From an uncultured Planctomycetia bacterium (GTDB lineage Bacteria > Omnitrophota > Gorgyraeia > Tantalellales > Tantalellaceae), in contig CAZNEE010000001.1 in assembly GCA_964572255.1 (NCBI GenBank), positions 331,587-395,586 on the forward strand: DNA of 64,000 nucleotides, written 5' to 3'. Positions 1-64,000 of the stretch are shown here, piece by piece; the first letter of the stretch is position 1, and each line of letters starts with the position of its first letter. The translations under genes and the position numbers were made by a program. The notes below the pieces were generated by a model, which made no database searches, was not told the origin of the DNA, and saw only the letters and a program-made list of their open reading frames with translations.

Positions 1-115
1 CGCCATGAACATGATGGGTAAAATAGAAGCAGAATGGCGCCTTCCGCTTTGCGAGATGCAGGATGATAACAAGGCGAAGCTTAAGGATGTTCTATCAAAA
101 TATAAACTGATATAG
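1..115 (+). CDS. 3' end of an upstream gene (partial); C-terminus resembles 4-hydroxy-tetrahydrodipicolinate synthase
   Basis: In-frame tail ...RLPLCEMQDDNKAKLKDVLSKYKLI then TAG at 113-115, immediately upstream of dapB; only 38 aa visible. Confidence 0.35.
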   Translation, partial: AMNMMGKIEAEWRLPLCEMQDDNKAKLKDVLSKYKLI

Positions 116-150
116 TTGTCGGGTCTGGTGGCCCGGAAAGGTAAGATAAT

Positions 151-870
151 ATGGTAAAAATAGGAATTAGCGGGATCGGCGGGAAAATGGGAAAGCGCAT
201 TGCCGATCTTGCGTCAAAGGATAAAAATATAGAGATCGCATCCGCCTTGGAAAGAGAGGGACATGCTTCTCTTGGTGAAGAAGTTTATGGTGTGAAGATC
301 GTTTCTGATCCGGTTGAAGCTTCAAAAGGCATAGAATGTTTAATAGATTTCACTCTGCCCGAGGCTACATTGGAACATATTGAAGCGTGTCTTAGGAACA
401 AAACACCTATGGTCATAGGCACTACCGGGCTCAGTCCGGAAGGCGAGAAGAAAATAGAAGAAGCCTCCAAAACGATACCGATAGTGTTTTCACCGAACAT
501 GGCGATAGGCGTTAACGTGCTTTTCAATATTGTGAGCGATGCTGCGCGCGCTTTAGGCGGAAAATTTAACATCAAAGTTGACGAAACGCACCATGTGCAT
601 AAAAAAGATTCGCCGAGCGGTACCGCTAAGATGATAGGGAAAGTTATTAAGGATGCGTCGGGAGTGGATGCGCCCATTGAAGCGTTCAGAGAAGGGGAAG
701 TTATCGGCAATCACGGGATAATCTTTGAAAGCGAATATGAAACATTGGAGATAAGACATGACGCAAAGAGCCGTGATGTGTTTGCTGCCGGGGCCCTTGA
801 AGCCGCTAAGTTCATTAGAGACAAGAAAAACGGTCTTTATAATATGGCTGATGTATTGGGGCTAAGATAG
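151..870 (+). CDS. dapB: 4-hydroxy-tetrahydrodipicolinate reductase
   Basis: N-terminal GISGIGGKMG Rossmann motif, about 240 aa, sits in a lysine-pathway context. Confidence 0.9.
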   Translation: MVKIGISGIGGKMGKRIADLASKDKNIEIASALEREGHASLGEEVYGVKIVSDPVEASKGIECLIDFTLPEATLEHIEACLRNKTPMVIGTTGLSPEGEKKIEEASKTIPIVFSPNMAIGVNVLFNIVSDAARALGGKFNIKVDETHHVHKKDSPSGTAKMIGKVIKDASGVDAPIEAFREGEVIGNHGIIFESEYETLEIRHDAKSRDVFAAGALEAAKFIRDKKNGLYNMADVLGLR

Positions 871-885
871 AAAGGGAGAAACTAA

Positions 886-2055
886 ATGGATATTGATTTT
901 GCAGATCGTTTAAAAAAGTTACCGCCGTATTTATTTGAAGAGATAGACAAAGCGAAAAATAAAGCTATTGAAGAAGGCAGGCCAATAATTAATCTGGGCG
1001 TTGGTGATCCGGATACTCCCACTCCGGATTTTATTATAAAGAAGCTTAATGAAGCCAGTAAGGATCCGTCCACGCATAATTATCCTTTTAACAGTGGCAT
1101 AAAACCACTAAGGGACGAGATGGCCGCATGGTATAAGACCAGGTTCGGCGTCGATCTTGATCCCGATACTGAAATACTGCCGCTTTTAGGGTCCAAAGAA
1201 GGAATAGCGCATATTCCGCTTGCGTTTGTTAATCCGGAAGAGGAAGTCCTTATACCAGATCCGGGCTATCCGCCGTATAATTCCGGTTCTATCTTCGCGA
1301 GCAGCAAGGTCAACCTGATGCCGCTTTTAAAAGAGAAAGATTTCCTGCCTGATTTGGGGGCTATCGATAGAGGCGCGGCTAGTAGATCAAAACTCATGCA
1401 TATCAACTATCCCAATAATCCTACGGGAGCTACGTGTGATATTGCTTTTTACGAGGATGTGGTCAAGTTCGCGAAAAAACATAATATCATCGTGTGTTCC
1501 GACGCCGCTTATACTGAGATCAGTTATGATGGATATGATCCGCCAAGTTTTCTTCAGGTAAAGGGCGCAAAAGATGTCGGGATAGAGTTCCATTCTCTTT
1601 CAAAAACCTTTAATATGACCGGTTGGCGGGTAGGCATGGCTGTCGGTAATGCTAAAGTTATAGCGGGACTGGCAAAAGTAAAAGCGAATATCGATTCGGG
1701 CATTTTTACGGCGGTACAATATGCCGCCGTAGAAGCTTTAAAAAATGCGGAAAAGGTCAGAAGGGACCTCAATCGTCTTTATACGGAAAGACGAAATACG
1801 CTTATTGAAGGGCTCAAAAAAGCAGGATGGGATATTGCATCTCCCAAAGCTACATTTTATGTATGGGCGCCCGTATTCGGCAATTACGATTCCACATCTT
1901 TAGCTAAGGCTCTTCTGGATAAAGCAGACATTGTCGCGACTCCGGGTATCGGATTCGGAAAATACGGCGAAGGATACGTCCGGATGACACTAACTGTTAG
2001 TGCAGAAAAACTGCAGGAAGCCGCGGGCAGGATCAAAAAAGCGTTTTTTAGTTAA
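886..2055 (+). CDS. dapL: LL-diaminopimelate aminotransferase-like class I aminotransferase
   Basis: N-terminus ...LPPYLFEEIDKAK... is DapL-like; PLP-aminotransferase fold; located between dapB and folK with no dapD/C/E nearby. Confidence 0.65.
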   Translation: MDIDFADRLKKLPPYLFEEIDKAKNKAIEEGRPIINLGVGDPDTPTPDFIIKKLNEASKDPSTHNYPFNSGIKPLRDEMAAWYKTRFGVDLDPDTEILPLLGSKEGIAHIPLAFVNPEEEVLIPDPGYPPYNSGSIFASSKVNLMPLLKEKDFLPDLGAIDRGAASRSKLMHINYPNNPTGATCDIAFYEDVVKFAKKHNIIVCSDAAYTEISYDGYDPPSFLQVKGAKDVGIEFHSLSKTFNMTGWRVGMAVGNAKVIAGLAKVKANIDSGIFTAVQYAAVEALKNAEKVRRDLNRLYTERRNTLIEGLKKAGWDIASPKATFYVWAPVFGNYDSTSLAKALLDKADIVATPGIGFGKYGEGYVRMTLTVSAEKLQEAAGRIKKAFFS

Positions 2056-2056
2056 A

Positions 2057-2545
2057 TTGAAGTCAATAGCATATCTCGGGATAGGATCTAATATAGGTAA
2101 AAGGGAAGAGAATCTTACGGAAGCTGTTTTGCGGGTAAATGCTGCGGACAGGATAAGCGTGATCCAAAGATCTTCTTACTACAAGACACTCCCGGTGGGC
2201 GGCCCGCCTCAAGAAGATTATTTAAACGGGGTTATAAAGGTGGAAACGGATCTCTCTCCGGATGAATGCTTAAGTGCTTTAAAACAAGTGGAGAAAGATA
2301 TGGGGAGAAAACCAGCGGGGAAGAACCATCCCCGGATCATTGACCTTGATATATTGCTTTATGAAGATACTGTAACGGATACAGAAACGCTTTCAATCCC
2401 TCACCCCAGAATGCATGAGAGATATTTTGTTTTAAGGGGGCTTGCAGAGATAGCTCCGGAAGTTATGCATCCGGTTTTAAAGAAGACAATGAAAGAATTG
2501 TATGAAACTTTGCGAGAAGATGCAGCTGATAGAAAAGATCAGTGA
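2057..2545 (+). CDS. folK: 2-amino-4-hydroxy-6-hydroxymethyldihydropteridine pyrophosphokinase (HPPK)
   Basis: AYLGIGSNIG..., IIDLDILLYED and PHPRMHERYFVL HPPK motifs; start trimmed to a TTG just after the dapL stop (start uncertain). Confidence 0.8.
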   Translation: MKSIAYLGIGSNIGKREENLTEAVLRVNAADRISVIQRSSYYKTLPVGGPPQEDYLNGVIKVETDLSPDECLSALKQVEKDMGRKPAGKNHPRIIDLDILLYEDTVTDTETLSIPHPRMHERYFVLRGLAEIAPEVMHPVLKKTMKELYETLREDAADRKDQ

Positions 2546-2546
2546 T

Positions 2547-3383
2547 ATGAAAGAATATTCCCTCAAGGTGCGGAAAGAGGGGAAGACCATAGGCTTTGTG
2601 CCTACCATGGGGTATTTACATGAAGGCCATTTAAGTTTGATCAGGGCCGCACGGAAGGAATGCGATGCGGTAGTTGTAAGTATTTTTGTCAATCCCATGC
2701 AGTTCGGTCCAAAAGAGGATTTTAAAGAGTACCCGAGAGACCTCGAAAGGGATAAAGGTCTTGCGGGGGAAGCGGGAGCTGACATTGTTTTTTACCCTTC
2801 AAGTGAAGAGATGTACAGTGAAGGTTTCTCTACTTTCGTAAATGTTGAGGGGCGCTATACCGAAACTTTGTGCGCGTTTTCAAGGCCCGGACATTTCAAA
2901 GGAGTTGCTACCGTAGTTTTGAAACTTTTAAATATAGTCTCACCGGACGTGAGTTATTTCGGACAGAAAGATGCGCAGCAGGCAGCCGTTATCAAGAAAA
3001 TGATAAAAGATCTTAACATGGATACCGATATTCGTATCATGCCTATTGTCCGCGAGGATGACGGACTTGCCATGAGTTCACGAAATGTATATCTTTCTGA
3101 AGATGAAAGACGCCAGGCGCTTAACCTTTACAGGTCTTTGGAAAAGGCGAAGGAGATGGTTTGCGGGGGAGAGGCTTCATCCACTGCGATAAAAAGCGAA
3201 ATGAAGAGGATCATAGAGGAAGGAAAAGACTTAAAGATTGATTATATCGAAACAGTTGATGCGGATTCTTTAGAGCCGGTTGAAACAGTAAAAGAGAACA
3301 CCCTCATAGCCGTAGCGGTTTTTATCGGAAAAACGCGGCTTATCGATAATATAATAATAGGAGATATTAATGATAAGGGCTGA
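2547..3383 (+). CDS. panC: pantoate--beta-alanine ligase
   Basis: GFVPTMGYLHEGHLSLI signature; internal ATG at 2547 chosen because it follows the folK stop. Confidence 0.9.
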   Translation: MKEYSLKVRKEGKTIGFVPTMGYLHEGHLSLIRAARKECDAVVVSIFVNPMQFGPKEDFKEYPRDLERDKGLAGEAGADIVFYPSSEEMYSEGFSTFVNVEGRYTETLCAFSRPGHFKGVATVVLKLLNIVSPDVSYFGQKDAQQAAVIKKMIKDLNMDTDIRIMPIVREDDGLAMSSRNVYLSEDERRQALNLYRSLEKAKEMVCGGEASSTAIKSEMKRIIEEGKDLKIDYIETVDADSLEPVETVKENTLIAVAVFIGKTRLIDNIIIGDINDKG

Positions 3384-4320
3384 ATTTGATTCAAAATATA
3401 AAGAGCACCTGCAGAGGAAGATCGCTAATCTTAAAAAAGAAAAAAACGCGCTGATAGTTGCGCATAATTATCAGCGGGACGAAGTGCAGGAGATAGCGGA
3501 CATAACGGGAGACTCTTACGCGCTTGCCCGCAAAGTGACCGAAGCGAAAGAAAAGGTCATAGTCTTCTGCGGCGTGAAATTCATGGCGGAAAGCGCCGCC
3601 ATGTTAAGTCCGGATAAGACAGTATTACTTCCTGTTGAAGAAGCGGGTTGCCCGCTTGCGGATATGATAACTGTTGAAAAACTTAAAAAGAAAAAGGAGG
3701 AATATCCGGAAGCGGCGGTTGTCTGTTATGTGAATTCAACGGCTGCCGTTAAGGCCGAAAGCGACATATGCTGCACGTCTTCGAACGCGATCGATATCGT
3801 GAAGTCGCTCAAGGAAGAAAGAATAATTTTTGTCCCCGATAAAAACCTCGGTCGTTATGTCAGGGAACATGTTCCCGATAAAGAAATGATCCTCTGGGAC
3901 GGATATTGTGTCGTGCACATGCGCCTTACAAGAGAAGAAGTCGTTAAGACCAAAGAGTTGTACCCGAAGGCGGAGTTTATCGTGCATCCGGAATGCAGAA
4001 AGGAAGTCCTGGAACTGGCCGATTATATAGGCAGCACCGCCGGCATGATCAAATATGTCAAGGAATGCCCGAGCAAAGAGTTTATTATAGGCACCGAATT
4101 GGGGATAATCTACAAACTGCAGAGGGATAATCCTGATAAGAAATTCTATGTACCTACAGATCAGTTTATCTGCGCGAACATGAAACTCACGACTCTCGGA
4201 TGGGTCGCGCGGTCGCTCGAGAAAATGGTGTATAAGATCGAAGTCCCGGAAGATATTGCCGTTAAGGCCCGGAAAGCGCTGGAGAGAATGCTGGAAGTCA
4301 CTCAAAAGGCGAAGAAATAA
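3370..4320 (+). CDS. nadA: quinolinate synthase
   Basis: NadA-like N-terminus (ALIVAHNYQ...), about 316 aa, overlaps panC stop. Confidence 0.9.
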   Translation: MIRAEFDSKYKEHLQRKIANLKKEKNALIVAHNYQRDEVQEIADITGDSYALARKVTEAKEKVIVFCGVKFMAESAAMLSPDKTVLLPVEEAGCPLADMITVEKLKKKKEEYPEAAVVCYVNSTAAVKAESDICCTSSNAIDIVKSLKEERIIFVPDKNLGRYVREHVPDKEMILWDGYCVVHMRLTREEVVKTKELYPKAEFIVHPECRKEVLELADYIGSTAGMIKYVKECPSKEFIIGTELGIIYKLQRDNPDKKFYVPTDQFICANMKLTTLGWVARSLEKMVYKIEVPEDIAVKARKALERMLEVTQKAKK

Positions 4321-5132
4321 TGGATAAGAAGAAAATCGCGATAATAGGATGCGGGGTTATCGGTTCGACCCTTGCCAGAGAAGCGGATAAAAACTTTAAG
4401 GATTTTATAGGTAAGATCTTCCTTTGGGATATAGATGCCGATAAAGCCAAAGTTCTTTCGGGAGAGTTGTCCACTGCCCGGATCGTTAAAAATCTGGAAG
4501 AAGCAGTAGATTCAGCTGATCTTGTCATCGAGGCCGCGACGCCGAAAGTTGTGGGGGAACTCATGAAAGAGGCTGTAAATGCGGGCAAAGATATGATGAT
4601 AATGAGTATCGGCGGCGTGTTGGGACAAGAGGCGCTTCTTAATGAGGCGCGCGAAAAAGGAATAAGAGTAATGCTGCCTTCCGGCGCGATCTGCGGTATT
4701 GACGGGATCAAGGCGGCCAAAACAGCTGGGATAAAAAGCGTAACGCTTACCACGCGCAAGGCGCCGCGTTCCATTAAAGGTGCGCCGTATTTGGAAGAGA
4801 AGAGCATTGATGTTGATAAAATAAGCGGAAAAACTGTAGTGTTCGAAGGCCCTGCACGCGAAGCCGTTAAAGCCTTTCCGAAGAATGTGAATGTTTCGGC
4901 CATTCTTTCTCTGGCAGGGGTAGGGGCCGAGAAGACGACCGTAAAAATTGTGGTTTCACCTGAATATACGAAGAACATCCACGAAATTGAAGTTGTAGGC
5001 AACGCGGGTACGATAAATGTGAAAGTTGAAAACGTTCCTTCACCCAATAATCCGAAGACAAGTTATCTTGCCGCGCTCTCCGCGATCGCTACATTAAAAG
5101 AATATTTCAACACCATCCGCATCGGCACATAA
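4320..5132 (+). CDS. nadX: L-aspartate dehydrogenase
   Basis: IAIIGCGVIGS Rossmann N-terminus, about 270 aa, start overlaps nadA stop (TAATG); replaces nadB functionally next to nadA. Confidence 0.8.
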   Translation: MDKKKIAIIGCGVIGSTLAREADKNFKDFIGKIFLWDIDADKAKVLSGELSTARIVKNLEEAVDSADLVIEAATPKVVGELMKEAVNAGKDMMIMSIGGVLGQEALLNEAREKGIRVMLPSGAICGIDGIKAAKTAGIKSVTLTTRKAPRSIKGAPYLEEKSIDVDKISGKTVVFEGPAREAVKAFPKNVNVSAILSLAGVGAEKTTVKIVVSPEYTKNIHEIEVVGNAGTINVKVENVPSPNNPKTSYLAALSAIATLKEYFNTIRIGT

Positions 5133-5133
5133 T

Positions 5134-5167
5134 GGGGGACGCCCCATTCGGCGACACCCCACATAGC
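5134..5167. repeat. REP-like palindromic element (copy R1), GGGGGACGCCCCATTCGGCGACACCCCACATAGC
   Basis: GC-rich imperfect palindrome immediately adjacent to the RAYT gene; near-identical copies at 53795 and 62538. Confidence 0.6.
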
Positions 5168-5171
5168 TAAA

Positions 5172-5762
5172 TTAAACTAATTTTCCCATATTTTTATCCA
5201 AAAGTTCTTCATATGGTCTAGGTTGGGTCACGTATTCCATATACATTTTTCTTCTTTTATTAGTTGTTCGTGCTAGATCAAAAAATAATGGGTTGGGTGT
5301 AATTATGGAATTTTTCTTTCCGTACGCGTAAAAATTATAACTTGACCATTGGTATTCGCTAAATTGTTTCACTATTTCAGCACGTACTGGATTTCTTTCA
5401 ATATATCTTGCACATTCCAATAAATATGAATTATTTTCCACTAATATGCTTTTATATCTGTTTTGGTATAGACTTCCACAATAATCATATTTTTTTCTAT
5501 GATGGAATTGAAATGATTGAAAGATTCCTTGAAAGATCTTAGGCATATCAGTTTTGCTTATAATTTGTATAAGCAAATGTACATGATTTGGCATCAGGCA
5601 ATAATTGTAAATATTGAAGAAATATCTCTTTTTATATCTTTTGATCAGTTTTAAGAAGTTGGCGTAATCATCATCATCTTTAAAAATAATATTTTTGTTA
5701 TTTCCCCTTTGTAGAATATGGCAGACTGCTCCATTATAAATTTTTCTTGATGAACGACTCAT
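5172..5762 (-). CDS. REP-associated tyrosine transposase (RAYT, IS200-like Y1 transposase)
   Basis: HUH motif PNHVHLL and C-terminal YIERNPVRAEIV tyrosine motif typical of RAYT; gene is markedly AT-rich relative to its flanks. Confidence 0.8.
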   Translation of the reverse strand: MSRSSRKIYNGAVCHILQRGNNKNIIFKDDDDYANFLKLIKRYKKRYFFNIYNYCLMPNHVHLLIQIISKTDMPKIFQGIFQSFQFHHRKKYDYCGSLYQNRYKSILVENNSYLLECARYIERNPVRAEIVKQFSEYQWSSYNFYAYGKKNSIITPNPLFFDLARTTNKRRKMYMEYVTQPRPYEELLDKNMGKLV

Positions 5763-5892
5763 CTTGATCCCTCCTTTGTGATTTTCCCTGATACTCGATA
5801 CATATATAGACAGTAAAAAAGGGAATTTTCTTTCACTTTCAGGAAATTATTTTTTAATTTTTACTAGTTTTTTATTTGAAGGGTGTTATTAA

Positions 5893-5910
5893 GTGGGACG
5901 TCCCCGAGCA
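5893..5910. repeat. partial REP-like palindrome GTGGGACGTCCCCGAGCA
   Basis: Shares the GGGACGTCCC palindrome with REP copies; lies on the other side of the RAYT gene. Confidence 0.35.
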
Positions 5911-6001
5911 TTACCTCTTGACATAACCTTCCCCGCGTGTTACTTTATCACTGACTTAACAAGATCCCACCATAAACTTGACAAGGAAAGACAATTAATA
6001 T

Positions 6002-7690
6002 ATGGCAAAAGAGTTAGTGTTCATGCTTTTAGGAGGACTCGGGTTTTTCTTCTTCGGCATGCAGATCATGTCCGACGGGCTGAAAAAAATAGCCGGTGAA
6101 AGACTTAAAAATATCCTTCACGTTGTCACTAAACTTCCCATTTTAGGCGTGTTGATCGGGGCCGCGATCACTTGTCTTATCCAGTCTTCCAGCGCTACTA
6201 CTGTAATGGTGGTCGGGTTCGTGAACGCGGGCTTATTGGCCCTTAAACAGGCTATAGGCGTTGTGATGGGAGCCAATATCGGGACGACTTTTACGGCATG
6301 GCTGGTTTCATCGATGGCCGTTTTTAAGATCACTCACTACGCTCTTCCTGCAGTTGGAATAGGATTTGCCGTCAAGACGTTCGGCAAAAGCAAAAATACC
6401 AGGTTTTGGGGACAGGTCCTTATGGGGTTCGGTATTCTTTTTATCGGTTTAGGTTTCATGAAAGATGCCTTCGACCCATTAAAGAAAAGCCAGTATGTAA
6501 AGGATATTTTTGCCACATTCAGCTACAATCCTCTTCTTGGCGTTTTGGTCGGAACCCTTTTTACGATACTTCTTCAGAGCTCTTCAGCGACTATTGCGAT
6601 CGTACAGGTTCTAGCGTTCAATGGCGTTATAAGTTTTCCCGCGGCGATACCTCTTATACTCGGCGACAATATAGGAACGACTATTACTGCTCAGCTGGCA
6701 TCTATGGGAGCGAATCTCAATGCCAGAAGGGCGGCCATGTCTCATACATTATTTAACGTCCTGGGCGTGGCTTATATGCTCTTTTTTGTCTACACGGGCT
6801 GGTTTGAAAGGGCCATCGAGTTCGTCATTCCCGGCGGGATAACTACAAAAAATATAATGTTCTATATAGCTGTTGCTCACAGTTCTTTCAACGTATTTAA
6901 TACCCTTGTTTTTCTTCCTTTAGTGGGGCTGCTTGAGAAAATGAGCATCACGCTCGTGCCGAAGAAGAAAGACGCCATAGAACCGGGGCCGCAGTATCTT
7001 GAAAAACATCTTTTAAATACGCCTCCGATCGCCATGGAACAAGCCAGAAATGAAGCAGTTTACATGATGAGCCTTGCCAATAAGTCCGTTACTGCTTCTG
7101 TCAGGAGTTTTCTTGAAGGAGACCTGAGCAATGTGAAGAAGATACCGAAATACGAAAACGCGATCGACAACCTTCAATCCGCGATAACTCAATACCTCAT
7201 AGAATTATCTCAAAGAACTCTTTCCGAAGAAGAGTCTGAAGAACTTCCGGTACTTATACATAACGTGAACGATATCGAAAGAATAGGCGACCATGCCGAA
7301 AACATACTTGAACTCGGTGAGCGTAAAACAGAACAGAAACTCACATTTTCCGATGAAGCCTTACACGATCTGACGCTGATGTGGAACGAGCTCAAGAGCA
7401 TGCTGGTAGAGACAGAAGCGGCCTTAAAAAACAATGATTCCAATTCTGCCAGAAAAGTACTTGAAAGAGAAGAGAAGATCAATACATTTCAGGAGAACCT
7501 GAAAGGCAATCATGTGGACAGGTTGTATAAAGGAGCGTGCGATCTTAAGTCAGGCGTTGTCTTTATAGATTTCGTGGATAACATTGAAAAAATAGGCGAC
7601 CATCTCACCAATATCGCTCAAGGTATAATAGGCGGCATGCGGTGGATAAACAAAGCACATCTTGATCTGGAGGAAGAAAAAGTCGCATAA
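6002..7690 (+). CDS. Na/Pi cotransporter family protein with C-terminal PhoU-like domains
   Basis: LIQSSSATT twice (duplicated Na/Pi-cotransporter repeats), hydrophobic N-terminal half, PhoU-like helical C-terminal half. Confidence 0.85.
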   Translation: MAKELVFMLLGGLGFFFFGMQIMSDGLKKIAGERLKNILHVVTKLPILGVLIGAAITCLIQSSSATTVMVVGFVNAGLLALKQAIGVVMGANIGTTFTAWLVSSMAVFKITHYALPAVGIGFAVKTFGKSKNTRFWGQVLMGFGILFIGLGFMKDAFDPLKKSQYVKDIFATFSYNPLLGVLVGTLFTILLQSSSATIAIVQVLAFNGVISFPAAIPLILGDNIGTTITAQLASMGANLNARRAAMSHTLFNVLGVAYMLFFVYTGWFERAIEFVIPGGITTKNIMFYIAVAHSSFNVFNTLVFLPLVGLLEKMSITLVPKKKDAIEPGPQYLEKHLLNTPPIAMEQARNEAVYMMSLANKSVTASVRSFLEGDLSNVKKIPKYENAIDNLQSAITQYLIELSQRTLSEEESEELPVLIHNVNDIERIGDHAENILELGERKTEQKLTFSDEALHDLTLMWNELKSMLVETEAALKNNDSNSARKVLEREEKINTFQENLKGNHVDRLYKGACDLKSGVVFIDFVDNIEKIGDHLTNIAQGIIGGMRWINKAHLDLEEEKVA

Positions 7691-7706
7691 AGCACCTGCA
7701 AACTCC

Positions 7707-7735
7707 TTGACAAATCATACCCCCTTTAGTATTAT
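7707..7735 (+). promoter_or_regulatory. sigma-70-like promoter TTGACA-17-TATTAT
   Basis: Canonical -35/-10 hexamers with 17-nt spacer about 85 nt upstream of the 7820 start. Confidence 0.5.
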
Positions 7736-7755
7736 AAATACACTAAATTAATATA

Positions 7756-7798
7756 TATAGGCCAGTTCTTAAGAATTTCTTGGGAACTGGCCTATATT
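7756..7798 (+). promoter_or_regulatory. long near-perfect palindrome/hairpin in 5' leader (ATATAGGCCAGTTC...GGAACTGGCCTATAT)
   Basis: 14-bp perfect inverted repeat extended by wobble pairs, between the predicted promoter and the AGGAGG RBS of the IMPDH-family gene. Confidence 0.5.
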
Positions 7799-7819
7799 AA
7801 ATAATAGTAGGAGGAAAAA

Positions 7820-8983
7820 ATGGGAATGTGGGTAGGAATAGGCCGCAAGGCAAGACGCAGTTACGGTTTTGACGAAGTTTCTTTGGTCCCTGGGAACCTT
7901 ACGGTAAATCCTAATGATGTGGATACCGCTTGCGAGATCGGTGGCATTAAATTCCAGGTGCCCATAATGGCTTCATCCATGGACGGCGTGGTCGATGTAA
8001 ATTTTGCTATCGCGATGGGCAAACTCGGAGGTATCGCCGTTCTTCACCTTGAAGGAGTTTCCACCCGTTATGAGAATCCTGAAGAAGCGGTGGAGAGGAT
8101 CATAAATTGCGATATAAACGAATCAACAAAAGTCATCCAGGATGTATATTCCAGACCGATCAAAAAAGAACTCATAGAGAAAAGGGTCAAAGAAATAAAG
8201 AAAGCGAAAGTGCCGGCGATCGTAAGCTGCAACCCGCAGGTTGCGGATAAGTTCGGTCCTATCGCCCGTGATGCGGGATGCGATATCTTCATTGTCCAGT
8301 CCACGGTCATCAGCGTTGAACACCAATCAAGCAGATACAAACCGCTTGACCTCTACAAGTTCTGTAAGGAGATGAAAATACCCGTTCTTTACGGGAATTG
8401 CGTGAATTATAAAGTTGCGATAGCTCTCATGGAAACAGGATGTCAGGGCGTATTTGTGGGGATAGGCCCCGGTACCGCATGCACTTCCCGGGGTGTTCTC
8501 GGAATAGGCGTACCGCAGATCACCGCTACATGCGATTGCGCAGCGGCAAGAGATTCTTATTATAAAAAGACGGGCAGATATGTGCCTATTTTTACCGACG
8601 GCGGCATGGCGACCGGCGGTGATATATGTAAAGCCTTTGCTGCCGGAGCGGATGCGGTCATGCTTGGAAATGCTTTCGCCCGTTCGGAGGAAGCGCCCGG
8701 TAAAGGGTATCACTGGGGAATGGCTATGCCTCATCCTTTACTTCCGAGAGGAACAAGAATAAAAGTCGGAACTACAGGGACGCTCGAGCAGATCCTGTAC
8801 GGACCCGCGACACAAGATGACGGCACGCAGAACCTGATGGGAGCATTGGCGACAAGTATGGGAAATCTCGGAGCGCACGATATCAGAGAGATGCAGCTTG
8901 TGGATATGATCATCGCTCCTTCGATACAAACTGAAGGCAAAGTTTATCAGTCCGCGCAACGCGTAGGCATGCGTAAAAGATAA
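7820..8983 (+). CDS. IMP dehydrogenase/GMP reductase family protein (no CBS insert)
   Basis: Catalytic-loop motif GIGPGTACTSRGVLGIGVPQITA; TIM-barrel IMPDH family length of about 387 aa. Confidence 0.7.
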   Translation: MGMWVGIGRKARRSYGFDEVSLVPGNLTVNPNDVDTACEIGGIKFQVPIMASSMDGVVDVNFAIAMGKLGGIAVLHLEGVSTRYENPEEAVERIINCDINESTKVIQDVYSRPIKKELIEKRVKEIKKAKVPAIVSCNPQVADKFGPIARDAGCDIFIVQSTVISVEHQSSRYKPLDLYKFCKEMKIPVLYGNCVNYKVAIALMETGCQGVFVGIGPGTACTSRGVLGIGVPQITATCDCAAARDSYYKKTGRYVPIFTDGGMATGGDICKAFAAGADAVMLGNAFARSEEAPGKGYHWGMAMPHPLLPRGTRIKVGTTGTLEQILYGPATQDDGTQNLMGALATSMGNLGAHDIREMQLVDMIIAPSIQTEGKVYQSAQRVGMRKR

Positions 8984-9036
8984 AAGGGCGCGTTACTTTC
9001 TTTCAAGTAATTGACTTCATAAAACTACACTAAGTT

Positions 9037-12000
9037 ATGACGGAACCACGGTCAGATTTTGTACATCTTCATGTACATACCCAATACAGTCTTCTTGACG
9101 GCGCCTGCCGTTTGGATGAACTTCTCGACCTTGCTAAATCCTGCAATATGCCCGCATGCGCCATAACCGATCACGGCAGCATGTTCGGCGCGATAGAGTT
9201 CTACGAAAAGGCGACCGAAAGAGGCATTAAACCCATCATAGGCGCCGAGATCTATGTGGCTCCTGAAAGCAGGTTTGATAAGACCAGCCACGGGATAAAG
9301 GGAGCGTCATACCACCTCGTGCTTCTTGCGAAAAATGCCAAGGGATATCAGAACCTTATAGAGATCGTTTCGATAGGTTATTTGGAAGGCTTTTATTACA
9401 AACCCCGGGTCGATAAAGAAGTACTGGCCCGCTGTTCAGAAGGTCTTATCGCGATGTCAGCCTGCTTAAAAGGCGAGATCGCGCATTTTCTTCTCTCGGA
9501 TCAGTATGACCAGGCAAAAAAAGCGGCGGGAGAATACGCTGATATCTTCGGCAGGGAGAATTTTTACCTGGAGATCCAGGATAACCAGCTGGAAGAGCAG
9601 GAAAAACTCAACAAGGAAATGATAAAACTTGCGCGTGATATGGACCTGGCGATCGTCGCGACGAACGATGTGCATTATTTGGATAGGACCGACGCCAAAG
9701 CCCATGACGCGCTCCTCTGCATACAGACCCAAAGCTTTCTCGATGATGAAGACCGGATGAAGTTCCAGTCGGATCAGATGTATTTCAAATCTCCCGATGA
9801 GATGAAAGCCGCTTTCCGGGATGTGCCGGATGCTGTCGCGAATTCCGTCAAGATAGCGGAAAAATGCAATCTTGAACTGGATTTCAGCGAACTGCATCTT
9901 CCGAAATTTGAAGCGCCGAACGGGGGAGATAACAGTGAGTTCTTAAAACGGCTCATAAGGGAGGGTTTAAAGAAAAGATATCCGGTCATCACGGATGAGA
10001 TAAACCAGAGGGTAAAACACGAGTTCGATATCATCGAACAAAGCGGATACATAAGTTATTTCCTGATAGTATGGGATTTTATCAATCATGCCAAAGAGAA
10101 CAAAATACCCGTAGGGCCGGGCAGAGGTTCCGCGGCGGGGAGTATAATAAGTTATGCCTTGGGGATAACCGACATCGATCCGTTAAAGTACGGTCTTATC
10201 TTTGAGAGGTTCCTTAATCCCGAAAGAGTGTCAATGCCGGATATAGATATAGATTTTTGTTTTGAAAGAAGAGGCGAAGTGATAGATTATGTCGTGAACA
10301 AATACTCCAAGGACAATGTGGCGCAGATAATAACTTTCGGGACGATGCTGGCAAAAGGCGTGATAAGGGATGTGGGAAGGGTCATGGGGCTTCCTTATGC
10401 CGATGTCGATAAGATAGCCAAACTGGTGCCGAATGATCCGGGGATCACTTTAAAACAAGCGATAGAGATCGAGCCCGAGCTGAGGATGAGATACGAGGAT
10501 GATCCGATAATCCGTCAGCTTATAGATATTTCGAGACGTCTTGAAGGCCTTAACAGGCACGCGTCAACACATGCCGCCGGAGTTGTTATTTCGGATAAGC
10601 CCCTCGTAAAACGTATACCGCTTTTTAAGACCGCTGATGACCAGATCACCACGGGCTACACCATGCAGTCTCTTGAGAGAATCGGCATGCTCAAGATGGA
10701 TTTTCTCGGGCTTAAGACGCTTACGGTGATCGATCAGACTGTAAAGATAGTCAAACGCACCAGGGATATCGATGTCGATATTGAAGTTATCCCGCTGGAT
10801 GATCAAAAGACTTTTGAACTTCTTGCCAGAGCCGAGACAGCCGGCGTGTTCCAGCTTGAATCTTCAGGCATGAGAGATCTTCTCAGAAAACTCAAGCCGG
10901 AAAAATTCGAGGACCTGATAGCCATATTGGCTTTGTATCGTCCCGGGCCCATGGGAAGCGGGATGCTCGAGGAATTCATAAAAAGAAAACAGGGGCATAT
11001 TGAAGTCGAGTATGATCATCCGGCGCTTAAACCGATATTAAGGGAGACTTACGGGATAATCGTTTATCAGGAGCAGGTCATGCAGATAGTTTCCGCTCTT
11101 GCCGGCTTCAGCATGGCTGAAGCGGATAATGTCCGCAAAGTCATGTCCAAGAAAAAACCGCAGGAGATGGCGAAGCTGAAAATAAAGTTCCTTGAAGGAA
11201 CAGCTAAAAATAAGATCGACAATGAAACAGCGGAAAAAATATTTGATCTCATCGCATACTTTGCGGGATACGGTTTTAATAAATCCCATTCCACTGCGTA
11301 TGCCATGATAAGTTACCGGACGGCGCATCTTAAGGCGAACTATCCTGTTGAGTTCATGACGGCGCTTCTTACAAGTGAGAAAAATAATACCGACAAAATT
11401 TCCGATTATATCAGTGAATCGATCAGAATGGACATCGAAATACTGCCGCCGGATATAAACGAAAGTTTTAAGGATTTTACGGTTGTCGGAGGGGATATCC
11501 GCTTCGGGCTTTCCGCGGTAAAGAACGTAGGGTCTGTTGCGGCGGAGTCCATAATCACGATAAGGATGGAAAACGGCAAATTCGAATCATTGTATGATTT
11601 TGCGCAGAAAGCGGATTCGAGGAACGTGAATAAAAAAGTCGTGGAAAGCCTTATAAAATGCGGGGCTTTTGATTCTACAGGGATACATCGGTCGCAGGCA
11701 ATGGCGGTACTCGACAAAGTGCTCGAGATGGCAAGCAAGGTCCAGAAAGACAGGCGGAACGGCCAGTTATCATTCTTTGATGAAGAACATTCCGAAGAAA
11801 GTTTCAGGGATAGTTTCCGGGATTTACCTGACATACAGGAGTGGCCGGAGCATGAGCTTTTGGCAAGCGAAAAAGAGATGCTGGGGTTTTATATCACCCA
11901 ACATCCCCTCGCCAGGTTTGAAAGGCTCCTGAACGCTTATTCCACATGCGCCGTATCTGAGCTCAGCGCTCTTGCGGACGGGCAGGTAGTGCTTATAGGA

Positions 12001-12489
12001 GGCATCATAAGCAAGGTACGTTCAACCGTTACGCGTAAGACTGCCGAGAAAATGGCCATAATTACACTGGAGGATCTGAATAATTTTGTCGAGATCTTAG
12101 TGTTCCCTAAAACTTACAGTAAAGTCGCTTCTCTGGTAAAAGAGGATAACACTGTCTATGTCGAGGGGCGATTGAACCTTAGGGAAGAGGAGCCGAAGAT
12201 AGTCGCTGAGAACATGATACCTCTTGAGCAAGTGAAAGAGATGTTCACTAAGTCGGTCCTGATCAAGATGAATACCCTGGGGCTTGAAGAAAATATAATG
12301 GAGAAGGTAAGAAGGGTTATCATGAAACATAAGGGGAAAGTGCCGGTCTTTATCGATCTTATTTCGCCCCAAGGCAGGAAGGTAAGGGTTTCAACCAACA
12401 AAGAGCTGACGGTGTATCCCTCGGATAACATGATAGAGGATTTGGAGGGGGTTGTAGGAAGGGGTAACGTTAAATTTGTAACAAAGTAG
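9037..12489 (+). CDS. dnaE: DNA polymerase III subunit alpha
   Basis: N-terminal PHP domain (LHVHTQYSLLDG), polymerase core, OB fold; 1150 aa. Confidence 0.95.
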   Translation: MTEPRSDFVHLHVHTQYSLLDGACRLDELLDLAKSCNMPACAITDHGSMFGAIEFYEKATERGIKPIIGAEIYVAPESRFDKTSHGIKGASYHLVLLAKNAKGYQNLIEIVSIGYLEGFYYKPRVDKEVLARCSEGLIAMSACLKGEIAHFLLSDQYDQAKKAAGEYADIFGRENFYLEIQDNQLEEQEKLNKEMIKLARDMDLAIVATNDVHYLDRTDAKAHDALLCIQTQSFLDDEDRMKFQSDQMYFKSPDEMKAAFRDVPDAVANSVKIAEKCNLELDFSELHLPKFEAPNGGDNSEFLKRLIREGLKKRYPVITDEINQRVKHEFDIIEQSGYISYFLIVWDFINHAKENKIPVGPGRGSAAGSIISYALGITDIDPLKYGLIFERFLNPERVSMPDIDIDFCFERRGEVIDYVVNKYSKDNVAQIITFGTMLAKGVIRDVGRVMGLPYADVDKIAKLVPNDPGITLKQAIEIEPELRMRYEDDPIIRQLIDISRRLEGLNRHASTHAAGVVISDKPLVKRIPLFKTADDQITTGYTMQSLERIGMLKMDFLGLKTLTVIDQTVKIVKRTRDIDVDIEVIPLDDQKTFELLARAETAGVFQLESSGMRDLLRKLKPEKFEDLIAILALYRPGPMGSGMLEEFIKRKQGHIEVEYDHPALKPILRETYGIIVYQEQVMQIVSALAGFSMAEADNVRKVMSKKKPQEMAKLKIKFLEGTAKNKIDNETAEKIFDLIAYFAGYGFNKSHSTAYAMISYRTAHLKANYPVEFMTALLTSEKNNTDKISDYISESIRMDIEILPPDINESFKDFTVVGGDIRFGLSAVKNVGSVAAESIITIRMENGKFESLYDFAQKADSRNVNKKVVESLIKCGAFDSTGIHRSQAMAVLDKVLEMASKVQKDRRNGQLSFFDEEHSEESFRDSFRDLPDIQEWPEHELLASEKEMLGFYITQHPLARFERLLNAYSTCAVSELSALADGQVVLIGGIISKVRSTVTRKTAEKMAIITLEDLNNFVEILVFPKTYSKVASLVKEDNTVYVEGRLNLREEEPKIVAENMIPLEQVKEMFTKSVLIKMNTLGLEENIMEKVRRVIMKHKGKVPVFIDLISPQGRKVRVSTNKELTVYPSDNMIEDLEGVVGRGNVKFVTK

Positions 12490-12499
12490 ACGCGGGAGA

Positions 12500-12528
12500 T
12501 TGACTTTGGCCGTAAGTAATGTTAATAT
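12500..12528 (+). promoter_or_regulatory. sigma-70-like promoter TTGACT-17-TAATAT
   Basis: Canonical hexamers upstream of the hup gene. Confidence 0.5.
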
Positions 12529-12574
12529 AAGCAGTTATTAAATCAAATAAATATTAAAATAATAAGGAGGAGTT

Positions 12575-12850
12575 ATGACGAAGAAAGATATCATCATGAA
12601 GATCTCAGAAGAGACTGGGTTTAAACAGGTTGATGTCAAAGAAGTGGTACAGCGCACGTTCGATATTATCACCGAAAGCCTTGCTTCAGGAGATAAGGTC
12701 GAATTACGGAATTTCGGTATTTTTAAAACAAAGGTCCGTAAAGGAAGAGTTGGGCGCAATCCAAGAACAGGCGCGAGCGTTAACATCCCGGATAAAAAAG
12801 TCGTCAATTTTAAAGCCGGCATGAGAATGAAAACCGACGTTAAATCGTAA
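12575..12850 (+). CDS. hup: HU/IHF family DNA-binding protein
   Basis: GFGKF-like arm (NFGIFKTKVRKGRVGRNPRTG), 91 aa, strong RBS AAGGAGG. Confidence 0.85.
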   Translation: MTKKDIIMKISEETGFKQVDVKEVVQRTFDIITESLASGDKVELRNFGIFKTKVRKGRVGRNPRTGASVNIPDKKVVNFKAGMRMKTDVKS

Positions 12851-12878
12851 CTAAGATCGCGAAAACATAAGGTCACAA

Positions 12879-14141
12879 GTGGCGAGCTCACCTAAATATA
12901 AATCTTTAAGAGGAATGCCGGATCTCGTTTCCGAAGACGCTGCGAGTCTGAGGTGGATAGAGGAAAAAGCACGGGAGGTCTTTCAGCTGTTCGGGTTCAA
13001 GGAGATCGAAACTCCCATACTCGAAGAGACAGGCGTTTTTACCCGAAGTATCGGTGAGGATACCGACATAGTCGAGAAAGAGATGTATTCATTCACCGAT
13101 AGAGGGGGTAAGAATATTTCCCTTCGCCCGGAAGGAACAGCCCCGATCATACGCGCGTATATCGAACATTCTTTATACAACGATTCTGATCTGGTAAAGT
13201 TATTCTACTCAGGGCCGATGTTCAGGGGAGAGAGGCCTCAAAAAGGCCGGCTCAGGCAATTCCATCAGATCGGAGCCGAAGTTATAGGTACTGTTGATCC
13301 TTTTCTTGATGCGGAACTCATACTGAACCTGGATGCGTTTTTAAAAAGAATAGGGGTTTCGGGTTTTACTGTCCTTATCAATTCCATAGGATGCGCCAAG
13401 GACCGCTCCGGCTACAAAAAAGCCCTTAAGACTTTTCTTGATAAGAATAGCGGAACGCTGTGCGAGGATTGTAAAAGACGCAGCAGGACCAATGTTCTTC
13501 GTGTTCTGGATTGTAAACAAAAATCGTGCAAGGATGTTCTTAAAGGCGCTCCTTCGATACTGGAGAGTCTTTGCGGATCATGCATGAATGATTATGAAAA
13601 ATTAAAGAACATTCTTTCCGAGACAGGCATCAATTTCAGAGAAAAAACGGATCTTGTCAGGGGGCTCGATTATTACACGAACACGATATTTGAAGTTATA
13701 CATCCCTCACTTGGGGCTCAGGATGCTATTGCCGCCGGCGGGAGGTATGACAACCTGACAAAACAGATGGGCGGGCCCGATGTCGGAGCGACAGGGTATG
13801 CTGTCGGCGTGGAAAGATTGCTTCTTATAGTGGACAAAAAGAATATTCCTTCTCAAGAGTCAGGCGTTCTTGTTATTCCTATAGATGATAATTCCCGGGC
13901 AAAAACCTTTGAGGTGGCTGACGCGTTGCGTGCGTCCGGGATACCTTCAGAGATGGCTCCTCCGGGAAAATCATTGAAGGGTCAGATGCGCAGGGCCCAT
14001 AAGGAAGCGAGAGAATACGTTATTATCATCGGGGGAGATGAGATCAAAAGCGGAGAACTCCTGTTGAAGAACATGGAAAGCGGCGAACAGCAGAAATTGA
14101 CGGTTGAGAAGATCATCGATGAGCTAAAGGCTAAAAGATAA
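12879..14141 (+). CDS. hisS: histidine--tRNA ligase
   Basis: Class II aaRS motifs, HisRS-like N-terminus (LRGMPD), about 420 aa; GTG start. Confidence 0.9.
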   Translation: MASSPKYKSLRGMPDLVSEDAASLRWIEEKAREVFQLFGFKEIETPILEETGVFTRSIGEDTDIVEKEMYSFTDRGGKNISLRPEGTAPIIRAYIEHSLYNDSDLVKLFYSGPMFRGERPQKGRLRQFHQIGAEVIGTVDPFLDAELILNLDAFLKRIGVSGFTVLINSIGCAKDRSGYKKALKTFLDKNSGTLCEDCKRRSRTNVLRVLDCKQKSCKDVLKGAPSILESLCGSCMNDYEKLKNILSETGINFREKTDLVRGLDYYTNTIFEVIHPSLGAQDAIAAGGRYDNLTKQMGGPDVGATGYAVGVERLLLIVDKKNIPSQESGVLVIPIDDNSRAKTFEVADALRASGIPSEMAPPGKSLKGQMRRAHKEAREYVIIIGGDEIKSGELLLKNMESGEQQKLTVEKIIDELKAKR

Positions 14142-14149
14142 GGGAGAAA

Positions 14150-15925
14150 ATGATACGTACGCACAATTGCGGGGAACTCAATTCAAAAAATATCGGCAAG
14201 GAAACTCTTCTTGCAGGATGGATCACCGCAAGAAGGGACCATGGTGAGATCATTTTTATGGACCTCAGGGACAAGCAGGGGATAACACAGATAGTTTTCG
14301 ATCCCGAGAAGAATAAAGAAGCTCATGAGAAGGCGCATGAACTCAAGAATGAATATTGCGTAAAAATCGTTGGTAAAGTGTCAAAACGCCCAGAAGGCAC
14401 AATTAACCCCAAGATACCCACGGGCGAAGTGGAGGTAGAGGTAAATAAAATAGAAGTGCTTTCCGAATCAGAGACCCCTCCTTTTGAGATCAAGGATAAA
14501 ATAACTATTTCGGAAGAGATAAGGCTTAAATACCGTTATCTTGATCTAAGACGGGATGTGATGCAGAAAAAACTTCACCTCAAACATAAAATATACAAAT
14601 GCGTTTCGGATTTTTTGGACAGCGAAGGGTTCATTTCGGTAGAGACACCGATACTTACAAAGTCAACTCCCGAAGGGGCCCGCGATTATCTTGTTCCCAG
14701 CAGGATCCAGCAGGGCAATTTCTACGCGCTGCCGCAGTCGCCCCAGATATTCAAACAGCTTTTGATGGTAGCGGGCGTGGAAAGATATTTCCAGATCGTA
14801 CGATGCTTTAGGGATGAGGATCTCAGGGCCGACAGGCAGCCTGAGTTCACTCAGCTTGACATGGAAATGTCGTTTGTCGAGCAGGAGGATGTTCTCGATG
14901 TATCGGAACGCATGTTCAAGGATCTCTTTGAAAAGGTGACCGGCAAAAAAATAGAGGTGCCTTTACCCAGATTAGACTATGAAGAGGCCATGGATAAGTA
15001 CGGCAGCGATAAGCCCGACACAAGATTTGAAGTATTTTTGCATGATCTTACGCAGGAAGCGGCCGGGAGTGACTTCAAAATATTCAAGGATACGGTCTCA
15101 TCCGGCGGCAGAGTAATGGGATTAGCCGCCCCGGGATACAGCGGCTTAAGCCGCAAGGAAATAGATGACTTAACGGCTTTTGTCGGCGAATACGGAGCGA
15201 AGGGATTGGCGTATTTTAAACTTGAAGGGAACGAGATCGCATCCCCGATAGCAAAATTTTTCACCAAAGAGGTCTTAGAACTTTTCAGGGAAAAAACCGG
15301 GGCCAAACCCGGCGACATGATATTCATGGTAGCGGATTCTAAGGATGTAGCAAGGGAGGCGTTGGGAGCGCTTAGATTGAAAATAGGCAGGGAAAGAAGG
15401 CTGATCGATCCCGACAGGTTTGACCTTTTGTGGGTGGTGAATTTTCCGCTTTTCAAGTTCAATAAAGACGAGAAAAGATGGGTATCCGAACATCATCCTT
15501 TCACGGGTTTTTGCGAAGAAGGATCGGAGTCGATAGATAAAAAAGAGCTGGCGAATATAAGATCAAGATCATATGATCTGGTGCTGAACGGCAATGAAAT
15601 AGGATCGGGAAGCATCAGGATACACAGAAGAGACCTGCAGGAGAAGGTCTTCGATGCGCTTGGTATCGGTAAAGAGGAAGCCCGGATGAAGTTCGGGTTT
15701 TTGCTTGAAGCGTTCCGCTACGGAGTTCCTCCGCACGGGGGAATAGCTTTTGGAATGGACAGGATAACCGCGATCATTTCGGGGGATTCCTCTATAAGAG
15801 AGGTCATACCGTTCCCCAAGACGCAGAAAGGCGTGTGTCCTCTTTCGGGCGCGCCTTCCGCGGTCGGTGAAACACAATTAAGGGAACTGGGCCTGAAACT
15901 GAGAAAAAAACAGGAAGACAAATAA
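14150..15925 (+). CDS. aspS: aspartate--tRNA ligase
   Basis: MIRTHNCGEL N-terminus, OB anticodon-binding domain, class II core with QLLMVAGVERYFQI and FRDEDLRADRQPEFTQLD; 591 aa. Confidence 0.95.
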   Translation: MIRTHNCGELNSKNIGKETLLAGWITARRDHGEIIFMDLRDKQGITQIVFDPEKNKEAHEKAHELKNEYCVKIVGKVSKRPEGTINPKIPTGEVEVEVNKIEVLSESETPPFEIKDKITISEEIRLKYRYLDLRRDVMQKKLHLKHKIYKCVSDFLDSEGFISVETPILTKSTPEGARDYLVPSRIQQGNFYALPQSPQIFKQLLMVAGVERYFQIVRCFRDEDLRADRQPEFTQLDMEMSFVEQEDVLDVSERMFKDLFEKVTGKKIEVPLPRLDYEEAMDKYGSDKPDTRFEVFLHDLTQEAAGSDFKIFKDTVSSGGRVMGLAAPGYSGLSRKEIDDLTAFVGEYGAKGLAYFKLEGNEIASPIAKFFTKEVLELFREKTGAKPGDMIFMVADSKDVAREALGALRLKIGRERRLIDPDRFDLLWVVNFPLFKFNKDEKRWVSEHHPFTGFCEEGSESIDKKELANIRSRSYDLVLNGNEIGSGSIRIHRRDLQEKVFDALGIGKEEARMKFGFLLEAFRYGVPPHGGIAFGMDRITAIISGDSSIREVIPFPKTQKGVCPLSGAPSAVGETQLRELGLKLRKKQEDK

Positions 15926-15936
15926 AAAACAGATAT

Positions 15937-16299
15937 TTGATAGTAATGGAAAAGCAGGAGGATATCATGAGGCTATTGGCAATATTGTTGTTGGTGAGTT
16001 CTTTTATTGCAGCGGGATGCGCAAGTGAAAAGGTGAGTGTTTACACATTCCAAAAAGCGCGTGTCGACCAATCCATCAAGGGTAACGAAGGGTATCTGAT
16101 GGGGCAACCTCCTGCAGGCGAGCAAACCCAGAGAAGTTCGAAAAGAACATTGATAGGCGTTGATATTGAACTTCCGGGTACATTTGCGGGATCTTCATCC
16201 GCGAAAGAGAGCGCTGCCGAAGGGCCGCAAACGGCTCCTGTCCAGAAGGCCGAAGAAAATGTTGAATATACAGAAGAGGGTGAAGTCTGGATAAAATGA
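15937..16299 (+). CDS. small lipoprotein, hypothetical
   Basis: Signal peptide with lipobox (IAAGC), 120 aa. Confidence 0.5.
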   Translation: MIVMEKQEDIMRLLAILLLVSSFIAAGCASEKVSVYTFQKARVDQSIKGNEGYLMGQPPAGEQTQRSSKRTLIGVDIELPGTFAGSSSAKESAAEGPQTAPVQKAEENVEYTEEGEVWIK

Positions 16300-17246
16300 G
16301 CGAGACCATCATAAAAATAAACAACGATTCAGAAGCGCGTACACTTTTCGGAAAACATGATGAGAACCTGAAGAGGGTCGAAAAAGCTTTTAATGTAAGC
16401 ACCTCTTTTTCGGGAGGGGACCTTAAAGTTTCCGGCGAAGACGAGAACGCCCTCAATAACGCGGAAAAGATATTGAAGGAATTTCTTTTTGTTGTGAGAA
16501 GAGGGGGACACCTTTCTTTTCGCGACATCGATTACGCTATTAAAAAAACCAATTTTGCTGTCGATATACATGACATTTATCTTGATAAGATCGAGGTATA
16601 TTCAAAAAGGGCTTACATCACGCCCAGAAGCGAGGGGCAGAAAAATTATATCGATGCCATTCGCAGGAACGATATAGTTTTCGGCATAGGTCCGGCAGGA
16701 ACAGGGAAGACGTATCTTGCCATGGCGATGGCCGTTAACGCTTTGAAGAAGAATATTATCTCAAGGATCATACTTACGCGCCCCGCGATCGAAGCGGGAG
16801 AAAGTCTGGGCTATTTGCCGGGAGACATGTATGAGAAGGTGAACCCGTATTTGCGGCCGCTGTATGACGCTCTTTATGATATGGTCGAACCTAACATAAT
16901 AAGGGACTATCTTGACCGCGGGATAATAGAAGTGGCGCCTCTGGCTTTCATGAGGGGCCGCACGCTTAACGATTCTTTCATAATTTTAGATGAGGCCCAG
17001 AACTGCACCCAGGATCAGATGAAGATGTTCCTGACCAGGCTGGGGTTCGATTCAAAAACCGTTATAACCGGGGATATCACGCAAAGCGATCTGCCTAAAG
17101 GGACAAGATCAGGACTCGTGCATGTAAGTTCATTCCTCCGGGACATTGACGGCATTAAATTTGTGATGCTTGAAAGAGAAGATGTGGTCAGGCACGAACT
17201 TGTGCAGATGATCATCGAAGCATACAGTAAAGAAACAGATAAATAA
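16296..17246 (+). CDS. phoH: PhoH family ATPase
   Basis: Walker A GPAGTGKTYLA, PhoH core; typical phoH-HD-ybeY neighbourhood. Confidence 0.9.
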   Translation: MSETIIKINNDSEARTLFGKHDENLKRVEKAFNVSTSFSGGDLKVSGEDENALNNAEKILKEFLFVVRRGGHLSFRDIDYAIKKTNFAVDIHDIYLDKIEVYSKRAYITPRSEGQKNYIDAIRRNDIVFGIGPAGTGKTYLAMAMAVNALKKNIISRIILTRPAIEAGESLGYLPGDMYEKVNPYLRPLYDALYDMVEPNIIRDYLDRGIIEVAPLAFMRGRTLNDSFIILDEAQNCTQDQMKMFLTRLGFDSKTVITGDITQSDLPKGTRSGLVHVSSFLRDIDGIKFVMLEREDVVRHELVQMIIEAYSKETDK

Positions 17247-17267
17247 AAAACCTAACGAACATAAAAT

Positions 17268-19589
17268 ATGAATAAAAAAGACAGAATCAATAAGAACGAT
17301 AATTCCACCAGGGCAAGCGAGCTTGTTTCGGGGAACAAAAAAGCGCGCCAGAGTTTCGCTCAAAAGACTGGCGCAAAAACAGGCAATCTTCCTTCGGAAG
17401 GATGGCCTGTTCTGGACCAGATCAAGAAGTTCTTCATGCACAAGGAAGTCCATTCGGCGATCATTATTCTGGTCTTTTTCGCAGCGGCGCTTTCAACGCT
17501 TTTTATAAGTCCCCAGCTTTATTTAAGAAGCATGCATGAAGGGGACATCGCTCTTAAAGACATATATGCTCCGTATGATTTTACCTATAATTGGGGCATC
17601 AATGAAGACCTTACGCAAAAGGCGAAAGAGGCCGCCGTTTCAGCGGTTCCTTTCTCGGTCCGAAGAGATCCTGCCGTTGAGAAGAAGATGTCGGAGGAGA
17701 TGGCAAAGTTCTTTGATGTTTTGGACGAGCAGAAAAAAAGTGATGCGCAATTCGCCGATAAGCTCTTATCGATCAGGGGCCAGACGGGCACAGATCTTTC
17801 CGATAAGAACATAAAAACGCTTCTTGAATACCGAAACATAAAAAAAATATCTAAAAGCGCACAGCAGGTACAGGAAAATGTTTTTCTTATAGGATACATT
17901 ACGGATGAGAACGCTGATCGTTTGAAGAGCGAAGGTTTTAATAGGGTAATAGTGTTCGATGAAAAGACCGGATTGGAAATGGAAAGATCTATCGGGGATC
18001 TTCTGGACAAAGAAAAGGTTCAAGGGATAATAGAAAGTTACGCGGTAACATATATTCCGGACCGAAAATTAAGACCCGCTGTTTCCGCGCTTGTTAAGGA
18101 ATATGTAAAACCTAACTTAGAGCCCGATGAAAAAAGAACCGCCCTTAAAAAGGAAGAGACCTCTAAAAATTTCCTGCCTGTATATAATACGTTTGACGTA
18201 AGCAAGAACGAGCTCATTGTTGAAAAGGGCACAAGGGTCAATGCCCGGCATATTGCTCAGGTATCCCAGCTGAGGCAGTTCCGCACTAAAAGCAAACAGC
18301 CCGGATTTTTTCTGGGGATGACTCTTCTTTTTCTTTTGATGGGACTGGTAGCTGCGGTTTACATGCATTTCACGAGAAAAAAGACCTTTCTTTCCAGCCC
18401 CAAAGATATCGGAATAGTTTTATTGAACATGTATTTGATGCTGGTTATTGCCCAGTTCATTATAAGAGCGCCTCAGCCGAGTTATTTCATTCCGCTTGCC
18501 GGCATGGGCATGATGACCATGCTTCTTTCAGGATTCAATGGCGCTTTCTTGAGCGTTTTATTGATGAGTTCGCTCATAGCGATACTTACCGGAGGTAAGA
18601 TCGAAGTGGGAATGGTGCTCCTGATAAGCAGCGTAGTGGGCATGTATGCGGTTAGAAACGCGAGAAAACGGTCGGATATTTTATGGGCCGGTCTTTTAGC
18701 GGGAATCGCGAAGTTTATCTCCATAGTATGCGTGGGGCTTATCAGCGGGATAGAACCGGAAGTTTTTGCGAGTGACGGTCTGTGGGGCGTGGCAAGCGGA
18801 GTATTTTCGGGGTTCATAGTGATGGGGCTTTTGCCTGTTTTCGAACATCTTTTTAAAGTGCCGACCAATATCAGCCTTCTTGAACTTTCGGACATGAATC
18901 ATCCGCTCCTGAAGAAGCTCGCGATGGAAGCCCCCGGAACATATCATCACAGCGTGATGGTGGGCAACCTTGCCGAAGCCGCATGCGATTGTATCGGCGC
19001 GAACAGTTTACTTGCCAGGGTGGGTGCCTATTATCATGATATAGGAAAAATAGCCAAGGCGTCCTATTTCAGTGAAAATGAAATGGGGGCTCCTTCAAAG
19101 CATTCCAAGCTGACGCCTTCAATGAGCGCATTGATCATCGCGAAGCATGTGAAAGAAGGCGCTGAAGTAGCGAAAAAATATAAATTGAACAATACCTTGG
19201 TAGATTTTATCGCCCAGCATCACGGCGACAGCCTGATCTCCTTCTTTTATCAGAAGGCCATAGAAAAGAGTGAAAAAGGGGAGGGTGAGGTCCTGAAAGA
19301 GGAGAATTTCCGTTACCCCGGGCCTAAACCCCAGACAAAGGAGACAGCTATTGTTCTTTTGGCGGATGCGGTCGAGGCTTCAAGCCGTTCTTTGGAAGAA
19401 CCCACACCGTCAAGTATCCGCAACCTTGTAAGGAAGATCATCAACAATAAGTTCATCGACGGGCAGCTGGATGAGTGCGATCTGACCTTAAGGGACATGC
19501 ATAATATCGCGGATTGTTTTGTGAGAGTTCTCATGGGGGTCTTTCATACGCGCTTGAATTATCCCGAAGAGACAAAAAAGAACGGCTAG
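17268..19589 (+). CDS. 7TM-receptor-linked HD/HDIG phosphohydrolase
   Basis: Multi-TM central region, C-terminal HD domain (YHHSVMV...YYHDIGK); 773 aa; conserved position between phoH and ybeY. Confidence 0.8.
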   Translation: MNKKDRINKNDNSTRASELVSGNKKARQSFAQKTGAKTGNLPSEGWPVLDQIKKFFMHKEVHSAIIILVFFAAALSTLFISPQLYLRSMHEGDIALKDIYAPYDFTYNWGINEDLTQKAKEAAVSAVPFSVRRDPAVEKKMSEEMAKFFDVLDEQKKSDAQFADKLLSIRGQTGTDLSDKNIKTLLEYRNIKKISKSAQQVQENVFLIGYITDENADRLKSEGFNRVIVFDEKTGLEMERSIGDLLDKEKVQGIIESYAVTYIPDRKLRPAVSALVKEYVKPNLEPDEKRTALKKEETSKNFLPVYNTFDVSKNELIVEKGTRVNARHIAQVSQLRQFRTKSKQPGFFLGMTLLFLLMGLVAAVYMHFTRKKTFLSSPKDIGIVLLNMYLMLVIAQFIIRAPQPSYFIPLAGMGMMTMLLSGFNGAFLSVLLMSSLIAILTGGKIEVGMVLLISSVVGMYAVRNARKRSDILWAGLLAGIAKFISIVCVGLISGIEPEVFASDGLWGVASGVFSGFIVMGLLPVFEHLFKVPTNISLLELSDMNHPLLKKLAMEAPGTYHHSVMVGNLAEAACDCIGANSLLARVGAYYHDIGKIAKASYFSENEMGAPSKHSKLTPSMSALIIAKHVKEGAEVAKKYKLNNTLVDFIAQHHGDSLISFFYQKAIEKSEKGEGEVLKEENFRYPGPKPQTKETAIVLLADAVEASSRSLEEPTPSSIRNLVRKIINNKFIDGQLDECDLTLRDMHNIADCFVRVLMGVFHTRLNYPEETKKNG

Positions 19590-19596
19590 AAAAAAC

Positions 19597-20037
19597 ATGA
19601 GTGTGCGGGTAAATTGTGAAAATTTGAATCAAAAAAGGAAAATCGATCTTTTAAAGTTCAAGAAAATTGCCGTAAAGATATTGAGACTATCAGGCGGACC
19701 GTCCATTGAATTAAATGTGATTTTTCTCAGCAACCAGAAGATACGGGCGATCAATCGCAGGTATTTAAAAAGGGATCGTTCGACCGATGTTATATCGTTT
19801 GACCAAAAGATTATTTTAAAAGGCAAACGTTTGGTCCTGGGGGATATATTTATTTCAACGGATAAAGCGGCTTGGAATGCGGAAAATTATGGGACGGCAT
19901 TTGCCGAAGAGACCGCGCTTTACCTGATCCACGGCATACTCCATATCATGGGATACGAAGACAGGACAAAAAAAGAAAAAGAAGCGATGCGGAGGAAGGA
20001 AAATGGATTTCTTAAAAAGATCCGAAAAGACTTATAG
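19597..20037 (+). CDS. ybeY: rRNA maturation endoribonuclease YbeY
   Basis: HGILHIMGYED zinc-binding motif, about 146 aa. Confidence 0.9.
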   Translation: MSVRVNCENLNQKRKIDLLKFKKIAVKILRLSGGPSIELNVIFLSNQKIRAINRRYLKRDRSTDVISFDQKIILKGKRLVLGDIFISTDKAAWNAENYGTAFAEETALYLIHGILHIMGYEDRTKKEKEAMRRKENGFLKKIRKDL

Positions 20038-20731
20038 CCGAAAACTGACCCACAGTTTGAATTCCGCGCTTGAGGGGATCATCCATACCCTTAAAGTTGA
20101 ACGCAATATGAGGATACATTTCCTTATAGGGTTTATAGTGCTTCTTGCGGGGGTCTATCTTAAGCTTACCAATGTGGAATTCATGCTTTTGTGTATCGCG
20201 GTATTTTTTGTCCTTATTTGTGAGATGTTCAACACGGCTGTTGAACATACGGTCGACCTCATTAATGATGAATTTCATCCGTTAGCCAAGATCATAAAGG
20301 ATATAGCGGCCGGAGCGGTATTTGTCGCGTCGGTTAATGCCATAATTACCGGATATGTTCTATTGGTGCAGCGGATAGGGCCGTGGTATAGGGGAGGGTT
20401 CGATGCTATAAGGCAGTCTCCTTATCACGTAACGGCTATAGCTCTTTTGGCGGTAGTTACTTTGGTGATTGCCATAAAAGCCGTAAGGAGGGAGAAACAA
20501 CTTCTGCGGGGCGGTATGCCCAGCGGGCATTCAGCGGTTGCCTTTGCCGTGTGGGTGATGGTATCGCTTATTACGAACAACGCGCTTGTAAGTATTCTTG
20601 TGTTTTGCCTTGCGCTTTTGATCGCGAGAAGCAGGGTTGCCGAGAACATACATACGGTCTGGGAGGTAATCAGCGGAAGCTTGCTCGGCGCATTGACGAC
20701 ACTTTTAATATTCCAGTTATTGACAAGATAG
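20003..20731 (+). CDS. DgkA-family lipid kinase fused to a PAP2 phosphatase domain
   Basis: N-terminal half is prokaryotic DgkA/undecaprenol-kinase-like (3 TM; EHTVDLINDEF); C-terminal half has PAP2 motifs PSGH and SRxxxxxH. Confidence 0.7.
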   Translation: MDFLKRSEKTYSRKLTHSLNSALEGIIHTLKVERNMRIHFLIGFIVLLAGVYLKLTNVEFMLLCIAVFFVLICEMFNTAVEHTVDLINDEFHPLAKIIKDIAAGAVFVASVNAIITGYVLLVQRIGPWYRGGFDAIRQSPYHVTAIALLAVVTLVIAIKAVRREKQLLRGGMPSGHSAVAFAVWVMVSLITNNALVSILVFCLALLIARSRVAENIHTVWEVISGSLLGALTTLLIFQLLTR

Positions 20732-20740
20732 GGGCCGGTT

Positions 20741-21400
20741 ATGATAGGAAGGATCCGAAAAAATTTACTCGTGGGTTTTGCTAACGGCATAGTTATACTC
20801 TTGCCGATCATTATAACGATAGCTATCGTCAGATATCTTGTTATAAAAGTGAACAACGCGGTACTTGAACCGCTTTTAAAGTTATTCGCACCGATGGCGA
20901 ATATCGGAATACACGTTTTTCTCGCTAAAAGTATAATTTTTATAGGAGTTATACTTATCGTTGCCTGTATAGGTTGGGGGGCAAAGATAATCGTGGTCAA
21001 TCGGACATTCTCGTTCGGCGAACAAATACTTATCAGGGTGCCGATAATGGGAAGAATATATAACGCCATCAAGCAGATCTCGCATGCGTTTATCGGACAG
21101 GGAAAAACCATATTCAAACAGGTTGTTCTGATCGAGTATCCGCGCCGGGGCGTTTATTCGATAGGTTTCACAACGGGGGTAACCAAGGGCGAGATAAAAT
21201 CGGCTATGGATAAATATGGTATAAACGTATTTGTTCCGACTACGCCCAACCCGACAAGCGGGATATTTTTGATCGTTCCCAGGGAAGATATACATTTTCT
21301 GAAGATGAGCGTTGAAGAAGGCATGAAAATGGTTGTCTCCGGCGGGTCGGTAACACCGCCGTTCATAGAAGAAAGCACGGAAGAGAACACGGCAACCTGA
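20741..21400 (+). CDS. DUF502-family membrane protein
   Basis: Two N-terminal TM helices and conserved PTTPNPTSG motif. Confidence 0.7.
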   Translation: MIGRIRKNLLVGFANGIVILLPIIITIAIVRYLVIKVNNAVLEPLLKLFAPMANIGIHVFLAKSIIFIGVILIVACIGWGAKIIVVNRTFSFGEQILIRVPIMGRIYNAIKQISHAFIGQGKTIFKQVVLIEYPRRGVYSIGFTTGVTKGEIKSAMDKYGINVFVPTTPNPTSGIFLIVPREDIHFLKMSVEEGMKMVVSGGSVTPPFIEESTEENTAT

Positions 21401-21423
21401 TGGACGGCATAAAGTAAGGGAAT

Positions 21424-22230
21424 ATGGCTGCGCTTAATGCGGAAGGAATAATATTACGGAAGCAGGAATTAAGGGAAACCAGTTTCATACTTGTTCTTTT
21501 TACGAAGGAATACGGCAAGGTACGAGGGGTCATAAAAGGAGTAAGGAATCCTTACCTCCAATTTGCCGGAGATATGGAGATCTTCACGCTTTCGCGGATC
21601 TCTTTTTACAAAAAAAGAAAAAGTACATTAGATCTTATTACGCAATGTGAAGCTATCGGTTCTTTTCCTAATATAAGGAAGGATATCGAAAGGTTGACAT
21701 GCGCCAGTTATTTTATAGAATTAATAGATAATGTAACGAGCGATTATGATGTGAACGAAGCTCTTTACAACGTGCTCTATGAAAGCCTTAGACTTTTGGA
21801 TACGGACTGCAGCGCGAAACGCGCGACCAGGATATTCGAGCTTAAGACCCTTGAAGCCATAGGGCTTGTCCCCCAGCTCAATGAATGTGTGAAATGTTCA
21901 TCGCCGGTTTCCGGAGACCGCCAGAAGCAGTATAAATTCGGCATTTCTTCGGGAGGGATCTTATGTGCCGATTGTCTCGAAGGGCAAGTGGGGGCAATTT
22001 CCATATCCAGAGGCGCGATCAATTTTATGAGCAAGATACTTCAAAGCCCTTTTGAAAAATTAGCTCAAATTAAAGTATCAAAAGAAGTAGGCGGCGAAAT
22101 AGAAGAAGTGCTTGAGGGATTCATACGGTTCCATATTACGAGGACCATCAAGTCGCTTAAGTTCCTCAAGGAGATAGAGAGCATAAAGGCAAAAAGCATA
22201 GGGAAGAAAAAGGTAAGGATGCATGGCTGA
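21424..22230 (+). CDS. recO: DNA repair protein RecO
   Basis: RecO-like OB N-terminus and Cys4 zinc finger (CVKCSS...CADC). Confidence 0.8.
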   Translation: MAALNAEGIILRKQELRETSFILVLFTKEYGKVRGVIKGVRNPYLQFAGDMEIFTLSRISFYKKRKSTLDLITQCEAIGSFPNIRKDIERLTCASYFIELIDNVTSDYDVNEALYNVLYESLRLLDTDCSAKRATRIFELKTLEAIGLVPQLNECVKCSSPVSGDRQKQYKFGISSGGILCADCLEGQVGAISISRGAINFMSKILQSPFEKLAQIKVSKEVGGEIEEVLEGFIRFHITRTIKSLKFLKEIESIKAKSIGKKKVRMHG

Positions 22231-23545
22231 AGACAGGAAAACAAATAACGTAGAGCTGAAAGATATCGCGAACCTTTGCAAAAGGCGAGGGTTCATATTC
22301 CAAAGCAGTGAGATCTACGGCGGTATAGGCAGTGTTTGGGATTACGGGCCGCTGGGCGTCGAACTGAAGAACAATGTAAAGGGACAGTGGTGGAAAAGCA
22401 TGGTCTATGACCGCAATGATATCGAAGGATTGGATGCCGCGATACTCATGAACCCCGAGGTCTGGAAAGCATCCGGCCATGTAACGTCTTTTGCGGATCT
22501 CTTGGTGGATTGCAAGGAGTGTAAAAAACGCTTTCGTGTGGATAAGATAAAAGGCAGATCATGTCCTGAATGCGGAGGGGAGCTTACCGAACCGAAAAGT
22601 TTTAACCTTATGTTCAAAACGCAGGTAGGTTCTGTTGAAGGAAGCGCCATAGATGTGTACATGAGGCCCGAGACCGCGCAAGGCATTTTCGTCAATTTTG
22701 AGAACGTGCTTAACTCATCGAGACGTAAACTTCCCTTTGGTATAGCGCAGATAGGTAAAGCTTTCCGCAACGAGATCACGACAGGCAATTTTACTTTCCG
22801 TAGCCGTGAGTTCGAACAGATGGAACTTGAGTTTTTCGTAAAACCCGATGAAGCTGACAAGTGGTACGAGTTCTGGGTGAACGAAAGATTGAACTGGTAC
22901 ACATCGCTCGGCATAAGAAAAGAAAACTTGAGGTTACGTGAACACGAAAAGGATGAACTTGCTCATTATGCCAAAAGATGCCACGATGTGGAGTTCTCCT
23001 TTCCGATGGGATGGTCTGAGCTTGAAGGTATAGCCAACAGGGGCGATTTCGATCTCAAACAGCATTCATCGCTGAGCGGCAGGGACCTTGTATATTTTGA
23101 TGACGCGCAGGAGAAAAGTTACATGCCATATGTTATCGAACCTTCAGGAGGCGTTGACAGAGCGGTACTTGCATTTTTAGTAGATGCGTACAGATCCGAA
23201 ACTGTCAGGGACCGCAAGAGAATTTATTTGTCCATAGATAATCGCCTTGCGCCGATAAAGGTCGCGGTGCTTCCGCTTCTTAAGAACCGGCCTGAGATAG
23301 TCGAAATGGCTCATAAGATAAGAGATGATCTTAAGGGAAATTACCGCGTAGTTTATGATGATACAGCCGCGATCGGCCGTTTATACCGCCGGCAGGATGA
23401 GATAGGTACGCCGTATTGTCTGACAGTGGATGTAGATTCTCTGTCCGATGGCAAGGTCACTATACGCGAACGCGACAGCATGGATCAGGATAGAGTGGAT
23501 GTATCCAAAGTTAAAGAAATATTAAGAGAAAGACTAGCATTATGA
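22223..23545 (+). CDS. glyQS: glycine--tRNA ligase (dimeric class II type)
   Basis: IFQSSEIYGGIGSVWDYGPLG N-terminus, class II motifs, anticodon-binding C-terminus. Confidence 0.9.
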   Translation: MAEDRKTNNVELKDIANLCKRRGFIFQSSEIYGGIGSVWDYGPLGVELKNNVKGQWWKSMVYDRNDIEGLDAAILMNPEVWKASGHVTSFADLLVDCKECKKRFRVDKIKGRSCPECGGELTEPKSFNLMFKTQVGSVEGSAIDVYMRPETAQGIFVNFENVLNSSRRKLPFGIAQIGKAFRNEITTGNFTFRSREFEQMELEFFVKPDEADKWYEFWVNERLNWYTSLGIRKENLRLREHEKDELAHYAKRCHDVEFSFPMGWSELEGIANRGDFDLKQHSSLSGRDLVYFDDAQEKSYMPYVIEPSGGVDRAVLAFLVDAYRSETVRDRKRIYLSIDNRLAPIKVAVLPLLKNRPEIVEMAHKIRDDLKGNYRVVYDDTAAIGRLYRRQDEIGTPYCLTVDVDSLSDGKVTIRERDSMDQDRVDVSKVKEILRERLAL

Positions 23546-23576
23546 AAATGAAACATAAAAGGAGGAAGGAAAAGAA

Positions 23577-26345
23577 ATGGCAAAGGTAAAAGCGAAAAAG
23601 TCAACTAAAGGGAAAAAGCTTAAGAAAAAATACGTATATTCCTTCGGCGGTGGAAAAGCCGACGGCAACGGCAGCATGAAGAATCTGCTCGGGGGCAAAG
23701 GTGCGAACCTTGCTGAAATGGCGGGTCATCCGAAGTTAAAGTTACCCGTTCCGCCGGGGTTCACACTTACAACTGAAATATGTACATATTATTACGACCA
23801 TGGAAGGAAGTATCCTCAAGGGTTGAAGGAAGAGGTTGAAAAGGCTTTAAAGAAAGTCGAGAACATAATGGGCAAAAAATTCGGCGATCCCAGGGATCCG
23901 CTTCTTGTCTCAGTCCGTTCGGGTGCAAGACAATCCATGCCCGGCATGATGGAAACAGTGCTTAACGTCGGACTTACGACAAAAACAATAGACGGGCTTA
24001 TAAAACAATCCGGTAATGAAAGGTTCGCTTACGATGCTTACAGGCGCCTGGTAACCATGTATTCCGATGTTGTTATGGAAAAAGCCGCCGGTATAGAGCC
24101 TAAAGAAGGAAAAGGCATACGTGTTCAGCTCGAGAAACTTCTCCATAAGAAAAAGAAAGAAAGAGGAGCTAAGCAGGATACCGATCTTAATGCGAAGGAC
24201 CTTAAGGATCTGTGCGAACAGTACAAGAAGAAAGTCAAAGAAGTGCTCGGTAAAAATTTTCCTGACAATGCCATGGAACAATTGTGGGGCGGTATAGGCG
24301 CGGTATTCCAGTCATGGAACGGCAAAAGGGCTGTTTCATATCGACGCATTGAAAATATCCCCGGGGAATGGGGAACCGCTGTAAATGTGCAGACAATGGT
24401 ATTTGGAAATATGGGCGAAAGTTCTTCTACCGGAGTTGCTTTTACGCGTAACCCGGGTAACGGCGATAACAAGTTCTACGGCGAATATCTTGTCAACGCT
24501 CAGGGGGAAGACGTTGTTGCGGGCATCAGGACACCTGCCCCTATAAATAAGAATTCGCAGAGTGATCACAATAAAGACCTTATTATGCTTAGCGATTATA
24601 TGCCGAAGGCATATAAACAGCTTGATACCATTCAGAAAAAATTGGAGAAACATTATCGTGACATGCAGGACCTTGAGTTTACCATTGAGAACGGCAGATT
24701 CTTTATCCTTCAGACACGCGTGGGTAAACGCAACGGTCCGGCCGCGGTAAAAATGGCAGTGGATATGGTGAAAGAAGGGCTCATCACGAAAAAAGAAGCC
24801 GTAATGAGAGTGAAACCCCAGCAGCTTGATGAACTTCTGCACCCCATTATTGACCCTGCCTCGGAAAAAACCACTAAACCCTTGACCAAAGGATTACCCG
24901 CGGGTCCGGGCGGAGCGAACGGCATGATCGTACTCGATGCTGACACTGCTGTTGAATGGACCAAAAAAGGCAAGAGGGTCATACTTGTCCGCGAAGAGAC
25001 CAATCCGGAAGATGTTGAGGGAATGAGAGCCGCACAGGCTATTCTTACCGCGCGCGGCGGCATGACTTCACACGCTGCGCTTGTCGCGCGCGGGTGGGGC
25101 AAGTGCTGTATAGTAGGAGCAGGCGACCTCGATATCAATTACGGGAAGAGAACGGTGAAAGCCGGGGATGCTTTGCTGAAAGAGGGGGACCATATCACCC
25201 TTAACGGTACCAAGGGATTGGTTTACAAAGGTGTATTGCCCATGATGGATGCTTCCAAGGAGAACGCTATCCTGAACAGTTACCTGAAGATATGTGATAG
25301 CGTAAGAAAGCTCGGAATACGCACCAATGCCGATACGCCGGAAGACGCCAGGAGGGCGCGCGATTTTGGAGCTGAAGGTATAGGACTGTTCCGTATCGAA
25401 CACATGTTTTACGGTGAAGGTTCCGAAGAGCCGCTTTTCAAGCTTCGCAAGATGATCCTTTCGGATACTCAAGAGGGAAGAAAAAAAGCTCTCAAGGAAT
25501 TGTATCCTTATATGAAGAAGGATATAAAAGGAACGCTTAAAGCCATGTCCCCGTATCCGGTTACGATACGGCTTATGGACCCGCCGTTACATGAATTCGT
25601 TCCTCACCAGAAAGAGCAGCTGAAACAACTGGCAAAAAGCCTCGGAAAAGATATGGAGAGTATAGAAAAACGGATATCGGTATTAAGGGAATCTAACCCC
25701 ATGATGGGACATCGGGGCGTAAGGCTTGGGGTTACATATCCTGAGATCACCGAAACGCAGGCAAGGGCGATCCTCGAATCAGCCGCCGAACTTATTAAAG
25801 AGAAGAAGGAAGTGTCTCCGGAGATCATGATACCGGTTGTCGGGGCTGAGACTGAAATAACCGATCAGAAGGCCATCATTGATCGTGTTTATAAAGAGGT
25901 CAAAGATAAGTATAAGCTTAAGAAACTGCCTCTCATGGTCGGCACGATGATCGAAATACCGCGCGCGGCGCTTACTGCGAATGAGATAGCCGAAGAAGCG
26001 GAATTCTTCTCGTTCGGGACTAACGATCTTACCCAGATGGGTTTTGGTTTTTCGCGTGATGACATGGGCGCGTTCCTTGTCCCGTATCTCGATAAACACA
26101 TCCTGCCCAGCGATCCTTTCCAGACGATCGATCAGGGCGGCATAGGACAGCTTATCAAGATCGGCATTGAAAGGGGAAGAAAGACCAGGCCTAAACTTAA
26201 AGTGGGTATTTGCGGCGAGCATGGCGGCGATCCTAAATCCATAGAATTCTGCTACAAGGCCGGCATGGATTACGTGAGCTGTTCACCGTTCCGCGTGCCG
26301 ATAGCGAGACTCGCGTCAGCACAGGCGGCTATTACAAATTGTTGA
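23577..26345 (+). CDS. ppdK: pyruvate, phosphate dikinase
   Basis: 922 aa; ATP-grasp N-terminus, phosphohistidine domain (GGMTSHAALVARGWG), PEP-utilising TIM barrel. Confidence 0.95.
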   Translation: MAKVKAKKSTKGKKLKKKYVYSFGGGKADGNGSMKNLLGGKGANLAEMAGHPKLKLPVPPGFTLTTEICTYYYDHGRKYPQGLKEEVEKALKKVENIMGKKFGDPRDPLLVSVRSGARQSMPGMMETVLNVGLTTKTIDGLIKQSGNERFAYDAYRRLVTMYSDVVMEKAAGIEPKEGKGIRVQLEKLLHKKKKERGAKQDTDLNAKDLKDLCEQYKKKVKEVLGKNFPDNAMEQLWGGIGAVFQSWNGKRAVSYRRIENIPGEWGTAVNVQTMVFGNMGESSSTGVAFTRNPGNGDNKFYGEYLVNAQGEDVVAGIRTPAPINKNSQSDHNKDLIMLSDYMPKAYKQLDTIQKKLEKHYRDMQDLEFTIENGRFFILQTRVGKRNGPAAVKMAVDMVKEGLITKKEAVMRVKPQQLDELLHPIIDPASEKTTKPLTKGLPAGPGGANGMIVLDADTAVEWTKKGKRVILVREETNPEDVEGMRAAQAILTARGGMTSHAALVARGWGKCCIVGAGDLDINYGKRTVKAGDALLKEGDHITLNGTKGLVYKGVLPMMDASKENAILNSYLKICDSVRKLGIRTNADTPEDARRARDFGAEGIGLFRIEHMFYGEGSEEPLFKLRKMILSDTQEGRKKALKELYPYMKKDIKGTLKAMSPYPVTIRLMDPPLHEFVPHQKEQLKQLAKSLGKDMESIEKRISVLRESNPMMGHRGVRLGVTYPEITETQARAILESAAELIKEKKEVSPEIMIPVVGAETEITDQKAIIDRVYKEVKDKYKLKKLPLMVGTMIEIPRAALTANEIAEEAEFFSFGTNDLTQMGFGFSRDDMGAFLVPYLDKHILPSDPFQTIDQGGIGQLIKIGIERGRKTRPKLKVGICGEHGGDPKSIEFCYKAGMDYVSCSPFRVPIARLASAQAAITNC

Positions 26346-26421
26346 CCCGTTTAAACTAAAGGGCTGTTCCGGGCCGGACAAGGACGGTCCGGAACAGAGA
26401 CTAAAAAAGGTAAAATAAATT

Positions 26422-27288
26422 ATGGATGCGATAAGATTATACTTGAAAGACATACGGAACCTTCCTCTTCTTACCCCTGAGTCCGAACGCGATCTTGCGC
26501 GCAAGATAAAAAAAGGCAACAAGAAAGCGCGTCAGCAGATGATCAAGGGCAATCTTCGTCTTGTCATTAATATCGCTAAAAAGTACAGTTATCTGGGCGT
26601 GCCCATGCTTGATCTTATAGAGGAAGGGAATCTGGGGCTCATGAAGGCTGTCAGCAAATACGATCCGGAAAAAGGATACCGTTTCAGCACTTACGCCGCG
26701 TGGTGGATCAAACAGTACATCACACGGGCTGTGGCTAACCAGAGCAAAACCGTCAGGATCCCTGTTTATGTCATGGAGATGCTGATGCGCTTCCAGAAGA
26801 TCAAGAAAGCCTTGATGCAGAAAAAAAAGAAAAATCCGCAGGTCGCTGAGATCGCCAAGAAAATGAAACTGCCTATTGCGCGCGTGAAACAGCTCGACAG
26901 GATGGAATCAAGCATAACCAGCCTCAATGCGCCTATAGGCGAATCCGGCGAATCCGAGTTTATGGACCTTATCGAGGATGAGAGCATTGTCAATGCCGTG
27001 GATGAACTCAGCAGTTTCCTCCTGCAGGAAAGGATCCAGAAACTTCTTTCCAAGATGACAGATCGCGAAAAAAGGATACTGGAACTCAGGTTCGGTCTGG
27101 GGGAGGACGGAATGACGCATACGTTGCGGGAAACAGCGACGCATTTCGGGATCACGCGCGAACGCGTGAGGCAGATCGAAGCGGCATGCATGCAGAAACT
27201 GCGCAAAATGATGGAAGAGCAGGAAAAAGAAGCCGAGGCGGCTTTCACCAAGAAAAAGAAAAAGAAAAAACAAGCGAAGAAACGCTGA
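26422..27288 (+). CDS. RNA polymerase sigma-70 family factor with lysine-rich C-terminal tail
   Basis: Regions 2-4 recognisable (RLVINIAKKY, YAAWWIKQYITRA, HTH in region 4); ends ...TKKKKKKKQAKKR. Confidence 0.85.
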   Translation: MDAIRLYLKDIRNLPLLTPESERDLARKIKKGNKKARQQMIKGNLRLVINIAKKYSYLGVPMLDLIEEGNLGLMKAVSKYDPEKGYRFSTYAAWWIKQYITRAVANQSKTVRIPVYVMEMLMRFQKIKKALMQKKKKNPQVAEIAKKMKLPIARVKQLDRMESSITSLNAPIGESGESEFMDLIEDESIVNAVDELSSFLLQERIQKLLSKMTDREKRILELRFGLGEDGMTHTLRETATHFGITRERVRQIEAACMQKLRKMMEEQEKEAEAAFTKKKKKKKQAKKR

Positions 27289-27340
27289 AAAAAAGCACAA
27301 GTCACACAGTACAAGTCACCGCGAAACTTTCAAAACCCAA

Positions 27341-27417
<77 letters not shown>

Positions 27418-27432
27418 CCTTTGATATGCAAG

Positions 27433-27461
27433 TTGCATTTTTATTGTTATATTGGTATACT
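27433..27461 (+). promoter_or_regulatory. sigma-70-like promoter TTGCAT-17-TATACT
   Basis: Precedes RBS AAAGGAGG and the ATG at 27488. Confidence 0.45.
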
Positions 27462-27487
27462 TTTTCAAGATTAAAGGAGGTAGGAAG

Positions 27488-27664
27488 ATGGGCAATTTAT
27501 TGATCCTTATAGGCATTTTGATCTCTATCTATTCAGTTATAGCGAGGCTGACGATCGGAAGGATCGTTGACTTGAGCATAGTGAAGATACAAACTTTGTC
27601 GGTTCTGGTTTCCGCCAATACTATCATACTTATCGGTATTGCGGTCAAATTATGGGGGATGTAA
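27488..27664 (+). CDS. small two-TM membrane protein, hypothetical
   Basis: Internal ATG after a strong RBS; 58 aa hydrophobic peptide upstream of the histidine kinase. Confidence 0.4.
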   Translation: MGNLLILIGILISIYSVIARLTIGRIVDLSIVKIQTLSVLVSANTIILIGIAVKLWGM

Positions 27665-27696
27665 CAGTTTCTTGCTCATAGGCGCGCGTCACTAAC

Positions 27697-28668
27697 ATGA
27701 GGAAAAGCATGAAGGAGAATGAAAGGATCGAGGACCTGGAGTTCAAGCACAGCAAGTTCAGGCTGGTGCTGCTGTTCCTTGTGATCCTGGTCATAATCTT
27801 GAGGATACTTGATATTGTTTTATATCCGGATGCCGAGATCATACCCACTGATATAATATTCGTCGTGGCGATACTTCAGCTTTTCGGTTTCTGGTATGAT
27901 TCCGTAAACGAAAAGAACCGCATCCTTTGGCTGCAGAAGAAGAAAGAAACGCTGGACGAGATGAAGAATAAGTTCACGATCATGACTTCTCACGAGCTCA
28001 TGACGCCTATAACCGTGATCAAGACGTATATAGGCATGATGACAAATAAGTTATTGGGGGATCTGACCGAAAAACAGCAGGAAGCTTTGGATGTAATGAA
28101 TAAATATTTTGCAAGGCTGGAGATGATACATGATAACCTTACAAAATTATATTCGGGCAATCCGCCTTCTTTCGAAGAGAACCTCAAGCCGTATTCCGCT
28201 GAAAAACTCATAAAGACCACAGCGGACGATATCATGCCGTTCATCAAAAGAAGGAACCAGAATCTTTCGGTTGAGATAGATCATAAGATCCCGGAAGTTG
28301 TAATGGACCCGAACGGCATCAGGCAGGTCATGGTGAACTTATTATTGAATTCCATAAGGTTCACCCCGGATAACGGCAATATCATAATAAGGGCAAAAGA
28401 TAATAAAAGTAATGTACGTGTTGAAGTTGAAGATAACGGTATAGGCATACCGAAAGATAAATTAACGCATATATTCGAAAGTTTTTATGAGGTTCAGGAT
28501 ACAGCTGAGGCGCATTCATCGGGCAGTATAGGATTCAAGTCGGGAGGAATAGGCTTAGGGCTTACGATCACCAAGAACATAATAGATTTTCATAAAGGCA
28601 ATATCTGGGCGGAATCGGAAGAGGGAAAATTTTCCCGGTTCATTTTTACATTACCGAAAGAAAGATAA
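27697..28668 (+). CDS. sensor histidine kinase (orphan, no adjacent response regulator)
   Basis: Two N-terminal TM helices, H-box MTSHELMTPI, HATPase_c N/G boxes. Confidence 0.85.
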   Translation: MRKSMKENERIEDLEFKHSKFRLVLLFLVILVIILRILDIVLYPDAEIIPTDIIFVVAILQLFGFWYDSVNEKNRILWLQKKKETLDEMKNKFTIMTSHELMTPITVIKTYIGMMTNKLLGDLTEKQQEALDVMNKYFARLEMIHDNLTKLYSGNPPSFEENLKPYSAEKLIKTTADDIMPFIKRRNQNLSVEIDHKIPEVVMDPNGIRQVMVNLLLNSIRFTPDNGNIIIRAKDNKSNVRVEVEDNGIGIPKDKLTHIFESFYEVQDTAEAHSSGSIGFKSGGIGLGLTITKNIIDFHKGNIWAESEEGKFSRFIFTLPKER

Positions 28669-28712
28669 AAGACCTCCGGCAGTTTCAGCGTGTAAAGAGG
28701 GAAATTCTAGAG

Positions 28713-29198
28713 ATGAGAACATTCGATCTGGGCGCATTTATATTGTGTGCGATCTATGGAGGTGTACTTGTTTTTTTGATCTCCTTCCTTTTTAATATAA
28801 AGAACATCTTCGGCAACAGCAAGGTCCTGAGATATCTGGCAGGTCATCCTGAATACAAAGATATAGAATTATTGGAAGGGATCATTGAGGTAAGGGACGA
28901 AAGAGTAGATTTTAAGGAACCAGAGGGAAGTAAGATCTATTTTTCGATCCCCATTGATCGGATAAAAGACGTATCTGCGGGCAGTGAAAACTCCGGCTAT
29001 CAGGAAAGTATTTTTAATAAGTTCTTTAATATTCTTTCGGAAGATCAACTTCTATGCATTAAACTCCGCCATGAAAATAGCGAGCATACATTACAGTTCT
29101 CAGCTCATAAAGCTTCTTCGGTAAATGATGACATAAAGAAGGAGATATTGGATGCAAAATCCCGGACAAATCAAAAGAATGCCAGTGCGAGAGCCTAA
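28713..29198 (+). CDS. hypothetical membrane-anchored protein
   Basis: One N-terminal TM helix and a soluble domain of about 120 aa; no recognised motif. Confidence 0.5.
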   Translation: MRTFDLGAFILCAIYGGVLVFLISFLFNIKNIFGNSKVLRYLAGHPEYKDIELLEGIIEVRDERVDFKEPEGSKIYFSIPIDRIKDVSAGSENSGYQESIFNKFFNILSEDQLLCIKLRHENSEHTLQFSAHKASSVNDDIKKEILDAKSRTNQKNASARA

Positions 29199-29209
29199 GG
29201 GGGGAGCAT

Positions 29210-29536
29210 ATGCCGGATGAAAGAAGCCAACCGTTAGATCCTGAAAATGTAAATCTTGCTTTTGACGAAAATCCCGAGATAAGGGACGGCGAAAGGCTGC
29301 CGATACAACCGCCTTTAAAAGTGCTTCGCTACAGGACCATAAAAAAGAGTACAGGGTTTGGATGGTGGTCTGTTGTAGCCCTGGTCGAGGACCACGGAGA
29401 TAAGCAGATCTGTTTCTATCGCTGGCGGAAAAAAGCCAAAGAGTGGAAAAGAGACAAAAAACTCGCTTTCAAAAGTTACACGGAATGGTCTACGTTCAAG
29501 GAAGCAATAGAGTATTTCCTGGAAGATATGGGTTAA
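29210..29536 (+). CDS. hypothetical protein (Trp/Lys-rich)
   Basis: 108 aa, no recognised motif; compact spacing to the previous gene suggests an operon. Confidence 0.5.
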   Translation: MPDERSQPLDPENVNLAFDENPEIRDGERLPIQPPLKVLRYRTIKKSTGFGWWSVVALVEDHGDKQICFYRWRKKAKEWKRDKKLAFKSYTEWSTFKEAIEYFLEDMG

Positions 29537-29543
29537 AAACTTT

Positions 29544-29765
29544 TCAGGGTACTATCCCGTATTTTTGCACTTCTATGGTCTTGAGGGTCTTATCCATTTC
29601 GGTGAAAAATACAAAATAGATAATTCCCAAAATAATAATTACTACGGCTATCAAAAGTATTGAGAATTCTATCATCGTCAATTCTCTGAAGAAGGATCCT
29701 TTTTTCTTATTATTTTCTTCCATTTTTCCTCTTAAAAAGTATAGCATACGCCCGCGTATATACAA
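29544..29765 (-). CDS. small membrane protein, hypothetical
   Basis: 73 aa with a single hydrophobic helix; convergent with upstream genes. Confidence 0.4.
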   Translation of the reverse strand: MYIRGRMLYFLRGKMEENNKKKGSFFRELTMIEFSILLIAVVIIILGIIYFVFFTEMDKTLKTIEVQKYGIVP

Positions 29766-29794
29766 AAAATATGTTATTTTCAGCTGTTATTTAC

Positions 29795-29823
29795 TTGACA
29801 AAACAGGGCAAAAATGTTAAAAT
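29795..29823 (+). promoter_or_regulatory. sigma-70-like promoter TTGACA-17-TAAAAT
   Basis: Canonical hexamers about 25 nt upstream of the 29848 start. Confidence 0.5.
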
Positions 29824-29847
29824 AATAAAAATCTAGGTTAGGGCAAA

Positions 29848-30171
29848 ATGAGAAAGATCACGATAGTCACCATAGTGTTTTTATTTCTATTAATGCTCAT
29901 CCCGCACTTGAAAGCGGATGATATGATCCCCAATGCCGGATTAATTTCCGATTTTACAAAGAGTGACCATCCCTCATGTATAACTGGTAATAAGCTTTGT
30001 TTTTCTAAAGAAAACGTCAAAGCCGAAATGGAGGAAGCCTCCCGGAATGAGGTCGATGACGAACTTTACAACCTGGCGGAGATCGTGTTCGAAAAGGCGA
30101 AAGGAGAAACTCTCACGCCTCTTGCGATGGACAAGGCCGAATTTGAAAATGAAGGCGATCTGTATCTTTAA
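29848..30171 (+). CDS. small secreted protein, hypothetical
   Basis: Signal peptide; 107 aa; acidic C-terminus. Confidence 0.5.
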   Translation: MRKITIVTIVFLFLLMLIPHLKADDMIPNAGLISDFTKSDHPSCITGNKLCFSKENVKAEMEEASRNEVDDELYNLAEIVFEKAKGETLTPLAMDKAEFENEGDLYL

Positions 30172-30303
30172 TTAAAAACGGAATTCCATTTCTATAATTT
30201 TCCTTACACTTGCTTATTTTTCATCCTCTAATTTAATTTTCTTGAAATCCTGCGTGATCGACGCTATTATAAATGTCAGTTTCTTCTTAAAAAAGGGGCC
30301 CGT

Positions 30304-31080
30304 ATGAATAAAAGGTTATATGTAATTGCAGCCGTTATTGCCGTGATCTTGATTTTGATCATGGCAAGGGACACGATGATCGAAAGTACCCTTAAAAAAG
30401 GCGTCAAGCGCCTTACGGGCTTGAGCATGAGGATCCAAAGGTTTAGAACAGGCGTTTTCAAGCCTTATGTGGACATAAAAGATCTCGTGCTTTATAATCC
30501 CAAAGGGTTCAAGGACAGGGTCATGGCCGATGTGCCGGAGATCTATATTTATTACGATCTGCCGTACATGTTCAAAGGCAGGCATCATTTTTACGAGATG
30601 CGCCTGGAATTACAGGAATTATTGGTCGTGAGAAATGAAAACAGCGAACTCAATCTTAACGCGTTAAAATCCTTGAAAGACCAGAGAAGCGGCGCTGCAG
30701 AAAAGCAAGAGAGGAAGCCCCTCAAGCTGGACATCGATTATCTGCATTTAAAAATAGGAAAGGTTATATACAAGGATTATTCCAAAGGCGGCGCGCCGGC
30801 AGTAAAAGAATTTAATATAGGCCTTGATGAAAGCTACACCGGGGTCGATGATCCCTATGAACTTGTAAATCTGATAATTGTAAAAGCTATCAGAAAAACT
30901 ACCATAGCGCAGCTTACCGGGTTCGATCTGCAGAGTCTGCAGGATTCCCTTTCTGTTGCTGTCAGTGCGGGCAAAAAGACGATAAAAACCGTGGCCGTTG
31001 CCGCGGAGGATACATTAAAAGATACAACTAAAGTTCTGAAAGAGGCCATTAAACTTCCGTTCAAGAAGACGGAAAAGTAG
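30304..31080 (+). CDS. membrane-anchored hypothetical protein
   Basis: N-terminal TM helix, 258 aa; lysine-rich C-terminal region. Confidence 0.55.
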   Translation: MNKRLYVIAAVIAVILILIMARDTMIESTLKKGVKRLTGLSMRIQRFRTGVFKPYVDIKDLVLYNPKGFKDRVMADVPEIYIYYDLPYMFKGRHHFYEMRLELQELLVVRNENSELNLNALKSLKDQRSGAAEKQERKPLKLDIDYLHLKIGKVIYKDYSKGGAPAVKEFNIGLDESYTGVDDPYELVNLIIVKAIRKTTIAQLTGFDLQSLQDSLSVAVSAGKKTIKTVAVAAEDTLKDTTKVLKEAIKLPFKKTEK

Positions 31081-31106
31081 CTATTGATAATTTCCGGGAG
31101 GGATAA

Positions 31107-31466
31107 ATGCTTTTAAAAATATTAGGGGCTTTATGGATACTTTTCGGCCTTTTGTGGCTCATTTTTCCCAATATGCTGAAAAATCGCCTGAAGAAAAAAT
31201 TAAGCCGGAAAATAAGAAGGGTCGTATTCGCTTTTTTAATAGTCTTCGGCCTTGTTTTAGCGGGAAGTGTCCTCAAAGTTCAGGGTATCCTTCCAAAGAT
31301 AATAGGTATCATAGGCCTGGTACTGGCTATAAAAGGGTTCATGCTCATCACGTCAAAGACTTCCGAAAAGTTCTTTGACTGGCTGGCGACGAGGTCAATA
31401 ATATACTTCAGGATAATGGCATTGGTTATCCTGGGAATAGGCATAGCTGTAGTATTTTTCATGTAG
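31107..31466 (+). CDS. integral membrane protein, hypothetical
   Basis: Four predicted TM helices in 119 aa. Confidence 0.45.
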   Translation: MLLKILGALWILFGLLWLIFPNMLKNRLKKKLSRKIRRVVFAFLIVFGLVLAGSVLKVQGILPKIIGIIGLVLAIKGFMLITSKTSEKFFDWLATRSIIYFRIMALVILGIGIAVVFFM

Positions 31467-31470
31467 GTAC

Positions 31471-31989
31471 ATGGCAGGAGGACTGATGGAGATATTGGGG
31501 CTCTCGATCTTAATAATATTCAGCTTGATCGGATTCGCAGCGATATTTTTTACCACCTTCGGGACTTTGATCATACTTATCGGATCGTTCTTATATGCGC
31601 TCTTGACGCAATTTTCTCTGATAAATATCGAAGCGTTCATACTTATCCTGATATTGTATCTTATCGGAGAAGTGCTTGAATATGTATTTGTTATTATCGG
31701 CGCCAAAAAGTTCGGCGCTTCCAATGTAGCTGTTGCGGGCGCCATAATCGGCGGCATACTGGGAGCGATCGTAGGCGCGGGAGTTTTCGGGGTAGGTCTT
31801 ATACTGGGCACTTTCCTGGGGATCTTTCTCGGGGCTTTTCTTGTTGAACTTATCATCCAGAAAGATCTTGTTAAATCGCTAAAGGCAGGTACGGGAGGGA
31901 TACTGGGAAGGTTCGGAGCGATAATAGCTAAAGTGCTGATAGCATTACTGATGTTCTATATCATGGCATCCAGCATAATAAGGGTTTAA
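31471..31989 (+). CDS. integral membrane protein, hypothetical (Gly-rich helices)
   Basis: 172 aa, four or five TM helices with GxxxG-rich segments; 4-nt gap to the previous gene. Confidence 0.5.
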   Translation: MAGGLMEILGLSILIIFSLIGFAAIFFTTFGTLIILIGSFLYALLTQFSLINIEAFILILILYLIGEVLEYVFVIIGAKKFGASNVAVAGAIIGGILGAIVGAGVFGVGLILGTFLGIFLGAFLVELIIQKDLVKSLKAGTGGILGRFGAIIAKVLIALLMFYIMASSIIRV

Positions 31990-32037
31990 TCGAAGAGGAT
32001 CACAAATTGAGCATCTTGAGGCAGAACAGGAGTTAAC

Positions 32038-32430
32038 ATGATAAAAAATAAAACACTTGTTATATTGTTCGGATTAACATTGCTCGTCTTTGGCTGCACC
32101 GCAGAAAAAGTTGTTGATGTCAACGTGGCGGGGAATAAGACAATACATTTAAGGGTGGGACAAACTGTAAACGTCAAACTGGGATCCAATCCCACTACCG
32201 GATACATATGGATGCTTGCGGAAAAAGAGGGCTATAATGCGCTTACCAGACTCGGCAATTATAAATATGTACCTGACGCAACCCGGCGTATAGGAGCGGG
32301 AGGCACGCAAGTCTTTACCTTTGAGGGCGCAAAAAGAGGGCAGGCAGAACTTGTGTTTGAATATCGCAGGCCGTGGGAAGGGGACAAAGCGCCGGTCAAG
32401 AAATATGAAGTCAACTTAGTCGTGCATTAG
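32038..32430 (+). CDS. chagasin-family cysteine-peptidase inhibitor (I42), lipoprotein
   Basis: All three chagasin loop motifs present: NPTTGYIW, GAGG and RRPWEG; signal peptide with Cys lipobox. Confidence 0.8.
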   Translation: MIKNKTLVILFGLTLLVFGCTAEKVVDVNVAGNKTIHLRVGQTVNVKLGSNPTTGYIWMLAEKEGYNALTRLGNYKYVPDATRRIGAGGTQVFTFEGAKRGQAELVFEYRRPWEGDKAPVKKYEVNLVVH

Positions 32431-32440
32431 AGAAGGCCTT

Positions 32441-33172
32441 TTACTTCAAATAATGCTTTGTTAATTCAGCCTTCAGGAAATTAAAAGCCGAATCAACATC
32501 ATCAAAAAAGGAAAATAGCTTCATATCCTTTTTATCGATCATATTCTCCTTGATGAACAGATCAAAATCGATCAGTTTTTTCCAATAATCCGAACCGTAG
32601 ATGACTATCGGCACGTTTTTTCTTAACGTCTTCGTTTGAACGAGAGTGAGGATCTCGAACATCTCATCAAGCGTTCCGAAGCCTCCGGGAAAAAGTACCA
32701 GGGCTTTCGCGAGGTACACGAACCAGAATTTGCGGACAAAGAAATAATGGAATATAAAAGACAGTTCTTTGGATTGATATAAGTTCGGTTCCTGTTCTTC
32801 AGGGATACTGATATTAAGTCCCACGGATTTTCCGCCCGCTTTTTTTGCGCCGCGATTCGCAGCTTCCATGATACCGCCGCCGCCGCCGGAAGCTATGACA
32901 AAACGTCTTTGGGAGCCTGTCAGGCCTAAAGACCATTTTGTGAGTTTTTCTGCGAGCTTCATCGCATCTTTGTAATATCTATTTTTGGGGTTTGTTCTTG
33001 CCGAGCCGAAGAAGACTATAGTGTCTTTTATGTTATATTTTCGGAAGCGCTGGCGGGGTTCGATGAATTCGCTCAAGATTCGTAAATGCCTGGCGCCGGG
33101 CGAATTCAAAAAGTCCAGGTTCTTGTAAGCTTTTTGCGGCCAAGTTCTTGATGAGGCTTTTTTCTTTGCCAT
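32441..33172 (-). CDS. LOG family protein (cytokinin riboside 5'-monophosphate phosphoribohydrolase-like)
   Basis: PGGFGTLDE and GGGGGIMEA motifs. Confidence 0.85.
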   Translation of the reverse strand: MAKKKASSRTWPQKAYKNLDFLNSPGARHLRILSEFIEPRQRFRKYNIKDTIVFFGSARTNPKNRYYKDAMKLAEKLTKWSLGLTGSQRRFVIASGGGGGIMEAANRGAKKAGGKSVGLNISIPEEQEPNLYQSKELSFIFHYFFVRKFWFVYLAKALVLFPGGFGTLDEMFEILTLVQTKTLRKNVPIVIYGSDYWKKLIDFDLFIKENMIDKKDMKLFSFFDDVDSAFNFLKAELTKHYLK

Positions 33173-33342
33173 TTATTTATCTCCTTTATTTGTGATCTTA
33201 ACTATAATAGTTTACCAAATAATTCTATAATTACAAATTTTTTAAAGCTATAAATACTTGTTAATTAGCTAGTTTCGTGGTATATAGTTTTAAAGATCAT
33301 ATAGACGCCAAAATAAATTTTATTGCTAATATCGGAGGGAAA

Positions 33343-33993
33343 ATGATAGATCTTCATACTCATTCACTGTTAAGCGACGGGGAACTTCTGCCCAGCGAGC
33401 TTGCAAGGCGGGCTCAGGTCAACGGCTGCACGGCTATTGCCGTAACAGATCACGTGGACCACTCAAATATTGATAATGTCGTGGAAAGTCTGGTGAGGGT
33501 TTCAAGCCAGATCAATAAATACTGGGACATAACGGTGATACCGGGAGTCGAGATCACGCACGCCCCGCTTGAGTCTTTCAAAGCTCTGGTAGAACATGCC
33601 CGTAAAAAAGGAGCGAAAGTAATTATCGGGCACGGCGAATCTCCGGTCGAGCCCGTCATCCCGGGCACCAATGCGGCAGCTATAAACGCAGGGGTCGATA
33701 TACTCGCGCACCCCGGTTATATCAGTGAACAGGACGCTTCTTTAGCCCGCGAAAAAGGGGTTTATCTTGAGATCACCTGTAGAGATGGCCATTCTGAAAC
33801 CAACAAACACGTGTTCGATGCAGCTTCCAAGGCGGGGGCAAAAATGGTGCTCTCGACTGACGCGCATGCACCCGCAGATCTTCTCACGCAAGAGAAACGG
33901 GAAGATGTCCTGGGATCCTTAACGGAGTCTTTCGATATCATTGCCGGCATTCTGGCTAACTCTGAAGAGATAGTGAAGAGGATCCGCGGATAA
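33343..33993 (+). CDS. PHP-domain phosphoesterase
   Basis: MIDLHTHSLLSDG ... DHVDH histidine motifs; start moved to the ATG after the GGAGGG RBS. Confidence 0.75.
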   Translation: MIDLHTHSLLSDGELLPSELARRAQVNGCTAIAVTDHVDHSNIDNVVESLVRVSSQINKYWDITVIPGVEITHAPLESFKALVEHARKKGAKVIIGHGESPVEPVIPGTNAAAINAGVDILAHPGYISEQDASLAREKGVYLEITCRDGHSETNKHVFDAASKAGAKMVLSTDAHAPADLLTQEKREDVLGSLTESFDIIAGILANSEEIVKRIRG

Positions 33994-34042
33994 TCCATAA
34001 CACTTTATTCTCTTAACAGAAAATTTTTTTTGTTTTCCACCC

Positions 34043-34070
34043 TTGACACCACTAAGCTTTGTGGTATACT
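34043..34070 (+). promoter_or_regulatory. sigma-70-like promoter TTGACA-16-TATACT
   Basis: Lies about 275 nt upstream of the OMP gene, leaving a long leader. Confidence 0.45.
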
Positions 34071-34345
34071 TCAACAAATATGAACACGAGGTTAACTTTA
34101 AGTTAATTCTTAAAGTGTGTCTTGTTCTCTATATACCTGTATACCTAACGTATGTACCGCCGATGCAGTTTCAAATCAGGCAAAGAAAGGGGGGAGGAAA
34201 TAAACCAATTGGACTTAAATGCCGGAAACTGTAAATTTTCCAAGGCGATACTAACATAGAAAAAGTAATGCAAGAACGGGTGAATAACCCGTTCATTTGA
34301 GATATTTCTAAAGCAACAGAAAAAACTACCTTTTAAGGAGGTAAA

Positions 34346-35827
34346 ATGAGATTTGTAAAAGCTTTATTGGTTTTGGCGCTTGTATTCGCAATGTCTGCGA
34401 TCGTATACGCCGAAACACAGAGTGTGAAAGTCAGCGGCGACCTCGCAATGCGCGCTTTCGCAAGAAACAATTTTGATCTGAACAGAGATGATGCTGAAGG
34501 TGCTAACGGTACAACATCATCAGACTGGGCAACATACCTGACAAGCACAGCCGAAGTTCAGATCGATGCCGACCTCACTGACAACGTATCTGGTGTTATC
34601 AGACTTATCAACCAGAGAGTATGGGGCAGCGGAGACAAAGCGGCTGAAGCTAACGGTGAACTTGGTGAAGTAGGCGCTCCTTTTCAGGATCAAGTTACAG
34701 CCAGAGTTATGACAAACGATCGCGAAGATGAGTTCCAGATCGATGTTGACCTGGCTTACATTGAGCTGAAAGAGTTCCTCTACAGCCCGCTCACGCTCAG
34801 GATCGGTCGTCAGGACCTTTGGTTCGGTAAAGGTTTCATCATTGGCGCAAACCTTCAGGATCCTGAAAACAAACTGTATGCTCCGGAATACACAGCTATC
34901 CAGTCATTTGATGCCATAAGAGCGACTCTTGACTATGATCCTTGGACGATCGACGCTGTATTCGCAAAGATTACTGAAAACTTGAGAAGATCAGACGATG
35001 ACACAAATCTTTGGGGCGTAAACGTAGGCTACGTATTTGATGAGTACAACGCAGAAGCAGAAGCTTACTGGTGGTACAAGCAGGATAGGTTTACCGGTTC
35101 CGGAAATACTGGTGCACTTACTCCTGGTTTGATCGATGTTATAAACAGCCATGATGACAATGACGTTCATGTAATTGGCTTAAGAGGCAGCATGGACCCG
35201 ATCGAAGACTGGACAATGGCTCTTGAAGGTGCTTACCAGTTCGGCAACTATCTCGGCGCTAACAGCCAGATAGAAGACAGAGACAGAAGCGCCTGGGCGA
35301 TCGATGCAATGGTCGAATGCCGTTACTTCCAGGATGACTATGCCTGGAAACCCGTTCTTGCCGCTGAATATATCTTCTATTCCGGCCAGGACAACATGGG
35401 TAACGTAGCAGCTACTTCTTCCGGCGACTACAATGGCTGGGATCCGATGTTCAGAGGGAAATTTGACACAAAGATCAGAGAGTACCAGAACTGGTTCTAC
35501 AGAACAGCCATGGCAAGCTGCCCGTCCTTCACTAACCAGCACCAGGTGTTGGTGAGAGGTTCAGTTGAACCGACTGACAGCTTGACAGTTAGCGCGCAGT
35601 ACGCTCATTTCTGGCTCGCGGAGTCATGGGCCACTGTAACTAACACTGTTCCTCAGAACACAGATAAAGATGTAGGCTCAGAAGTTGACCTTGAGCTTAC
35701 CTGGGATTACACAGAAGATGTGCAGTTCGGTCTTTTAACTGCATGGTTCTTCCCGGGCGGTCACTTTGCAGGCGGCGAGGACGACATAGCTACAGATATG
35801 GTCGCTTCTGTAAAACTCAGCTTCTAA
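34346..35827 (+). CDS. outer-membrane beta-barrel protein (porin-like), hypothetical
   Basis: Signal peptide (AMSAIVYA), alternating amphipathic strands rich in aromatics, C-terminal ...KLSF; 493 aa. Confidence 0.6.
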   Translation: MRFVKALLVLALVFAMSAIVYAETQSVKVSGDLAMRAFARNNFDLNRDDAEGANGTTSSDWATYLTSTAEVQIDADLTDNVSGVIRLINQRVWGSGDKAAEANGELGEVGAPFQDQVTARVMTNDREDEFQIDVDLAYIELKEFLYSPLTLRIGRQDLWFGKGFIIGANLQDPENKLYAPEYTAIQSFDAIRATLDYDPWTIDAVFAKITENLRRSDDDTNLWGVNVGYVFDEYNAEAEAYWWYKQDRFTGSGNTGALTPGLIDVINSHDDNDVHVIGLRGSMDPIEDWTMALEGAYQFGNYLGANSQIEDRDRSAWAIDAMVECRYFQDDYAWKPVLAAEYIFYSGQDNMGNVAATSSGDYNGWDPMFRGKFDTKIREYQNWFYRTAMASCPSFTNQHQVLVRGSVEPTDSLTVSAQYAHFWLAESWATVTNTVPQNTDKDVGSEVDLELTWDYTEDVQFGLLTAWFFPGGHFAGGEDDIATDMVASVKLSF

Positions 35828-35850
35828 GTTCGTTCTAGAAAAGCTAACTA

Positions 35851-35890
35851 AAACCCCGGTTCGGGTTCGCTCGAACCGGGGTTTTTTTTA
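35851..35890 (+). terminator. rho-independent terminator
   Basis: 13-bp GC-rich stem AAACCCCGGTTCG/CGAACCGGGGTTT with 8-nt loop followed by T8. Confidence 0.8.
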
Positions 35891-35952
35891 TTTCGGAATA
35901 TGTTGACTTTTACTTCCCATACATTACAATATATAATAATATAATTAATACC

Positions 35953-36327
35953 TTGAGTTTAAAAACGGGGAAAGGGGAGAAAATGGAAGAAGAAAAGAAA
36001 CCTCAAGAAGAGTCATCTCAACCGAACCAATCAAGCGGCAATGCATATGCCATTCTTTCGTATCTTTGGATACTGTGTCTTATTCCGCTTCTCATGAAAA
36101 AAGACGATGAGTTTGTTTTGTTTCATGCAAAACAGGGGCTCATGCTTTTTATAGTGGAAGTCGCGATAGGGATAATCGGTATCATACCTTTTCTTGGATG
36201 GCTTATCGTAATGCTTGGGACATTAGCATGCGGTATCCTTTCTATAATGGGTATCATCCAGGTTCTCATGGGCAATATGTGGAAGATGCCGGTCATAGGC
36301 GATTGGGCTGAAAAGATAACCGTATAA
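35953..36327 (+). CDS. small membrane protein, hypothetical
   Basis: Gln/Ser-rich N-terminus then two or three TM helices; 124 aa. Confidence 0.5.
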   Translation: MSLKTGKGEKMEEEKKPQEESSQPNQSSGNAYAILSYLWILCLIPLLMKKDDEFVLFHAKQGLMLFIVEVAIGIIGIIPFLGWLIVMLGTLACGILSIMGIIQVLMGNMWKMPVIGDWAEKITV

Positions 36328-36342
36328 CCAGAGGGATCTTCT

Positions 36343-37173
36343 GTGAATAAGCGGAAAAAGAGCATTTTACTGTTCCTGATTACCGCATTGATCATTTGCT
36401 TATTTGTGATCTTCTTGAGCAGTACCTTCTTCATGGAAAAAGCGGAGAAGTTCCAGGAAGGTACGCGGAAGATCGTGAAGATAGTAAAGAAGTTTTCTTT
36501 TGCGGATTCCAGAAGTCTTGTCGATTGGGAGGAAAAAGTCCTTACAAGCAGGAAGACAGAATACCGGCTCGGCAAGGAAGACGGAAAAAGCTGCGTTACG
36601 GCCACGAGCAAGGATTCCGCGTCTTCACTGTATTACAAGCAGGAGCTTTCACACGATAAGAATCCCTATATAAGCTGGGAATGGATCGTGAAGAAGTTCC
36701 CCGAGAGAAAAGGCAAGGAAACTTTAAACAAGAAAAAAGAATTTGATTTCGCGGCGCAGGTTTACGTTATATTTTACTCGCGTTTTTTTCTCAATACGAA
36801 AGCTATTCAGTATGTATGGACCGAGACCATACCCGTCGGCGTGGTGGCGAATAATCCTTACACGAAAAACGTGAAGCTCATGGTGCTCGAGACAGGCCCT
36901 TCAGAAACGTGGAAAAGTGAAGAGCGGGACATAACGGAAGATTTCAGGCTGCTTTTCGGAGAAGACCTGAGCAAGGATGTAAGGGCCATAGCTTTCATGA
37001 CGGATGCGGACAGCACCGGTTCGGAAGCTGAAGCGTGCTTTGCGAATGTCACTCTCGGTTACATAACAAAGAACGGGGAAGAGTGCATGGATGAGAAAAT
37101 AAAATCTCCGTGGGAGAAAGTGAAGGATTATTTTTTGCCTTTTTCAACATATAACGAAAGGAGCAGCCATTAA
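36343..37173 (+). CDS. exported hypothetical protein
   Basis: N-terminal signal/anchor helix; 276 aa; no recognised catalytic motif. Confidence 0.5.
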   Translation: MNKRKKSILLFLITALIICLFVIFLSSTFFMEKAEKFQEGTRKIVKIVKKFSFADSRSLVDWEEKVLTSRKTEYRLGKEDGKSCVTATSKDSASSLYYKQELSHDKNPYISWEWIVKKFPERKGKETLNKKKEFDFAAQVYVIFYSRFFLNTKAIQYVWTETIPVGVVANNPYTKNVKLMVLETGPSETWKSEERDITEDFRLLFGEDLSKDVRAIAFMTDADSTGSEAEACFANVTLGYITKNGEECMDEKIKSPWEKVKDYFLPFSTYNERSSH

Positions 37174-37207
37174 ATATCTCAATACCTCTTTAAGGAAACA
37201 TTATCTG

Positions 37208-37579
37208 GTGATAATTGTTTTTGCCATGCTGATACCGACTTTGTTCGTCGGAGGTTGCCTTTATTATTTTATTCTTACCGTGATGGCCGAACAGCTTGCT
37301 CTTCCGGATGTCATCGCCCGGAATTTGCTGCCTGTCATCGAAAGAATTAACCTTGTATTGATCGTCGGTCTGCCGATCGTGTTCGCGGTCATGCTTACAT
37401 GGGCGATAGTTCTTTCATACAAGTTTGTTGCGCCCCTTGAACGCCTGGAAGAAGACCTTGAAAAGATCGATGAAGGGGATTATTCGGTAAGACTCGAAGT
37501 CAGCCAGGATCATGAGCTCAGTCCGATCGCGAACGTGATCAATGATCTTGTTGACCAGCTTGAAAAACATAAAGGCTAA
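37208..37579 (+). CDS. small membrane protein with HAMP-like linker, hypothetical
   Basis: Two TM helices then an amphipathic coiled segment; 123 aa; no output domain. Confidence 0.4.
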   Translation: MIIVFAMLIPTLFVGGCLYYFILTVMAEQLALPDVIARNLLPVIERINLVLIVGLPIVFAVMLTWAIVLSYKFVAPLERLEEDLEKIDEGDYSVRLEVSQDHELSPIANVINDLVDQLEKHKG

Positions 37580-37587
37580 AAAAGTAA

Positions 37588-38379
37588 ATGAAAATCCATA
37601 AAACAGCCATTGTGGCAAAAAAAGCCGAGATCGCCGAAAGTGTCGAGATCGGCCCCAATGTTATTATTGAAGACGATGTGATTATCGCCCCCGGCGTCAA
37701 AATAATGGCGAACGCATATATATGCGCAGGCACTGAAATAGGTGAAAATACGATCATCCACATGGGGGCGGTTATCGGGAATGCGCCTCAGGATCATTCT
37801 TTTAAAGGCAAAAAGACGTTTACTAAGATCGGAAAAAACAATATTATCCGGGAATACGTGACAATACACCGCGGCACGGAAGAGGGATCATCAACCGTAA
37901 TAGGCGATAACAACTTTATCATGGTCCAGGCGCATCTGGGGCATAATTGCAGAACGGAGGATAATGTTATTATCGCGAACGGCGCTCTTCTCGCAGGACA
38001 CGTAGAAGTCGGGGAAAGCGCGTTCATTTCCGGCAACGTGGTTTTTCATCAGTTTTGCCGTATCGGGCGGTATGCAATGATAGGCGGGTTCACGGGCGTG
38101 AATAAAGATGTTCCGCCGTACATGATCGTAAGAGGGCCTTCCGCGGTGAGAGGCATCAATCTTGTCGGCCTCAGGCGCGCGAAATTCAGCACGGATGTTA
38201 TAAGGGAGATAAAAGAAGCTTATAAACTTTTGTTTCTTTCCGATCTGACCCAGAAAGAAGCGGCCGGCAGGATAAAAAAAGAATATAGGTCTGATGAAGT
38301 AAAACATTTAATTAATTTTATAAATGAATCTAAAAGAGGTATTTGTAAAGTACGTTATAGTAAAGAAGAATATTTTTAA
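37588..38379 (+). CDS. lpxA: acyl-ACP--UDP-N-acetylglucosamine O-acyltransferase
   Basis: Left-handed beta-helix hexapeptide repeats (VEIGPNVIIEDDVIIAPGVKI...), LpxA length and C-terminal helical domain. Confidence 0.9.
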   Translation: MKIHKTAIVAKKAEIAESVEIGPNVIIEDDVIIAPGVKIMANAYICAGTEIGENTIIHMGAVIGNAPQDHSFKGKKTFTKIGKNNIIREYVTIHRGTEEGSSTVIGDNNFIMVQAHLGHNCRTEDNVIIANGALLAGHVEVGESAFISGNVVFHQFCRIGRYAMIGGFTGVNKDVPPYMIVRGPSAVRGINLVGLRRAKFSTDVIREIKEAYKLLFLSDLTQKEAAGRIKKEYRSDEVKHLINFINESKRGICKVRYSKEEYF

Positions 38380-38414
38380 TAAAAAGGATTCAATAATCAG
38401 AAAAGGAGGAAGTA

Positions 38415-38768
38415 ATGGCGAAAAAAACGGATATCAACAAAATATTTGAAAAGTACAGACCGATGCTGAAAAAATTCGGAGATGAGGTCGGTGAAGCCGC
38501 CAAAAAGGGTGAAGAAGGCGTAGTCAAGATGTCCAAGCTTCTTAAACTCCAGATCGATGTCATGGGCCTTACGGTCCAGAAAGAGAAACTTTATCATGAA
38601 TTGGGCAAAGAAGTGGCGGAAAAACTCATGAAAGGCCAGACCGATATAGCGGGTCTGGAAAAATACAGGAAACGCCTCGATAAGATCATGTCCCAGGGAG
38701 AAAAAGCAAAAAAGACTATTTCAAAAGTCAAAAAAAGCGCGGGCAAGAAAAAAGCGGCTAAAAAATAA
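38415..38768 (+). CDS. lysine-rich coiled-coil protein, hypothetical
   Basis: 117 aa ending ...KKSAGKKKAAKK; strong RBS GGAGG. Confidence 0.5.
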   Translation: MAKKTDINKIFEKYRPMLKKFGDEVGEAAKKGEEGVVKMSKLLKLQIDVMGLTVQKEKLYHELGKEVAEKLMKGQTDIAGLEKYRKRLDKIMSQGEKAKKTISKVKKSAGKKKAAKK

Positions 38769-38801
38769 TCAGTATTTATCAACTTGCAAGGAGAAAAAAT
38801 A

Positions 38802-39809
38802 ATGAACAAAAAAATTTTGATTCTAGTTATCGCAGCTGTGTTTGTTTTCGGTTCTGTTCTGTCTTATGCGGATACGTCTTACAAATTAAAACGTATGACT
38901 TCGGATCTTTATGACAGAAAGACGCATATGAAGGCCAAGAGGTATCTTTCCAATTACGGTAAAGATGTAACGCCGTTCGTTCTGCCGCTTCTTAAGGATA
39001 AAAACAATGAAAGGGTCAGGGTGGCTGCTCTTTATATAATCGGTAAAGTGGGGGATACTTCGGCAGAGGACGAAGTTATCGCGAGCCTGAAAGACAGAGA
39101 TCACAGGGTAAGGCAGGAAGCCGCAAGAACATTAAGCGTCATCGGCTCACAAAAAGCGGTAGAGCCGCTTAAAAGGCTTTTAAATGATTCTTTTCCGGAT
39201 GTAAGATTTAACGCCATAAGGGCTTTGTCCAATATCGCGCCTAAAGATGAAACCGATCTTTTTACGAACGTATTGAACGATTATGATCCGCGCATACGCA
39301 TGTTTGCCGTTAGAGCTTTGGGGAATTTAAAGGTTAAAAGCGCGGTGCCTTATTTATCCCGGATGACGGGCGATCCGGATCCGGCGGTAAGGATAGAGCT
39401 TGCTAAAGCTCTGGGTGATATCGGATCAGATGACAGCCTTCAAGCTCTTACATGGCTTCTTGGCGATCCTGATCTTCAGGTCCGTATACTTGCCGTGGAA
39501 AGCCTCGGCAAACTCAAGACTTCCGCGGCGGATGAGGCTTTGGCCCAGGCAGCGGATTCCAGTGACCCCAGAGTTGCCAGTATCGCTATACTGTCGCTTG
39601 GCGACAGGAAAAGCTCAAAGGCTCTCGAAGTCGCAAGGGCGCATCTGGATGACGAGCATTTATCCGTAAAGCTCGCGTCCATCGAGGTAGTGGGCAAGAT
39701 GGGCGGAAGCGGCGATAAAGACCCTCTTAAGAACATGCTTGATGCGGAATCTTCAAAGGTAAGAAGGAGCGCCCAGAAAGCTTTGCAGGGGGTTGAAGGA
39801 AGCAAATGA
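38802..39809 (+). CDS. HEAT-repeat (PBS-lyase-like) protein, secreted
   Basis: Signal peptide, then about 9 tandem repeats of a roughly 30-aa motif (RVR..A...LG.IG...A...L...L.D). Confidence 0.7.
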   Translation: MNKKILILVIAAVFVFGSVLSYADTSYKLKRMTSDLYDRKTHMKAKRYLSNYGKDVTPFVLPLLKDKNNERVRVAALYIIGKVGDTSAEDEVIASLKDRDHRVRQEAARTLSVIGSQKAVEPLKRLLNDSFPDVRFNAIRALSNIAPKDETDLFTNVLNDYDPRIRMFAVRALGNLKVKSAVPYLSRMTGDPDPAVRIELAKALGDIGSDDSLQALTWLLGDPDLQVRILAVESLGKLKTSAADEALAQAADSSDPRVASIAILSLGDRKSSKALEVARAHLDDEHLSVKLASIEVVGKMGGSGDKDPLKNMLDAESSKVRRSAQKALQGVEGSK

Positions 39810-40927
39810 CAGCAGAGAGAGAGCTGTCCAGATCAAAAAGATATTCTGCTATAAAAACTTATTTTTATATCGCAGATCTTGTTATCACATTTGTCTTTCT
39901 CATAGCATTCCAGATCTTTGTATCAAGATCACTTCAACAGGCGGCGCAGACGGCTATGCCGAATTTCTACGCCGCCTGTTTTATTTACATGGCGGGTTTT
40001 TACTTCCTGATGTACCTGGTGGGATTTCCTCTTCACTTAGTTAGCTCTTTCCTCGTGGAACACCGCTTCGGATTATCCAACCAGAGCATATTTGCTTGGC
40101 TCGCGGACGAAGCGAAGTCCTTGGCGTTATCGTTAGGCCTTTGGGAATTATGTGTGATAATTTTTTATTTTGTTCTCCGCAATTTTCCGTCATCCTGGTG
40201 GATAATCGCGGCGGTGCTTTGGCTGGCTTTATCGGTAATAATCGCGCGTATGCTCCCGGTCTTATTAATACCCATATTCTATAAATATTCTCCCATTAAA
40301 AATGAGGATCTTAAGAGAAGGATATTGGATCTGGCCGCAAAATGCGGCATAAAACTTCTGGATGTGTGTCAGATAGATTTCAGCCGTAAAACAAAAAAAG
40401 CGAATGCCGCTTTGGTCGGGCTGGGCAAGACCCGAAAGGTCATACTTGCCGATACTCTTGTTAATGAGTTCGCTCCTGAAGAAGCTGAAAGTGTTGTCGC
40501 CCATGAATTTGCGCACAATGTCTACAAGCACATATGGCAGCTTCTGGCGTTTTCAACGGTTGTGACCATGTGCGGTTTTTTTCTTCTGTTCATCTTCGCG
40601 AATAAGGTCGTTATATCGACCGGCGCATCGGGCATCTGGGACCTGTACATCTTTCCGCTTCTCATGCTCCTTCTTGCGGTATTCAGCCTGGCCATACTGC
40701 CCGTGCAGAACTTTTTTTCGCGTTGCCTGGAAAGGCAGGCTGACAGGTACGCCATCGATGTTACCAAGAGGCCCGATGTATTTATATCTGTAATGCGCAA
40801 GCTTGCCGAGATGAATCTCGCGGAAATGGAGCCCTCGCTGCTCAAGAAGATATTCATGTACGATCACCCGCCTGTCGGCGAGAGGATAAAAATGGCGGAA
40901 AAGATAATAAATAAGCGAAATGGTTGA
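39806..40927 (+). CDS. Ste24/HtpX-like M48 zinc metalloprotease (CAAX-protease homologue)
   Basis: Multi-TM N-terminus, HEXXH (VAHEFAHNVYKH), C-terminal DHPPVGERI; start overlaps previous gene by 4 nt. Confidence 0.8.
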   Translation: MTAERELSRSKRYSAIKTYFYIADLVITFVFLIAFQIFVSRSLQQAAQTAMPNFYAACFIYMAGFYFLMYLVGFPLHLVSSFLVEHRFGLSNQSIFAWLADEAKSLALSLGLWELCVIIFYFVLRNFPSSWWIIAAVLWLALSVIIARMLPVLLIPIFYKYSPIKNEDLKRRILDLAAKCGIKLLDVCQIDFSRKTKKANAALVGLGKTRKVILADTLVNEFAPEEAESVVAHEFAHNVYKHIWQLLAFSTVVTMCGFFLLFIFANKVVISTGASGIWDLYIFPLLMLLLAVFSLAILPVQNFFSRCLERQADRYAIDVTKRPDVFISVMRKLAEMNLAEMEPSLLKKIFMYDHPPVGERIKMAEKIINKRNG

Positions 40928-40995
40928 ATGATTTGAGCAGGGCATAAGTGACCGAGTGAGCACGGTGTGCTGCGTTAAACAGTTTCCACGAGCGA

Positions 40996-41047
40996 GGGAA
41001 CTTCTGAGTCAAAATTCCTCGCGGGGGAATTTTGACGTCCCTGCGAG
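40996..41047. repeat. REP-related hairpin element (variant)
   Basis: Hairpin TCAAAATTCC/GGAATTTTGA flanked by ACTTCTGAGT ... GACGTCCCTG, the same termini as the REP copy at 62527-62570. Confidence 0.4.
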
Positions 41048-41091
41048 AAACATTCAATCGTTTTGCATGATTAAATATTTTTGAAGCAAGA

Positions 41092-41742
41092 ATGTCAGCA
41101 ATAAGGCGGAAGATAAACAGGATATATGATCTTCTCGAGGGGTATTTCGGGGACCTGGGATGGTGGCCGGCCGAATCGGAGTTTGAAGTGGTCATAGGGG
41201 CGATCCTTACGCAGAACACTTCATGGAAAAACGTGGAAAAAGCCATAGAGAAATTAAAGAAAAACGACCTGGTGGACCCGGCAAGCATCGAAAGAAAAAG
41301 CGTCTCGAATTTATCGAAATATATCAGATCGGCGGGATACCATCGCGTAAAAGCGGACAGATTAAAGGCGATAAGCCGGTTTGTCCTGGATGAATGCGGC
41401 GGGAAACTGGGAAGGCTCAAAAGAAGGAAGACATCGGTTCTAAGAGATAAGCTTCTCGAAGTCAGGGGAGTAGGACCGGAGACGGCGGATTCGATACTTC
41501 TTTATGCTTTAGAGATGCCGGTATTTGTTGTCGATGCATATACAAAACGTATTTTTTTACGGCACGGCCTCATAAACGGGGAAGCCAGGTATGAGGATGT
41601 TAAAACCCTTGTCGAAAAGAATTTTCCCCGCGAACATGAAAAACTGAACCAGTTCCATGCGCTATTGGTAGAAACCGCTAAAAAGTTCTGCAGGAAAAAA
41701 GAAGCAATATGTGATGGATGCCCATTAAAGGCTGTGCTATGA
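41092..41742 (+). CDS. endonuclease III-like HhH-GPD family DNA glycosylase
   Basis: HhH motif LLEVRGVGPETADSILLYAL, conserved Asp, C-terminal Cys cluster. Confidence 0.7.
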   Translation: MSAIRRKINRIYDLLEGYFGDLGWWPAESEFEVVIGAILTQNTSWKNVEKAIEKLKKNDLVDPASIERKSVSNLSKYIRSAGYHRVKADRLKAISRFVLDECGGKLGRLKRRKTSVLRDKLLEVRGVGPETADSILLYALEMPVFVVDAYTKRIFLRHGLINGEARYEDVKTLVEKNFPREHEKLNQFHALLVETAKKFCRKKEAICDGCPLKAVL

Positions 41743-41778
41743 ATGGGGTTAAATAAATAGGAAGGGCAATATAGAAGG

Positions 41779-42564
41779 ATGAAAGGTATAGATATAGAAA
41801 AGATCAAAAGAGTAGCAACAGAAGCAGCCATAGAAGCGGGCCTATATGCGATCGGACGCATGAACGAGCCCAGGGAGATATCATATAAAAGCGGCGCAAA
41901 TGATCTTGTCACGGATGTTGATAAAAAATGCGAAAGCATTATCATTGAACGGATAAAAAATAATTTTCCGTCACACTCGATACTTGCCGAGGAAAGCGGT
42001 GAGCATGACAAGGACAAGGAATGCTTCTGGGTCATAGACCCCCTGGACGGTACGACAAATTACGCGCATGGTTTTCCGGTATTCTGTATTTCAATAGCTT
42101 TCATGTTTGAAGGGGAGGAAAAATTCGGTGTGGTATATGATCCGAATCGCGACGAGTTTTTTACGGCGGAAAAAGGCAAGGGCGCGTTCCTCAACAACAG
42201 AGAGATACGCGTTTCGAAAACCAAAGACGTACAAAGTTCTTTGGTCGCGACCGGGTTTGCGTATAATGTTGAAGGAAAAGTCGCGAATTTGCCTTACTTG
42301 ACAAAAGTGCTGCAATTTTCACAAGCTGTCAGAAGAGCCGGATCCGCCGCGATAGATCTTTGCTATGTTGCGTGCGGCCGGTTTGATGGATTTTGGGAAT
42401 TCAAGCTGAAGCCATGGGATACGGCGGCCGCACAACTGATCGTAAAGGAGGCGGGAGGCAAAGTCACGTTATTAGACAACACGCCTTTTGATATATTTAC
42501 CGAAGAGATCGTTGCGACAAATGGGATAATTCATGAAGAGTTTATAAACAAGCTAACCTGTTAA
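41779..42564 (+). CDS. suhB: inositol monophosphatase family protein
   Basis: WVIDPLDGTTNYAHG and ...RRAGSAAIDL... motifs. Confidence 0.85.
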   Translation: MKGIDIEKIKRVATEAAIEAGLYAIGRMNEPREISYKSGANDLVTDVDKKCESIIIERIKNNFPSHSILAEESGEHDKDKECFWVIDPLDGTTNYAHGFPVFCISIAFMFEGEEKFGVVYDPNRDEFFTAEKGKGAFLNNREIRVSKTKDVQSSLVATGFAYNVEGKVANLPYLTKVLQFSQAVRRAGSAAIDLCYVACGRFDGFWEFKLKPWDTAAAQLIVKEAGGKVTLLDNTPFDIFTEEIVATNGIIHEEFINKLTC

Positions 42565-42694
42565 AATTAAAAAACTTACAATTTAAATATTTTACCTACT
42601 TCCACATTTCATACTTCTAACCAATAAATATTTACGCAAAAAAGAGGCAATTTTCCCAAAATGTTAAGGTTTAAAATAGTTGGATTTCTACGTA

Positions 42695-42723
42695 TTGACA
42701 AAAAATGTGACAAGATGTAGAAT
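42695..42723 (+). promoter_or_regulatory. sigma-70-like promoter TTGACA-17-TAGAAT
   Basis: Canonical spacing about 40 nt upstream of the GTG at 42763 with RBS GAGGAGG. Confidence 0.55.
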
Positions 42724-42762
42724 GTAAGCAGTATAAAAAGTTAAAATTATGAGGAGGTTGTC

Positions 42763-43137
42763 GTGAAATTCAAGACAATCATAGAGCTAATATGCGATGC
42801 GGCTGATAAAGACGATGCGATGAACATCGCAGGTGATTATTTACGAGGGGAAGAGGATTTTGGCGTCAGATCCATGCGATGCACGACTATTTCGCTAAGA
42901 ACCCAGCGTGTAATAAGATATACTGCTACAAGTCTTGTTGCATTACTATTTTTCTCAGTTCTCATTTGCCGTTTCATTTCGCAGGAAAAAGGTGCGGAGT
43001 TCTGCAGCCAAAGAAGTGTTGGCCTGGGCTCCACATACACTGTTGTGCCTGAATTGAAGACCGGAAATGATGAGGATTTCAAGGCGGATTGGGAAAAGAA
43101 AAAAGACGCGGCTGTATTGGAATATCTGAAAAAATAA
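42763..43137 (+). CDS. hypothetical protein
   Basis: 124 aa, GTG start after a strong RBS; followed by a terminator. Confidence 0.45.
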   Translation: MKFKTIIELICDAADKDDAMNIAGDYLRGEEDFGVRSMRCTTISLRTQRVIRYTATSLVALLFFSVLICRFISQEKGAEFCSQRSVGLGSTYTVVPELKTGNDEDFKADWEKKKDAAVLEYLKK

Positions 43138-43164
43138 TCAAGACTTTGCGCTTGGCAAATCATG

Positions 43165-43208
43165 GCGGGACGGCTCTTATTTTATAAGGGCGGTCCCGTT
43201 TTTTTTTG
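43165..43208 (+). terminator. rho-independent terminator
   Basis: GC stem CGGGAC...GTCCCG followed by T9. Confidence 0.6.
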
Positions 43209-43255
43209 TATTAAATTTTTATTTTTTGTGTATAATCAATTGAGGGAGATGATGC

Positions 43256-43771
43256 ATGAAAGAAAAGTACGAACATATCTTTAAAGGTAAGATCCTGGAT
43301 GTCTCTAAGAGGCTTAAAAAATTACCGAACGGTAAATATGCCTATCTTGAGGAAGTGAAACATCCCGGCGCTGCCATAATGGTTCCTTTTTTGGGCAAAA
43401 AAATAGTTCTTTTAAGGCAATACAGGGGCGTGATCGATAAATATTTATGGGAGCTTCCTGCAGGCAAGCTGGATCATGGTGAAACTCCGTATTCCTGCAT
43501 AAAGAGGGAAATAACGGAAGAAACAGGCTATAAGGTAAAGAATATTAAAAAGTTGGGGTACATTTATACTTCGCCCGGTTTTTGCGATGAAAAGATCCAT
43601 GTTTATAAGGCAGATTGTTCGGAGAAAACTGAAATAAACAGGGACGAAGATGAATTGATCAGGGTAAGTGTCCTCAGCAAACGGCAGATCATCGATATGT
43701 TCAAAAAAGGGCGAATAGTTGACTCCAAGACCATATCGGCATTGTCTTTTGCCGGCATACTTGACTTTTAA
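43256..43771 (+). CDS. NUDIX hydrolase (ADP-ribose pyrophosphatase-like)
   Basis: Nudix box GKLDHGETPYSCIKREITEETGY. Confidence 0.85.
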   Translation: MKEKYEHIFKGKILDVSKRLKKLPNGKYAYLEEVKHPGAAIMVPFLGKKIVLLRQYRGVIDKYLWELPAGKLDHGETPYSCIKREITEETGYKVKNIKKLGYIYTSPGFCDEKIHVYKADCSEKTEINRDEDELIRVSVLSKRQIIDMFKKGRIVDSKTISALSFAGILDF

Positions 43772-43819
43772 CAGGTTATGGGCTATACTCCAAGCTGTAA
43801 ATCGAAAAGGAGGGTGAAG

Positions 43820-44116
43820 ATGAAAAAGTTGGTCGCAATATTAATTATAGTTGCATTAGCGTTCACTCTGGGTATATGCAGAAGTTCTTTTGCTTCCACG
43901 AACGAACCTTTGAAAAACATCGGTAAGGGGCTCGACGATATGTTTTACGGTGATGTCGAAGTGCCCGACAACATGAATGAGACCGGCACAAAGGGGACTC
44001 CGGCTTATCCGGAATGTACGGATAAGACAAAGGATGGTGTTGGAAGAGGCATAGCCAAGGTGGTTGGCGGTCTTTGGCGGATAGCGACTTTCTGGTATCC
44101 AGAAGAAGGCAGTTAA
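43820..44116 (+). CDS. small lipoprotein, hypothetical
   Basis: Internal ATG after AAGGAGG; signal peptide with LGIC lipobox. Confidence 0.45.
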   Translation: MKKLVAILIIVALAFTLGICRSSFASTNEPLKNIGKGLDDMFYGDVEVPDNMNETGTKGTPAYPECTDKTKDGVGRGIAKVVGGLWRIATFWYPEEGS

Positions 44117-44141
44117 TTCTTTATTTTTTCACAATAAAAAA

Positions 44142-44172
44142 GGCGGCTTTAAAGAGCCGCCTTTTTTATTTG
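44142..44172. terminator. bidirectional rho-independent terminator
   Basis: Stem GGCGGCT/AGCCGCC flanked by an A-run upstream and T-run downstream, between convergent genes. Confidence 0.65.
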
Positions 44173-44182
44173 TAAGCTATTA

Positions 44183-45004
44183 TTAAGATATATCCTCAAC
44201 CGTTCTCAACGTTGCCGTTACCTTGCCGAAGGGTATCCGAACGACTCCATATAGGGGAAGCCGGTCTTTATCGGCAGAGAAGTACATCCAGCCTTTGCCT
44301 TTTTTGACTTCTTTGCCCTTGAGCAACGCATAAGGCCTGATCTTGAATGCGGGAAATGAACCGATTTCCGGCAGTTTGATCATGTCGATGCTTTCAACCT
44401 GCCCGTAAAGGTCATAGTTCTTTCCGTTCAAATTGACTATGATCTCTATCTTATCGCCCAGGCTTACCGGAAGCGTCATAAAATAACACATGGCGCTCAG
44501 GGGGTCCTGGACATTATCTTTTATGGGGTATCTATTAACGGAACCGTCGGTAAGATTCGTATAAATTGCTTCTCTTTCATCAAAATCATATTCCACTACA
44601 AGGTGTTTACGGTAATTGCCTTCTTTTCTGTCAGCTTCATACCGGCGGCTTGTCATATTCATAACATCCACATACGACGTATAGGTGTCCTCTACTCTGT
44701 AGATCTTTGATAAGAATTTATTGGATTCAGTGACAAGCACAACCTCATATACATCACGCTCCTTATATCGGATTATCCCCTTAACTTCGGTAACTATTCT
44801 CCCGACAGGGATACCGTTCCATGCGATGAGATAGATGAACCTTTTATTTGAATGGAATTCCGGAGGGGTCTTCATTGAAACGCTGACGTTTTCCTCGGAA
44901 AACTCGCCTGTCTTTTTTAATCTTTTCACTGAACCGGTATTCGCGCACCCCTGGCATAAACCTATCGCCAGAAGGAACGCTAATATAACCTGTATTTTTC
45001 TCAT
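44183..45004 (-). CDS. lipoprotein, hypothetical
   Basis: Signal peptide with LCQGC lipobox; 273 aa. Confidence 0.55.
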   Translation of the reverse strand: MRKIQVILAFLLAIGLCQGCANTGSVKRLKKTGEFSEENVSVSMKTPPEFHSNKRFIYLIAWNGIPVGRIVTEVKGIIRYKERDVYEVVLVTESNKFLSKIYRVEDTYTSYVDVMNMTSRRYEADRKEGNYRKHLVVEYDFDEREAIYTNLTDGSVNRYPIKDNVQDPLSAMCYFMTLPVSLGDKIEIIVNLNGKNYDLYGQVESIDMIKLPEIGSFPAFKIRPYALLKGKEVKKGKGWMYFSADKDRLPLYGVVRIPFGKVTATLRTVEDIS

Positions 45005-45110
45005 GATATTATATATAATTGTATTGTGCGGATAAGTTTTTTGACGGGATTATTTTATCAAATATGGGCAGCATTGTCCAAATATACTCTATTGAGATAT
45101 GTTAAATATA

Positions 45111-45185
45111 ATAGCGCAGTATGTTCCCGTACAGGGAGGATCCACACCGGGCGGAGGGGCCCTGGTAGGGAACATACTGTGCTAT
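45111..45185 (+). repeat. conserved-core hairpin element, copy H1
   Basis: 18-bp stem ATAGCGCAGTATGTTCCC/GGGAACATACTGTGCTAT (one G-T wobble) enclosing core GGGAGGATCCACACCGGGCGGAGGGGCCC; about 10 nt upstream of the nitroreductase ATG. Confidence 0.7.
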
Positions 45186-45195
45186 TTGGTTTAAG

Positions 45196-45738
45196 ATGGA
45201 ATTCATAGAATTGGCAAAGATGCGCAGAAGCGTACGTTCTTATCAAGATAAGAACATAAGGCATGAGGATCTCCTATCCTGCGTCGATGCCGCGCGTTAT
45301 GCGCCTTCGGCATGCAACACCCAGCCCTGGAAATTCATCATAGTTGATGACCCCGAAAAAAGAGGGGAAATGGCCGGGATCTTTAGGTCCAAAATGTATC
45401 AGATGAATTCTTTTGCGTCCGAAGCGGCCGCTTTTATCGTGATCATTTCTGAGAAACAAAATCTTCCGGCCTGGCTGGGAGGGAAGATAAAAAATACCGA
45501 TTTCAGGAGGATCGATGTCGGTATTGCCTGCGCCCATGTTGTGCTGCGGGCGGCTGAACTGGGTATAGGCACGTGCATTTTAGGATGGTTTGACGAAAAA
45601 AAGATCAAAGAGATACTTTCGATCCCGAGAAGGAAAAAGATCGAACTTGTTATATCCATGGGATATCCGGCTGAAACCGAATTCAGGGAAAGACGGCTTA
45701 AGGAAAAAGATGAGGTCTCATCAAGCAATAAGTATTAA
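45196..45738 (+). CDS. nitroreductase family protein
   Basis: RRSVRSY ... ARYAPSACNTQPWKFIIV signature. Confidence 0.85.
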   Translation: MEFIELAKMRRSVRSYQDKNIRHEDLLSCVDAARYAPSACNTQPWKFIIVDDPEKRGEMAGIFRSKMYQMNSFASEAAAFIVIISEKQNLPAWLGGKIKNTDFRRIDVGIACAHVVLRAAELGIGTCILGWFDEKKIKEILSIPRRKKIELVISMGYPAETEFRERRLKEKDEVSSSNKY

Positions 45739-45753
45739 AAGCAGAGTGCGCGC

Positions 45754-46512
45754 ATGAAAAATATGAGCAAAAAAGAATATTTTGTGTCTAAAAAGGTCGG
45801 CATGGCCATTAACCGTTATGATATGATCTCTGAAGGCGACAAAGTTCTGGTAGGCGTTTCGGGCGGCAAGGATAGTTTGACGCTTTTACGGGTTCTCGTG
45901 GAGAGGAAAAGATGGCTTCCGATAGACTATGAGGTTAAAGCCATACATGTTACTACTGATTATGACGAAAAGCCGAAGGTCAAAAAGAAGGTCCTCAAAG
46001 AATATTTTGAATCCATAGGGTGCGGATATGTATTCAAAGATATTGAAATAGCCGAAAAAAACAAACGTAAACGCGAAGACTGTTTCTGGTGTTCATGGAA
46101 CAGGCGCAAGGCGATCTTCCAGACGGCGGATGAATTAGGATTTAAAAAAATAGCGTTGGGACATCATAAAGATGACGTGGCCGAGACAATAATGATGAAC
46201 CTTATATATAACGGCGAGATCTCAGGTATAAATCCCGTGCAGAGGCTCTTTAACGGCAAGATCATTATTGTAAGGCCGCTTATTTTTTTGGAGGAAAAGG
46301 AGATCTTGGGATATGCCGGATCAGCAGGCATTCCGACGATAAAGGCCAGATGCCCCAGAGATAAAGATTCAAAACGAGCTGCTGTAAAAGATGTGATCTT
46401 GCGTCTTTCGAAAGATAACCCCGATATTAAGACCAATATCATTAAAGCGCCCAATAAGATAAAGGAAGAGTATATATCCGAAATAACAGAGGAAGAAAGT
46501 GCGTACATATAA
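45754..46512 (+). CDS. ttcA: TtcA-like PP-loop tRNA thiolation ATPase
   Basis: SGGKDS PP-loop and CxxC (CFWCSW) motifs. Confidence 0.8.
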   Translation: MKNMSKKEYFVSKKVGMAINRYDMISEGDKVLVGVSGGKDSLTLLRVLVERKRWLPIDYEVKAIHVTTDYDEKPKVKKKVLKEYFESIGCGYVFKDIEIAEKNKRKREDCFWCSWNRRKAIFQTADELGFKKIALGHHKDDVAETIMMNLIYNGEISGINPVQRLFNGKIIIVRPLIFLEEKEILGYAGSAGIPTIKARCPRDKDSKRAAVKDVILRLSKDNPDIKTNIIKAPNKIKEEYISEITEEESAYI

Positions 46513-47305
46513 GAAGCTGCTGATAATTTTATTTATATTGATTTTCCCGCCGGTTGCATGCGGTGTGATGAGTTATAATCCTGCTACCGAAGAGGAAGAG
46601 CTTATACTTATCCCGGCCGTGAAGGAAAAGAACATGGGCAGGAATATCCATAAACAAGTTCTTGAGAAGTTCGATCTTCCCGTGGATCCTCTCATGCAGG
46701 AGAGGATCGAAAAAATAGGGAAAAAACTGGCTAAGGGTACGGACAGGAGGGATCTGGTTTACCGTTTCACGGTATTGAATCACGAGAAGGACGAATTCTA
46801 CAATGCTTTCGCGGTACCCGGGGGATATATCTATATTTTTGATGACATGGTGGAAATGCTGGGAACAGACGATAAAGTAGCTGCCGTCCTGGCGCATGAG
46901 ATGGGACACATCGAGGCAAAGCATTCTGTTAAGCGTCTGCAGGGGTCGCTCGGGGTAACTGCTCTCATGCTGCTCGGAGCGCAAATGCGGACCGACAGAA
47001 AGACTCTCAATACCGCGAACAGCGCCATAGGGCATTTAATGTCGGCTTATTCGCGTCATGATGAATTCCAGGCTGATGAATTATCCATAAGATACATGGA
47101 AAGAGCGGGGTATGATACAAATGGAGCGTTGCAAGCCCTCGAGACCCTGAAGAAACTCAGGAAAAAGGGCCCGCGGATGCGGTATGTTGTTTACAGAAGT
47201 CATCCTTATGTATCCGAGCGCATGGCTAACTTAAAGAAGGTCATTAACGGGCAAGTCGATTTTGATTCATATATAAATATCACTTCTGATAAAGATGGGT
47301 TTTAA
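46499..47305 (+). CDS. M48 family zinc metalloprotease (periplasmic, BepA-like core)
   Basis: Signal peptide; HEMGH...E zincin motif (LAHEMGHIEAKH). Confidence 0.8.
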   Translation: MRTYKKLLIILFILIFPPVACGVMSYNPATEEEELILIPAVKEKNMGRNIHKQVLEKFDLPVDPLMQERIEKIGKKLAKGTDRRDLVYRFTVLNHEKDEFYNAFAVPGGYIYIFDDMVEMLGTDDKVAAVLAHEMGHIEAKHSVKRLQGSLGVTALMLLGAQMRTDRKTLNTANSAIGHLMSAYSRHDEFQADELSIRYMERAGYDTNGALQALETLKKLRKKGPRMRYVVYRSHPYVSERMANLKKVINGQVDFDSYINITSDKDGF

Positions 47306-47385
47306 AAGAATACGATCTCTTGCCATATTGGCACACTTTCATTATAATACATCATGTCTTTTTGAAAGTTGAAAGGGGATGTGTG

Positions 47386-47862
47386 ATGAAAAAGATCGCT
47401 ATAATATATTATACAAGGTCAGGCAATACGGAAGAGATGGCACGTCTTATACAAGAGGGCGTTAAGTCCGGAAAAGACATAGAGGTCGATGTACGGAATG
47501 TGGAGGACTTTCCCGTGGATAAGGTCCCGGATTATGACGGCCTGATCATAGGATCACCTACTTATTACGGTTCCATGGCCGGAGAGATCAAAAAATTTCT
47601 TGACCAGACCGTTAAATTTCACGGACAGCTTGACGGAAAGGTCGGCGCGGCTTTTACTTCCGCTCATAATATAGGCGGAGGAAATGAGACGACTATTACG
47701 GATATATTAAATGCCTTGCTTATACACGGCATGGTCATACAGGGCAACCCGAATGGCGATCATTACGGGCCGGTTTCCATTGATAAGCCCGATTCACGTG
47801 TGAAAGGGCAGTGTAACGAGCTCGGCAGAAGAGTTGCCGCGCTGGTCAAAAAGGTAACATAA
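47386..47862 (+). CDS. flavodoxin
   Basis: MKKIAIIYYTRSGNTEEMA FMN-binding loop; start moved to the ATG after GAAAGGGGA. Confidence 0.85.
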   Translation: MKKIAIIYYTRSGNTEEMARLIQEGVKSGKDIEVDVRNVEDFPVDKVPDYDGLIIGSPTYYGSMAGEIKKFLDQTVKFHGQLDGKVGAAFTSAHNIGGGNETTITDILNALLIHGMVIQGNPNGDHYGPVSIDKPDSRVKGQCNELGRRVAALVKKVT

Positions 47863-47883
47863 TTAAAATAGAAGGAGCAGATC

Positions 47884-49215
47884 TTGGACAGCAAGAAAAT
47901 ATTCGTTCTTGATACAAATGTGATTTTGCATAATCCGGAGTCGCTTGTTTCTTTTGCCGACAATACGGTCCTTCTTCCGATAGAAGTGCTTGAGGAGCTG
48001 GATACTTTCAAGAGGAGCCATGATGAGAGAGGCAGGAACGCGAGAATTGCCATTCGCATGCTTGATGACTTGCGCCAGAAAGGTCAGCCGGGAGAAGGAT
48101 TCCCTCTGGAAAACGGCGGCATCCTTAAAATAGTTACGGGCATCAGTCCCGGAGAACTTTCAAAGCTCGGACTTTCAGAAAGTGTGATGGATAACAAGAT
48201 ACTTATAAGGGCATATTTGTTAAAGGAGCAGGGGGAAGAGGTAATATTTGTATCCAAGGACATAAACGCGAGAGTCAAAGCGGATGCGTTGGGGATAACC
48301 TGCAGGGACTATGAGAAACAGAAGGTTGATTTTGAACATCTGTACAGCGGTTGGCGGACTTTGGAGCTGTCAAAGAAAGAGCTGGATTCGTTTTACAAGA
48401 AAAAAGAACATAAGGTCAAAAAAGAGCAATTTTTCCCCAATGAATTCGCTCTCATGGTGGATAGAGAAGAACCGAAGCATACGGCCATTGCAAGATATAA
48501 AGAAGAGTTCGGGATACTCATGCCGCTTATTCACAGCAAAGCCAGACAAGTCATGTCCATACGCCCCAGAAATAAGGAACAGGCCATGGGGATGGAACTT
48601 CTCTTGAATGATGATATAGATCTCGTGACGCTTGTGGGTTGCGCGGGCACGGGAAAGACCCTTTTTGCCATAGCCGCGGGGCTTCATAAAGTCATAAACG
48701 ACCATTCGTATACCCGTCTTTTAGTATCGCGGCCCGTCATGCCTCTTGGCAAGGACATAGGTTACTTGCCGGGCACAAAAGAGGAGAAGCTGGAAAGCTG
48801 GATGGGCCCTATATTCGATAACCTTGAATATATCCTGCTTGCGGATAAAAAGGATAAGGAGCTCAAGGGCAAAGCAAAGACCCTTATCGATAAATACATG
48901 CGGGAGGACATCATCGAACTTGAAGCGATGACCTTTATGAGGGGGAGGAGTATCCCCAATACGTTCATAGTTATTGATGAAGCCCAGAATCTGACGCCCC
49001 ATGAGATCAAAACTGTAATAAGCCGGGCAGGCAACAATACCAAGATGGTCCTTACGGGTGACCCGTACCAGATCGATAACCCTTATCTTGATTCTTCAAG
49101 TAACGGCCTTACCTATTGCGTTGAGAAGATGAAGGGGCAGAAGATGTTCGGGCACATGACGCTTACAAAAAACGAGAGAAGTTCTCTTGCCTCTCTTGCC
49201 GCGGAGCTGTTGTAA
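47884..49215 (+). CDS. PIN-domain/PhoH-like ATPase (YlaK-like)
   Basis: N-terminal PIN (VLDTNVILHNPESL), C-terminal PhoH ATPase (GCAGTGKTLFA); TTG start after GAAGGAG. Confidence 0.85.
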   Translation: MDSKKIFVLDTNVILHNPESLVSFADNTVLLPIEVLEELDTFKRSHDERGRNARIAIRMLDDLRQKGQPGEGFPLENGGILKIVTGISPGELSKLGLSESVMDNKILIRAYLLKEQGEEVIFVSKDINARVKADALGITCRDYEKQKVDFEHLYSGWRTLELSKKELDSFYKKKEHKVKKEQFFPNEFALMVDREEPKHTAIARYKEEFGILMPLIHSKARQVMSIRPRNKEQAMGMELLLNDDIDLVTLVGCAGTGKTLFAIAAGLHKVINDHSYTRLLVSRPVMPLGKDIGYLPGTKEEKLESWMGPIFDNLEYILLADKKDKELKGKAKTLIDKYMREDIIELEAMTFMRGRSIPNTFIVIDEAQNLTPHEIKTVISRAGNNTKMVLTGDPYQIDNPYLDSSSNGLTYCVEKMKGQKMFGHMTLTKNERSSLASLAAELL

Positions 49216-49393
49216 ATGAAGATCAATATCCGCTATATTAAGGAAAAAGACATTTTTGAGTTCCAGCTTGTTGAGAAAAAGTTAAGGTCGCATTTCATTA
49301 TGGCGCGGGCCGAACTGAATGATCTCAGGACCCTGCTTGAAAGGGCTCTTCTTGAGAGCAAGAAAAACCGATCGCAGGGCAAGTAAAGAGAGT

Positions 49394-49834
49394 ATGGACA
49401 TGACGCATAAAAAAACAGTAAAAATATCCTCCATTTTAATTTTTTGTTTTATTCTTCTTGCTCTCTTTGCAGGCGATATGCAGGCCGCAAGCAAAAAGGA
49501 GAAAAAGAAGTGGGTAAAGTCAAAACATGGAACAAGCGCGCTTCTCAAGCTAAGCAGAGACCGCAGTGAAATGATGCGCGAATATCAAAAGGAAACTCAT
49601 AGCTATAACAGATTGAAAAAGGCTATCGGGGCGGGATCGCTTAAACCGGGAGATAGTGCTAAAGATGTGAAAAGAAAGATAGGCGATCCTGTTATAGTCC
49701 TGAAAGAAAATGACGGGAAGACGACGAGGTGGGTCTTTAAGCCTCACAGCGCCAGTTATTTCTCGGATGAAAAGATATATCTGTTTTTTGACGAGAACAA
49801 TAAGCTCATCAGGGGAGAATCCCCCGGCAAGTAA
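49394..49834 (+). CDS. secreted hypothetical protein
   Basis: Signal peptide (ILLALFAGDMQA); internal ATG chosen. Confidence 0.45.
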   Translation: MDMTHKKTVKISSILIFCFILLALFAGDMQAASKKEKKKWVKSKHGTSALLKLSRDRSEMMREYQKETHSYNRLKKAIGAGSLKPGDSAKDVKRKIGDPVIVLKENDGKTTRWVFKPHSASYFSDEKIYLFFDENNKLIRGESPGK

Positions 49835-49871
49835 GACGGCTGCCGTTTATGCCAATAGTCACCCCTTTTTA

Positions 49872-50945
49872 CTATTTACTTCTATTTAGATCTTGCATGT
49901 TCTTATATCTTGCCTCGATGATCTTTTCAGCCGGTTTGTTCTGGGGAGTGAATTGCCTGTTGTGCTTTCCTCCGGCATAAATATTTGTGTTCCATCTCCA
50001 CCAGTAAACACCTGCCAGCCAGCTTGATCCCTCGAAGCTTTCAAAAAAGGCCTTATAGCATTTTGCCTGAGTTTCTATATCGGCATTACCGAAAGTACCG
50101 CCTTGCCACGGATTGCTTGCGGCGTGAGAAGTAGATGCATAACCGATCTCGGTGAAAATGATCGGCTTATTTATTTGTTTTTGCCACGCCTCAAGGTCAT
50201 ATTTCCATTTTTCCCAGCCGGTTTTTATGTCTTCCACGGTCGGGTTCGATTTATAGGTAAGAGGAAAATACGCGTCAATACCGACATAATCAAGATCTTT
50301 CCAGAATTTTATGTTCTTATAATTATCCCAGTTGGCGGCGTAAATAAGTTTTCCGCTATATACCTTTTTAACCTCGGGGATGATCATATCCTCCCAAATG
50401 CCGTTCTTTTGAGCGGCGAACGCGAGTTCTGTGCCGATGCAGAAGAGTTCCACATCAAGCTTTTCGGCTATTTTCGCGTAATGCCTTATGAATTTGCAGT
50501 ATTCCACGGCCCATTTTTGCCAATCCTCTTCATTTGTAAATCCTATATCCGCGCGCCAGTAAGTGCCGTCATGTTTATCAATAAGATCAATATGAGGTTT
50601 TAACATGACTTTCATGCCGAGCTTATGGGCGGTTTTAATGGCATGTCTTATGCTGAAATCGGCTGGCGTTTGATCCGTTCTCTTTATTTTTGTAGAATTA
50701 TGCTTTTCCTGATATTGAGTTACGCATATCGCCACATATTCCACACCGATCTCGGACAGTTTCTTAAGGGAAAGATCAGAATATTTCGAGGCAAAACAGT
50801 CCCTGTCCCAGCCGACATAACTCATCCCCTTTTGGAAAAGGGGAGCGGTTACATCCGCATAAAGGACTGCGTTTGATGTCAGGCTTACGATAATTAATGT
50901 CAAAGATAATATTTTGAACCAGTGTTTTAATTGACGGCTTTTCAT
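49872..50945 (-). CDS. secreted glycoside hydrolase, clan GH-A TIM-barrel (GH5/GH113-like)
   Basis: Signal peptide; (beta/alpha)8 pattern with FTEIGY-type nucleophile motif; ATG at 50943-50945 with RBS AAAGGAGG preferred over the TTG in the ORF track. Confidence 0.65.
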   Translation of the reverse strand: MKSRQLKHWFKILSLTLIIVSLTSNAVLYADVTAPLFQKGMSYVGWDRDCFASKYSDLSLKKLSEIGVEYVAICVTQYQEKHNSTKIKRTDQTPADFSIRHAIKTAHKLGMKVMLKPHIDLIDKHDGTYWRADIGFTNEEDWQKWAVEYCKFIRHYAKIAEKLDVELFCIGTELAFAAQKNGIWEDMIIPEVKKVYSGKLIYAANWDNYKNIKFWKDLDYVGIDAYFPLTYKSNPTVEDIKTGWEKWKYDLEAWQKQINKPIIFTEIGYASTSHAASNPWQGGTFGNADIETQAKCYKAFFESFEGSSWLAGVYWWRWNTNIYAGGKHNRQFTPQNKPAEKIIEARYKNMQDLNRSK

Positions 50946-50960
50946 CCCCAACCTCCTTTG

Positions 50961-51010
50961 AAAAATAAAAAACCCTATTCGCGAAAGGGAAACTTCTGAC
51001 GAATAGGGTT
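50961..51010 (-). terminator. intrinsic terminator (riboswitch expression platform)
   Basis: On the minus strand, AACCCUAUUCG...CGAAUAGGGUU then UUUUUUAUUUUU immediately before the RBS of the GH gene. Confidence 0.7.
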
Positions 51011-51044
51011 AAAAAATAAAAAGTTGGAAATGTCAGACCGTCTT

Positions 51045-51140
51045 TAATCACTTCGGCAGCCCGGCAGCCATATCCCGCTAGGGGAGTTAGGCTCGAGACT
51101 TTGCAGCCCTATCCTTTCAGATAGTTTGCCCTTATCGATG
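51045..51140 (-). promoter_or_regulatory. c-di-GMP-I (GEMM) riboswitch aptamer
   Basis: Minus-strand RNA ...AAGGGCAAACUAUCUGAAAGGAUAGGGCUGCAAAGUCUCGAGCCUAAC...GCCGGGCUGCCGAAG matches the Vibrio Vc2-type pattern GGCAAACC-GNRA hairpin-GGGACGCAAAGCC-YCGRGCCUAAAC...GCGGGGUUACCGA. Confidence 0.75.
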
Positions 51141-51508
51141 ATCACTTCTGGTATCTATCAGAGAACTTCGGTTTTCAATGTTGCCCGTCTTTTGCTGTTC
51201 TACTTTAAAGGATAATGATAAAAAACTAAAAAGCAAGATTTCAGAACTACCTTTTTTGATGTTTTACATAAAGTAGTTAAGAACTATTTTCTAACATGCT
51301 GTAAGATATATAAAAAGTAAGCTTTCAAGCAATTTATGAGCATTTTAGAGTATTTTGATTTATTGTGGACAAGATAAATTTCCGAAATAGTCAGCTCATT
51401 TTTTGGGGTGCTGCGGAAAAAAGTCAATCCGTTAGGAAATTATTTATCCAATTTTTCCATATTTTCACATTCTACAGAGCTTCACATGAAAGGTTTTGTC
51501 CGATATAA

Positions 51509-51583
51509 ACAGAGCAATATGTTCCCTACCAGGGCCCCTCCGCCCGGTGTGGATCCTCCCTGTACGGGAACATATTGCTCTGT
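51509..51583 (-). repeat. conserved-core hairpin element, copy H2 (reverse orientation)
   Basis: Perfect 18-bp stem ACAGAGCAATATGTTCCC/GGGAACATATTGCTCTGT enclosing the reverse complement of the H1 core with identical GTACAG/CTGGTA spacers. Confidence 0.7.
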
Positions 51584-51654
51584 TTTCAATAGAACAAAAC
51601 TTTTATGGGATCCTTCCTATTAATAGGGATATAGTAAAATATCAAATAATAGTA

Positions 51655-51683
51655 TTGTTTTGTGGGCTAAAATTTTATATAAT
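51655..51683 (+). promoter_or_regulatory. sigma-70-like promoter TTGTTT-17-TATAAT
   Basis: About 25 nt upstream of the greA start. Confidence 0.45.
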
Positions 51684-51707
51684 CATCAAAATATATTAGG
51701 AGATGAT

Positions 51708-52184
51708 ATGAGCCAAAAAGTGCAATTAACAAGAGATGGTTATAATAAGCTTCACAAAGAGCTCGAGGAGCTTAAAGGGAAAAAACGGAGAGAGATATCT
51801 AAAGATATTGCCGAAGCTCGGGCGCATGGCGACCTTAGCGAAAATGCCGAATATGCCGCTGCGAGGGAAGCTCAGGCATTTAATGAAAAACGGATAGCGG
51901 AATTGGAGGACATTTTAAGCCGCGCGCAGATCATAGACGAGAATATGATCTCATCGGATGAGGCTTTGATAGGGGCAACGGTCAAGCTTGAAGATCAATC
52001 AACCGGCGAGGCGCTGACCTATATACTTGTTTCTGAAGAGGAATCGGATTTTGATTCCAATAAGATATCGATTTCATCTCTTGTGGGCAAAGCCATTCTT
52101 GGGCATAAGGTCGGGGACCAGATCGAGATAAATGTTCCCGCAGGCGTGCTTAAATATCGGGTAATAGAGATAACGCGGGAATAA
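51708..52184 (+). CDS. greA: transcription elongation factor GreA
   Basis: Coiled-coil N-terminus with DLSENAEY acidic tip, FKBP-like C-terminus; internal ATG after GGAG. Confidence 0.9.
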   Translation: MSQKVQLTRDGYNKLHKELEELKGKKRREISKDIAEARAHGDLSENAEYAAAREAQAFNEKRIAELEDILSRAQIIDENMISSDEALIGATVKLEDQSTGEALTYILVSEEESDFDSNKISISSLVGKAILGHKVGDQIEINVPAGVLKYRVIEITRE

Positions 52185-52204
52185 GACCAAGCGGAGTAAA
52201 AAAT

Positions 52205-52765
52205 ATGCGTAAAAAAGTTGATTTGGCTCTGGCGACAAGAATTGTTAATCATGGACCTGTTGTTCTTGTGAGTTCTTTGTATGATGAACGAATAGATGTT
52301 ACGCCGGTTGCCTGGAATATGCCTGTATCTAAAAAGCCGCCGATGATCGTACTTGAGATAGGCCGGAAGCATTTTATTTATGAGTGCATATTAAAAACCA
52401 AGGATTTCGTGGTAAATATTCCGCCGGCGTCAATGGCCGAAAGAATAGTAAAGTGCGGATCTGTATCCGGAAGAGACGTGAATAAACTGGATCTGTATGA
52501 TATTGCTGTAGAAGAATCCAAAGAGATAAAATCGCCTTCCATTAAAGATGCGATAGCGGTTTTGGAATGCACTTTATTGGAGGATAAATATTTGCTTGAA
52601 GAGTATAATATGGTAGTGGGGGAAGTAAAACACGCCGAAGCTGAGGAAGGTTCATTTGATGAACACTGGCTGTTCAGTGATACTGTTAAGACGATCCATC
52701 ATCTCGGCGATAAAACTTTTTGTGTTCCCGAAAATAAGGTTATAGACTTAAGGCAGGGGAGTTAA
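52205..52765 (+). CDS. flavin reductase-like FMN-binding split-barrel protein
   Basis: N-terminal pattern LVSS...TPVAW...S..PP..I characteristic of flavin-reductase-like domain. Confidence 0.7.
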   Translation: MRKKVDLALATRIVNHGPVVLVSSLYDERIDVTPVAWNMPVSKKPPMIVLEIGRKHFIYECILKTKDFVVNIPPASMAERIVKCGSVSGRDVNKLDLYDIAVEESKEIKSPSIKDAIAVLECTLLEDKYLLEEYNMVVGEVKHAEAEEGSFDEHWLFSDTVKTIHHLGDKTFCVPENKVIDLRQGS

Positions 52766-52769
52766 ATTT

Positions 52770-53822
52770 ATGGGTTTTAAAGGCAGAAGATTTAGGAAAA
52801 TAGTTCTTTTAGCGATCATTTTGGCGGTAGTATATTCATTTTTACCTCTCTTGCCGTTTTGGTTCATGGAAGGAGCGGACCCGAATGACAACAATGAGGC
52901 GAATGTGAGTAAGCTTTCGGGCAATAAGGGAAGTTATTTTTCTTTTATTGTCATGGGAGACAGCCACAATGGACTTATCTTTAATGATGCTGCTACGCTA
53001 AAAGAGATATGGCACATAAACAGGGAAGACAGGTTCCGAAAGGTCCCTATAGATTTCGTGATCGGCGTGGGGGATGTAGCTTTGCATTTTAAAGAATCTC
53101 ATTTTCGCGCTTTTAAAAAGATGCAAAAACTCATAAAATGGCCTGTTATAACCGCTATAGGCAATCACGATGACCGGGAACTCTTTGAAAAGTATTGCGG
53201 GATGAAGGAATTCGGGTTCAGTAACCGCAACTCATATTTTATCGTTCTTGATAATGAAGGCGGTGAACTTACCGAAGTTCAGTTTACATGGTTTGAGGAT
53301 CAGCTTACGAGAGGACAGGAGTACGATCATATCTTCGTGTTCATGCATAAACCTCCTTTCGATCCGTATCAGCAGGAATGGTATAACATGGATAACAGCC
53401 CCTGGGCATACAGATTCCGTAAACTTTGCGCGAAATATAATGTGGATATGGTCTTTTCGGGACACAAACATATGTTCAAACATGAGGTTTTTGACGATGT
53501 GGATTATATAGTTACGGGCGGCGGGGGTATGCTTATAGAGATCCCTGAAGCTGACGGAGGATATCTTCACTATGTCAGGGTCATGGTGAATCATGATTAT
53601 GTGACATATGAGGTGAGGAAAGTATCGCCTCCTTTATGGGAATATGTCACGTATTACTTCTGGAAAGAATTGATGTATTGGGTAAGAAATTGGTATGGCT
53701 CGGGTTATATCTTTACCAGAAACACAAAGATAGAGCCTTTGAAGGTATCGGGCCTGAATGACGAGGAATATTGGTTCAAGGGCCTGCTCGAAAAGGGGAC
53801 GCCCCATTCGGGGACACCCTAG
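52770..53822 (+). CDS. calcineurin-like metallophosphoesterase (membrane-anchored)
   Basis: GDSHNG, GNHD, GHKH metallophosphatase motifs; last 9 codons are encoded by a REP-like repeat, so the exact C-terminus is uncertain. Confidence 0.75.
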   Translation: MGFKGRRFRKIVLLAIILAVVYSFLPLLPFWFMEGADPNDNNEANVSKLSGNKGSYFSFIVMGDSHNGLIFNDAATLKEIWHINREDRFRKVPIDFVIGVGDVALHFKESHFRAFKKMQKLIKWPVITAIGNHDDRELFEKYCGMKEFGFSNRNSYFIVLDNEGGELTEVQFTWFEDQLTRGQEYDHIFVFMHKPPFDPYQQEWYNMDNSPWAYRFRKLCAKYNVDMVFSGHKHMFKHEVFDDVDYIVTGGGGMLIEIPEADGGYLHYVRVMVNHDYVTYEVRKVSPPLWEYVTYYFWKELMYWVRNWYGSGYIFTRNTKIEPLKVSGLNDEEYWFKGLLEKGTPHSGTP

Positions 53823-53824
53823 AG
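53795..53824. repeat. REP-like palindromic element (copy R2), GGGGACGCCCCATTCGGGGACACCCTAGAG
   Basis: Near-identical to R1 (5134-5167); overlaps the 3' end of the upstream ORF. Confidence 0.6.
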
Positions 53825-53832
53825 TTTAATAA

Positions 53833-55161
<1,329 letters not shown>

Positions 55162-55186
55162 GACTTGGCGCGGGAGCGGAATAGAC

Positions 55187-56119
55187 ATGAAAATATACGA
55201 CAATATAACACAGACTATCGGGAATACGCCTCTTGTCAGATTGAATAAAATAGATAAGGATCTGCCGGGAAATATTTTCGGAAAGATGGAATCATTTAAC
55301 CCTCTTTCCAGCGTTAAGGACCGTATAGGCATGGCTATGATCGAAGCTGCTGAGAGAGAAGGCAAGCTTAATAAGGACTCGGTTGTCATAGAGCCTACCA
55401 GCGGAAATACCGGAGTGGCTCTTGCTTTTATATGCGCGGCAAAAGGATACAGGCTGATACTTACAATGCCTGACACAATGAGCGTGGAAAGAAGAGCTCT
55501 CTTAAAGATCTTTGGAGCCGAAGTTGTTTTAACGCCCGGGGAAAAAGGGATGAAAGGCGCGGTTGAAAAGGCTGAGGAGCTTGCGAGGGAAACACCTGAT
55601 GCGTTCATGCCTCAACAATTTGAAAACCCGGCTAACCCTGAGGTGCACAGAAAAACTACAGCTGAAGAAATATGGAATGATATTGACGGTAATGTTGACA
55701 TATTCGTTGCCGGCATAGGCACAGGCGGGACTATCACGGGAACGGGTGAGGTGCTTAAACAAAGGAAATCCGGCGTAAAACTTATCGGGGTTGAACCGGA
55801 AGCATCAGCTGTTCTCTCAGGAGGAGAACCGGGACCTCATAAGATACAGGGCATAGGCGCAGGGTTTGTTCCTAAAGTCTTGAAAAAAGAATTGATCGAT
55901 GAGATAATAACCGTTTCCGATGATGAAGCAGGAGAATATTCGCGTCGGCTTGCCAGAGAAGAAGGTGTTCTTGCGGGCATATCTGCCGGGGCAAATGTTG
56001 CCGCGAGCGTTAAGGCGGCTTCAAGAGAAGAAAATAAAGGCAAGAATATTGTTACCGTGATATGTGACACAGGCGAAAGATATCTGAGCACATGGCTGTT
56101 CAGCGAATATCTTTCTTAA
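55187..56119 (+). CDS. cysK: cysteine synthase A
   Basis: IGNTPLVRL ... SVKDRIG PLP-lysine motif, [10 protein letters not shown] loop; internal ATG chosen. Confidence 0.9.
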
Positions 56120-56132
56120 AAAGGGTTTAAAA

Positions 56133-57269
56133 ATGTCAGAAAAAAAAGAATTTGTAGAGACAAAATACTATATCATGCCAAAAGGGGAGAAGTTTATCCT
56201 TGAAAGCGGGGCTAAGCTTTCCGAACTTAAGATCGCTTACGAGACTTACGGAAAGTTGAATCGCGATAAGACCAATGCCGTTCTTATATGCCATGCGCTT
56301 TCCGGGGATGCCCATGCGGCCGGCTATCATTCCGGGGATAAAAAACCGGGCTGGTGGGACGATATGATCGGACCGGGTAAAGCCTTTGATACCGATAAGT
56401 ATTTTGTCATATGTTCGAACATTCTCGGCGGATGTAAGGGAACAAGCGGCCCGAATTCCATTAATCCGGCTACGGGAAAACATTACGGCCTGAGTTTTCC
56501 GATCGTATCGATCAAGGACATGGTCGATGCCCAGAAAAAGCTGATCGATCATTTAAAGATAGACAATCTTCTCTCGGTTTGCGGAGGGTCGATGGGGGGC
56601 ATGCAGGCTCTTCAATGGGCGATATCTTATCCTGATAATGTTGTCTCCTGTATACCGATCGCTTCTTCGTACAAGCATTCCGCTCAGCAGATCGCTTTCG
56701 ATGAAGTCGGGCGCCAGGCGATCATGGCTGATCCTGCGTGGAACGGGGGGGATTATTATGATAAGGATCATCCCTCGGCAGGGCTTGCTGTAGCGAGGAT
56801 GATAGGGCATATCACATACATGAGCGATAAGTCCATGGAACATAAATTCGGCAGGATCCTTAAGAAAAAAGAACTGGGGTACGAGTTTACTTCTGAATTT
56901 GAAGTTGAAGGATATCTCCGTTATCGCGGGGATAGCTTTGTAAAAAGATTCGATGCCAATTCATATCTTTACATAACAAAAGCGATGGATTATTTCGATC
57001 TGCAGCAGGATAAAAAATTGTATAATGCGTTCAAAGGGATAAAGAGCACGCGCTTTCTTGTTATTGCTTTCAGTTCAGACTGGCTTTATCCTTCGGCGCA
57101 GTCCAAGGAAATAGTCAAGGCCCTTAAGATGAACGGTATCGATGTAACATATTGCGAGGTAAGTTCAGATTACGGGCATGATGCATTCCTTCTGGAATTT
57201 GCTGAGGAATCAAAACTGATAAGGCACTTTCTGGATAAGACTTTCAAGAAGGCGGATAAAAAAACATGA
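56133..57269 (+). CDS. metX: homoserine O-acetyltransferase
   Basis: alpha/beta hydrolase with GGSMGG nucleophile elbow and MetX-typical N-terminus. Confidence 0.9.
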
Positions 57270-57868
57270 CAGGCAAGAAAAAAGAGGAATTAAGACTTGA
57301 TCACAAAGTGATCGGCGATCTTGTAGAGGCCGGCTCCATGGTCCTTGATCTGGGCTGCGGTGACGGGGATCTATTGCAGTACCTCGTTGAGAACAAAGAG
57401 GTAAGAGGCAGCGGCGTAGAAATAAACGAGGAAGCCATCTACATGTGCGTTGAGAAGGGCTTAAGCGTATCGCACGGCGATATCGATTCCGGGCTTAAAG
57501 AATATCCTGATAAGTTGTTTGACTATGTTATTTTCAACCAGACCATGCAGCAGGTGTATAAGCCTAAAGAGGCGATAGCTGAAGCTCTGCGTGTCGGCAG
57601 AAAAGTGATAATAGGTTTTCCTAATTTTTGCCATATAAAGGCAAGGCTGCAGATATTCTTCACGGGGCATGTTCCCATAACGCCGTCTTTGCCTTACACG
57701 TGGTATGATACTCCAAACCTTCATTTTTTAAGCATAAAGGATTTTAAGGAATTCTGCGCGGAACAGGCGATAAATATCGAAAAGAAAGTTTTTCTGTCTG
57801 AAGAAAGGATCGTAAGGTTCTTCCCTAACATTTTCGCTTTGAACGCGATATATCAAATTTCAAAATAG
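57266..57868 (+). CDS. metW: methionine biosynthesis protein MetW
   Basis: SAM-MTase-like [11 protein letters not shown] motif; overlaps metX stop by 4 nt. Confidence 0.85.
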
Positions 57869-57874
57869 CAAGAG

Positions 57875-60800
57875 ATGCAATCCTTCCAAGAGCATTACGA
57901 CAGGCTGAACAAAGAACAAAAACAGGCTGTTGATAGAATCGACGGGCCTGTGCTTATCCTTGCCGGACCCGGAACGGGGAAAACGCAGTTATTGTCGGTA
58001 CGCGCGGCGAATATTATCCAAAAGAAAAAAGCCGAAGCTGAAAATATCCTGATACTCACTTTCACCAATGCCGCTGCCCGAGAAATGCGGGAGCGCCTCA
58101 CACGGATAATAGGACACGATGGTTACAATGTAGAAGTAGAGACTTTCCACAGCTTTGCCAACTCGATCGTTCTTGAATCAGAAGGGGCTACCAAGTTCGT
58201 GAAAGACAAAGTAGAGATAAGCGAAGTCGAGAAGGTCAAGGCGTTGGAACATATCCTTGACAATGTAAAGGGAGTAGAGCCTTTAAGGCCTTTTGGGTCG
58301 CCATATATTCACAGAAGAGAAATAGAAAAAAGAATAAGCGAGCTCAAAAACGAGGGCATTTTGCCGGAAGATTTTAAAAACAGCTTAAAGGGGCTTAAAC
58401 CAGACGGGATAAATGTCGAGGAGAAGCACATATCGCGCCTGAAAGCGCTCAGTCTTATATATGAGAGTTATGAAAAATTAAAAGATGAAAATTGCAAGGT
58501 TCTTTTTGATGAAAGAGGGCGCATAGATTATGATGACATGATACTTATAGCCCTGGATGCACTAAAGAAGGATAAAGAATTAAGAAATAGTCTCAGCGAG
58601 CAGTACAAGTATATAATGGTGGATGAATATCAGGATACTAATGGCGCACAACTTGAACTTATGTTCGCTATACTTGATAAAGATAGATGTAACGTGTGTT
58701 GTGTAGGCGACGATGATCAGGCCATATACAGGTTCCAGGGGGCTACGCTTTCTAATTTTCGTGTTCTGAAAAAAAGATTACCTTCCCTTGAGACGATAGC
58801 CCTTAAGAATAATTACCGTTCAACGGATGAGATAATAAACCTTTCGGATGAAATAATCACACAGCTTCCAGAAAATGAACGCATTGCTGTTAAAAAACTT
58901 ACTTCCTGCAGGGGCTATGGAGACAAGGACATACGTTTTTTGGACTTTTTGACGGAAGAAGAAGAACTTGCTTTTATTGTAGATGAGGTAAAAAAACATG
59001 CTAAAAAAATAGGAAAAGACAAGACCCTTACAGCCGAAGAGAGAGAAAAACCCTACAATAATATTGCCGTTCTGGTACGGAAGCGAGACCAGATATTGAA
59101 AGTGATAGATGCCTTTCTGAAAGCCGGCATACCGTATGCTACGGACGGAGAGGAAGATATACGCGGGGAAAAACGCGTAAGGCAGATGCTTGATGTGCTT
59201 GAGCTGGCAAATATAAGCACTGAAAATAATGAGAGGAAGTCTCTTGCGCTTTACAAGATTCTCACTTCCGATTACATAAATGCCTCGCATTCAGATGTCT
59301 TAAAACTAATAGCACATGTAAACAAGAAAAAACTTCTTGCCAAGAAAAGCAGCTTAGAGGAATATAGGTCTATAAACTTTTTCCAAGAGTTCCAGGAAAG
59401 CTTTGCCTATTTTACGAAAGATGAGAACGGTCAGCCTGTTTTACCATCTGCAGAAGAGTCAAAAAAACTAGAGGTTACAAAAGAGCTTGATCTTGAAAAA
59501 CCCCATGTTTTACATAAGATAGCCTGGGCCGTGAATAGACTCCTAAGAGACGCAAGAAATAGGCCCGTTCATGACATGCTCATGAGGTATATCGATGACA
59601 CACGTCTTTACAGATTTATCCTGGCCAGATACGAAAATGACAAAGTGCTTTGCATCAGAGACCTGCGGTCACTAGTTTCTTTTATTAATATGGTTAAGCA
59701 GTCAGACCTTTCGAATCCAGCGTTGGGGCTTGATGACTTCATGGAGGAATTAGAACTCAGGGAAGTACACGGCATGCCTATCAAGGGCCGCCTAGCGACC
59801 TTGAGTCAAGACGGTGTGCGTATATACACCTCCCACAAGGCTAAGGGGCTTGAATTTTACACAGTTTTTATACCTTTCTGTCTTCATCAAAAAAGCTGGC
59901 CTCTCAGGAGAAAACCGGATGCTGTGCCGCTGCCACCTGATATATATAAAAGCAAAGAACGCGTTGAGGAAAAAGAGAAAATCAAACTATTAGATAAGTA
60001 TGATGAACTGCGTCTTTTTTATGTGGCTTCAACGCGAGCAAAGTCGCATCTAGTGTATACGGCAACTCCGGCAGAGAAGGTTATAGTAAGTCCTTTCCTT
60101 GGGCACATGTCGGTAGAACCTGAAGCAGGGTCACCGCAGGATGAAGAAAAGTTTCTTGTCGGATATCTTTCAAGAAACGCGGAGGATGAAGCCTTTGATA
60201 ATAGCCGAGAGATACTGAAAGATATTGTCAGTCATATCTCTCTTAACCCGACAAGCCTCAATAACTATATCAAGTGCAAAAGAAAATTCTTATACGATAA
60301 TGTTCTCATGCTTCCCGGCAGAAAGAATCAGCAGCTGACCTTCGGTAACTGCGCACATAAGGCTCTGGAAGATATTTATACAGAGTATATGGAGAGTAAA
60401 AAATTTCCAGCCTTTAGTGTTTTTAAGAAAAGTTTTATTAGAGAACTTGAATATCAGGGGGTCAATGACGCCATAAAGAGTTGGTGCGTGAGCAAGCTGG
60501 ACGGGCTTAAGGGCTGGTATGAGAAGGAAGCAAAGTCGCCTGTTATGCCGCTTGAGTTAGAAAATAAACTAGAGATAAGATTACCCGAAGGCCTCGTGTT
60601 CAGAGGGACCTTCGATAAAATAGAGCCTGATGGCGAAGGCGTTATAAGGGTTATTGACTATAAGACAGGCAAACCCGATGACCATGTTAAAGCCATAACG
60701 AATTGCAGAGATCTTTCAAAATATGAGTGTGATGATTATTACAGGCAGCTTGTTTCTTATAAACTTCTCTATGAGAGGGCCCTTTCTGACAAAAAAAGAG

Positions 60801-61048
60801 GTATAGTAACAAAAGGTGTGCTCCAATTTCTTGAGCCGGTATCCACCACAGTAAAGAAATACGACCTTGAAAAAGGTTCCTATAGAAGCGAGGCAATTGA
60901 GCTGACGGATGGGCAGATCGCGGAATTGGAAAAGGTCATAATGAAGTGTTGGCGTGATATACAACAGCTTAAATTTGATAAACTGCCGGAGAGGGATGGG
61001 AAAGAAAGATGCGCCAGATGCGAATATGATTCCATATGTTGGGGGTAG
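57875..61048 (+). CDS. UvrD-family helicase fused to a C-terminal RecB/Cas4-like PD-(D/E)xK nuclease with Cys cluster
   Basis: Walker A AGPGTGKTQ, helicase motifs (MVDEYQDTN, CVGDDDQAIYRFQGA), C-terminal ...VIDYKTGK... with CARCEYDSICW. Confidence 0.8.
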   Translation: MQSFQEHYDRLNKEQKQAVDRIDGPVLILAGPGTGKTQLLSVRAANIIQKKKAEAENILILTFTNAAAREMRERLTRIIGHDGYNVEVETFHSFANSIVLESEGATKFVKDKVEISEVEKVKALEHILDNVKGVEPLRPFGSPYIHRREIEKRISELKNEGILPEDFKNSLKGLKPDGINVEEKHISRLKALSLIYESYEKLKDENCKVLFDERGRIDYDDMILIALDALKKDKELRNSLSEQYKYIMVDEYQDTNGAQLELMFAILDKDRCNVCCVGDDDQAIYRFQGATLSNFRVLKKRLPSLETIALKNNYRSTDEIINLSDEIITQLPENERIAVKKLTSCRGYGDKDIRFLDFLTEEEELAFIVDEVKKHAKKIGKDKTLTAEEREKPYNNIAVLVRKRDQILKVIDAFLKAGIPYATDGEEDIRGEKRVRQMLDVLELANISTENNERKSLALYKILTSDYINASHSDVLKLIAHVNKKKLLAKKSSLEEYRSINFFQEFQESFAYFTKDENGQPVLPSAEESKKLEVTKELDLEKPHVLHKIAWAVNRLLRDARNRPVHDMLMRYIDDTRLYRFILARYENDKVLCIRDLRSLVSFINMVKQSDLSNPALGLDDFMEELELREVHGMPIKGRLATLSQDGVRIYTSHKAKGLEFYTVFIPFCLHQKSWPLRRKPDAVPLPPDIYKSKERVEEKEKIKLLDKYDELRLFYVASTRAKSHLVYTATPAEKVIVSPFLGHMSVEPEAGSPQDEEKFLVGYLSRNAEDEAFDNSREILKDIVSHISLNPTSLNNYIKCKRKFLYDNVLMLPGRKNQQLTFGNCAHKALEDIYTEYMESKKFPAFSVFKKSFIRELEYQGVNDAIKSWCVSKLDGLKGWYEKEAKSPVMPLELENKLEIRLPEGLVFRGTFDKIEPDGEGVIRVIDYKTGKPDDHVKAITNCRDLSKYECDDYYRQLVSYKLLYERALSDKKRGIVTKGVLQFLEPVSTTVKKYDLEKGSYRSEAIELTDGQIAELEKVIMKCWRDIQQLKFDKLPERDGKERCARCEYDSICWG

Positions 61049-61051
61049 AAT

Positions 61052-62020
61052 ATGAAAAAGAAATTCATAAATGAACTTAAAGTAAATGAGCAGGTCGATT
61101 CGGTTTTCGTTCTGAACAAGAAAGATCTTAAACTGACAAAATATGACAAGCCTTACCTGCAAATAACTCTTTCAGATAAAACAGGCAGGATCGAAGCCCG
61201 GGTCTGGGATAACGCCGAGAAGTTCAATGAATCGGCCGAGACGGGGGATTCTGTGCATGTTAAAGGGACGGTCGAAAAATTCCGCGATGAAAAACAGCTT
61301 AAACTGGATCTTTTGGAAAAAGCGGATGAACGGTCTTTCCGCTTTGAGGATATGGTGCGTGTAGTTGAAAATAGGGACCAGATCTACGGTAAAGTTACGG
61401 GATATTTAAAAGAAATAAAGAACAGCTGGATAAAAACGCTGGCCGGAAAGATCACATCGGATGATGAGCTCATGTCCATGTTCAAGGACGCCCCCGGCGG
61501 CAAAAGCTGGCATAACGCTTATGTCGGCGGTCTTTTGGAACATACGTATGAAGTAATGTATATTGTGCACCAGATGTGTGGCCTTTATCCTGAAGCCGAT
61601 AAAGATATAGTTATATTCGGTGCGTTCGTTCATGATATCGGCAAAGTTTATGAACTTGATGTCAAGAAGATGGAATATACAATAGAAGGCGGTTTGGTGG
61701 GGCACATTGCGATCGGACATAAACTCCTGATGCAGAAAATAGCAAGCATTCCGGATTTTCCGCATGATCTTTCTCTCAGGCTGGAACACATTATCCTCAG
61801 CCATCACGGCGAATATGAACAGCAATCACCGGTGCTTCCGAAGACGCTCGAGGCGACGATAATCTATCAGACGGATGAACTGGTCTCCCAGGCGAACGCT
61901 GTTAAAGAGATACAGCTTCAGCAGGCGGAAGAGGGAAAGGATTGGAGCAATTTTATCATCATAAAAGGAAGAAAATATTTCATAAAAGATGCTGGCAGTG
62001 AGGATTGGAGAGGGAAGTAA
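61052..62020 (+). CDS. YhaM-like 3'-5' exonuclease (OB-fold plus HD domain)
   Basis: N-terminal OB fold (LQITLSDKTGRIEARVW), HD motifs (HNAYVGGLLEH, VHDIGK). Confidence 0.75.
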   Translation: MKKKFINELKVNEQVDSVFVLNKKDLKLTKYDKPYLQITLSDKTGRIEARVWDNAEKFNESAETGDSVHVKGTVEKFRDEKQLKLDLLEKADERSFRFEDMVRVVENRDQIYGKVTGYLKEIKNSWIKTLAGKITSDDELMSMFKDAPGGKSWHNAYVGGLLEHTYEVMYIVHQMCGLYPEADKDIVIFGAFVHDIGKVYELDVKKMEYTIEGGLVGHIAIGHKLLMQKIASIPDFPHDLSLRLEHIILSHHGEYEQQSPVLPKTLEATIIYQTDELVSQANAVKEIQLQQAEEGKDWSNFIIIKGRKYFIKDAGSEDWRGK

Positions 62021-62060
62021 AAAGTTTATACAAAAAAATTTGAAAATCTCCACAGACAAG

Positions 62061-62133
62061 GCGAGTAGTAGGTGCCTTGAGTGGGAGGATCCACACCGGG
62101 CGGAGGGGCCCACAAAAGGTACCTACTACTCGC
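62061..62133 (+). repeat. conserved-core hairpin element, copy H3
   Basis: Stem GCGAGTAGTAGGTGCC/GGTACCTACTACTCGC (one G-T wobble) unrelated to the H1/H2 stems but enclosing the identical 29-nt core; ends 8 nt before the 62141 ATG. Confidence 0.7.
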
Positions 62134-62140
62134 ATTGTAT

Positions 62141-62515
62141 ATGGAAATGAATCTAAGGGATTTTGAAAAACTTGTAGAGAAGGCGCTTGAGGATCTGCCT
62201 CAAGGGTTCAAGGACAGTCTTGAGAACGTTGATGTTGTGATAGAAGATGAACCGACGTCTGAAGAGGCGAGAAGTGTGGATACCGCTCACAGGCGTATGG
62301 TTTTGGGTCTTTATCAAGGTGTTCCTCTTTTTAGAAGAAGTCACTACTACGGCATGGTCATGCCGGATAAAATATCTATTTTCAAGAAAAATATCGAAAG
62401 AGTATGCAGAACAGATGAAGAAATAATCCGTCTTGTTACCCACACAGTCCAACACGAACTTGCCCACCATTTCGGGATATCTGATGAACGGCTTAGAGAA
62501 GAGGGGATTTACTAG
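62141..62515 (+). CDS. small zincin-like metallopeptidase-fold protein (Zincin_1/DUF1025-like)
   Basis: HELAHH motif near the C-terminus; start trimmed from the GTG at 62081 (inside the repeat) to the ATG at 62141. Confidence 0.6.
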   Translation: MEMNLRDFEKLVEKALEDLPQGFKDSLENVDVVIEDEPTSEEARSVDTAHRRMVLGLYQGVPLFRRSHYYGMVMPDKISIFKKNIERVCRTDEEIIRLVTHTVQHELAHHFGISDERLREEGIY

Positions 62516-62537
62516 CTCGAACTTGGACACTTCTGAG

Positions 62538-62567
62538 TATGTAGGGTGTCCCCAAATGGGACGTCCC
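62538..62567. repeat. REP-like palindromic element (copy R3, begins with GTAG)
   Basis: GTAGGGTGTCCCCAAATGGGACGTCCC is the reverse-complement homologue of R1/R2; lies between convergent genes. Confidence 0.6.
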
Positions 62568-62570
62568 TGG

Positions 62571-63476
62571 TTAGTCTTGGTGCGGGGTTAAGCGGATGTT
62601 ATCGATATAGATCGGGCCTTGGTAAACGGGCCTGTTGTTTGATTCTATGCGTATCGCGATTTTACGTACGTCTTCTTTAAACGCTTTATCGACCGTTATC
62701 CTTCGCCAATCAAAACTTCCCTCGGCCAGGCTTGCCTTAACCGTGGTCCATTCTCCCGGCACGAGCGGTATATTGCGGCTCATTTCTATCCATTTCCAAT
62801 CCTCGCCCACGGTGAAAATGATCTTCGCTCTTAAGCCTCTCGGACAGGCTTCAGGAACGTAAATATCCACATAGATATCATCGAAATTCGTAAGATCAAG
62901 ATATTGCGAGATCTCGATCAGCGCTGCCGTCCATCTTTCACCGGGGAAATTGGCATTGATCTGCAGGCAGCCTTTTCCTCTGCTGCCGAAACCCTTTGCC
63001 AGGACCATGGCTTCCGCGACATGGTCGGGTTTTTCCTGCGCCCATAGGGGTATTTCCCAACCCTGGTCGCTTGTTTCGAAATCATAGAATGTCTTTGTTT
63101 CTTTTTCGTCAGAAACCGGAAGAGGAGGTTTGTCCGGTATCACGCTTATCACTTTAGGAATAGGGGGCCGCTTTGAGGCGTGCCTTGTTTTATAAGTGGC
63201 GTCCGGAGCGGGAGCCTGTGTTTTCGGCAAGATCAGGAACGCGAAAGCGACCGTCAGGCCGAGCATGATAATAACCGCGGCTTTCAGGAGTATGCGGTTG
63301 TTCTTATCGGCGTCTTTCGGTTTATTTTTACTTTTTTTTGCGGGTTTGGTATCCGGACTCTTCTGGAAAAAAGTTTTTGACAGTTCCGCGTTTATTTTAT
63401 CGTCCTTTTTATTTTTGTTCATGATCTTTGAGCTCCTTCTGCTGCTCATTATATTAAAGAAAGCTGGTTCTATCAA
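62571..63476 (-). CDS. membrane-anchored hypothetical protein with Lys/Pro-rich linker and extracytoplasmic beta-rich domain
   Basis: Single TM helix (AAVIIMLGLTVAFAFLIL), 301 aa; no catalytic motif. Confidence 0.6.
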   Translation of the reverse strand: MIEPAFFNIMSSRRSSKIMNKNKKDDKINAELSKTFFQKSPDTKPAKKSKNKPKDADKNNRILLKAAVIIMLGLTVAFAFLILPKTQAPAPDATYKTRHASKRPPIPKVISVIPDKPPLPVSDEKETKTFYDFETSDQGWEIPLWAQEKPDHVAEAMVLAKGFGSRGKGCLQINANFPGERWTAALIEISQYLDLTNFDDIYVDIYVPEACPRGLRAKIIFTVGEDWKWIEMSRNIPLVPGEWTTVKASLAEGSFDWRRITVDKAFKEDVRKIAIRIESNNRPVYQGPIYIDNIRLTPHQD

Positions 63477-63529
63477 GAAATTTCGGAATTAGCAGGTAAG
63501 TTTTTCACGGAAAATACTATATATTATAT

Positions 63530-63557
63530 TTGACGTTTATAAATAGTATGATATACT
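63530..63557 (+). promoter_or_regulatory. sigma-70-like promoter TTGACG-16-TATACT
   Basis: In the divergent intergenic region upstream of parA. Confidence 0.4.
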
Positions 63558-63614
63558 CTAACCGAGTTTAATATTATTAATAACTACCATAGCTAAACTA
63601 ATACAGGAGGTAAG

Positions 63615-64000
63615 ATGAGAATCATATCTGTTGCGAATCAAAAGGGCGGGTGCGGAAAGACGACGCTTGCTGTGAATATAGCGGCAGGGCTTTCACGTTT
63701 AGGGCACAACACGCTTCTGATCGACCTTGACCCCCAGGCACATGCCACGTATGCTTTGGGTTACAGCAAGAAATCCCAGGAAGCAAAAACTTCTTATGAT
63801 GTTTTCAGGGCACATTTTGATAAAGTGAGCGTTCCTTTTGATGAGATCGTGGTCAAGCAGAGAAAGAATCTTTCTTTTATCCCTGCGAATATGATGCTTT
63901 CAACGGCGGAGATAAATCTTGGGAGCGTAAATGGCGCCGCTACGATCATTTCCAGGACACTGGCCAATTCATATTTCGCGGGATACGAATATGTTGTTAT
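63615..64000 (+). CDS. parA: ParA/Soj family ATPase (partial, continues past window end)
   Basis: Deviant Walker A KGGCGKTT, MRIISVANQKGG... N-terminus, RBS AGGAGG. Confidence 0.8.
   Translation, partial: MRIISVANQKGGCGKTTLAVNIAAGLSRLGHNTLLIDLDPQAHATYALGYSKKSQEAKTSYDVFRAHFDKVSVPFDEIVVKQRKNLSFIPANMMLSTAEINLGSVNGAATIISRTLANSYFAGYEYVV

Follow-up and report, generated by a model that had tools for sequence, protein, structure and literature searches.

Targets of class-I c-di-GMP riboswitches in Clostridioides difficile include flagellar and surface genes. Class-I riboswitches of the OFF type are known: Vc2 is one, and so are the majority of the C. difficile members (bioRxiv 10.1101/617340). Vc2, located upstream of tfoY in Vibrio cholerae and the type example of RF01051, is reported to be an off-switch in which a downstream anti-RBS sequesters the RBS (bioRxiv 10.1101/617340). 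The roles of G20, A47, C92 and the interhelical C-G pair in this class have been described (PMC4744006, PMC6140456), and in GEMM-Ib an A at position 20 switches the specificity to cGAMP (PMC6140456). Bc1 of Bacillus thuringiensis, also a c-di-GMP-I riboswitch, carries a long dual-terminator platform for dual regulation of transcription and translation (PMC11218506), which was described as incoherent and, in transcription assays in vitro, as unresponsive to c-di-GMP (PMC11218506).

Here we analyzed a stretch of 64,000 nucleotides (hereafter the window), in which a c-di-GMP-I (GEMM) riboswitch with a terminator had been predicted on the minus strand, upstream of a glycoside hydrolase gene. The element is a genuine class-I c-di-GMP riboswitch that presumably binds c-di-GMP; within this familiar RNA class it is unremarkable. 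As in Vc2, the window aptamer carries the P1b GAAA loop and, on the second hairpin, the CCUAA/UAUGG receptor into which this loop would dock, together with the conserved GGCAAAC, GCAAAG and CUGCCGAA segments that hold the putative equivalents of G20, A47 and C92. Unlike Vc2, beside which no terminator is apparent (bioRxiv 10.1101/617340), its platform includes a predicted intrinsic terminator; the competing helix would attack the aptamer 5' half (G20 region plus P1b) and would not be limited to the P1 3' strand; and the regulated gene encodes a GH113-like hydrolase, in a host that most likely belongs to Omnitrophota. The predicted sign of control equals that of the C. difficile class-I riboswitches, which are mostly off-switches but belong to another phylum and regulate other gene families. 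The long platform joins transcriptional and translational elements as that of Bc1 does, but it has one terminator, and its two levels are expected to act coherently, each being OFF with ligand. We consider it likely that the window carries an OFF switch under kinetic control that operates at two levels, with a canonical GEMM-I aptamer in the approximately 255-nt 5' UTR of an apparently monocistronic gene whose GH113 product is putatively exported. The direction of control had been left open by the original prediction; the predicted OFF direction and the second, Shine-Dalgarno (SD)-masking level were added in this study, as were the GH113 assignment and the probable Omnitrophota host.

The leader and its aptamer

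The features of the leader, the aptamer and the gene are as follows.

51231-51236, minus strand: putative -35 hexamer TTGCTT, part of the conserved block TCTTGCTTTTT (51238-51228)
51209-51214, minus strand: predicted -10 hexamer TATCCT, 16 nt after the -35 hexamer
51158-51166, minus strand: leader motif GTTCTCTGA, the window version of the conserved G(T/C)TCTTTAA
51052-51140, minus strand: c-di-GMP-I aptamer (RF01051), 66 bits over the full model, with covariation in 14 homologues
51138-51144, minus strand: P1 5' strand UGAUCAU, paired with GUGAUUA (51051-51045) in the unconstrained MFE structure
51124-51109, minus strand: P1b, CUAUCU-GAAA-GGAUAG, with the GAAA loop at 51118-51115
51104-51099, minus strand: GCAAAG, read in the sequence
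51091-51087 and 51072-51068, minus strand: tetraloop receptor, CCUAA plus UAUGG, read in the sequence
minus strand: aptamer 3' strand GCCGGGCUGCCGAA, read in the sequence
51045-51051, minus strand: P1 3' strand GUGAUUA, which together with the linker is predicted to switch to the anti-SD as pairing partner when no ligand is bound
50952-50959, minus strand: Shine-Dalgarno sequence AAAGGAGG, 6 nt before the ATG (50945-50943)
49872-50945, minus strand: gene for a GH113-family glycoside hydrolase of 357 aa with a signal-peptide-like N-terminus (Pfam PF22612, PDB relatives)

The minus-strand leader was found letter for letter as quoted in the original prediction, and the GH113 gene shares its strand with every upstream element, from the promoter-like block through aptamer and terminator to the SD and ATG. 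The block TCTTGCTTTTT is conserved in most related leaders at an equal distance upstream of the aptamer, and its single exact copy in the window is the one at the promoter site. In homologous leaders the -10 hexamer TATCCT aligns, at equal spacing, with TAAAAT, TAAACT or TATACT. The -35/-10 pair may thus be read as a promoter, from which transcription would start at around 51203-51200 to give a 5' UTR of about 255 nt. The G(T/C)TCTTTAA motif is likewise conserved in most leaders, 31-42 nt upstream of GCAAAC; a search for its RNA partner gave no consistent one, the best duplexes being weak (-3 to -10 kcal/mol) and their sites differing between loci.

In the Infernal search against Rfam at gathering thresholds, the RF01051 match at 51140-51052 on the minus strand scored 66.0 bits (gathering score, 35) and covered model positions 1-87 of 87 without truncation, with an E value of 1.1e-10 for both strands of the whole 64-kb window and 1.4e-12 in the local scan. 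No other riboswitch family reached its threshold in the 64-kb window. The c-di-GMP-I (GEMM) identity was therefore borne out by a full-length match of 66 bits, and the GNRA-capped P1b, the GCAAAG and the 3' strand GCCGGGCUGCCGAA named in the original prediction were all located. The tests proposed along with it, namely the RF01051 search and the P1/P2 pairing with a tetraloop-receptor arrangement, gave positive results: GAAA and CCUAA...UAUGG are both present, the latter pair being what we take to be the 11-nt GAAA receptor motif, and RNAalifold recovered the consensus fold de novo from 14 Omnitrophota homologues, with compensatory changes in 16 of the 21 pairs. The window aptamer itself forms all of the consensus pairs but one (an A-C mismatch), and the palindromic insert carried by the aptamers of some relatives is absent from it. 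Variation of the flanking helices of relatives (AUCAAA:UUUGAU, GUCAAA:UUUGAU and AUCAAA:UUUGGU) suggests that the P1-equivalent helix covaries as well. When the Vc2 numbers were transferred to the window by way of the Rfam consensus alignment, G51130, A51102 and CC at 51056-51055 were found to occupy conserved columns and would be the equivalents of Vc2 G20, A47 and the C92 region, respectively; C51106 and G51065 are the candidate partners of the interhelical pair.

Predicted terminator, SD-masking helix and antiterminator

Downstream of the aptamer, the following elements of the expression platform and their partners were recognized.

51018-51032, minus strand: anti-SD CAUUUCCAACUUUUU, paired with the SD and start codon (50959-50943) in the MFE structure
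50961-51010, minus strand: predicted intrinsic terminator, with the stem 51010-51000 paired with 50981-50971, an 18-nt loop and a U-rich tract to 50961
51107-51137, minus strand: antiterminator 5' partner, i.e. the aptamer 5' half, CGA-U-AAGGG-C-AAACU-A-UCUGA-AA-GGAUAGGG, in the MFE structure of the transcript truncated before the terminator 3' arm
50982-51008, minus strand: antiterminator 3' partner, i.e. the terminator 5' arm plus the whole of its loop, CCCUAUUC-G-UCAGA-AGUUU-CCCUU-UCG, paired over 26 bp with 51137-51107

The perfect 11-bp hairpin with U-run that had been predicted consists of the arms AACCCUAUUCG (51010-51000) and CGAAUAGGGUU (50981-50971) followed by UUUUAUUUUU, and the RBS AAAGGAGG (50959-50952) and the ATG (50945-50943) lie after it as described. 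The stem of 11-12 bp includes 4 G-C pairs, and the hairpin is predicted by RNAfold and covaries in relatives; termination at this site is predicted. A consensus promoter/terminator scanner called no terminator; this result was dismissed because the 18-nt loop exceeds the 8-nt loop limit of the scanner. On the joint alignment, the structure of P1b plus terminator was 97% paired with 10 compensatory pairs, none of 500 shuffles being as good, and for the terminator helix taken alone the values were 95.7% and 5 compensatory pairs. The single terminator of the window is enclosed by the SD-masking helix, for which the anti-SD:SD duplex gave -17.0 kcal/mol (z-score, -3.97; as good in 0 of 500 shuffles); among 8 relatives of the terminator type, this helix reached significance in 5. 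The GGAGG core of the SD was unpaired with a probability of 0.94-0.98 in the antiterminator ensemble versus 0.0-0.1 in the aptamer/terminator ensemble. Since this second helix masks the SD, control is probably exerted at two levels.

For the transcript ending before the terminator 3' arm, the antiterminator was the MFE structure at -49.8 kcal/mol, as compared with -35.8 kcal/mol for the fold in which the aptamer was enforced. Shuffling of the arm-plus-loop segment raised the energy to -39.7 +/- 2.4 kcal/mol (z-score of the native energy, -4.2) and left 5.6 bp instead of the native 26 bp. At least 16 antiterminator pairs were formed in 18 of the 24 testable relatives, against 3-11 in shuffles, in leaders with terminator- and SD-sequestrator-type final hairpins alike; the extended pairing was not found in the other 6 of the 24. 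The pairing between the P1b-3' segment of a locus and its own platform was better than shuffles in 14 of 30 loci, and it outdid that of segments swapped between loci, none of 5,000 permutations being equal (p < 0.0002). The shuffle p-values given here overstate independence, the sequences being phylogenetically related.

Covariation specific to the antiterminator is modest. Its core helix was 91% paired across 14 loci, versus 34-64% for slid registers, with one position changed from A-U to G-C in 4 loci and with 10 of 500 shuffles as good. When the 26-bp structure derived from the window was imposed on fixed alignment columns, it was 67.6% paired and 38 of 500 shuffles were as good, which is not significant; the cause is that the register of the distal segments varies from locus to locus. 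Only the 8-bp core could be aligned, and we therefore relied on per-locus folding for the antiterminator. A model built by eye, with two separate nested helices (a:a' and b':c), was dropped after folding gave a single interrupted helix that runs through all 26 bp; owing to a 1-nt bulge, the a:a' segment of the window was missed by RNAduplex. The platform may be unusual in that the 5' arm and loop of the terminator or sequestrator form a near-complement of the aptamer 5' half.

Direction of control

Comparative and folding evidence points to the OFF direction, and for this reason we propose the following mechanism. In the absence of c-di-GMP, the terminator 5' arm and loop (51008-50982), once transcribed, would pair with the aptamer 5' half (51137-51107), invading the G20 region together with P1b and the GGG junction to give the 26-bp interrupted helix of the antiterminator. 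The terminator 3' arm would then be left without partner and the polymerase would read through, while the unused P1 3' strand and the linker would hold the anti-SD and so keep the SD free. With c-di-GMP bound, the aptamer 5' half would be locked and the invasion blocked; the 11-bp terminator would form, and most transcripts would end in the U-run at around 50970-50961. In any RNA resulting from read-through under these conditions, the anti-SD (51032-51018) would pair with the SD and AUG. For the full leader, the unconstrained MFE structure without a ligand term contains P1b plus the terminator, at -64.9 versus -53.4 kcal/mol for the antiterminator fold; the full-length MFE thus already favours the terminator, and the proposed switch would therefore work only with co-transcriptional, kinetically controlled folding.

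The same energy ranking, with the terminator formed and the SD masked even without ligand, would also fit a riboswitch whose aptamer binds c-di-GMP while its terminator stays essentially constitutive or unresponsive, control being mainly translational, via RNA stability or dependent on a protein factor. There are precedents in Bc1, with its long dual-terminator platform and lack of response to c-di-GMP in vitro (PMC11218506), and in Vc2, which works by RBS sequestration and sRNA stability and not by termination (bioRxiv 10.1101/617340); furthermore, the conserved GYTCTTTAA motif, for which no consistent RNA partner was found, could be a protein site. We nevertheless regard such an arrangement as unlikely, as the loop is complementary to the aptamer along its full length, a property conserved in 18 of 24 relatives that would make little sense if formation of the hairpin were not itself the regulated step.

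It seems still less probable that the same riboswitch is an ON switch, in which c-di-GMP prevents the terminator and induces the hydrolase, even though class-I examples of the ON type exist, such as Vc1 upstream of gbpA (PMC4744006), and a biofilm rationale, itself speculative for this hydrolase, fits either sign. In the window some 40 nt separate the aptamer from the terminator, which is a hairpin complete in itself and has no nucleotide in common with the aptamer. The sole strong competitor found for its 5' arm is the aptamer 5' half, which is sequestered in the ligand-bound fold, and reading of the sequence by eye revealed no competitor of the terminator in the linker or the P1 3' strand with the aptamer folded. 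The OFF logic extends to those relatives in which the last hairpin is an SD-masking one.

Recognition of another ligand, e.g. 3'3'-cGAMP, by a specificity variant of the aptamer is very improbable. GEMM-I variants of altered specificity do exist, as in GEMM-Ib with A at position 20 (PMC6140456), and one orthologous leader (L005) scores best as the c-di-GMP-I-GGC variant RF03167. The window aptamer, by contrast, carries G at the column mapped to Vc2 G20, and after clan competition it was assigned to RF01051 and not to a variant model. Finally, a chance resemblance or a decayed, non-functional relic is effectively refuted by the E value of 1e-10 and by the conservation of the aptamer, with compensatory changes, before orthologues of only 50-66% protein identity.

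The GH113 gene and its relatives

The gene under the predicted control of this riboswitch (49872-50945, minus strand) had been called a glycoside hydrolase gene, in agreement with the match of residues 48-331 to the GH113 profile PF22612 at 209.9 bits (cut-off, 27). It appears to be monocistronic, the next gene being convergent. Two glutamates, E173 (in GTEL) and E266 (in FTEIG), are invariant in 30 homologues and are candidates for the acid/base and the nucleophile of a retaining enzyme of clan GH-A. Both are aligned with glutamates of PDB 5YLH. The PDB relatives match over nearly the full length, with E values from 8e-37 (5YLH, the best) to 7e-31 (3CIV). The protein is related by profile and by these matches to the GH113 beta-1,4-mannanases (PDB 5YLH, 3CIV, 4CD6 and 7DV7), but it is distant from those of solved structure and, with its clade, from the characterized members; it has an N-terminal signal-like segment and belongs to a clade that is essentially restricted to Omnitrophota. 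Its sequence indicates membership of the family, from which mannanase activity should not be assumed. The N-terminal sequence MKSRQLKHWFKILSLTLIIVSLTSNAVLYA/DV is what suggests that the hydrolase may be secreted.

All the named close homologues of the GH113 protein are from Candidatus Omnitrophota, which is thus the most likely affiliation of the host. Among 44 orthologous GH113-like genes at 50% or higher identity, 37 have the aptamer on their own strand no more than 450 nt upstream, but among 123 more distant paralogues only 3 do (3 of the 35 with 45-50% identity and none of the 88 with less than 45%). Whether this distribution reflects a phylum-wide Omnitrophota regulon, with one exported GH113-like clade almost always under a c-di-GMP-I OFF switch in which ligand-free strand invasion dismantles the aptamer and transcription and translation are controlled coherently, is to our judgment evenly balanced. 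In the literature searched, no paper was found to link c-di-GMP riboswitches to Omnitrophota or to GH113. Within the 64-kb window, a regular-expression search gave no GGDEF, HD-GYP or PilZ motif; the sole EAL-like match lies inside the ORF 9034-12486, which encodes DNA polymerase III alpha, and hence there is no confirmed EAL.

The riboswitch class is textbook knowledge and its annotation as such is routine. If the proposed regulation is true, a low level of c-di-GMP would lead these uncultivated bacteria to secrete a polysaccharide-cleaving enzyme, for dispersal or for action on the surface of a partner. Candidatus Omnitrophota, whose genomes are metagenome-assembled or from single cells, would thereby gain a conserved and concrete example of a c-di-GMP output. 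The approximately 35 diverged leaders form a natural series, in which one aptamer is coupled to a terminator, an SD sequestrator or both via a common invading segment, and are convenient for studies of the evolution of expression platforms and of the block by ligand of strand invasion into the 5' half. Some of these relatives (L097, L094 and L015) resemble Bc1 in carrying two successive terminator-like hairpins.

Riboswitch class and predicted ligand

With curated thresholds, the 4227 Rfam families together gave two matches in the whole window, a tRNA and RF01051 (c-di-GMP-I), the latter at 51140..51052 on the minus strand. RF01051 scores 66.0 bits (gathering score 35; E 1.1e-10) and takes in the full model (positions 1-87 of 87). 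A local scan of the window with looser settings recovered RF01051 again and gave no further credible Rfam match. The original prediction, a c-di-GMP-I riboswitch with a terminator upstream of a secreted glycoside hydrolase, is supported, the GH113 gene, the terminator and RF01051 all being recovered; the minus-strand leader that it quoted matches the window exactly, and its P1b, GCAAAG, 3' strand, hairpin with U-run, ribosome-binding site and ATG are each found in the window sequence. The riboswitch observation is confirmed, far beyond chance, and the leader element is near certain to be a c-di-GMP-I riboswitch: every feature testable in the sequence agrees with RF01051 membership, and ligand binding is predicted.

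Features of the leader (minus strand, window coordinates)
51236-51231, minus: predicted -35 TTGCTT, from the alignment of leaders
51214-51209, minus: predicted -10 TATCCT, from the alignment of leaders
51166-51158, minus: leader motif G(T/C)TCTTTAA, downstream of the predicted start and 31-42 nt before the GCAAAC of the aptamer
51144-51138 with 51051-45, minus: P1 flanking helix, UGAUCAU with GUGAUUA, in the unconstrained MFE
51137-51107, minus: antiterminator 5' partner CGA-U-AAGGG-C-AAACU-A-UCUGA-AA-GGAUAGGG, in the aptamer 5' half
51118-51115, minus: GAAA loop of P1b CUAUCU-GAAA-GGAUAG, read from the sequence
51106 and 51065, minus: C and G of the candidate interhelical pair, from the Rfam alignment
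51091-51087 and 51072-51068, minus: CCUAA...UAUGG, tetraloop-receptor candidate
Aptamer segment, minus: GCAAAG, read from the sequence
Aptamer 3' strand, minus: ...GCCGGGCUGCCGAA, read from the sequence
51010-51000 with 50981-50971, minus: perfect 11-bp terminator hairpin, then U-run, from the sequence and RNAfold
51008-50982, minus: antiterminator 3' partner CCCUAUUC-G-UCAGA-AGUUU-CCCUU-UCG, the terminator 5' arm plus the entire loop
50959-50952, minus: Shine-Dalgarno (SD) AAAGGAGG, with the ATG at 50945

The GAAA loop and CCUAA...UAUGG are what we take to be the classical GAAA tetraloop and 11-nt receptor, and our reading of the leader sequences suggests that P1 helices equivalent to that of the window covary in relatives. 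In the Rfam alignment G51130, A51102 and C51056/C51055 occupy conserved columns that, by way of the consensus, would correspond to G20, A47 and C92 of Vc2, the V. cholerae riboswitch. These residues contact the ligand in Vc2, one interhelical C-G pair is universally conserved in the class, and the change of G20 to A shifts the class towards cGAMP (PMC4744006, PMC6140456). These aptamer features point to c-di-GMP as the predicted ligand.

Conservation among orthologous leaders

A total of 160 loci encoding relatives of the enzyme (L-numbers below) were scanned with Rfam and with an nhmmer profile of 14 aptamers, an aptamer being counted for a gene if located on the same strand not more than 450 nt upstream. 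The aptamer was present for 10/11 genes with 60% or more identity to the window's enzyme, for 14/16 at 55-60%, for 13/17 at 50-55%, for 3/35 at 45-50% and for 0/88 below 45%. Three of the seven aptamer-less genes at 50% identity or more lie in L001, L003 and L008, each of which also carries a riboswitch-controlled copy, and these GH113-like genes thus appear to be the second members of tandem pairs. Applied to 14 aptamers, RNAalifold recovered the Rfam fold, with compensatory changes in 16 of the 21 pairs. Confinement to close orthologues and the covarying fold argue that the riboswitch is under selection and conserved as a component of a single orthologous clade in Omnitrophota.

A putative sigma-70-like promoter (TCTTGCTTTTT, 16 nt, TAAACT/TAAAAT) is kept in most leaders 75-85 nt upstream of the aptamer, and the predicted -35 and -10 positions of the window imply a putative transcription start near 51200. 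The promoter region (window 51209-51252) is unusually well conserved between species, a AAATAGTTGGTTTT-like block preceding the -35 TCTTGCTTTTT. The motif G(T/C)TCTTTAA stands at the same position in L001, L003-L009, L018, L081, L085-L094 and others; no consistent RNA pairing partner was found for it across the leaders, and it possibly serves as an operator or as a site for a protein.

Several orthologous aptamers carry additional elements. A palindromic insert of 55-90 nt (ends CCCCGTTAGAGA...TCTCTAACGGGG), absent from the window, lies between the first CGATAAAGGCAAAC copy and a second GCAAAC in L012 (~2670-2770), L017 (~2590-2690), L013 (~2650-2735) and L043 (~2700-2830); it resembles a MITE-like insertion, with duplication of the target, in the 5' junction of the aptamer, and these aptamers still score 49-72 bits. 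In L084 (~520-600), L082 (~1240-1300) and L002 (~2300-2365) one or two extra hairpins separate the P1b 5' strand from the GAAA loop, and in L010 (2665-2816) an insert separates P1b from GCAAAG. The aptamer of L005 (2805-2895) scores best as the c-di-GMP-I-GGC variant RF03167 (60.7 bits against GA 59), which was also matched in the Thermotogae-labelled L035 (2629-2703, minus) on the opposite strand, adjoining a GH113-like gene. In L099 (~1210-1400) a ~68-nt repeat (TTGGTTTGGGTGTTTCTCTCGAAACACCCAACCATACAGAATCTCTGATTCTGC...), in three or more tandem copies, separates a terminator-like hairpin from the start codon. L013 holds three c-di-GMP-I aptamers in 850 nt (1996-2086, minus; 2424-2515, minus; 2722-2836, plus). 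[quoted passage not shown]

Predicted antiterminator and direction of the switch

The 11-bp hairpin with U-run claimed in the original prediction is present in the sequence and predicted by RNAfold; the no-site result of a consensus terminator scanner was dismissed, its loop limit being 8 nt and the actual loop 18 nt. When the transcript was ended just before the terminator 3' arm, the MFE fold (-49.8 kcal/mol) formed a long interrupted helix, a predicted antiterminator of 26 bp between 51137-51107 and 51008-50982, while the Rfam aptamer fold enforced on the same RNA reached only -35.8 kcal/mol. Shuffling of the arm-plus-loop segment gave -39.7 +/- 2.4 kcal/mol (z -4.2) and 5.6 antiterminator pairs. 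At least 16 such pairs were predicted in 18 of the 24 testable relatives (3-11 in shuffles), with different final hairpins.

Final hairpin of relatives with the predicted antiterminator
Terminator: L001, L003, L012, L013, L086, L097
SD sequestrator: L018, L091, L093, L101, L098, L088
Terminator and sequestrator at once: L092 and L094, GGGGUUUUUUAUG

The sequence of terminator stems normally drifts freely; here the stem CCCUAU...AUAGGG and the loop motif CCUUU(A/G)UC recur across diverged loci because, as the folding indicates, they also pair in the antiterminator. In 14 of the 30 loci the P1b-3' segment was predicted to pair with the platform of its locus more strongly than shuffles did, and own segments also beat segments exchanged between loci (0 of 5,000 permutations as good). 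On a joint 14-locus alignment P1b plus terminator was 97% paired with 10 compensatory pairs (0/500 shuffles as good) and the 8-bp antiterminator core 91% paired versus 34-64% in slid registers (10/500 shuffles as good), the relatedness of the compared loci meaning that shuffle statistics overstate independence. At one position of the core A-U is replaced by G-C in four loci. Distal antiterminator segments were not significant on fixed columns of these 14 loci because the register shifts between loci.

Since the terminator and the aptamer have no nucleotides in common and the aptamer 5' half is the only strong competitor found for the terminator 5' arm, ligand binding would sequester this half and favour termination, as in an OFF switch. 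The MFE of the full-length leader already holds the terminator (-64.9 versus -53.4 kcal/mol for the antiterminator fold), so that in this model the decision must be kinetic and co-transcriptional. The antiterminator advantage at the decision point is 14 kcal/mol, which our arithmetic suggests to be comparable in magnitude to the binding energy from the picomolar Kd reported for Vc2 with c-di-GMP (PMC6140456).

The SD is also predicted to be masked. An anti-SD CAUUUCCAACUUUUU (51032-51018) and AAAGGAGGUUGGGGAUG (50959-50943) pair on either side of the terminator, in an enclosing duplex of -17.0 kcal/mol (z -3.97, 0/500 shuffles as good), and terminator-flanking helices of other sequence in the analogous place were significant in 5/8 relatives. 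In constrained ensembles the GGAGG core was unpaired with a probability of 0.0-0.1 when the aptamer fold was enforced and the terminator formed, and of 0.94-0.98 when the antiterminator was enforced, the linker and the P1 3' strand, free in that fold, then pairing with the anti-SD (51054-48 with 51019-13, 51045-42 with 51023-20). With ligand present both transcription and translation would be OFF, the two levels being predicted coherent; we consider this OFF direction with dual control to be likely.

The predicted sign is that of Vc2 and of most class-I riboswitches in C. difficile, which are reported to be off-switches (bioRxiv 10.1101/617340). Bc1, the Bacillus thuringiensis c-di-GMP-I riboswitch with a dual-terminator platform, likewise combines transcriptional and translational elements, but these are reported to act incoherently and to give no response to c-di-GMP in vitro (PMC11218506), whereas those of the window are predicted coherent. 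The platform would be somewhat unusual in that the competing strand does more than capture the P1 3' strand and invades the aptamer 5' half, a variant that still falls under ordinary riboswitch mechanics. No paper joining c-di-GMP riboswitches to GH113 or to Omnitrophota was found in the literature searched.

The GH113 enzyme and its surroundings

The ORF at 49872-50945 (minus) encodes 357 aa matching Pfam GH113 (PF22612) with 209.9 bits against a cut-off of 27, and its nearest solved relatives are the GH113 beta-1,4-mannanases 5YLH (E 8e-37) and 3CIV (E 7e-31). E173 (in GTEL) and E266 (in FTEIG) do not vary among 30 homologues and align with glutamates of 5YLH; they are presumably the catalytic pair of clan GH-A. 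The N-terminus, MKSRQLKH-WFKILSLTLIIVSLTS-NAVLYA/DV, resembles a Sec signal peptide, and the enzyme is probably exported. The closest named homologues (55-66% identity) all belong to Candidatus Omnitrophota MAGs, and a few species-representative loci carry Planctomycetia labels. An identical protein is encoded on an ENA metagenome contig of 526,884 bp. The original rationale, a tie between the hydrolase and biofilm matrix, is speculation, as is the thought that an OFF sign would suit a dispersal-type enzyme produced at low c-di-GMP.

With a convergent gene downstream and the divergent greA (ATG 51708) upstream, the GH113 gene appears monocistronic. Housekeeping genes (dnaE, aspS, hisS, ppdK, greA) make up the rest of the window. 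No c-di-GMP turnover genes were found within the 64 kb; the only candidate cyclic-dinucleotide-related gene seen there encodes a 7TMR-HDED / 7TM / HD-domain protein (17268-19589, plus), an architecture that we take to be that of PgpH-type c-di-AMP phosphodiesterases. Strand bias is strong, 57 of the 63 long ORFs being on the plus strand and the GH113 gene among six on the minus. A tRNA-Arg(CCT) lies at 27341-27417, and a region of ~1.1 kb (29198-30304) is devoid of ORFs of at least 110 aa and of Rfam matches at gathering thresholds.

Between the riboswitch promoter and greA lies a hyperstable palindromic element of ~80 nt (51507-51585), with 20-bp perfect arms, a GC-rich 39-nt centre and a fold of -47.3 kcal/mol (z -8.4). 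Its Rfam matches were only sub-threshold and generic, and no copy of the element was found in loci from other genomes; it may represent either a structured RNA or a REP/MITE-like element. A diverged second copy stands in opposite orientation at 45110-45186, upstream of the plus-strand gene 45196-45738, and the stem changes between the two copies are apparently compensatory.
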